Source: Catajapyx aquilonaris
Lineage: Eukaryota
Assembly: GCA_000934665.2 (NCBI GenBank)
Contig: KZ538718.1
Location: 1-52,303, forward strand
DNA length: 52,303 nt
Direction of reading: 5' to 3'
Of the stretch, positions 1 to 52,303 are shown piece by piece. The notes below the pieces were generated by a model that was not told the DNA's origin, searched no databases, and saw nothing but the letters and a program-made list of their open reading frames with translations. The position numbers were made by a program, and so were the translations under genes. Each line of letters opens with the position of its first letter. Positions within the stretch are counted from its first letter, which is position 1.

Positions 1-79
1 TGATGTCCTCCAGGAATGCTAATAAAACCTGCTGTCAGAAATGAACAAAAATAATCAGAGTAAGCCACAGATGACTGAC

Positions 80-220
80 CTCAAAACGTCCGAACTTATT
101 TCTAAAGCCACTGTCACCATCTCCACCGTCTGCGGATGTGTCGAAATATCTCTTCATGCCGCCCCTGCCGCCCCGTCCTCCTCCTCTTCCTCTACCACCT
201 CTGGTCACACCGTTGGACAT
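80..220 (-). CDS. POF-like RGG-RRM-RRM-acidic protein, copy A (first coding exon only; gene runs off the left edge)
   Basis: ATG at 220, MSNGVTRGGRGRGGGRGGRGGMKRYFDTSADGGDGDSGFRNKFGRFE, then GAG|GTCAGT donor at 79. Nearly identical to 12523-12663 of copy C; the intron sequence at 1-79 matches 12444-12522. Confidence 0.8.
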
Positions 221-1793
221 ATCGCCCTGTTGAAGCAAAATAATTAAATAGCACCATCCAAAAACTTCGGTACATTTTGATAACAGAACCATGCCAGTTC
301 AATAGAGCCTTCCAAGAGACTTTAGTTCCAGTGGAAGTCAATACTTTGCCAATTTTGTACAGTTGAATCCGGATATAACAGACTTCAAGGGGCTGCAGAA
401 AACAGTCTGTTATAACCAAGGTTTGTTATAGCCAAATTACCAATTTTGCAACGATACACAAAGTTTTCTGCTTTTTACATGCTTATAATGCACACTAGCA
501 AACACTAGTCTATACTGATTATCGATTAATGAAACTATCCACAAAAATGCAAAATTAGTTCACCCACAACTTTGGCAGGACCAAAAATAATCCATCATTT
601 TCTTTTGCCGTATCCATCTTGCCAAACATACTAGAAAATGAATGATTTTGACCTTTTCGGTAAGTGTTAGATCAGTGACAGGTGGGAAAATCATCGCTGT
701 ACCAGTATGCAGTGCTTTCCTCGCGTGGGAAAGGAAGCTGATGTTGCATAGTTCCGTTGCATAGTGATTGTATATCAATAAACACGAACGGTTGTACTTT
801 TCTTTCGCTCTCCGATTCCCTGTCATCGCTGAGTGAATTGCTCATATGTAAACGCGGCCTTAACCCTCGATCATCTCATCAGACAACCTTTAATTAGCAC
901 TAACAACAGCAATACGTACAATAATTACGGGACTGTACTGTGAAGGTTAACGTACAGGCGTACCAGGCTTTTACTGACACATTTTTCTCCGCAATCTTTC
1001 AACAAACTGATCCAGAACATTGTTAAAATTTAAGCGCTTAGACATAACATTATCTCAAGGATTAAAATTTAAAAGGTTGAGAAGCCCTGTCAACACCCGG
1101 CAATGGGAAATGCTGAGCCTAGACGACCCACGTGGTCCGCCCCTCCATTCAAAAGAGGTCAAAGGGGCTTATCCGTCGGGTGATAGCGGCGATCTGTTGC
1201 AGCCTTTGTCCTGCCCTGATCACGATTAACTCCGGAGGCACCGGTGGTAGCAGAAGAAGGCAATGAAGTTGGAATGGTGCGGATACCCACCCGACTTGCT
1301 TCCTCCCTCGAGCAACGTGGGGGGAAAAAACGTGGGACCGATGGACGGAGGAACGGAACGGAGACGGTGGGACAGGAGGAACGGAGCGGGACTTGGGACC
1401 CGGTGCTGTGGATTCCGGAATCTCCCCCTTTCCAGACCTGAACACGTTTGATGTTGATCAATAACCTACCATTAAATGTTTTCAAATAGTCAGCATTAAC
1501 CTGTACCTAGCATACTTCACCACCAAATGTTATTTTAATTCACCTGAAACAGAGAATGAAAAGAAACGCTCCCGTAGAAGCATGGTTTTTAATCGTCAAA
1601 ACCACTATTGAGACAAAAGTAATGGACCCATACATATTTTTATATTTTTCGTGAAAATAATAAAGGGAATCCTAAGAGTCAACAGCGTGTGCCATTCATA
1701 ATAACCTTGGCACCCATGATTAAAAGTATCTTCCAAGATGAATGTGATTAATTTAATGATGGGGGTGGGGCAGATGTGAGCAGAGGAGATGAA

Positions 1794-4700
1794 TCATTCA
1801 TCACCGTCCTCGTCCTCGTCATCCTCCTCTTCATCGTCGTCGTCGTCGTCTTCATCGTCCTCCTCCTCCTCCCCCTGCACATCGTCGTCCTCGTCGTCCT
1901 CATCTTCATCCTCCTTAATAGCAACCTGCAATACCAGTTTCATTAATTTCATTTTTTAACAAATTGAGGGCAGAAAAATAGCACATCTTGTAACCGTAAT
2001 AACCAATTTAAATAAACCCTTAATGATGAGAGAACATGTGCCAACTGATCAGTTTCCAAAAATCTCACGAAAATATGTGCAGAAGCATGAAAAGTTTGAC
2101 AATCATTACATGCTTCTCTACATTTCTCGCAATGTAATATATTTCTATCATTATAACTTGCATCATCTTTATCTATATTTTAGTTTGTTTGTGAGTTTGT
2201 TTGTGAGTTTGTTTGTCCCTTATAGAAATCCCAGGGAAGGCCCCTACACCGCCTTAAATTAGCATATCAGGGGTTACTTTTTCCAAGGAATACATAAGCA
2301 ATGAGCAATGTGCAGTAATTCTAGAAAACAAGATATTTGTTACAAGAAAATGGATGCCGATATTAAAATTCTGACTTCATATTCACAATCAGCGCCTCCT
2401 AATACATGAGAAACACCAAAAATGGTGCCTTAAACAAAACCTAATGTTGCCCAATAAATTAATGATATTGAGAGCTATGCAAAGTAGGCCTAATCTCGGG
2501 AGAGTAAGGCATGTTAAAAGAAAATGGATACCGACAGAAATATTTTGACTTCAGAATCAAACTCAGCAAATACTAATACATTGTAAAAAGTGAAAATTGC
2601 TTATTTAACCAAACCATTGTAGACCATGTATTAGTCACATTGAGCAATGTGCAGTGTACTTTCCCCAAAATAAGGTATGGCTGTTTCAAAAAAAATGGGA
2701 GGGTGATGGACACTTTCTGACTTCATATTCGGAATCAACGCATATGAATGCATTAGAAACAGCTAAAAATTTTCTTGTGCCAAAAACCTTGTGGACTAGC
2801 GTAATTGGTATGATATGCTGCATGAATTTCGTTTTTATTGTTGCCTTCCATGTTTTTCGCTGATAAAAAAATGGTCAACAGTGCACTTGGTGATAAAACC
2901 ATGAAATGTTGTAGGAATGTCTTGAGACCGCACTCTTCTAATTCAGATATGGCACCACACCCGTTTTCGCCCTGGACACCCGTAATTGCTGATTGGCTAC
3001 CCTTAAGTGAATGAAAAGTCTTTTTCAAGTCGCTGTAGCTCCAAAAATACCAAGGAAAATACGAACTGTATGTGGAAAAGGTACGCTATGCTTTTTTTAA
3101 AGCATACATTCTCCTCTACAACCTTTGTTTGGCACATACCCGCATGAGAAGCACAGTTCGCTCAGAAAAAGACTTTTCACTCTTCCAAGAACTTTCAGTG
3201 CTGACCCGGCCATGGATGGCCCTACAGTCCAAAAGCTATGGAACACATTAAATTATATATAAAACTATAAAACATTGTGAAACCCTCCCCATTATTGTAT
3301 GAGACAGATAAATGTCTTTAAACGGGACAGTGTGTGTTGTTTACACCATCAGTAAATACGTAGCCTGTAGGCCATGCTGTAGGCGAGACACCTGGAAGGT
3401 ATTTTTATGGTGGGGTAGAGTTTCAACCCACAGACTGCAACATTTCCTTAGCTAGGGGCTAGTTCAGCCGCATCGGGCCCCCCTGGAAAGTAATTTCAGA
3501 GATCTTAAAAGAAATTTTAATAGCTCGATAGCTCAATTTAATCTCGTAAAACCGATAGCTCCATAAAAGTTCAATTGGATGTGGGTTTCACATATATATT
3601 TCTTGGAACAAAATCAAAGACCATTGCTGGTCACCCTCTGTCTGAATTGAAATGGAACCAGCCTATTGTTGTTACCTAGAATAACAATAAAATATCAACC
3701 ATCATTTCTCTCACCTTATTTCCCCCCTTCTTCTTAGGAGCCCCAGGACTCTGGGATATTGAGTTGTCTCCATCTCGGTCACCTCTTCTCTTTCGGCAAA
3801 ACCTTACAGACACAGCTTTCCCATCTAGATGTAAGTTCTTATGCGCATGGAAAGCCAGCAATGCAGCTTCACTAGTTTTGAAATTGATAATTGCAGACTT
3901 GAAAATGGTGAGCTTCCGAGTGGGAATTGTGATGGCACTGGCCTCAGTGAAGATGCCCTCAAGCTTTGATTTCTGAATGTTCCCAGGGAGGCCACTCACG
4001 TAGAGCAGGTAGGGGTCCACCTTCTCTGGGAAGACCTCCACCTTAGAATTCTCTCCCTTCTCTACACGCAGCTTGCGACCGCCAAATTCCTTATCATTCA
4101 GTTTCTCTATCACTTTTTCTGCATCTTCACCTGGCTTCATCCTCGCAAAGCAGTACCTGCACATCAAACGGGAGAGAAAGATTAAAGAGGGAAGATCAAT
4201 ATCTTATGTAAATCTGAACTTCGTAGTAATCGTAACTTGCATTTTTTTGTAATAGAAAAAGCATTAATTCAAGGAAATGATAAAAATTTCACACAAAGTT
4301 CTAGTTAGGGTGGTTGTACCAGTTGCCGCCAATGCTCCATATGTGGCCACCTCTGGTGGTCAGAACTAAAGCACCCTATGCACCACTTGTGGCCACAAAT
4401 GATAAAAGTTACAATTTGACGAAAAATACAACAAACCTAGCTAGCCATGATAAATTATTCGAATACTGATTACAATCAATAGTAATCTGATGTTATTTTA
4501 ACCATGAATTGGAAGTGTTATGGTGAAATACTACATTGCAGGTTGGGTGGAATTAGGATTTCCATTGGGAATTACAATTTATCTCGTCTGATATTCCGAC
4601 AGTAATATTAATGATCAATTGATTGGGCACCACTTCCACACTTACTTCCTGCTAGGAAGTGACATTTCCGTCTTGGAGAATCCAGAGTGTGTGTATGAGG

Positions 4701-7621
4701 GTAATTCAAATGTACGAGCCAAGGTCATAGCTGTTGCCAAATGGGTTTCTCATGGCATCTTCTACACAAAATGAAGGTGGTGTTGTAGTTGCAGTGTCGT
4801 AGTGTTATGACACACCGAGTGGTCAGGACAACACCCCCACCCCACCCCCCACCATTGAAAACACTCTCCAATCAGACATAGAAGCAACTTTGAGCAGCAA
4901 GCAGTAATTAGTTTTTGAACTGCAGAAGGTGTCTGGTGTGCCGAAATTAATTGGAATTTTGTCACATGTTAGAGCCTAGAGTAAGCGGTTTGCCTGGCCA
5001 AACCTGGAATCACCAGTCACTGACGGCCGTCCCTCTTGGAACTCTTGGAACCCCTTACTCCAGGCTGTAACATGTGACAAAGATATCCAGATTTTGTACA
5101 CAGCATACTAATACGACAATACAGACACTCTCCATGGTTCAAAAAGAGATTACCTCAAGTGGGTCAATATTATTTTGTTGCTTCCATGTACGACTGGACA
5201 TTCTTTATGACCCAGGGGGGTTCTGAAAAAGTCACATTGCCATAGGGGCATGTGGTCAAATCAAAATCTGCCAGAGTGTCATAACACACCACAGCAGTAC
5301 CGCCTTCATCTTGTGTGTAAGATGCCATGAGAAACCGATTCTCAAGTTTGGGTGACCTTGGCTCATTTTCATTTGAATGACCCTGAAACGATACCAACGA
5401 AAATTCATTTGCACTACATCCAAAGTCACAAATTAGTGCCTGAAAGCAGTGGCAGTAGCAACATTGTCGATAAAACTCATGGGACAAATGTCACAACAGG
5501 TGACAATGGCATTAATTTGTCCGTTTGAGAATCAACGAACAGGTTTTTGGAAAAAATATGCAGGTCGCCAGAACTGGAGCAGGGGTGGCCAGAACTGGTA
5601 CACCTTGCCCTTTTTTATATGGAAGGCTTTTTTTCAAACTTAAATTTTCTCATATTTTCGTAACAAATTACCAGTTAAATGGCCTACACCATCAATGCAT
5701 TCATTTACTTGCATGAACTCTTGCAGAAACTTTCAATTCAAAGTTATGAATTTCCAAAGTCACAATTTCTCTAAAAGTGGCCACAACCGGTACAAACACC
5801 TTACGGTAAATTTTTAAAATCACCAATGATAACGTGTATTTTAGCTACAACTTCTCTTGTGAAAGTAAGAGTTTTAATCAATTTTAGGCCACAGAACTTC
5901 CAGGGGATGAATTGTAATCTGCAGACTCACCGTGGAGCATGAGAGACAGGAAAGAAGAGAGATTCAAGTAAATAGCTGAACCCCAGGACAACACCATCAT
6001 CTGGATCTGGATCTGGAAACTTAATGAACAGGTTATCTGACATGAAGCTCTTGGTGTGTTCCAGTTCTGCATTGGCTGCCTTGGTTGCAGAGTCAATGTC
6101 CCTCTTGTTCCTAAACCCATCCTGGAAACCTCCTCCTCTGCGGCCACCCCTGCCACCACGGAATCCTCCACCGCCCTGGCCACCCTGGATGTCGCCTCCT
6201 CGGCCACCCCTGAGTAAGTCTCCACCGCCACGACCTCGCCCTCCACGACCACGGAACCCACCTCTGGAGCCGCCATCATCACCATCCTGCAATTTTAAAA
6301 ATGCACATTACTTCATGTCCTCCAGGAATGCTAATAAAATCTGCTGTCAGAAATGAACAAAAATAATCAGAGTACGCCACAGTTGACTAACCTCAAAACG
6401 TCCGAACTTCTTTCTAAAGCTGCCACCATCTTCCCCATCTGGGGATGTGTCGAAGCTCCTCTTTATGCCGCCCCTTCCACCCCGTCCTCCTCCTCTTCCT
6501 CTACCACCTCTGGTCATACTGTCTGGGGATGTGTCGAAGCTCCTGTTCATGCCATCCCTTCCACCCCGTCCTCTTCCTCTTCCTCTACCACCTCTGGTCA
6601 TACTGTCTGCAGATGTGTTGAAGCTCCTCTCCATGCCATCCCTTCCACCCCGTCCTCTTCCTCTTCCTCTACCACCTCTGGTCATACTGTCTGCAGATGT
6701 GTCGAAGCTCCTCTTCATGCCATCCCTTCCACCCCGTCCTCTTCCTCTTCCTCTACCACCTCTGGTCATACTGTCTGCAGATGTGTCGAAGCTCCTCTTC
6801 ATGCCATCCCTTCCACCCCGTCCTCTTCCTCTTCCTCTACCACCTCTGGTCATACTGTCTGCAGATGTGTCGAAGCTCCTCTTCATGCCATCCCTTCCAC
6901 CCCGTCCTCTTCCTCTTCCTCTACCACCTCTGGTCATACTGTCTGCAGATGTGTCGAAGCTCCTCTTCATGCCATCCCTTCCACCCCGTCCTCTTCCTCT
7001 TCCTCTACCACCTCTGGTCATACTGTCTGCAGATGTGTCGAAGCTCCTCTTCATGCCATCCCTTCCACCCCGTCCTCTTCCTCTTCCTCTACCACCTCTG
7101 GTCATACTGTCTGCAGATGTGTCGAAGCTCCTCTTCATGCCATCCCTTCCACCCCGTCCTCTTCCTCTTCCTCTACCACCTCTGGTCATACTGTCTGCAG
7201 ATGTGTCGAAGCTCCTCTTCATGCCATCCCTTCCACCCCGTCCTCTTCCTCTTCCTCTACCACCTCTGGTCATACTGTCTGCAGATGTGTCGAAGCTCCT
7301 CTTCATGCCATCCCTTCCACCCCGTCCTCTTCCTCTTCCTCTACCACCTCTGGTCATACTGTCTGCGGATGTGTCGAAGCTCCTCTTCATGCCATCCCTT
7401 CCACCCCGTCCTCTTCCTCTTCCTCTACCACCTCTGGTCATACTGTCTGGGGATGTGTCGAAGCTCCTCTTCATGCCACCCCTTCCACCCCGTCCTCTTC
7501 CTCTTCCTCTACCACCTCTGGTCATACCATCTGGGGATGTGTTGAAGCTCCTCTTCATGCCGCCCCGTCCACCCCGTCCTCCTCCTCTTCCTCTACCACC
7601 TCTGGTCATACCGTTGGACAT
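1794..7621 (-). CDS. POF-like RGG-RRM-RRM-acidic protein, copy B (~719 aa, expanded RGG repeat)
   Basis: Exons 7621-6392, 6286-5931, 4156-3715, 1925-1794; all GT-AG with consistent phases (0,2,0), 2160 nt total. RRM1 LFIKFPDP...APRYCFARM...KEFGGRKLRVEK; RRM2 VDPYLLYVSGLP...VSVRFCRKR; poly-D/E tail ending at TGA. Confidence 0.85.
2164..3600. mobile_element. Insertion in a copy B intron, possibly a non-autonomous Helitron-like element
   Basis: This intron is 1789 bp versus 464 bp in copy C. Homology to C stops at ~2164, where a (GTTT/GTGA)n tract begins. The right boundary is approximate and the class is tentative. Confidence 0.45.
4308..5801. mobile_element. ~1.5-kb TIR DNA transposon (TA-flanked, Tc1/mariner-pogo superfamily) in a copy B intron
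   Basis: Imperfect TIRs GGGTGGTTGTACCAGTTG / CAACCGGTACAAACACCT with TA on both sides. Flanks are contiguous in copy C (~11765-11795); the intron length difference is 1502 bp. Confidence 0.75.
4690..4965 (+). mobile_element. Degenerate mariner 5' fragment nested in the above element
   Basis: 4889-4954 translates FEQQAVISF*TAEGVWCAEINW, resembling the mariner N-terminal HTH start (EQRAVIRFLxAEG..AEIH); TATGAGGG TIR-like start near 4694. Confidence 0.55.
6437..7612 (-). repeat. Coding minisatellite, ~14 x 84 bp, unit MTRGGRGRGRGRGGRDGMKRSFDTSADS
   Basis: 84-nt periodicity is directly visible. The exon encodes 410 aa versus 47 aa for the same segment in copies A and C. Central units are identical, edge units diverged. 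Confidence 0.95.
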
Positions 7622-7680
7622 ATCGCCTGACTCGCTAACACTGGTTGAAGAAAAATAATTAAATAGCACCATGCAACAAT

Positions 7681-7915
7681 GGATACCCCGCGATAGGCCT
7701 CTTTGGGCCTTTTAGGGGATCTGCTTTTCATTCACCGTCTTTAATCATTGCCTGAGCTGTGATGGGTTTTGAATGTGGGAGGAAACGGGAGAACCCTGAG
7801 AAAACCCACGCGAACACGGAGAGAACTGATCGAAACTCTATCCACATAAGCATCCTATGTACGATTCGGGGATCAAACTCAGGACCTTAGAGATGGAAGG
7901 CTGTGGTGCCACCAT

Positions 7916-7921
<6 letters not shown>
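7681..7921 (-). mobile_element. tRNA-derived SINE with V-domain-like core
   Basis: Reverse complement has a tRNA-like head (B box GAGTTTGATCC), a core GTTCTCTCCGTGTTCGCGTGGGTTTTCTC...TTTCCTCCCACA, and a hairpin tail shared with other SINEs here. Adjacent (CT)n at 7921-7950. Confidence 0.65.
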
Positions 7922-7950
<29 letters not shown>

Positions 7951-8172
7951 NCCCCCCCTGCCATCCTGCCTGAATGTGTCCTGCCATCAAAATGCAATCA
8001 TCCCTCAGGAAACTCCTATACCTGCCCATAGTGAATGGGGTCCGTTTGTTTGAGTCTTTTGGCCTGGTACTGGAGCAGAAATTGCTGTTTTTTTTTGTTT
8101 TTTTAGGAGTGACCAAGGACCGGCCCTTCCCTCACCAGGAGCCAAAAGTTAATTAGGAAGTTAATTTGTTAA

Positions 8173-8454
8173 CCCTGGAACCGTGCCGTGGGGTCTTTTT
8201 GGACCCCAAGGCATTAAAATGCATTAAAATGATAACTACAATGAACTTTTGCCAAGTTTTTACAGTATATAACAGGAAGTGCATGTTTATTTTGAATTAG
8301 CGATCATTTTAGGCATTGTTCAAAGAATGATTGTATATAGTCAATACATTGAAAAGTATTATATAAACATTAATAAAAATTAAAATATGGATGGGGTCCG
8401 ACAAGACCACACGTCACGGTTGCCGTAACTTTCAGGCACAGCATGGTTCCTGGG
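8173..8454. mobile_element. piggyBac-type MITE
   Basis: TTAA|CCCTGGAACCGTGCCGTG ... CACAGCATGGTTCCTGGG|TTAA. Confidence 0.75.
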
Positions 8455-10310
8455 TTAATAAAATTCACATTTCATATACACTCGATAATCGATATGCCTT
8501 AAAACTGACCATTGTGTAGTGTGGGCTAATTGAAAACAATAAGCCAAAGTTTGTCATACTTGTAAAGGGCAGAAAGGTGTAACCCTACACTGGGCGATGA
8601 TTCCCGTTCTTGTACCAAACGATCCGGCAATTTTTTATCAATATACTCTAGCCATTAAATGAACGCCGATAAAAAATTGACTTACCCCCTTCTTGCACCA
8701 TACCCTTCAATTAATATTACAGCGGCTTCGGTGCAGTTTAGCGCCACAAAAATCTTGCAGGTTTCTGTATATTTCCTGGATCTACGTGATGAGATGAGTG
8801 GAATGACACTATTCCAAGAGTACAGACATGCTTGGTTCAAGAGTAATTGAATTTTGAAATTGCAAGTAATAACAAGGAATTACATGAAAGTAAACAAGTG
8901 TTCCTTTGATCGGTTCACTTCCATTGTTACGGGAGGTGATTCTCCGTGGAAACGTGAGAGTTGCCATTACAAGGTGCTGTGAGGGGTGCTGAATGATATA
9001 AATAAACGGTTATTTTTGGTTCGTTGGACATAGAACAAGAGTGTAGGAGTTTAATTAATTTAAAATCATTCAGGAGCATTCATGGCCGAGGATGTCGGTG
9101 CGTATCTGGAATTGGGCAAGCCAGGAGTTATAACCACTCGACTGTCAAGTGTACACTGGAGTGCCAAATTTAAGGAGTACCAAGGAATATCTGTGAGTAC
9201 CACTGCAGGTGTACACCGGAGTACCGAAGTGGTTAACCCCTTGGGGAAAGCTTTCCTAGAAGTAAGGAGGGAGGATGGTGTCTCCAGCTGGGCTACTGAT
9301 GCTCGAGCCCTCTTGCGCGCCAACAAGTGTTGCCATAAATGCATCCTAAGCTTTTTTTATTACTCAAGGCATGCCCCACGCTGATTGTGTTGGTGTTATC
9401 TGTGAGGCGTTGCAGTGACCGCACCAGTACTGTCCGTCTTGTGGCCCTGCCAGGCACGGTATGTCGCCCGTGCGTGATAATTTTAGTTAATGCGGAGCGC
9501 ACACTAGGAATACCACCACGCCTAAAACCACGTGGCCAACAACGCCACCATAAAACCCTTAAAAATTCACATTGTGAAGGGCGGATCAGCCCCTGTGCAG
9601 ATCAGACACCGGGAGAATGACCAGCCTAGACCCACGTGGTCCCCACCATCAGCACACGGCCGCCCTATCCGTCGGGTGGTGGCGGCGGCCTGCGTAGCTT
9701 TTGTCCTACCTTTACCATGATTAAGCACCGGTCGTGGAAGAAGAAGGTACGATACCCACCGGAGTGATTGCTTCCTCTCTGGGGCAGCGTGGGAGGCATC
9801 CAGAAGCAGCTGAAGCAACGAGCCGATGTCTTTTCCGACTTCCGATGGACGGAGGAACGGAACGGGACGGTGGGACAGTGAGGAACGGAGCGGGACTTGG
9901 GACCCGGTGCTGTGGATTCCGGAATCTCCCCCTTTCCAGACCTGAACACGTTTGATGTTGATCAATAACCTACCATTAAATCAATGTTTTCAAATAGTCA
10001 GCATTAAAACTGGACCTAGCATACTTCACCACCAAATGTTTTTTTAAAATTCACCTGAAACAGAGAATGAAAAGAAACGCTCAAGTGTTCGTAGAAGCAT
10101 GGTTTTTAATCGTCAAAACCACTATTGAGACAAAAGTAATGGACCCATACATATTTTTATATTTTTCGTGAAAATAATAAAGGGAATCCTAAGAGTCAAC
10201 AGCATGTGCCATTCATAATAACCTTGGCACCCATGATTAAAAGTATCTTCCAAGATGAATATGATTAATTTAATGATGGGGGTGGGGCAGATGTGAGCAG
10301 AGGAGATGAA

Positions 10311-13300
10311 TCATTCATCATCGTCATCGTCCTCATCGTCGTCATCGTCCTCCTCCTCTTCATCGTCATCGTCGTCTTCATCCTCCTCATCCTTCCCAAC
10401 TACTACTGGCCCTTTGACAGCTGTGACGAGGCTTCCTTTAGCCGGCACCTGACGAAAAACAATTAATTAGCCACCAATCACCCCACTGCATTACTGAGAA
10501 GAGATGAGCATCATCATTTGCAAAAATGCACATACTACAATCAAGTTACACCTCATTAAATAGTTATATGCCTTTTTGTGTGACACCCTAGTTTGTACTA
10601 TGCAGGAAATGTAGCTTCTTACCTCCTCATCATCGTCATCATCATCGTCCTCCTCATCGTCCTCCTCATCTTCATCATCGTCGTCTTCCTCATCATCGTC
10701 GTCATCTTCATCCTCGTCCTTCATAGCAACCTGCAATCATTATAAAACACCCGTTTCATTCATTTCTTTCTTTAACAAATTGAAGGCAGAAAAAATTGCA
10801 GTGTAAAAGTAATAACAATTTACAGTAATAAAAACAATTCACGATGGGAGGGCATATGCCAACTGATCAGTTTCCAAAAATCTCACAGAAATATGTGCAG
10901 AACCATGAAAATTTTCTCAATCATCCAATGCTTCTCTACATTTGTTGCAATGTAATTATTTCTATCATTATAACTCGCATATGCTCTCTTGCGTCATACA
11001 TGATACATCTTTAGGTTCATTCAAACTTGGATAGATATTAAAATGCAACACCGCGAGAAGCAACTTCAATCCATGATAACCACAGAGTACTGTTCAGGCT
11101 GGTACTGTTCTGCAAAAATTTCCTGTACTGAAGAAATATCCATTGTGCTATTGTGGTTACCTGGAATAACAATATCAACCATCATTTCTCTCACCTTCTT
11201 TCCCTCCTTCTTAGGAGCCTCAGGGCTCTGGGATATTGAGTTGTCTCCATCTCGGTCACCTCCTCTCCTTCTGCCAAATCTTACAGTCTGAGCTTGCCCA
11301 TCTAGATGCAAGTTCTTGTGCTCATTGAAAGCCTCCAATGCAGACTCACTAGTTTCGAAATTGATAATTGCAGACTTGAAAATGGGGAGTCTCCCTGTGG
11401 TGATTGTGATGGCGCTGGCCTCAGTGAAGATGCCCTCAAGCGTTGATTTCTGAATATTGCCAGGGAGGCCACTCACGTAGAGCAGGTAGGGGTCCACCTT
11501 CTCTGGGAGGACTTCCACCTTGGAATTCTCTCGCTTCTCTACTCGCAGCTTGCCACCGCCAAATTCCTTATCATTCAGTTCCTCTATCACTTCATCTGCG
11601 TCTTCACCTGGCTTCATCTTTGCAAAGCAGTATCTGTACACAAAACGAGGGAGGGAAATTAAAGAGGGAAGGAAAATATCGAATGTAAATCTGAACTTTG
11701 TAGTAATCATTACTTGAATTTTTGTAATGGAGAAAACATGAATGCAAGGAAATTATAAGAATTTCAAAGTTCTCGTCACAGTAAATTTTTAAAATCAGCA
11801 ATGATCATGTGTATACTAGCTACAACTTCTCTTGTGAAATTAGGAGTTTTAAACAATGTTAGGCCACATAATTACTAGGACCAGGTTTGTAATCTGCAGA
11901 CTCACCGTGGAGCTCGGGAGCCAGGAAAGAAGACAGATTCAAGTGAATCGCTGAACCCTAGGACAACACTATCATCTACTTCTGGATCTGGAAACCTAAT
12001 AAACAGGTTGTTTGACATGACGCTCTTGGTGTGTTCCAGTTCTGCATTGGCTGCCTTGGTTGCAGAGTCAATGTCCCACTTGTTCCTAAACCCACCCCGG
12101 AAACCTCCTCCGCCCCGGCCACCCCTGAATCCACCACCCCTGCCGCCACGGAAGCCGTCATCATCGAAACGGCCTCGTCCGCGTCCACCAAAACCACGTC
12201 CACCACGGAATCCTCCACCGCCCCGTCCACCCCTGAAGTCACCTCCTCTGCCACCCCTGAAGTCGCCTCCACGGCCACCTCTGAAGCCACCGCCACGACC
12301 ACCCCTGAATTCACCACGTCCTCCCCTGAATCCACCACCCCCGCGGAAGTCTCCACCGCCACGACCTCGCCCTCCACGACCACGGAATCCACCTCTGAAG
12401 CCACCATCATCACCATCCTGCAATTTTAGAAATGCACATTACTTGATGTCCTCCAGGAATGCTAATAAAACTTGCTGTCAGAAATGAACAAAAATAATCA
12501 GAGTAAGCCACAGTTGACTAACCTCAAAACGTCCGAACTTCTTTCTAAAGCCACTGTCACCATCTCCACCGTCTGCAGATGTGTCGAAGCTCCTCTTCAT
12601 GCCGCCCCGTCCACCCCGTCCTCCTCCTCTTCCTCTGCCACCTCTGGTCATACCGTTGGACATATCGCCTGACTCACTAAGACTTGTGTCACCCTGTTGA
12701 AGCAAAAAAATTACATAGCACCATGCAAAAACTTACTCATTTTGATAACAGAACCATGCTAATTCTATGCAGCCCTCCAAGTGACTTTAGCTACAGTTCA
12801 AGTGAATACTTTGCCAATTTTGAATAATTAAAAGATCAATCTATGAATGCTCGTATGTTTGGAATTGGCCAATGGCTCTAGAGCAGGGTTAGCAAAAAAA
12901 AATGAATAATAATAATAAAAAGGGGGGGAATAAAACGCCTACACCTTTTAAGAATTGCTAATGAATATCAACCCTGTTCACTATCCCACACTTTTGTATG
13001 TTCGAGTTGTCCTAAGCCAAGTTTGAGTTTTCCCTGGCACGAAAAAAAAAGGCCGTAAAGAAACAGCCACAAAACCGAGCATGGGCCAACTCCACTAGTA
13101 ATTCGATTGGTTCAACCATTAAAGCATTTCTGCAAGATTTTTGAAATTTATTTTTTGAGAGGGTTGAGCAAAAGCACCATTTGGCAACAATGCATGCAAC
13201 AAAGCAAAGGGTCCAGCCCTTCAAACAAGCACCATTTTTTATCCATTGATATGATTCAAGAATGTTTGCATAACAAAGATAGCCCAGACATAACTGAAAA

Positions 13301-14945
13301 TACCTCTGCAGTACTGTTTTCACACATCGGTTTCAAAATGCTGCACTAAGCCACCAAATAGCTGAGGTGGCTTTTTGCATAATTATTAGGACAAATATAT
13401 TGTACTTAAAGGCAGCATTCAGAGAGGAATTCACTAATAATCTCCCGTACATGCTTTAGGCACATGTACCGCTTTAGGCAGTATTTTTTATGAGCGACAA
13501 ATCCAATTGTTTGGGGGCGAAAATCGATTGTTAAGCCTCTATTTCACAAATGAATGTTACAGCACTTGTAACATGCAACTGAAATTTTCCCCCACTACTC
13601 ATGATGCCATTTTTTTGTCGCCAGAAGACAAATTGCGGTGACAGATGCAAGATCTGGCTGCCTTGAAGCTCGTCACTCTGACGCTTAGTTGGCGGCAACA
13701 AAAAATGACGTCACAAGAAGTGTGAAAAAATTCCAGTCGCATCCTTTGTGAAAAGGCTTTACTTTCGCCCCAAACCATTAACCACTTTCCAGTACTGCGC
13801 CTCCAGCAGCGAAATTTGGCCTGCCATCAAAATGTTATAATCCTGCGGGAAACTCCTAAAGGGGGCAATTGAATGAATTGCTGAGCAAATTGCTCACATG
13901 TAAACGCCACCTTAACCCTTGGTTGAGAGGAGGTGAACTCCATGTGTAATCATACTCAATACTTTTCTTTCCATCAATGATCAGACTCATTGAGTACGTT
14001 TACATGGGACTAAAAATCGGCCTGACCCAGGCTTCCTTAGCAAGGCCATCGCCTTAGGTAGACCACCCGACCCAAAAGGCTTGGGCTGCGCCCGACAACA
14101 TATCAGATAAGGCCGGTCTATCGTAGGCCCAGCGGCTACATGGGAGTAAACCGGTTCGCCTAGCATAGGCTAGGCCGATTTTTAGTCCCTTGTAAACGTA
14201 CTCATTAGTCTTGTCCATTCAGCTGCTCTGAACTAGGTTTGAGCAGTCCATTAGTCTGTGAGTAACCAGCCCATCAAAATGTGCCCGTTTGGCACTCATG
14301 ACTAGTCTGATTGACTGATTTCTTTCTTTTCAAGCGGAAGAGCAGCATTCGCTGCACTGTGCCTAACACGCTATGCCTACCCACACCAACGTAAATTACA
14401 AGTCTGGTGGTTCGTAGAAAGTTACAAAAAAAAATTATAGGTGAACGTTATTGAGCATTTATCACTAGCCTGAAACCTACACCACTTTGGAGTAATTGAT
14501 GGTGCAATTAGGGCATGACCTGATGCAACATGAACCCAGTTCACCGAGGGGTTATAGTCACTTGATACCATAGTGTACAGCGGACTCCCCAACAACCGTA
14601 CTTCAGTCTCTGTAAATTCAGTGCAATACCAGCCAAGCAAATTCGCGCCCTCAAAGCCCACCACATGCTTAAGCCTAAAACCACGTGGCCAACCACGCCA
14701 CCTTAAAACCCTTAAAAATTCACCCCAACCGCCCTTTGCAATGCTCCCCAATGAACCCCACCCAATCTGATCAGCCCCTGTGCAGATCAGACACCGGGAG
14801 AACGACCAGCCTAGACCCACGTGGTCCCCCTCCATCAAAAAAAGCCGAAGCCCGCCATTAGTGCGCCTCGCCCCATCAGCACACGGCCGCCCTATCCGTC
14901 GGGCGGTGGCGGCGACCCGTGCAGCCTTTGTCCTACCTTTACCAT
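10311..14945 (-). CDS. POF-like RGG-RRM-RRM-acidic protein, copy C (~456 aa; ~445 aa if started at ATG 12663)
   Basis: Exons 14945-14943 (ATG|GTAAAG, inferred), 12693-12523, 12417-11906, 11633-11195, 10730-10623, 10448-10311; GT-AG and in phase. GGFRGGRG repeats, RRM1 LFIRFPDPE...PRYCF...FGGGKLRVEK, RRM2 DPYLLYV..., two acidic exons. The RFPDPE/PRYC/DPxxLYV pattern matches my recollection of insect POF. Confidence 0.85.
13991..14204. mobile_element. MITE with ~32-bp TIRs (PIF/Harbinger-like)
   Basis: TGAGTACGTTTACATGGGACTAAAAATCGGCCT ... AGGCCGATTTTTAGTCCCTTGTAAACGTACTCA. Related CGTTTACA-ended elements at ~840-860, 13890-13910, 16140-16250, 17465-17615, 42230-42345. Confidence 0.7.
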
Positions 14946-15290
14946 GTTTAAACTCTGGAGGCACTGGTCAGAAGGCAAAGAGTTCGAATGCGAGGCGGAG
15001 TACGGTACACACCCGACTTGCTTCCTCTCTCGAGCAACGTGGGAGTCCCGATGAGGCAGATTCCCCCGTTGGTGTGGCCTCCTCTAGGGGGGGTTGCGCT
15101 CCAGGGAAGGGAGGGCCGGACGGAACGCAGCTGTTTCGACCCGAAATAACAGATTGAGTCGAAGTTGTAGGCAGGGATCGGGTAGCCGTTGGCCGGTAGC
15201 CGCTTTTTAAGAATAGCTGTCGTGGTGGATCGAGGAGGGAGTGAGGGTGGCCAGATGAGTTAGGTACGCGCATGCTTCATTCACCACGCC
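14680..15290 (-). promoter_or_regulatory. CpG-rich promoter/first exon of copy C; homologous segments upstream of copy B (~9525-9950) and copy A (~1120-1440)
   Basis: Same relative position upstream of each paralog. Pyrimidine-rich CTCTTTGCCTTCT just 5' of ATG|GTAAAG; CCACGTGG E-boxes at ~14682 and ~14817, also at ~9528, ~9632 and ~1128. Confidence 0.6.
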
Positions 15291-15650
15291 GCCGCTTTTG
15301 TCAGGTTCCCATGCAATGCGAATGTTTTTCTACTGTTTGCGGTACTCGTTTGGTGTGCACACCGGCATTGCAATGTATGTTTTATTAAAAGGTTGTTGGA
15401 AGTACAGGTGCTTGGTGGAGCAGCTGGCAACGCGAGTTCGAATACCGTATGTTGCTTATACGGTATTGGTGGGTTCACTGACCTTGATGATTTACGGCTG
15501 GTTACATTATAAAACCGAGTTTCTTTTCGGAAAATCTTTATACTTGTGATTGTTGTCAACATTTGGGCTATGGAAATTCACGTTAAAACCGAGGTTGTAA
15601 ATTTTAACCATGTTGCACGTGCCTGTTGGTGAAACCCAAATGTGTATAAC

Positions 15651-15775
15651 CCGGTTTCACCAAGCTCGGTATATTATAAAACCAGTTTTTCTCTCCTGAA
15701 AATCCATTCAAATGTGTAGGGATTTTCCGAAAGGAACCTGGTTTTATCATATACTGAGCTCGGTGAAACCGGCCC
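15651..15775. mobile_element. Short palindromic MITE
   Basis: CCGGTTTCACCAAGCTCGGTATA ... TATACTGAGCTCGGTGAAACCGG; partial repeat of an arm at ~15500-15540. Confidence 0.55.
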
Positions 15776-17288
15776 TGAGAAGGAAAAATTGTGTTGATTT
15801 ATGGTCATCTAAAGATTATTTATGAACAATAAATTGTGTAGCCATATTTATGCCATGTGTACTACTGTACAACATATTTATAATTTTCCTGTGTACTGTA
15901 CTGTCAGCTACAGTACCTACAGTACCAACATCATTGGTTGTGAAAAAATTTCAATGCCATTTTTAAGCTCATTTTTACAATTTATATGATTTACCCACCA
16001 TTGGCTAATTATCATAATGGAAAAAAATTTACATGCAATTTCAGGTGGCGAGTGTTAGCTGACAAAAAAAGTTACTGTTAATTGACATCAAGCAGTACAT
16101 AATGCAATTTTTCATAATTTCATCACGTAAAATATAAAGCTGCATTTACACGCCAGCGATTTGATCAGCGATGGACTTTATTGAGCAAAAGTAACAATCG
16201 TGGTAACAAAATATTTTCGGCCCAAAAGTACATTGCTACCCATCGCTGCCAACGCATGTCAATCTGACCTCAGCAGAATTATCTTCAAAATAACGATACA
16301 ACCAGTGCGTAATGCTGTAACAGATGTTATCACATGCAAAATCAAATTAGCCAAAATAAAACACCGGAGTTAGCAATATGTCCAGACCACTTTATTTTTA
16401 TCTTTACCCATGGTATAAAACAAGAATGGTTGATCGTCATCCATTTGCTCTGTGTGCCAAATTATGCGCAGGTTACGGGGGAGAAAAAGGGCGTCAAAAA
16501 ACACCTTTTCTTTTTTAGTTGGAAGCAACTGATCCTAACTCAGCCACCAACACGGAAAAGCAAAACTCTTTACGAACGAAGGCGGAATTGGAGGGGAGGA
16601 AAAAAAAAACAGGTAAATAGAAAAGTGGGTGACAACTCTATACTGTACAAGTCCCCATAGAAACGGAAAAAAAAGGTCGTTACGGAAAGAGAACCTTGAA
16701 ATTAAAAACTGCCACAAAATCACGTCTTCCAGTCAAAATAAATTCATGAACCATAACTTAGCATGCACCCCCAAAATAACGCCTTCAAACGATAAATTCA
16801 CGCAGGTTAAGTATATCAAGAGAACCTGCTGTGGCAGGCAAAAAGAACAAGTTGGCACGTCAAGTGAACCATCGCCAAATAATTAAATCGTGCGTGCACT
16901 TCAGCATACACGATAAACAACAACAAAAAAAGATGGTGACAATATCTCTTCTGCTATTTTTTTCAAACGTGGCACCACACATCATGAATTAGACGCTGGC
17001 CCAAGATTACAAGGGCACAAAGTGGCGCTTGGGTCCACCGAACAATAGAAAACGGGTCATTCGTCTTTCGAGCTGCTTTCTTACTTGGTGTGAAATACGA
17101 TTTGGAAGCCAATTTTTACCCTTTCTTTAGACTGGAGTCAAAATTTCAGCAAAATTTTTTACAATGTTGGAGGAGAGGGAACTGGTTTTGCCTTCAGAAA
17201 AAAACAAAACAAAAATAAAAAAATAAAAAGAAAGCAATAGGTAGCACTTGTCTAGGGTTGGGGGAGAGGGGACTTTGAACCCGTGTCG

Positions 17289-20200
17289 TTATACAGTGAA
17301 TCTGTTTTTGGTGATGGATCCCGACTTGTTCATGGTGTCCACGTGGGTCTGGTAACCGATCGGGCTCTTCGATGGTATTTTTAACCTCTCCTTCAGCTTT
17401 TGCCTGTAAGACAAAGAGAGATCTGCATAAGACAACAGTTAGGATAACACACTACCATAAATACGACACATGAGCTATTTGATCAGCGATGATAATCGCT
17501 GAGGGATGACACCAATTGTTTGGGGCAAAAACATGATTGTTACTTTCGCCCGAAACAATTGATTTCATCGCGCAGAGACGCTCATCGCTGATCAAATCAC
17601 TCATATGTAAACCATGCCCTAAGCATTAAATTGAAGAAAAGTTAGTCCAATTTAAAGCAGTGTGATTTATGCCTCGTTAAAAATAAATACAAAGCGAATG
17701 ACTAACCCTATCTTCTGCACTGACTCCCCCTGGAGCGCATCCCCGGTCCAGATGCCGATCTTGTCCCCCTTGGGACGGATGGAGACTACGGCTCCGTTGA
17801 CTTCATCCGAGTGCTCGTCAAAGGCCTCTCCGATCATGCACAGGATGATCTCCAGCCAGCATTGGTCCAGGTCAGAGAGGCGCTGCCTCTTCTCCAGGTT
17901 GATCAGCCACCGACCTCCCTTCTTGTTGTGCTCGTCCTCCCACATCGGCTTGATGCCCTTCTTGAACAATGAGTAGTCGCAACCGTTGCGGAGGTCTGAT
18001 GCTCCCTTGATGTGGTTGTAGAGCCTGCCAGGAGAGGTCATCTGATTGACGTTCCGGCATATTCCATATTTTAATTGTTATTATGTGCACTCGGCTACTC
18101 ATCTACAATATTTGGATTATAGGAACCGAACTGTCACAAAGCGCCTGAAGTTATGACTGCCATAAAATAAAACACTTCCCTTTGAACAGCATCTGAAGCA
18201 GTGGGTTTTTAATTTTGCATCGCCCTTTTAAGCATTTCATTTCATTAGTACGAAATTATGAAACAGCTGCACCATATAAAATGCCTGATTCATAAGCACA
18301 CCTCCGATTCTGCTTTAATCGCATGATTACAATATTACACTATTACCGAGAGGCGACTCAACATATTTTCAATCTGGATCTGTCTGAAGCATCCATTTTG
18401 ATTGCAACTTACGCCCAGAAGTCTTCCACGGTGTCGAAGGAGGTGATCTCCCTCTGGTTCTCCTCCCAGCCCTTGGACTTGTCATTCTCGTAGTACCACA
18501 GAGTCCAGCAGCATTGTAGGGGATGCTTCACGTACAGCTCGGCTGCTGGATCAGGTGCAGAGGAACTGGCACCACTGGGAACAACTGCCGAAGCATTGTT
18601 TTGCTTGCCATCAGATTTGTGGTCGCCCTCCGAGTTGGACTGGCCCTAAGGAGAAATTTCCCCAACATTAACTTTCAATCATAAAATACCGAAGGGAAGT
18701 TTTGGGTGGGAAGAGCCAAACTCACAGTAAAACGAATACCCTTGTTAATTTATACAAGTTCACACACCATTCTGAGTTGCTTAGTTTATTCGAGATATTC
18801 CCCCCCAGGGAGAGGTTTTCTAAGACTTTGCAACTAGATAACGGTCAGGCACATTTTATAAATCCTCCCAATTGCCTTGCTCTTGGCTCTCATCCTTAAT
18901 TAAAAGATGCTATCATTGCATAATGATAAGGACTGCACCAATCTTGCCCATAATTGCATTGCATTAAATTGCTTAAAAATATGTCTTTGTGCTTGGTCAG
19001 AAACCAGGCAGTGGTTTCAAAAGCTGTGCATTAAAATGTGGGCTTTACACCTTGCCAGAGAACATTACAATATTTCCAAATTGCAACATGTGTTGTAACT
19101 GCACCGGAAAAGTATATTGGAAGATAAATCATTGAATCAAGCAGATACCATATCAGCAATACGTCAACCAGCTATGGTATCATTCAGTCAATTTACCTAC
19201 ATATGTACTGGTACTGGATCTTGAGTGCTTATTATGGAGGTTTACAATTCATACTCGGTGCTCAATATCAGATATTATTCTTTAAGGCAAAATGGTGCAT
19301 ATCAAGTAATCTCATACGACTATATGTGTTGCATTGTATGGGAATCCTAACAAGATCAATGGATTGTACAGGCAGTGGCCTACAAATACCACAGGTGCAT
19401 CAATGCATCACAAGTCAAAGTGATAGCAATTCCCCACATTCCCAGCACATATCAGATTGGCATCCTTCTAGAATTCTCCAGAATCCTCCACGACTTCTAG
19501 GTGGCACAAGCGTAATTCACGATCCCTTCACTTCCACTTGCAGCTTCATACCAAGTTGCATACCTAGCATACTATTGACGCAACCAGAAAATGGGCAAGA
19601 ATGACCATCACGAATGAACCTAATAACAATTTATGGCTGTTTTTGTCACTACCATTTTATGGTTGCATCAACAATACCAATACTAGGGGCTACCTGGCCC
19701 AGGATTCGTAACTTGATGTTTTAACAATTTAACAAAGGCAGTTTCAAGAAGTCATCATTTGTGATAATAGCACTGCAATCCCAGACTAGGCAGCCAGCAG
19801 AATGGCAATAAATGTGGGCCTGTGCTGTTGAATTATGCACTCTCTGCCACCTCCACACGTGGAATTTTAATCACATAAAAAGCAGCTCATGCAGAATGAA
19901 CAACATATTTAAATGGATGTAAAACTTCAAACACACTGTGGAGCGTAGTATCACTGCCTAAGCCCTACATTGGAATGACCCCTTGACATTATTATGAAAC
20001 AGTGGTCAGCCCTACTAATGTACAATCACTTGACCTCCAACCAGTTTCACACTACATACAAGCATCAAAATTTTTCCATACTTTCACCACCATAAACTGC
20101 AGAAAACGGAACGACCATCTTCGTCACACAACAATAGGAGTAAACAGTGGCAACAAAATGAACGTTGTTTACCCCCTATTGTTGCAGGAGAACAAAACGA

Positions 20201-21172
20201 TGACGTCAGATCGTCCTTTCGTTTTCTGCACTGTACATATCGAAGGTCGCGTTCTGTTTTTAAAACACACCATTTTTGGAACACGGAACACGCTTGGAGC
20301 TCTTTGCTTCAGTGCGGAAAACGAAGCGACGATCTGACTCCATCATTTTGTTCTCATGCAACAATAGGGGGTCAAAAACGTTCATTTTGTTGACACTGTT
20401 TACTCGTATTGTTGTGTGACGAGGACGTCAGATGGTCGTTCCGTTTTACGCACTTCAGTCGACTGACATGAAAATTCATACGTTCCATTCGGAGCATACT
20501 TTCACCCCCAATGCCATTTTGAAGGTCACATTTCTGCTTTAAAATTACCCTGTTTAACTTTTGGAACATGAAAACTGGCCTGTAGCTTCCCTTCTCTTTG
20601 CTACTCAGGCTGTGACCATAATCTGATCGACCAACAGCTGGTCACTCGCTCAGGAAATCTGAGCATAATCCTAGCCATTGCCAACACTTCCACAAGTTCT
20701 ATCCAGTTGTGTTTCTTATGCTTTGAACTACAAATCTGTTGGGCACATGTCTCTTTCTTTTTTTTTCCAGCCATGAAATGATGTCAACCCTCTGGAGTCG
20801 TCGCCCTAAATAATACCTGGATGCCTCGTGAGTTCCTGACCATCATGCTATCCCGCACTTATCGGTTCGGAGTCAGAAGCCGGGGGTGTGATAAGTTTCC
20901 AAATAAACCGAACAATATGGTGACCTGCTCCGCCGACTGAACCGGAGAAGATGGAGAGGAAGAAGAAAAAAAAAGAACGTTCGATGATCTCAACGGGAGA
21001 GAAAGACAAAATCCAGGCAGGAAAAAAAAAAAATGACTGTCGGCTTTTCTGTTCGCCCTCGATTCAGGGCATTTAAAAAAATATATACGGGTAGTCAAGT
21101 GGGGGGCGAATGCAGGGGGTACGGCCCGTGTGGGGAACTCACCTCCATACGCTCGGGGCCTTCCTCCGCCAT
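17289..21172 (-). CDS. eIF4E: Eukaryotic translation initiation factor 4E, class I (~231 aa)
   Basis: Exons 21172-21143, 18645-18413, 18024-17707, 17403-17289, in phase. Motifs KHPLQCCWTLWYY, WEEN...FDTVEDFWALYNHI, DYSLFKKGIKPMWED, GGRW, KIGIWT, YQTH...KSGSITKNRFTV*. Confidence 0.96.
20098..20455. mobile_element. Two inverted copies of a ~140-bp MITE forming a fold-back in an eIF4E intron; third copy at ~41131-41271
   Basis: 20098-20233 is an imperfect reverse complement of 20310-20455; unit ends CAGTGCGGAAAAC ... GTTTTC(C/T)GCACTG. Confidence 0.65.
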
Positions 21173-21249
21173 TTTCCTTTTACTAAATTAAGCATAGAGA
21201 GAGTATGGTGGGGAGGGGGTGAAGGGGGAAGGGGAAGAAAAAAAAAAAT

Positions 21250-21560
21250 TACCAGGCCACGTTTAGGGCTGGGAAGGCCATCTTGAAGCCACTTTTTTGA
21301 ATGCAGGAGGTGGCCATGTTGCAGGGCTAGACCAATCAGAAGGCGTGTTGCTTCGAAGCTGAACGTGGAAAGAGCTGCAAGATGGCGGCGCGTACTGGTT
21401 CTGAAGCGGCTTCAATGTGCTGACAATTTCAGAACTAAATTTAGGCCTAGATTAGTATTTATTAAATATTCAAATTATATAAAGTTGCTAACTAATACAT
21501 TTAACAAATTATAAGCTGCATGATGGTCATTACTATATCAAAGATGGCGGCAAAACGCGC
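21250..21560 (-). promoter_or_regulatory. eIF4E promoter/5' exon region
   Basis: CCAAT at ~21332; YY1/Pho-type AAGATGGC(GGC) motifs at ~21277-21285 (-), ~21379 (+) and ~21541 (+); GC-rich relative to flanks. Confidence 0.55.
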
Positions 21561-22776
21561 TTCAAAATTGCATACGTTCCAAATTTGGAAGCTACATCTA
21601 CAGTATATGCAATTAATTTAAATTATGGTATGCCGTATGGTATTTTAAATTAAATGGCTTGAAATTTGAGCACCGTGCGAATCCATGTTATGAATCGATG
21701 CAACCTTAATATCGATAAGTTATATCGATTCTTTGAATCAATATCGATCAATATGAAATGCAGTTCAAGTGCTGCATTTGTTTGGACCTCATCTAATTAA
21801 TGGGATTTAAATATCTTCATCTATATCAAGCCAGACAAATTCTTGAACAAATTTCTGAATTTTCAACCATTAGCTTGTAATTAAAAACTTTGCACTTGTT
21901 GCAATGTGTCGAGGCCACGGTGGAGACTCTTAAAAAATACCTTTTCATTCATGTAACGTGGCAGAAATTCCACGACTGCATCATGGCCTTGATAGGACAA
22001 ATCAAGTGGGCTCAAACTTACTGGCAGGAGCACAGGAGGCTCCATAAGAACGTTGGTGAAGATTTTGTAGTCCACATATTTGCAACAAAACAGTGTGCGC
22101 TACTTCACAGGATGAATGAAACACCTCTTTCCAGTGCAATTATTTTTTGTTTATTTTGACAGGGTCCATATCATTTCACGTCCGGCATTATATTGCAAGA
22201 CAAAAATATAACAACAATAAACTAGTGTCTAACACAGATCAATTGTGTAAATTGCATTGATAAGAGGATTTCACATGCACAATCCTCAGAACTTATTAAC
22301 TGTCACTAATTAATTGAGCAAAACAAAACAACAACAGTGTTGTACACTCCCGTTTCTCGTATGGCCAAATGTAAAATAACCCTTGTCATCTAAAAAAAAC
22401 CATTCCATTAAATAATGTCATGATGTAAATATTTTGCAGTGCAAGATTGTCTCCACATTATTCTCCACAATCTATGCCTGCAATTTTCATGTGCAAAAAA
22501 ACAACATACTAAATGAAAGGGTAATCATAATTCAACAGAGGAATGCCACCTCATTTCACCATTGTACTCAGATTTAACTGTTGCAGATTCCTTAAATGAC
22601 TTCGATTTCTTTTGATTTCATGATGTATGGCACCTGCTTTAATATCACTTGCTCAAGATCTAGTCCACTTTTGGTTCTTTACGTAATGTCGTAAAGTAAA
22701 TAATATCTAACCTAAAACAGGGAGGGGCATGTTGAACATAATGGAACATAACCTAAAATTAAAATAACTAAATGAA

Positions 22777-22869
22777 TCAGTATGGCACATTTGAGAATAG
22801 GTATGAAACAGATTCTCCATTGTGGGTTCTGCGGACAGCCTCGGCAAACATCATCGACACATCAATGCA
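22777..22869 (-). CDS. Prps: Alternative (distal) duplicated last exon of Prps
   Basis: TTTCAG| acceptor, 93 nt, [30 protein letters not shown]; same length and phase as 24390-24298. AATAAA downstream at ~22151 (-). Confidence 0.93.
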
Positions 22870-24297
22870 CTGAAAGGAAAGACACAGCAACATATTAGGA
22901 ATCATGATTTACATAATCCGCACCACACTTGACTCCCATTCATGCAGACACTGATTCCAATTAAGTTTGTATTGTGTGGGTGGATAACCTTGAAATTAAT
23001 AATTTCTAATATAACCCATTTGGCTTCATATGTCAGTTTCCACCCACTCCCTTATCTGAATGCCACCATTTACAGACACTTAAAAGCGATATAAGCAGAA
23101 TAAGGATTGCAAAGACACTGAATTGTCATGTCTTGTGTTATAATTTCCTTTTGATGCAAGCTGATTTCTATTACATGAGTTCAAGACAAATGAAACAGTT
23201 ACATAATTATGGTACATACAGTATGCAGTATTAGTCTGTTCATGCATGCATTATTAGGATTTAATCACTCCCATTATACTGTTGCATGTCAAAACCCTCC
23301 AAAGATAGCGACGAATGCCAAACTGGTAATTAATTTTCCATTTAATTACAAATATATTATTCAGCATGTACTACTCGCTAAAAGTTCCATTAATTTCTTT
23401 AATTCCAATTATTCTCATGATCCACGAACTAGCAAGAAACTATCAAAGTTCTCATTAATTAATTTATACCTTCTGAAAATTGACTAATTCATAACTTGCA
23501 GTACACTCTGGTGGGGAGGGACAGTAAAAAGAAGAGTTAAAAAACAAGGACACCAAAGGACATGACCTGGTAAACACGGAGAGAGGGAGAGTCTTGTCAC
23601 ATCTACATTGAAGAAATTTCTCCAGATTTAAAGCACATCACACTGGGCACAAGATCACGACATGACTCTCCAAAGGCAATCACATACTCATTGTAATGTA
23701 AACTGGACACTGCCTACACCAGTTTGGTAAGTGAATTAACTACAAAGATTACTGAATTTAGCACAATTTGATCTTTCATACGCAGTATATGATTAAAAGT
23801 TGAGGAATGGTGAGGGGGGAAGGCAAATGCTATGATTTTGTCAATCTCACTTCCGTTAATTGAAGATTGACTACGGATGGGGTTCACATATGCATGTTCC
23901 TGTTTTGCATATTTAAGACAAATTCTGTTAATTGCATGCACTATGCTCAAAAGTGCAATATTATCACTGACAGAAGTCACAAAAAATACGATGCATCCAT
24001 CGATTATTCCATGTAATCAAGCCGCACCTTCCAATAACGTGAATGTGAGCTTATTCTGGTACGCATGGCAGCACAAAGTTTGCCGTTTGATATCAAACTC
24101 TCTCAATTTAGCCCATCATTTTCGTTTACAATTCTGTCAGGAACAGTTGCACTTACATGCAAAATAGTAAAAGTGCATTCAAAACATCACATCCAAACAT
24201 GCGGATTCATGAAAGAAATCTACTAACATGTACTTGGTTAGCAGTTTTTAAAAGGTTTATCAGAGCCTTATTTTTTAGCACGGAAAAATAAGGCATT

Positions 24298-31453
<7,156 letters not shown>

Positions 31454-31539
31454 CCTTGGGCTGAACACGCTGGCCGAGGTCAGGTTGGATCGGATCAGCG
31501 TCTTGGCCCGAAGCGGTTCGTTGCCCAGCCCTGGCATCA

Positions 31540-32300
31540 CTGAGACGCGGGAACCAGAGGGGAAGGCCTTTCTATCCGGAGCCAATCACGAAGGGGACAT
31601 GGCCCGGGTCACGCCTCACCCTCGACCAATCAAACGCCGTCTCGATACGTCAACAGTGCAGATCGGAGTGGGAAACGTGGAGAGTGGCGCCTCCTTCGCA
31701 CAATCGGGGAACTGCAGCCGCCATGACGAAATGGGGCGAAATAACTTCAGTTACACTGGCCACATGTATTAGCTACCAACATGCGCACGGCGTTTAACTA
31801 TATGGGTTAACTCGTGTTAACTAGTGATGTATCAAAATAGTGCAACGAAAATTTATTGGGACAATTTACGGAATTTGCATACGACCAATTTTATTCAATC
31901 AATCAATTCGGGCCTATTCCGTCAATAACACTCAAATTATGTTAGTAGTTAAAGCGTAACTAATAATTTGCCGTAACGTCACTTTCTAGATGGCGGACCT
32001 CTTTCCGTCTTTAGTGATGTGTTTCATTGGTTGTCACGTGCTTCTTCCCATGTTGGAGATCGGACCAATCACAAAATCGGGTCCGGCTCAGAATCGATTA
32101 CATTGCGAGTTTTACATTAAAACTAATTTATTTGTAGTTATTGATAACATTATGGCTGTTCAGCATGGAAAGTGAGATAATGACATGTTACATTGTGTGA
32201 GTGAACTTGTACTGGTAACTGTGTGGCTTGATCGATACTGGCCCCGCTCTATGCCTCGAGGAAGAGCACGTGTCTTCTTCTTCTGGGCTTGAAACCTTTG
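31540..32300. promoter_or_regulatory. Bidirectional promoter region between Prps and the F-box gene
   Basis: Divergent starts less than 0.9 kb apart. CCAAT boxes (~31582, 31627, 32066; ATTGG ~32026), GTCACGTG at ~32033, AGATGGCGG at ~31988. Confidence 0.55.
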
Positions 32301-32325
32301 TCTGCAGGATTCCTGGTGCGGAGAG

Positions 32326-33719
32326 ATGGGCTGCCTGCCGACTAGGGTGCTGCGGGAGGTGGACGGGCATGAAAAGGTTTGGTCCACGCCACTCATTTAT
32401 GCTCTGAAAGAGTAGCCTTTGACCGATTCATTCCTCTTCCAGGCCAATCAATCTCGCTTATTCCCCGACGAGCTTCTCCTCAAGATCTTCAGCCACCTGG
32501 GCCAACGTGACCTGCTGCTGGGGGCCGCCCTGGTGTGCAAGGACTGGGCCAGGGTGGCCATGGACCCTTTGCTGTGGACGGAGGTGGAGCTGGTCAGGTC
32601 AAGGAGGTTGAGCATGGAGAGGGCCAAGGAACTGATCCGGCACATGACGTGGCTGAGGAAGGTGCGGCTGGTTCATTGGGAGCCCCCTCGTGTTAATTGG
32701 TATGATTGGAAGAGTCCTACGGTCTATGTGGATCTGGATGATTGGAAGAATCTTGCCCAGTATGCGGATGAACTGCTACAGGTCATTGTAGAAACACATC
32801 CCAAATTGGAAGTGCTGGAACTCGCTCATTGCAACTTTATCTACATGGATTGTCTGGAGCAGGTGGCCTCCAAGTGAGTAGGATCGCAGTTGTTCCAACT
32901 GCAATAAAATGTGCTCAAAAATAACATCAACAGAATCATGTTAATTCTTATTTTCTTTTCTGTGTTTTGAACAGTTGTACAGACATTAAGGAGCTGGCGG
33001 TTAATTGCAGCAGTGTGTGGCACCCTAATTATCCCCACATATTTGATGTGTTTGGCAACAGTTCCAATCTGGAGAAGATCACTCTGAGATCTAACGAATT
33101 CTTAAGTTATTGTCATCTGGACACATCCACGAGAAGGAATTGGCCTAAACTCAGGGAAGTCGACCTGTCCCGGTTCTTCGGCACTGCTGACAGAGAGTTG
33201 GAGGTGGTGTGCAGAAGTGCTGCAGGATCTCTTCGGAAGCTTAGCATTTTTTCCGCGGTTGGACATCAGGCTCTGCTGAATCTGAGTCAGTGCACTCTAC
33301 TGGAAGACCTGAGTGCCTTGGTATTTAAGACGGATCATCTGAATCAGCCCATTAGAAACCTGAGGAACCTCCGCCGGCTTAATCTGGTTCCGGGGGTTCA
33401 TGAGGTCTGGGACTCGTTCTTCTCTATGCAGGGAGTATTTCAGAAACTTGAGAGGATTGATTTGAGCCAGTCTCTACAATTAAGTGACACAATCCTCTCT
33501 GAGATTGCCACACACTGCCCTGAACTGACCAGTATTTACGTGAGCAGTAGAGGTATAACCAAGGATGGGCTGGAAGATCTTCTCACCCGATCTCACAAAC
33601 TCAAGTCTCTGGAAGTCCTGCTTATAGGCAATACAGAAGAAACAGAACATTGCCTCAGAGATCTGAAAGAATTGCGCACCTTTTTCCCAGACATAGATGT
33701 GGTAGCCAGAAATTTTTAG
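32326..33719 (+). CDS. F-box/leucine-rich-repeat (FBXL-type) protein (~408 aa)
   Basis: Exons 32326-32376 (start inferred), 32443-32873, 32975-33719. F-box FPDELLLKIFSHL...VCKDWARVAMDPLLW, then LRRs (LEVLELAHC, LREVDLS, LRRLNL, LERIDLSQS...IATHCPELTSI). Confidence 0.88.
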
Positions 33720-35527
33720 GTTGAATATTTTCCGAATATTTTTTGTGATCTGGTGAAGTGAAGAGTGTTTGACATGCTACTGCCATTCGTACCAGTAATT
33801 TTGTACTCTTATTGGGTGTTTTGTACTCCTTTTGCATAGGGATAATAAATTGCCAACTGAAGCCCACTTGCTCCCCCGAGATGGTGTGTTCCTTCCTGCC
33901 TGCTTGGCGTAAAAGCATGATGAGGATCGTTTTGCTTGCAGAAAAACCCTGCTAGGTGGAGAGGCCAAGAGATGCGTGCAAAATGGAGGATGGTCCAGGA
34001 GCCACCACAGGTAGGTCACCTGGAGGAGGTCATCATAAATGAGCCTGCATCCTACCATTCCTACCATGCATTCCTACCATTTATAGCTAAACTGAATTCC
34101 TCTTCAAAACGCCGCAGAAAATTAAAAACCACTAATAAATGCGTTTTTATTTTTTTGCGCCATAACTATTAGGATTTCGGTTTCTTCTTCAAAGGGCCGA
34201 GTGTGCAGTGGGATGGTGCGGATCGGTGCAGATCTATATTCAAAACTTCCCAGTTTCAACTGCTACAGGATTGAAGTTATGATTTCTTCCCCCATATTTT
34301 GCACATAAAATTACTTCATTTGTTCATGATACCGACATCACCTAGCATTAGGCAACGTCAATTCCTGTTTACCACCATATTATTGTGATATGTTGTCGGG
34401 GCCCAAATGTTACACTGCTGCTCTGGCGTGAACATCATAATCGTATGGGTGAATTTATTTGCTGTTGTTTTCCCCTGAACCTCACAGGGAGGATTTTGAG
34501 TTGACTGTTTTGTTGGGAACTGTATAGTGCTGCAGTGTTCAGTTGACCGGCAGTAAGTTCTTCCCGTTTTTTTTCTTCTTCTTCCTGGCTTGGGAGCTTG
34601 GGTCCTCCCATACCTCGCTGTGGGAGGGTCACCACTTCCAGCAGAAGGGTCAGTGGTCACTCGTGGTATTTTTGGCAAATAATCGTAGATAGAGCAATGT
34701 ATGACTAATCAAAAAAATTATTAATCAACAAAATTTATAAAATTAAAATTATTGTGCCAATAGTTATTGTCATGTTCTCACAGCTACAATCAATGTGCCA
34801 ACTGGAAAGAAATAAGCACAGCAAATGATTTATGCTTGCAATCATATTTGAGCCCTGATATATTAATTTGTTAGTCGCACTAATAATAAAGCGTTTTAGA
34901 GTGGAGAATACATCGGGTGTATAGCTATTACACCATGAAATATATAGGCTATTACCTAGAATTCCACAAAAATCTCAAATATGTTCTTAGTGATTCCGTC
35001 CACTGAAAATGAGGACGAGCCTTACGAGAAAGGGTCCAGTTCATTGGCTCATTCGCATGAATATGGAGAGAGCAGGCTCATCACTGAAATGTGCAGATAT
35101 GTGGTAGCAACTTAAAAGGCAGTGTTTGGTACAAATCAGCTTCTGCCTTCAATTTTTCAAGCTGAACCAGCACAAAATTGATGGCAATAGAAACTGTCTT
35201 TATTTCAACATGTACACAATGGCAGCATACATTTCGCTGACGTTTTTGCTCCCAGAATTTTTTTCCAGTTATTTAAAAACTATTGGAGTTTTGATGTGGT
35301 TGCCATTACAGTTCCATTCAAAGCTTGATCAGGGTACAAAAAAGTACAAACAACAGCTTCGGGTGAAAGTTACAATAACTAAAAGGACCCCAGTACTTGG
35401 ACAACAATGCATAGTGAAACCTAACTCATCAATAATAATCATATTTACACAATGTAAATTAAACCCGCATCTGTTGTTCATCGACATATCATTTTTCGGC
35501 ATCGATTGGTCAGAATTTTTAGTTCCA

Positions 35528-36244
35528 CCGGAGCAGGTTGGTGTGGTGGTTAACCCTTAGCTACGTAGGTGGGTTAAACACCTTTAACTACGTAGGTGGA
35601 GCCTGAGAGGCTGCAACGGTATATTTCAATTTCTGCTTATCAACTAAATTGTTATATTGGACTTTTCACATACAGAAAGTGGAGTTCAGATCATTAGGCT
35701 TCCGAAAACGTAAAAATCACACTGTCTCACACTGAGTCAGCATATTCCGACAGGGAAAAATTCTTAATTAAAAGGTTACATCATGCTTGAGCCGCTCATC
35801 TTCACCTGCACAGGTAGAGCCAGTATAGAGTCCAGGAGGGACCTGTTCCTCGTTACGAATTTTTTTAAACCAAACAATAGGGACTAAAAAAAAATTTCTT
35901 TCCTTTTCATGCTTAGGAAGATTTTTCTGACAAAGTCACGGAAGGGCAGGGGAAAATAAAATTCAATGAAAAAGTTATATGCGTTTAAATAGTGGTTGGA
36001 GCCTCTCAGGCTCCACCTACGTAGTTAAGGGTTAAGGAGCCCGACTACTAATCGGGAGGTCCTGGGTCCGATTCCCGGTGCCGGCGACCCTGACCGTGGT
36101 TTTCTGTGGTTTTCCACGGTCCTCCCAGGTTAATTCCTGGATAGCTTCCGTATAATAGGCCACAGCCGCTTCCTTCCTTCCCTATCCACCCCCCTAATGG
36201 AGAGCCAATTCTCCCAACAGGGTAAATAAAATAAAATAAAATAC
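35528..36244 (+). mobile_element. tRNA-derived SINE interrupted by a piggyBac-type MITE
   Basis: Target-site duplication ATTTTTAGTTCCA at 35515-35527 and 36245-36257. A box GGTTGGTGTGGTGGTTAA, B box GGGTCCGATTCCC, body with GGCCACAGCCGCTTCCTTCC, (TAAAA)n tail. Confidence 0.8.
35554..36031. mobile_element. piggyBac-type MITE
   Basis: TTAA|CCCTTAGCTACGTAGGTGG ... CCACCTACGTAGTTAAGGG|TTAA, with a longer subterminal inverted repeat. Confidence 0.8.
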
Positions 36245-36466
36245 ATTTTTAGTTCCAAAGAACATTCCATTGAGTCCATGAGAGAGGTTTTGTGTAATCA
36301 CCACACCATTGAAAGAGACCCAGCAAATTTCATGAGTACACTTGACATTTGCTGGGTCTCTTTGATTTTATTGTTCAGACTAGAAAGGGAACATTCCGCT
36401 AAACAAATAACTTCAAAGACAAGCCAAAAAAATGCAATTGAATTTTAGTGGAAAAATATCAGTGTA

Positions 36467-36874
36467 CAGTGCTGGCCATAATAGCCGTCGCTGAATGTTT
36501 TTTCCGGCAGCGACGGGATTACCTGGCAACCCCGTCCGGCGGGCCAATTCAAACATCAGCCCATGGACAGCGCTTCCATTGTTGCCACTGTTTACAAATC
36601 GAGTGAGTAACCCCAAAATGACTTATTGCTTCTAACATCATTATTTTCCCCGGTTTCTCCTGCGTATATCCCTGCAGATACTGTGTAAGCAGGCAGAAGA
36701 GACCCGTCGCTGGGTCGTCCGCGTCACTCACTCGATTTGTAAACAGTGGCAACAATGGAAGCACTCTCCATGGGCTGGTGTTTGAAATGGCCCGCCGTAC
36801 AGGGTTGCCAGGTAACGCCGCCGCCGTCGCCGCCGAAAAAAAACATTCAGGGACGGCTAATTTGTCCAGCACTG
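36467..36874. mobile_element. TA-flanked Tc1-like MITE with long imperfect TIRs
   Basis: TA|CAGTGCTGG...AGCCGTCGCTGAATG ... CATTCAGGGACGGCT...CCAGCACTG|TA; arms pair over ~140 bp. Confidence 0.75.
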
Positions 36875-36876
36875 TA

Positions 36877-37089
36877 CAGTCGGTTAAAGGAGTATGTTAC
36901 CAGACCCCTAACCTAGAAATTAGCCTCCAACAGAGGTGCTGCCTAGGGGAGTGAGATTTATTGTATCAGGGGGAAGAACAGAGGTGCTGCTTCCCCCTGA
37001 TACAATAAATCTCACTCCCCTAGGCAGCACCTCTGTTGGAGGCTAATTTCTAGGTTAGGGGTCTGGTAACATACTCCTTTAGCCGACTG
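36877..37089. repeat. Near-perfect 100-bp-arm palindrome (fold-back MITE)
   Basis: 36877-36976 versus 36990-37089 with one mismatch; 13-nt loop; TA-flanked. Confidence 0.9.
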
Positions 37090-38286
37090 TACATAACGTT
37101 TTTTTTTGATGTAGTAAATACAGTTGATAGAAGATACTTCTGCGGAAATCAGTATTCCTCTGAGGTTTTCTATAAACAAATGCACAGGTCATATAATTAT
37201 GGAAGTATGGCAGGACCAGCCTTGCAAGTTGGCTATAACCGAGGTTGCTTATAGCCAAGGCTCTTATATCCAGAGTCAACTGTACATGCAAGCAAATGTG
37301 ACTTGTTTTCCATTTTATATGGGCCCTGCATTTATCGTTTTCCTGTATCCATCGCCATTTTTCAGTTCCTGACAAAATGACAAAGAAGGGGGAGTAAAAA
37401 AAAACTTCAAAGGCATTCTATTGGCTTGGAATGGATCTAATATAGCAATCACCCCAGACTCCAACAATATTGGCGGATTGTACAAGAAATGAAGCAATCC
37501 TGACCTTTCAATATTAACAAAAGAGAACTGGAAAAAGGACGGGGGGAAGGGGGGGGGGGGGACAGCCAAAGATGACAAAAGAGGAAATTGAGCAATCCAG
37601 CACAAGAAAGCTGCAATGCCACGAGAGCCGCAAAACAATTCCAGCAAAAGTCAAATAAATACCTACTTTCTCTAGACTGATAACAGGTTAAAATATATCC
37701 ACTGCTGGCATCACTGCAATTTCCCAAATCAGTAACTTAAAATTACATGTGTGCAGGTGACAGATTTAAGGCTGACACTCTTACTGGGGCTTTGGGGCAG
37801 TGCTTTCAACATTAAAAGGCACACGCCATTGCAAGTCACTTATCAAAATGAGCACTATGATAAATATTCTTGACGTTTGTGATGGTCTATTTTGAACAAG
37901 AGGTATTGGAAGAGTATTTTTTCCCCACTCACATCATCCTGCAGTAATCACCTACATCATGTTTTTAAGAATATTGATCCTCATCCTCTTCGTCTCAGTT
38001 GGGAATAGTGAACAAACTTGCAATGGAGAGTAACCATAAGACAGAAAAATTCTCTGACTAATGCACACTTCAACTCAGAACATTACCTGGTAAATCCTCT
38101 CTGAATAGCACTTACTCCAGGTGAAACAAGCGACAGCAATAATCAGCCACCTTACGTCACAACCCTGAGAACTGCAGTCAAGCTGTGACAGTAAATAAAT
38201 GACAGCCTATGAAAATGGTGATGGTCAAAATTTAATGAGACGCCTGCATAAAACCACCACGCTTGATGGTTGGCTGGCTGAACCAA

Positions 38287-39589
38287 TCAGATGAAAACAG
38301 GGTGAAATCCCTTGGCTGTCAACTTCTTACGGCACTTTGGGCACCTTTTGTCAACCTTCAGGGAATCTTGGAGGCATTTGGTGCAGAAGAGGTGGCCGCA
38401 GGTGGTCGAGCTAACTCCGCTTCCCCTGCTATTCAGCTGTTCCAGGCAGATGGCACATTCCGCACCAATGGAGGTTACCTTTGAACGCTTGCCACTTGGC
38501 AGCTCACTGGGAGATCCCTCCCGTTTCTGCTGCTTGGCCTGGGAAGACTTTCTTTTCCCTTGCTTCTTGGTTGGGGAAGTGCGTCTTGGTGGGGAAGTCT
38601 GTCCCGGGGGGGACTCGTCATCAGGCACCCAGTCCCCATCAGAATCTGAGTCAGAGTCCAGTTCAATAGTGTCATCACCTTGGATATTGCTCACGTGGAT
38701 CCGTGTGCGGTTGCCAGAAGTCTCTAAATTGCATTGGAGAAGTACCTGGGTTAGTTCCAACATGCTGATGAATTCAAGATTCCACAGGAGTTAGTGTATA
38801 TCTACACAAAACTACTTCCAAACCAACAAAAAAAATGCTAAGTGCGGCCAAACTTAATGGATAAAAAAGGTGGGACAAGTCTAATCGAGTAGGGTCAATT
38901 GATTCATTTGCGTGAAATTTACGCCAGAAATTTAGAAGCTTTATTAATTTGCATAATGACGAGGCAAGTGGTTACATACAAGATTATTATCTTAGGCATC
39001 ACCTGTGTGGCCTGCCTGCACTTCACCAGTTTGTTAGGGTTTGATGTTAATGTAAACTACCAAGACCTAAATTTCAGAATGTGTTATGTAAGGACATGCA
39101 CGAAATGAGTCAGTAGCTGTCTAACATGACCTTCAACACAACCCTTTGCAGCCACACTAGTTACTGCATTGCTTAGCAATTTCCTTGCCATTTGTCTCTA
39201 CCATTTCCTGTCACGTTTCGTATCTTATCAACATAATTGAGAATCCAGACAGCCACATCCTCTGATACAGAAAAAGAAAGCAGATGTGACAGCTCGTAAA
39301 AGTAAGCAGCCTGTAATAATGACACCACTCCAATACCAACCACATGAGCTTTATGATTATATGCACTGGCCACAACAATAATTCGTAACCAACTTAAAAA
39401 GCCTTTTTAAAAAAAAAAAAAAAAAAAAAGGGAGAGACTCTCACCACAGTGCAGGGAGCTTCCAGTGCGCAGCCTGAAGGATGCCCTGCTTGGACTTCCC
39501 TGGGTAAAGCTATCATCATCCTGGGTCAGGTCAATCACAGCACCATTGACATTCAGAGACAAAGAGATGGTTTTTCTCCAGGTAGCCAT
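38287..39589 (-). CDS. RNF4: RNF4/Degringolade-like SUMO-targeted E3 ubiquitin ligase (~193 aa)
   Basis: Exons 39589-39445 and 38723-38287 (phase 1; CTAAC branch point). SIMs VIDLTQDDD and TIELDSDSD; C-terminal C3HC4 RING CAIC...STTCGHLFCTKC...CPKCRKKL ending FHPVFI*, like the RNF4 YHPIYI tail. Upstream UTR exons are likely. Confidence 0.85.
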
Positions 39590-40079
39590 CGCATCAGTAG
39601 TTATCTGTCATTTACAGTGAATGAAGGAAAAATGCAGTTACTTTTCACATAATTATGAAAAATACGTTTGTTGACAAACACTACTGAAAGCCCAACTTTC
39701 AAAACTTTCACAAGCTTAGCTGCTAAATACCACTTCACAAAGATAAGATGTGAGTTAATCTGAATACACATGATTTTCTCATTGTGCGACTTATTTCTAA
39801 ACCTTTCTTTCCCTTCCACCCAGTCTCTTCTCAGCTTCTATCACCAATGCAGGCAATCTATGGGACGCAAAAAAGGACTCAGATGTCAAGTCTCATAATA
39901 CAATAGTAACGAGACTCTCGTGACATCGACTCAATGATGTGAATACAACAAGCTTCTTGCTCCCATGTACACTCCAAGATGATAATGTGGCCTTTCCAAA
40001 AGTCCCAATAGGTTTCACAAGCTTCACTAATGAAAACAGTCTGTGAATGTAGGTCCCAGAATCATTCCAAGGTTAAATA

Positions 40080-40826
40080 CAGGGTTGGGCATAATGATTA
40101 ACAGTATTTGAATCACGTGGTACGGTGGTGCTATTTGCGCATCCGCTGGATATTGGCATGTGCTGGAGTGGGGAAGGTATGCCATTTGCAAAAATTGCGC
40201 CGTGGTCAGCAGAACACCATGCATTCGTCGTGGAGGATTATTTTGAGTCCACCGTAGCTGTAAAGGATATTTCTTCGCCTTTTTGGGCAGGGACGTCAGG
40301 ACAACGTCCTCGACCACCAGACGTTCATAAGGTGGGTGAAGCAGTTCTGGGACACAGCTTCAAACCGGGACCAGAAAGCACTGGACGTCAAAGAACACAG
40401 AGGACCTCAACGGGTACAAGAGGTAGGGAATGCGCTACTCCGAAGTCCTCAGCGATACGCCATTATATTTGAAGCTCCGTTGAGGGGTCTGATGTGTCCT
40501 TTTACATCCAAGTGCTGTCTGATCCCGGCTTGAAGCTGTGTCCCAGAACTGCTTCACCCACTTTATGAACGTCCGGTGGTCGGGGACTTTGTCCTGAGGT
40601 TCCAGCCCAAAAAGGCGAAGAAAGATAATTTGTACAGGTACGGGGGACTCATTATTTTTAAAATAATCCTCCACAACGAATGCATGGTGTTCTGTTGACC
40701 ACGACGCAATTTTTGCAAATGGCATACCTTCCCGACTTCAGCATATGCCAATCTCCCGCTCATGGGCAAATAGCACCACCGTATACCACACGATTCAAAT
40801 ACTGTTATTCATTTTGCCCAACCCTG
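40080..40826. mobile_element. Fold-back Tc1/mariner derivative made of two inverted left ends, including the transposase HTH start
   Basis: TA|CAGGGTTGGGCA ... TGCCCAACCCTG|TA; arms ~300 bp. Both arms begin MPFAKIAxWSxEHHAFVVEDYF; the right arm continues ...VPDHRTFIKWVKQF (DUF4817-type HTH from memory). Confidence 0.8.
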
Positions 40827-41706
40827 TACATTACAAAAAGTCAATTCAGACTCTAGTGAGCCAGTTGTCCTTTGTGGCAGCAGAGCTGCCAAATACTCCG
40901 AAAATGAACCAAGTCCACGCCTCTTTGGGGGCAACCCTCCTAAGAGCAGATGACACATCAGGAGACAGATGAAAGAGGAAAAGGAAAATGTTACATGATA
41001 GTGACTTGGAAAGCATGGTTTTGTTCAATGTTATTTGGGAAATAAGCTTGAGAAAACCATCCACTTGCTGCAAGATTCTCTTTCGGAATATTTTCAGCCT
41101 GCCTTCCTACCACTTGGATGTAAACGGAATTACAGTGCGGAAAACAAAATGGCGATCTGACGTCATCGAGGTTTCGATGGAACACACAACAGTATGAGTA
41201 AACAATGTCAACAAAAAAGAACAACGTAAGAAACGATGAAGTCAGGTCACCGTTTGGTTTTCCGCACTGTAGGTCCCTGAGCAATAATTACTTGCTGGGA
41301 TTTTGATACCATTTCCCTACGACCTAAGTGGTGAGTTAGTCTAATAAAATTCCCACTGGAGATGAAGTTGGAAACAACAAAACTCAATACGAGAGAAAAG
41401 CGATGCCTGGGCTTGGGATCAAACCTGGGGATCTGTCATAATAATCTGGGTAGTGCTTGACCTTATGGTATGCAGCACTGACCATTATCATGCCCTTTGT
41501 ACATTGTACACTTCTTTGGAACCTTTAGCAAAGCGCCCAGGCCCACAGGCAGGGTGACTGGGAGGGGATGTGCAAGATGCGAGTGCAATGTAATTGCTTG
41601 GTCATTTTGTGAACTCCCCCGAGTGGATTAGTCTGTTGGAGATTCCGTCCGAGATGAAGCCAGACACGACCCAACTCTGCACGAGATGAAGGGGGGAACC
41701 CCAGGC

Positions 41707-41919
41707 CAGTGGCGTACCGAGAGAGGGGAGAGAGAGAGAGAGAACAATAAGCCCGCCGCGGGCGAAATTTTTTTGGGGGTTGAAGGTCACAAGCTTAGGT
41801 GAATGCAATAATGTTCCTACTCTCTCTCTCTCTCTCATTTTGCGCCCTCTAAATTTTGGCGCCCGGAGCAACGGGCCCCGGCTGCCNNNNNNNNNCCCCC
41901 CCCCCATGATAAGCCACTG
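41707..41919. mobile_element. CAGTGGC-ended MITE, apparently inside a SINE remnant; spans a small N gap
   Basis: CAGTGGCGTA ... TAAGCCACTG ends with similar flanks (CCAGGC/TCAGGC); B-box-like GGGATTGAACCC follows at ~41929. Confidence 0.45.
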
Positions 41920-42200
41920 CTTCAGGCTGGGATTGAACCCGGGACCGTAACATCCGTGGGAACATACGTTACTGCAGCGCCACTCCGCCTCCCCGGACCT
42001 ATCATAATGGGGAACCAAGAAAAGACTGCATGGATTAGGTGGGGTTTTCCAACTTTTCAGCCCCCCTCCCCACCCCCTATGTTTACCATGAAGTAGAGTA
42101 GCCAGGTGGGGATTTTTTTTTTCCAACATGGATATGGGATATTCCAGGTTCTACTTCAAAACCCCAGAAAATCCATACAGTCGTTTCCTGGACGCCCTAA

Positions 42201-42375
42201 TAGTAGAGGTTATACAGGGTGACTCGAAAGACGCGTTTACATGCGAGCTACTTGGTCAGCGATGTTGTTAAGCGAAAATAACAATATATATTCACCCCAA
42301 AGAATCCATCTCATCGCTGACCAAATAGCTCGTATGTAAACGCATCTTTAGAGTCACCCTGTATAACCTCTACTA
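42201..42375. repeat. Palindromic element: Harbinger-like MITE core plus 25-bp perfectly inverted outer arms
   Basis: TAGTAGAGGTTATACAGGGTGACTC ... GAGTCACCCTGTATAACCTCTACTA around GCGTTTACAT...ATGTAAACGC. Confidence 0.75.
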
Positions 42376-43405
42376 CGACATGCAAATATATGCCATGGCT
42401 TAAGTCTCATCCCGATGGCCCTATCACTGCCTTAAAAAAATAACAAAAAAAGTCTCATTCCGAGTCTGTCCCACTTGATAGATGCAAATACACAAAACGT
42501 TCCAAAACCACTTCAGGCGAAGCGAAGGATTCTGATCCTGCGCTGCTGTACTCTCTCACCCTTACTGTAGGCTTCTACTGCCTGATTCAACCAGCGCTGA
42601 TACCAGAAAGGTCAGTTCCAACCCCCACACTGAACATTTTGCCGAACATTTTAATGATGTCCAACAATGGTTCCGACGCCCAATTCGTTCTATTGCCCCT
42701 GGCCCGTCGAATATTCACCTCTCAGCCTTCCCACCGGCCCTCGTCTCGGGACTTTGTACGCGACCACGGGTTGCAGCAGCCTGGAAATGCAGAGACCTGG
42801 AGCGTGGAACAGGCAGAACCGTACCTTCGACCAGACAACAACAGAATAAAAAATAAATAAAAAAAAAGCCGACCAACTGACAATTGAGGGGCCGGATAGC
42901 GTAGCTGTTGCCAAGAGATGTAGCTGCTTTATTTTCAAATTAAGGGCGGCCAAAACATGGCCTTGAACTTCAATCTCAGGTTCAATATTGGAAAATTAAT
43001 AAAATGTGGACTGTGACTCATTTCAGAACCTTTTCTTTACACTACAGAAACCCGCGACAGGAACAGAATACATTTTGCTGATTTTGCTGCAATATTATTT
43101 GGCCACCATCTTTCAATGACAGTCGTGCCAACCGCAATCAATGCCACCCTACATTGCGAATGAGCATTAAACTGTAATATTTAACTAATGTATTAAATTT
43201 GTGGTAGGCAAATGCGAATAATATTTATATTTATCAATGTAAAATTAAGCAGTCTTTAGACGATTGGGATTGGCTGTCAGCCTGTCACTCACACAGTTGG
43301 CGTCATTGGAAAATGGGCGCGTGTGAAGTGACATTCTCGTCTTTTCCGGATGTTGGAAAAGAGATTCCGAGGCGACCAAGGAAGATTTGACAGCAGCTCA
43401 CGGGC

Positions 43406-46400
43406 ATGTCTGAAGGACAAGAGGATGAGGCATCCTGGCAGCTCTCTGTGAAGCCCCAGTCCGAATCAGTTCAAGGTGAGGCTCATACGGTTCAAGAGGC
43501 AAAATGAGCAGATTTGGGCTCAAGTTTGAAAACTAGGCTTGGACAGGAAGTGTCTGTTGGACAAGTACAAGGTGCCTTAATAAAGACACCGAAACATTTG
43601 TGGTTAACGGTTTTAGAATAGCAGCCAACTGAAGTCTGAAAGACTTCCATGGCTTTCAGATATATTGCTAGATGCTAGACTAGTGTTTGCGGCTTCAATG
43701 CTGTTCTAAGGATTACGGCATTGTAGATTCATTGGGCCAGTTTTAAAATTACCGACTGGAGGCCTAAAGACATATGACGTAACGGAGACATGTCTAATGC
43801 CGATTGCGAATCATGCAAAGATCCTATGGAATGTACGTAGTTTTTTAAATTTATTTAATTTACCCCGTGATAGGGCGGAGCCCTTTTAGGGGGGAAGTGG
43901 AGGTTCCCGAGAGAGGGCGCTGTAATTATAGTCATTTCTGACTGTGTGAAATACACCAGACCTTTCCTCCTGGCCCTGGGCAGAGTAAGGAGTGCAATTC
44001 TGCCCCGGCATGTTGGGTGAAAAGCGGAAAAAGACCCGGCCAAGCAGAGGTGACTGGGACGGGATTTTTAAATAATGGATCACCCCGTGATAGGCCTCCT
44101 CGGGCCTCTTAGGGGATCATCTTTTAAATACCCGACTTTAATCAGTGCCTTTGCTGAGATGGATTTTGATTGTGGGNNNNNNNNNNNNNNNNNNNNNNNN
44201 NNNNNNNNNNNNNNNNNNNNNNNNNNNNNNNNNNNNNNNNNNNNNNNNNNNNNNNNNNNNNGGGGGGATCTCATTTTCGAAATTCAAAACAAGTGCAATT
44301 ATTACGGGATAAATTAGTATGATGCAGGAAAGTATGATGTAGTATGATATTTCTTTTCATTTGACCATTTGCTCCCCGATTTCGGGTGGGGAATTTTCCC
44401 ATACGTGGAATCATTCGGGTGGGGAGTGCTCCACGCCCACACCAGGTCTTTCACCGGCACTGCACATAAGTATCCTCCGTCCGACTCGGGGATCGAACTC
44501 CGGACCTTAGAGGTGGAAGGTTGCGGCGCTAACCACTCGGCCACTGTGTCGCCCGCATGGGGACGGGATTTGAACCCCGGCCTCCCGCTTGGCTGGCCAG
44601 TGGCGTAACCACAAGACCACCATGCTTCCCGGAATGTACGTAGTTGCAAGAATGTGTGGTCCACGTAGCTGACAATTTTGGCTTCCACGGCAGTATTAGA
44701 AATATTTAAAATAATACAGTTGAACCAGGATATAATAGCCTCAGCTATAACAGACTCAGTTATGACGGACTCAAATAGCTGATCCCGACATACTTCCAAG
44801 GCCCTGTGTATTTTTACTCCTCATATAACAGACTCATTTTCCACCTTGGCTATGGCAGACTCTTTTGTGGTCCCTCAGAGAGAAATATGCTGCTTTTGAT
44901 TACTCAGCTTCTTTTTTCATGCGAGGAAAAGCATGCATACTGAAGCTGGGGTGACTTTCCCACCTATCACTGATCTAACACTTGCCGAAAAGGCAACATA
45001 ATCCTTTTTCTGTTTGGATATGTACATGGTGTCCCGCCCATTTGTATTAATGAAGTGTATTAATACATTGAGTGTACAGATATGTAGAAAAATTTGATAT
45101 CTGTTCTTTAAACTGGCACACACCTTCTGTAATTACAACTAGTACTTTGTAAGTTATGAATTTTTCATTTGTTATACCTCTAAGCGGGACACCCTGTATT
45201 TAGTAAAAATGATATGGCAAAATAAAATGACCAATTTTTTTGGTGTTGCCTAAGTCATGTAATTTTGAATTTTTGAGGATAGTTTCATTAATCGTTATGC
45301 AGTTGTGTGCATTATAGGCATATGGAAAGAAGAAAACTTTGTGTATTTGTTGGAAAAGTGGCAATTTGGCTATACCAGACCTCAGTTATAACAGGCCCTT
45401 TTCCATGGTCCCTTGAAGTTTGTGTATATCTGGAATCAACTGTAGTTGCATATAATGGAACTTGTCGGGGAGGTGTAGAACTGTAGATGGCCGAGATGGT
45501 AACGTCTCGGCTTGCTGAGTGAAAGGCCCCAGGTTCGATCCCCGCCTAGGGAACTTTCCTTTCACCTGTGTCAGGAGGGTCTCTGACCTGCACCAAGGAG
45601 GTGTCTGGCAACCTAACCTCCTGGGGAACAGCACATGACCCCTTTACCGACATTGCACTTGCACCAATGTTCCCTCCCCAAAAATCCCTATCCTTACCCC
45701 ATGTCCTTTCATCCTTGCACCGGAGTTAGAAGAAAAAGCAGAAAATTGCAGGAAAAATGGTGGTATTCCATCCCCTACAAGGGCCTATGGCCCTATCACG
45801 GGGTAACGTTTAAAAAAAATTGAACTTGTCAAAATAATGACGAAATGGACAGCATTTTTAGGTCTATTAGTAGGGAAAGCCTTATGTGTAATAGAATTAA
45901 TATGTTATTGAGATCAATTAAATTAATCCATCATGCTTATCCTGCCCTATTGATGGAGATGTTCACATGCGGAGTGTACCACCAAGTGTATGATAAGCTG
46001 GGTTATATGCAAGTGGCTAGCAGAATGAATAATTTTCTCTCTGTATTCTAATTTTATTTATATTTTCCTGCAGTGATAGTTCATCCTCTTGAACCCCAAG
46101 AACTGCCTGAACCTGGAGTCTTGCCAGTCATCACGTGCTTTGTTTGCCAATCCTCCATTGACGTATCTGACAAACAGGGTTTAAAAATTGTGAAGTGCAG
46201 CAACTGCCAGGAGACCTCTGTGAGTGTTATAACTTTGAGACATAAATTAACACAGGTCAAATAAATGAGTTTCCCAGATAAAATTTAAAAACAATTACAC
46301 CTCCAATAAAAAATTCACAAACTTGTGCATACTATCAGTGTAGGCCTACACCTGCACACCTGAGAGGCTTTCCTCAGATTTTTACCTCTGGTTCCACACT

Positions 46401-48523
46401 TATAATGATTCGTAGCAAAAAGGCTACAGTCTCCTTCATTTTTCGTTATGCCATTTTTGAGAAAAATAGTCCACATTTGTGACTTCCGTGGCTGACATGT
46501 ACAGAAAGCTGTTTCACATCTATCTATGGTAGCAAAGTTTAAATGGCAGTAGAGAAATACTATGGCAGGATTCCTGGGCGAAATGGGCCTTGGTGAAAAG
46601 CCCAGAGCAGGACACATTGGCACCGTGTACACAAGAGTAAGGCTGCACAGTACAGCATGCCTCCAAAAATAGCTCCTTTTTGGGAAGTATACATTGTTGC
46701 TCTTTCCAACATGAAATATAAGTACAGTCAGATCAGGAAGGAGTGTCGGCTAAAAGATTTCACCAGGTATCAATGCAGTGTTGAATCGCAACAAATGCGT
46801 CACATCATCTGCTGCTGGTATCTCAGGACACTGCCGGAAGAGAGACCCCACACTGCACTGAACACCGGAGGAGACGAAGAAAGTGAAGGTAATGGTGACT
46901 AGCCAAAGACTCAAGGACACATCGCAGCATGTGTGGGAGTGTCCCCGTCAACTGTTCATCACAAGACCTGACCTTGGACATGCGCCACAAAGCCAAAGTT
47001 CAAGCTGAAACCGAGCCACATTGCAGAGCGTAAGACCAACTGCAGAAAGCTGTACGAGATACAGTTAGCTGGTGAAAGATGGAAACATGCCATGTCACTG
47101 GATGAAGCATGTGGGTACCTAACTGACTGCAACAAGGTACAGGCCATTTACTACCACAACACACAATCATCCAACGCCCATACAGATTGGGTGCCCGAGT
47201 GCAAAGAAAGTTATGTATGCGGTTTCATGGTAGTGGCAGGGTACTGCCACATAGTCAAGGTCACGGTAAGTTCTGCCTGCAACCAGAGGAGCATACTGGC
47301 ACCATTGCATCGACATGATATCCCTCGGATCCGGATGTATGGCTGGAGCACTTCAAGGGTGAAGATGCATCACGATAAAGCATAGAGTCATACATCTGAA
47401 TCAATGGGGGCCTACGTGAGATGTATGGAAATTGAAACAATGAAACATTGCATTCCGCCATCCAACATCTCCCGATGCCTCTCACATGGATTTCTACAGG
47501 TTTGGTCAGCTAAAAAGGGCTCTTGCCAGGAGGCTCCCCCAGTCTCTTGCAAGCATTTGGAAAGTCTTTCAGGTGGGATGGGACAAAATGGACCTTCCTG
47601 CTCTGCAAAGGAGTTTCATGGAATGGAAACATCAATGTTAGGCGAAAGTCGGACTATAGGGCTGAAGGTCCAAGCAAAAGCCCAGTATGTGTGGTTTTTA
47701 TCATTTCGAGATAAGCGCATTTGAAGTTTTCACTTTCCATTGAAAAGGATATACATACATGGTTTTACTATGCCCCTAACTTTGCAACGGAGACTCGTAG
47801 AGAAACGTGGTTTGTACCATTACGTAGGCCACGTAAAGGGGATTGCAGTGGTATGCTTAGCTGAACATACATGGTTACTGCTTGGGGCGTCAGAGGGGTA
47901 TCACATGGAACAGCATCATTGATGGCGAAAGGTTTCACACACGGTAATTCTAAATCGCAATTTGCTACCCTAGATGTGAAACAGCTCCTGTGCTGTACCA
48001 TACAATAATTTTCTCTCTGCATGTTTTTTTTATTGCTTTAGCGATGCAAAAAGGGCATTAGGCCCTCCCACTCATCAACTTTTGATATCTTTAAAATTGC
48101 ATGCAGGTCCGACTAACTAATTGGACTGCAGTGGCATGGCACTGAATTCAACAAAGAGACTTGTTAGCATACGTTGAGTGGCATATTGCCATGGTGATTG
48201 GGCATATAAAACTGCAATTTTACTTAATTACTCGTAATAACTTAATTAAATTTAATTCAGAAGGATGCGGTACCAATTGCTCTGGACATGAGCTCTGATG
48301 AGTCAAAATTCCCTGGCTATTTCATTTGATTGTAAACTATGATTATCTGGCATTTCAGCCGCTTGGCCAGGCTGAACCTGATAAGTTGTACGTGCGGTGT
48401 CCTTGTAACTGCCTCTTGCTCTGCAAAAAATCTTCAAGGCGTATTGTCTGTGGACGTACTACCTGCAAGAAAGCTCTTAAAGTTGAGGAGCAAGTGATGT
48501 CCTTACCATCCATGGATTTGAAG
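43406..48523 (+). CDS. TMEM55/PIP4P-like phosphatidylinositol-4,5-bisphosphate 4-phosphatase family protein (5' part; later exons not found in the window)
   Basis: Exons 43406-43475 (inferred), 46074-46219, 48359-48523, in phase (1,0). ITCFVCQSSID...VKCSNCQET|PLG...YVRCPCNCLLLCKKSSRRIVC with CX5R (CKKSSRR). Confidence 0.85.
43855..44630 (-). mobile_element. Cluster of tRNA-SINE fragments around an assembly gap (44177-44261)
   Basis: Shared tail CCCCGTGATAGG...TAGGGG at ~43863 and ~44083; tRNA-like heads at ~44480-44552 (similar to 7860-7920) and ~44560-44625. Confidence 0.6.
44718..45442. mobile_element. Tigger/pogo-like MITE containing a nested mariner-like MITE (45025-45196)
   Basis: TA|CAGTTGAACCAGGATATA ... 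TATATCTGGAATCAACTG|TA, with related ends at ~360 and ~37280. Inner element CATGGTGTCCCGC ... GCGGGACACCCTG. Confidence 0.55.
45483..45820 (+). mobile_element. Full-length tRNA-derived SINE
   Basis: A box TGGCCGAGATGG, B box GGTTCGATCCC, shared tail CCCCTA...CCCTATCACGGGG, then an A run. Confidence 0.7.
46657..47720 (+). pseudogene. Decayed Tc1/mariner (DDxD) transposase in a TMEM55-like intron
   Basis: Interrupted frames with MPPK start, SLDEA (first D), FMVVAG, HHDKA*SH (second D) and frameshifted SPDASHMDF (third D). Confidence 0.7.
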
Positions 48524-50850
48524 GTAAGAATTGGGCAAAATTCTTTCTTTGTGGAAAGCTTTTAACAATTATCTTGACAATAATAGCCATAATAGTAATT
48601 TAGTTAACAAAAATAGCAAGTATGCCTCGCCTTTTCTTCTTGGCTCAGAGCAGAGAAGGGAGTGTAATATATTCTGCCTGGACACACTGCACTGGTAGAA
48701 AAGCAGAAACACACCCAACCACATCATGCATAGGTGCGGGGATGGGATTTTAACCTCTGACCTCCTGTTTGACTGGCCAATGCCGGCATGCCCCAATTTT
48801 CCACAAAAATACTGTATATAATTCTGAATCGTAATATTACCCCACATAAAGCGGCATGCTGGGGAGTGTGCTTGGTCGGCATGCCACAATAATGGAGGTA
48901 GATTTCCATAATTTTGATCCTTATCACATTTTTTTGGCTGGTATCAGTGGTATGGTACTGAATAAATAATGTTACGGGCGTAAAATGGGCAAGTGTGAAC
49001 AGGGGTGTGAGAATAGCAAGTTATGTTGCACAGTGCAGAGAGTGTGACCTATCCTATCGTCAGCATGCTTTGTGAGGGGAACCCCCTACTCCAACACAAT
49101 ATGGATCAAGACAGTTTCAGTCTTGTGCTTTGTTCAGTAGCTCACTGGACGCAAGTCTCATTGGTGGTAGGTAGCTAATAATAACCTAATATCGGTAATA
49201 TTGATAAATGAAAGGGTTAATTTCGAAAAATGGTGTGTTCCAAAAAAATCACAAAGTTACAAGTGCTCACTGTATTCTACACTGCATGGACATACAGATA
49301 TTATTGCCACATGCTGTAATTGAAAAGAAACATGATGCATACTGTATACTGATGGCATACTGATTCGGAAAATGTGCCTTTTCATGGATTTTGATTTCCA
49401 GTGAGTATCAAGTTATGAAAGGCCTATTTTTCCATCATCCATGTATTTTCGTATCCCAAGATTCCCGATCCATGGATCACCACCAATGAAGATATTTCAA
49501 GGGGGTAACCAGCACTCCCCAAAAAAGTGTACGGTACACCAGTTCCTGGAACCCAGTGATTCGAAGCCGGTTCCAGAGGGACCTGTACACTGGTTCCACG
49601 AAGTGGTAACCCCCTCGAGATATTTATTACATTTTGTTCCTAATGGTTAGCCAGACATAATTCCTAAGATTGTTCATAAATTATGCAAACACATTTTTTC
49701 CCCATTATATACTGTGGGAATGTTTGTTCAAACATTTTCGTCCAACGATTTTACCCAGTACATTTCGTGGGACAGAATTCTGGCCCAAAATACTTTTTAG
49801 TCCAAGGTACAGTTTGCCCTAAAATTTCAACCAAATTCATCTTGCATTTCTGATATTGGCCTAAACTGTTTAAAAAAATAATTCAGAAACCAAAGGCCCA
49901 GTTGCAATATACTAAAGGTAGACCTACACCCAGCCTACACCATATATTTTTTGTTGGTTGTCGTCACAGTGTAATTGATGCTGCCATTACCATTATTGCT
50001 TAGCCAATATCAGAAATTATTATTATTTACTGAATAATAACAAGACTTGGGTAAATGTCCACATATTGTCTGATGCATACCCTATTATGCTGATGCCCTT
50101 TGTGACATGACACGCTGAGCTTCCTGTTGCAACATGAGGGAAAACCCAAAACCGTCGTGAATGTATTTGGCCTTCACTTGCACTTGGAGACAGCATGACC
50201 CGTTTTTGACAAGGCTATCGACCCTTCCTGGTGAGTCTCAAGAGGGGTTGCCTCTCAGTTTACAGCTCGAGGGCTGTTAAAGTGTCCCTCCAGGCCCATA
50301 TGGGGTTGTTTAGCACCCGGCAGCTGCCTGGGATCAATTTTGAACCAGTTATTGGCCTTGGATTTCCCCCGTTTTCCGGGAAGGCCCACTTTTATAATTG
50401 GACACAGTCGTACAGACAGGGTCCACCTTTCTTTTCATTTTCCTATACGTCGCATGACTAATAGCATCCGGTACACTCAGCGTCGGTGAAGGATCGAGTG
50501 TCACCCAGTCTTGTGTACTCAGGTCAGTGTCAAAGTCCACCTGAAGCAGCCTGGGAGAAAAATGCTGTGTGAGCTGGAATGCTGCCTTTTATGGAGTCGT
50601 GCGATAAGCTCATATTGTTTTGCCAGATTCTCAACAAGGGGTTTTTAAGTGTGATGCCAGTTGGCTGGGCACTGATTATAAAATTGCGCAGACTCTGGCA
50701 ACTGTTGTCCGGAAATAGGCAGGTATGTAATGAATAATTTGGTCACATTTTACAGGGGGTCGTTGACGCACTTTTTATCCACGTGGGTGCAAAATGTACT
50801 GTACGGATTCAACCACTCGAATAAGTGCCGACCGATTGGTGGGTTAAAAT

Positions 50851-51420
50851 TATCTTACCTTACATAATATATGAAGGGGAATTTGTTTGTTTGTTTGCCC
50901 ATTGCGGTCTCCATGGCAACGTGTTTGTTTTGTTTGATAACCGGTCTTCCGCCAGCTATTGATGGAATTACATATATATTTTTTACAAGCGCAACCGGGT
51001 GCGCACCATAGTTCGCGCAGTTGGAATTATCTATTATCTTACATAATATAAAAGGCGAAGTTTGCTTGTTTGTTTGTATCTATGGCGACTCGCGACGGGT
51101 CTCCATGGCAGCGTTTGTTTTGTTTGATAGGAAGCCGTGGGAAGAACGGGCTTCCTGCTACATATGATTTTTTTTAAAACATGCGCAACCGAGTGCGCAC
51201 CACAATTCGCACAGGGTGCACGGTTGCCATTATCAATGATTGCGTAGGGTGTACTACGATGCACTTATTTCCAACACTACGGTTGGCGGAAACTATGGGT
51301 TACGTTTGCGGCATTGCCAAAGCTATCCTGGGGAGTGGGGAGTAACGATGCTGTGACAAGAGGAGCTGCGCGAGTGTGGGTGCGCACTCGGTTGCGCTCG
51401 TAAAAAAACCTCATCTATAG
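50851..51420. mobile_element. Tandem and inverted short Helitron-like repeats
   Basis: Two direct units (~50851-51030, ~51036-51215) starting TATCTTAC..ATAATATA, with (GTTT)n and GCGCAACCGAGTGCGCAC; inverted copy of that end at ~51365-51410. Confidence 0.5.
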
Positions 51421-52303
51421 TGTTATTTATTTACCGGTTTATTATTCAGCCTGAAAATAATAGTGGCAGCGTCAGTGTCCCAATATGTTCCAACGGCTTC
51501 TTTGTTCGTTCCCGCTCCGCCTTGACTGATCCGCCACCTGCCAGCCAAGACTAGTAAGCTTCGGAGAGCAGACTTTTTTTCCCCCCCCGAACCGAACAGT
51601 CCGCAAAGATTCGGCAGATACGAAACAGCGCCTCTTCCAGACCGGACAGAGAAGGTTCCTCCTGCTGTGGCGCCGCTTCTCTCGCCCGTCACAACAAACA
51701 AAGAGGCCGGTTGGCACAGGTGGGTGGGCATTGGGGGGGCTCTAGGGGCAGGACCCTGGGCCGAGATGGGAGTGGNGGGGTGTTTGTTGATAAGATAGGG
51801 GACGGAGCTATAGAGAGAGTGACGTCCTTTGTTTGGAAAGGGTGACATGATCTGGTAGGGCGACAGATTATCTGGGAGATAGACAGGTCGGAACGAAAGA
51901 TACGAATGTGCGAGGTGGGGGAATTCTTTAAAAAAAAAAGGGTTGCCTATGGGTGGATTGGTACTATATTGTGGAACAGTTAATACAAAAATGTGCTTCG
52001 GCGTACTTGCTTCTCCATCCAAGGAAATCGAACTCCCAGATTTCATTTTTATAAAGGCGATGGTAAATGATAGCCAATATTTTGGTTGTATGTTGTTAAC
52101 CGAGACACACAGGCCTGCGTAATTGGTTGTTGAATTTTTTAAACTATGTTCTAAATGAGCAAATTAATAACTAAACACAATTGCTAAATATCTGACATAT
52201 CTGTGTAAGTGTCCAAGGATTACATTTTTTACATATTGCTAAATTCTGATTTTGTAATTGTTGAGGCATCCCCTATAATAAAGGACTCTGGCAAATCTGA
52301 GTT

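Follow-up and report, generated by a model that had tools for sequence, protein, structure and literature searches.

Two complete genes and the first coding exon of a third, found in the 52,303-nucleotide stretch of Catajapyx aquilonaris DNA analysed here (contig KZ538718.1; hereafter the window), probably form a lineage-specific tandem array of fast-evolving RNA-binding proteins of the Painting of fourth (POF) family. The conserved core of these proteins is an N-terminal helix followed by a cryptic RRM1 and by RRM2, and the spliced models bear out the order per copy that a preliminary description had proposed, namely RGG/GAR arm, RRM1, RRM2 and poly-D/E tail. The locus represents a variation within a gene family already known, and no new kind of system.

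Gene models and relations between the copies

Direct-repeat analysis and self-BLAST identified one unit that is present three times, with start-to-start spacings of 6312 and 6131 nt and with exon blocks that are 78-93% identical between units where they can be aligned. Two of the units, copies A and B, give spliced models with intact open reading frames and GT/AG sites at all introns (Table 1). Copy C is represented by window positions 1-226, which are 94% identical to 12444-12669 in the direct-repeat analysis; because the window holds just its first coding exon, the count of three genes rests on that single exon. The preliminary description of at least three head-to-tail minus-strand paralogs therefore stands for A and B as complete genes, and for the third extends to one exon. 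Self-BLAST showed two 1.5-kb insertions by which the introns of A and B differ, which together with the 78-93% identity indicates that the copies are paralogs and not assembly duplicates. Over 208 codons A and B have 82% amino acid identity, with dS 0.18 and dN 0.091, in agreement with the earlier view of a locally amplified, diverged family. The resulting dN/dS of 0.50 fits relaxed constraint equally well as diversification. Elsewhere in the analysis, the window was found to contain 96 N in four runs, Rfam and tRNA scans of the entire window returned no matches and no genes, respectively, and a protein search with an F-box/LRR ORF yielded 1025 candidates, none of them significant.

Table 1. 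Coordinates of the array features in the window.
Feature	Position	Strand	Description
Copy A gene	10311-12693	-	Complete; 5 coding exons, 445 aa, spliced model
A start-codon exon	12523..12693	-	ATG 12663-12661; RGG arm over 47 codons; 5' UTR at 12664-12693
A exon 2	11906..12417	-	GAR/FRGG repeats, N-terminal helix (WDIDSATKAANAELE), first half of RRM1 (LFIRFPDPE...APR)
A exon 3	11195..11633	-	Second half of RRM1 (YCFAKM...KLRVEKRE), linker VDPYLLYV, RRM2, basic linker
A exon 4	10623..10730	-	First poly-D/E block; AG/GT sites
A exon 5, coding part	10311..10448	-	Second poly-D/E block and stop; 3' UTR runs on below 10311
SINE-like repeat	14673..15276	.	Upstream of A; related copies at ~9520-9981 and 1149-1506
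Copy B gene	1794-7621	-	Complete; 4 coding exons, 719 aa, spliced model
B start-codon exon	6392..7621	-	410 codons, 14 units of a 28-aa RGG repeat (MTRGGRGRGRGRGGRDGMKRSFDTSADS)
B exon 2	5931..6286	-	Shorter GAR block, helix, first half of RRM1; AG/GT sites
B exon 3	3715..4156	-	Second half of RRM1, linker, RRM2
B acidic exon	1794..1925	-	Single, carries the stop; begins like A exon 4, ends like A exon 5
Copy C, first coding exon only	80-220	-	47 codons; GT donor 79-78; remainder would lie left of the window

The splicing of copy A was read from a contig of run X5, a run whose kind is not on record, and was compared with run X1, which is DNA. The X5 contig contains three A exons without a mismatch, spans 12522-12694 and 11229-11633, and has joints at 12416/12522 and 11633/11906 with CT..AC ends, corresponding to GT..AG on the minus strand. 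Its loose end at 11193 matches 10699-10728 exactly, and this match confirms the junction of exons 3 and 4. The X5 contig thereby confirms three exon junctions of A, and none of its splice joints in A is present in run X1. Over exon 5 the X5 depth reaches 49.7 (bin 9981-10479), and the exon 4/5 junction is taken from the model. At the 5' end, the same contig joins an upstream non-coding exon onto 12693/12694. A stretch upstream of the ATG exon is conserved between copies (273-367 and 12738-12832, 83% identity) and had been read as a promoter belonging to each copy. Since X5 splices a farther exon to 12693/12694, this stretch is intron in copy A. It is missing from copy B, where self-BLAST similarity to A stops near 7679, and the reading as a promoter per copy is not borne out. 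The non-coding exon may lie in the SINE-like repeat upstream of A, where 15010-15043 (34 nt) is 97% identical to 1288-1321 in a related SINE-like copy. The 5' part of the X5 contig matches over 36 nt at 1284-1319, and no GT donor could be fixed for the exon near 15010-15043.

In copy B the start-codon exon is dominated by the RGG repeat, of which 9 of the 14 units are identical. Tandem Repeats Finder placed the array at 6444-7611 with a period of 84, 13.9 copies and 98% matches, in frame; the same program found a 24-nt tandem repeat in A exon 2 at 12216-12315. The number of units in B is unreliable and may be an assembly estimate, as the scaffold looks short-read. Exon 2 of B is 87% identical to 11778-12137 of A in self-BLAST and exon 3 is 86.5% identical to its equivalent in A, and around the acidic exon 1823-2163 aligns with 10622-10980 and 1338-1867 with 9842-10393. 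Run X5 covers C and parts of B (bins 5490-6487 among them) poorly or not at all, which is not evidence on expression. Depths of X1 contigs are likewise not copy numbers, and these contigs skip the repeats.

Were the copies haplotype or assembly duplicates of one gene, then the general risk that attends a draft scaffold, with its runs of N, would be all that spoke for it, and we regard this explanation as extremely improbable. Exon blocks of merely 78-93% identity, a dS of 0.18 and the two intron insertions argue against it, as do a first coding exon of 141 nt in A against 1230 nt in B and two acidic exons in A against one in B. Contigs of run X1, a run that may be the assembly's own source, match the B-specific stretches 4002-4399, 4483-5071 and 5054-5459 without mismatches and match A at 10724-11116 (9 gaps) and 12646-13074 (1 mismatch, 1 gap). 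We give more weight to a second possibility, which nonetheless seems unlikely, that A alone is functional, B (and perhaps also C) being a duplicate in decay, and that the 14-unit RGG array of B arose by runaway repetition or in the assembly. The dN/dS of 0.50 for the pair speaks for it, and a highly repeated insertion sits directly upstream of the ATG exon of B, where the stretch shared by A and C is missing. The two acidic exons are fused into one, and the 84-nt units, 96-98% identical, cannot be sized with short reads. Yet the frame of B is open over 719 codons, including 410 through the repeat array, every splice site is canonical, and the core retains both its 82% identity to A and intact family motifs.

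Relationship to Painting of fourth

Exon 3 of copy A (146 aa) was used as the query for a phmmer search against 1.84 billion representative proteins. The search gave 138 matches at E<=1e-3, with insect proteins on top, and 30 of the 138 match clusters were looked up. For twenty of these an organism is given (insects in 18 cases, a crayfish and a nematode in one each), and seven of the 30 carry the name POF: Calliphora, Lygus, D. guanche, D. kikkawai, Onthophagus, Anopheles albimanus and Cacopsylla, the last two through the names of cluster members. E-values were 1.4e-13 for Calliphora Pof, 2.1e-11 for Lygus, 4.6e-9 for D. guanche and 4.3e-7 for D. kikkawai. Exon 3 scored 60-125 bits against POF relatives, and the top identity to any relative was just 34-37%. 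The 186-aa spliced module scored 80-120 bits against POF relatives as a single domain, compared with 12-21 bits for the best nucleolin-like domain. The POF motifs of the window proteins align column for column with those of the relatives, and this alignment and the matches to named POFs show that the RFPDPE...PRYC...DPxxLYV signature had rightly been taken as that of POF. Modulo is the nucleolin-like protein of Drosophila, and its name is absent from the 30 looked-up clusters. A word-indexed search for exon 3 among longer proteins gave 657 candidates and none at E<=0.001; this blank reflects the index only, as the exhaustive phmmer search later found the family.

The architecture of the core was examined through an AlphaFold2 model of a relative, P0010, for which a 67-row alignment served as input (pLDDT 86.5, pTM 0.75). 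The model consists of a helix and two beta-alpha-beta-beta-alpha-beta domains, and its best Foldseek matches are tandem-RRM proteins, with nucleolin at rank 7. Pfam RRM_1 detects only RRM2 in the window proteins, at 30.9 bits in exon 3 of A and 35.9 bits, in two stretches, in exon 3 of B. The aromatics of RNP1 are kept in RRM1 (PRYCF), and RNP2 is kept in RRM2 (LYVSGL; POF pattern LYxGNL). RNP1 of RRM2 reads KSAIINF and is missing two aromatics, where other insects have RYAFIRY (POF pattern RYAFxxY). With these residues missing from RRM2, it is uncertain that the core binds RNA.

A quick tree, in which long branches were flagged, placed the window pair together with all POF relatives in a 74-row POF-like clade, with nucleolin-like rows outside (SH-aLRT 94), so that in the phylogeny the window RRMs fall with POF relatives and apart from nucleolin. 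In the free tree a long stem, of 1.36 changes per column, leads to the pair, which lies outside a 64-row insect POF clade (SH-aLRT 95) and in an unresolved fork with a metagenome clade and a nematode and crayfish pair. An AU test did not reject a clade of the window pair with five hemipteran POF relatives (p-AU 0.48). From these sequences the window genes could be an old paralog instead of a POF ortholog. The neighbouring eIF4E exon (one exon, 106 aa) groups inside the insect clade (SH-aLRT 99), and on this one exon the genome is probably that of an insect. The idea of POF-type genes outside Diptera is thus true of this locus and is not new, since POF homologs from insects other than Diptera have been annotated before; one from cockroach, BGER016147, is published (PMC6894488). 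Literature searches found nothing on painting of fourth in crustaceans and nothing joining it with RGG. For Hemiptera, the consulted passages of a bioRxiv preprint are silent on such homologs, and among the titles returned for painting of fourth and paralog none is about POF paralogs.

The affinity with POF has to be weighed against a functional explanation, that the window proteins, whatever their ancestry, are nucleolin analogues that reside in the nucleolus and serve pre-rRNA and ribosome assembly with their modules in the opposite order. They contain the same three ingredients as nucleolin, and the GAR domain is characteristic of proteins of the nucleolus. Nucleolin also ranks among the closest sequences with a solved structure (9cb5_A, E 2.5e-6, 30.8 bits; 2krr_A, E 0.0038) and the Foldseek matches, and one of the relatives in the wider clade, from crayfish (P0117 cluster), has 'nucleolin' as its source name. 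However, that name is an automatic annotation, the order of modules is reversed, and the RRMs are two and not four. The same query that reaches 60-125 bits against POF relatives reaches ~31 bits against nucleolin, and the nucleolin-like rows fall outside the POF-like clade. We consider a nucleolin-like function unlikely and retain membership of the POF family as the preferred reading.

RGG arm, acidic tail and possible function

The window proteins contain 23 RGG (A) and 41 RGG (B). The strongly basic N-terminal arm carries a net charge of +22 in A and +76 in B, and the tail carries -54 in A and -32 in B. In a layout survey of 67 relatives, a C-terminal acidic tail was present in 35 and an acidic N-terminus in none. 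Among the 56 relatives with an N-terminus of >=50 aa, none had at least three N-terminal RGG, and none exceeded one. The RGG arm is therefore the novelty, because the acidic tail is common among relatives and the arm is absent from them. This result upholds the proposal that the arm was gained and divides that of a reversed nucleolin layout into an arm that is new and a tail that was inherited. The arm is probably expanding independently in each paralog through repeat slippage. Outside Diptera the acidic tail is a long-standing feature of the family, one missed by accounts that draw on flies.

The window proteins would be nuclear RNA-binding proteins, and we tentatively propose, as a possibility we hold to be less than even, that a POF-like core provides nuclear RNA binding, that the RGG arm adds avidity, and that the charges of arm and tail act on one another. 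The core, like POF, would bind RNA in the nucleus, probably nascent RNA, and the arm would contribute RNA binding of high avidity and low specificity. Because RRM1 keeps its RNP1 aromatics and RRM2 has lost them, the RNA contact may have moved to RRM1 and the RGG arm. Arginine methyltransferases typically act on RGG motifs. With arm and tail oppositely charged, the protein could either fold back on itself in autoinhibition or multimerise head to tail, and multimerisation could lead to coating or condensates. A further speculation, which we judge improbable, is that the array encodes diversifying factors that coat chromosomes or nascent RNA, in which the POF core would target, arm and tail would form a self-associating electrostatic 'zipper' for spreading or condensing along a chromosome, and the number of repeats would tune each paralog. 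If this were true, coating might concern, for example, the X of hemipteroid insects in dosage compensation.

To our knowledge, how POF picks out one chromosome is not settled, and the family has been studied nearly only in flies. Here a POF core has been kept alongside amplification, loss of stacking residues from RRM2, and a GAR arm of the nucleolin type that has expanded differently in each paralog. The locus could help to tell the role of the core from the avidity, methyl-arginine control and condensation of the low-complexity arms. Practical importance would be modest unless a chromosome- or sex-specific role emerges.

Comparison with known systems

Blowflies have POF homologs, no blokes in Lucilia and Pof in Calliphora. 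With Drosophila and blowfly POF the window proteins share the helix, RFPDPE, PRYC(F/L), FGxGxLxxE+K, (I/V)DPxxLY and an RRM2 ending in VRF+R, and in POF, as in the window proteins, Pfam shows one RRM only. The Drosophila POFs P0029 and P0054 have neither RGG arm nor poly-D/E tail, whereas the window proteins have both; unlike POF, the latter lack the RNP1 aromatics of RRM2 and are encoded in a tandem array. POF itself binds chromosome 4 and stimulates expression (PMC4624761, PMC2077892, PMC6894488). POF homologs of non-dipteran insects (Lygus P0015, P0002, Timema P0003) share this core, and behind it lies an acidic C-terminal region, with 18 D/E in a 20-aa window in P0002 and 17 in P0015. A few non-dipteran relatives have mildly R/G-rich N-termini (9 RG/GR in P0003, 6 in P0002). 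The cores are 34-37% identical to those of the window, and at most one RGG is found there against 23 and 41 here. Membership of the group of nucleolin, Nsr1 and Gar2 was considered and rejected on the reversed module order and on RRM scores of 30.8 bits against 60-125 for POF relatives. Like the window proteins, they combine tandem RRMs with a GAR domain and extended acidic stretches, and the RRM pairs are remotely similar. Animal nucleolin has four RRMs and the window proteins have two; nucleolin runs from an acidic N-terminus through its RRMs to a C-terminal GAR domain, and the window proteins run in reverse, from GAR through the RRMs to the acidic tail.

Structure and transcription of the array

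Within its leftmost 15 kb, the window carries one unit repeated head to tail. Direct-repeat analysis placed a 226-nt block at 1, 6313 and 12444 (spacing 6312 and 6131 nt), and the exon blocks of two units were 78-93% identical by self-BLAST. Gene models, obtained by reading the minus strand and splicing it by coordinates in a script, gave two intact genes, copies A and B, with GT/AG at all introns. Of the at least three tandem genes proposed in the preliminary description, the threefold repetition of the unit and the two intact members held, but of copy C the window contains one coding exon. No additional copy was found rightward of copy A within the window, where the next gene is eIF4E near 17.7-18.1 kb.

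Features of the window
Feature	Position	Strand	Remarks
Copy A, exons	12663-12523, 12417-11906, 11633-11195, 10730-10623, 10448-10311	-	445 aa
Copy B, exons	7621-6392, 6286-5931, 4156-3715, 1925-1794	-	719 aa
Copy C, first coding exon only	220-80	-	sequence read; window ends after
SINE-like repeat	1149-1506, 9520-9981, 14673-15276		one between successive copies, one upstream of A
Highly repeated elements	7486-9481		very high word depth in runs X1 and X5, up to about 45,000 in X1
D/E-coding repeat, last acidic exon of A	10315-10450	-
eIF4E exon	17670-18077	-	Pfam IF4E, 140 bits; taxon probe
Ribose-phosphate pyrophosphokinase (PRPS) exon	25849-26247	-	Pfam Pribosyl_synth, Pribosyltran
F-box protein, two long ORFs	32416-33719	+	F-box-like, 51.8 bits; weak LRR similarity
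RING-finger ORF, putative E3-ligase-like gene	38290-38790	-	zf-RING_2, 43 bits; serine/aspartate-rich and lysine-rich stretch before RING

An origin of the copies by haplotype or assembly duplication is very unlikely, because A and B differ in sequence (dS 0.18, dN 0.091, dN/dS 0.50 and 82% amino acid identity over 208 aligned codons) and in structure, and because each is matched by its own contigs. The introns of B carry two insertions of ~1.5 kb each relative to A, its first coding exon measures 1230 nt vs 141 nt in A, and its single acidic exon begins like exon 4 of A and ends like exon 5. Contigs of DNA run X1, which may be the source of the assembly itself, match three copy-specific stretches of B with 0 mismatches and two of A with 9 gaps and with 1 mismatch plus 1 gap, respectively. 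Highly repeated elements, recognizable from the peak in word depth, are inserted between A and B immediately upstream of B's ATG exon.

A second run of the same organism, X5 (run type unrecorded, 31.8 Mb of contigs), contains a 1187-nt contig that matches 12694-12522, 12416-11906 and 11633-11229 with 0 mismatches. It omits exactly the two modelled introns between these stretches, with ends GT..AG on the minus strand, and its joints were not found in X1. The loose end seen at the donor of exon 3 is identical to 10699-10728 and thereby fixes the exon 3-exon 4 junction. Copy A is thus a transcribed gene whose splicing agrees with the model. The first 98 nt of the contig lie on another exon, upstream of 12694; since this exon is spliced onto 12694, the conserved stretch before the ATG exon, read as a promoter copy in the preliminary description, is intronic in A. 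It has no counterpart in B, and the proposal that each gene carries its own promoter copy was not confirmed. Of the 98 nt, 36 resemble the SINE-like repeat, which is found again upstream of every unit and has 102 nt in common, without a difference, at 1376-1477 and 9880-9981. The 5' non-coding exon of the transcripts may derive from this repeat. At the D/E-coding repeat of A, 'goes back' joints and small insertions in X5 contigs suggest length variation or mis-assembly.

Family assignment and host

Pfam recognized RRM_1 in exon 3 (30.9 bits in A, 35.9 bits in B) and, in B, additionally the C-terminal half of the upstream RRM. When 1.84 billion representatives were searched exhaustively by phmmer with exon 3 (146 aa) as query, 138 matches reached E<=1e-3 and 18 of them E<=1e-10; the best identities were 34-37%. 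Clusters were looked up for 30 matches; 20 named an organism (18 insects, one crayfish labelled 'nucleolin' and one nematode), and 10 were records without a name that came from assemblies of metagenomes or runs. Seven of the 30 bore the name Painting of fourth (POF): Calliphora Pof, Lygus, D. guanche, D. kikkawai, Onthophagus, and cluster members from Anopheles albimanus and Cacopsylla. The 186-aa module, spliced in script, scored 80-120 bits against POF relatives as a single domain near full length, whereas multi-RRM proteins of the nucleolin-like kind reached 12-21 bits with their best domain. The POF signature given in the preliminary description proved correct in a column-for-column alignment with Drosophila POFs. 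Against solved structures, exon 3 matched chloroplast cS22 (7.9e-7) and nucleolin (2.5e-6, 30.8 bits), and on that score nucleolin is a remote relative, not the family.

In an 82-row tree built by a quick maximum-likelihood analysis, for which the tool warns of long branches, a 74-row clade (SH-aLRT 94) united the window pair with all POF relatives, apart from the nucleolin-like rows, as the preliminary description had expected. All organism-named rows of a nested 64-row clade (SH-aLRT 95) were insects. A long stem (1.36 changes per column) leads to the window pair, which meets a nematode-crayfish pair and an unnamed metagenome clade at an unresolved fork. A clade of the pair with five hemipteran relatives, a group chosen after the eIF4E result, was not rejected by the AU test (lnL difference 0.47, p 0.48). 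Membership of the POF family is thus supported; the tree is compatible with POF orthologs and with old paralogs alike. The unnamed clade (SH-aLRT 100; P0033, P0046, P0065, P0121, P0133 and P0134, from metagenome or run assemblies) has a lysine-rich N-terminus, very long poly-D/E tails and a POF-like core (VKLPDP...EPR...FGGGKL.VEEK...IDP(F/Y).LY). In the best match, P0001 (Nilaparvata lugens, 474 aa), a single gene model contains two nearly identical POF cores, which suggests a model fused across a tandem duplication; local duplication of POF-like genes may thus be recurrent in Hemiptera.

The eIF4E exon was closest to insects (up to 76% identity; decapods 66-69%) and fell inside the insect clade of a 47-row tree (SH-aLRT 99), weakly with Hemiptera (86). 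The host is probably an insect, judging from this one 106-aa exon. If so, POF does occur outside Diptera as proposed, but this was known before: hemipteran and coleopteran proteins already bear the name POF through automatic annotation, and a cockroach homolog is discussed in PMC6894488. The F-box protein looks lineage-restricted or fast-evolving, because a 264-aa part of it had no relative at E<=0.001 in a word-indexed search.

Predicted fold, charged termini and proposed function

An AlphaFold2 model of the relative P0010 (224 aa; 67-row alignment including both window exons; pLDDT 86.5, pTM 0.75) places two beta-alpha-beta-beta-alpha-beta domains after an N-terminal helix. The top Foldseek matches were tandem-RRM proteins (Sxl, HuR, nucleolin) at TM about 0.3. 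On this basis each half of the core is predicted to be an RRM, in a mutual arrangement that, as modelled, matches none of these top proteins. In POF relatives, Pfam sees only the second RRM, so the first is cryptic, which fits the description of POF with a single RNA-binding domain in PMC6894488.

The arm of copy A is 156 aa long with 23 RGG motifs, that of copy B 467 aa with 41. The repeat behind it is 24 nt in exon 2 of A; in exon 1 of B it comprises 14 units of 84 nt (98% matches, 9 identical at the protein level). Arm growth differs between the paralogs. Net charges are +22 (arm) and -54 (tail) in A, and +76 and -32 in B.

According to PMC4624761, PMC2077892 and PMC6894488, fly POF is an RNA-binding protein that lies on gene bodies of one chromosome and raises expression, and the blowfly homolog up-regulates the male X. 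By homology, the core would bind RNA in the nucleus. The arm could add avid, unspecific RNA binding and control by arginine methylation, and the opposite charges of arm and tail would let the protein either inhibit itself by folding back or assemble head to tail. The main rival for function is a role in the nucleolus like that of nucleolin. The tandem array is real and expressed, and its genes are divergent members of the POF family that carry a new RGG arm; only a demonstrated chromosome-specific or sex-specific role would make it much more important.

In the reversed nucleolin-like layout described in the preliminary description, the arm is new but the tail is not. Among 70 POF-like relatives, the C-terminus is 50 aa or longer in 67; 35 of these C-termini include a 20-aa stretch with 10 or more D/E, and 15 include one with 14 or more. 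The N-terminus is 50 aa or longer in 56; it is acidic in none of them, contains five or more RG/GR in only three, and never contains more than a single RGG. In this comparison the acidic tail is a trait of the family, common to many POF relatives, and the GAR arm is an innovation of the window genes. RNP1 of RRM1 retains its aromatic residues (PRYCF), whereas RNP1 of RRM2, RYAFIRY in other insects, reads KSAIINF in the window proteins.
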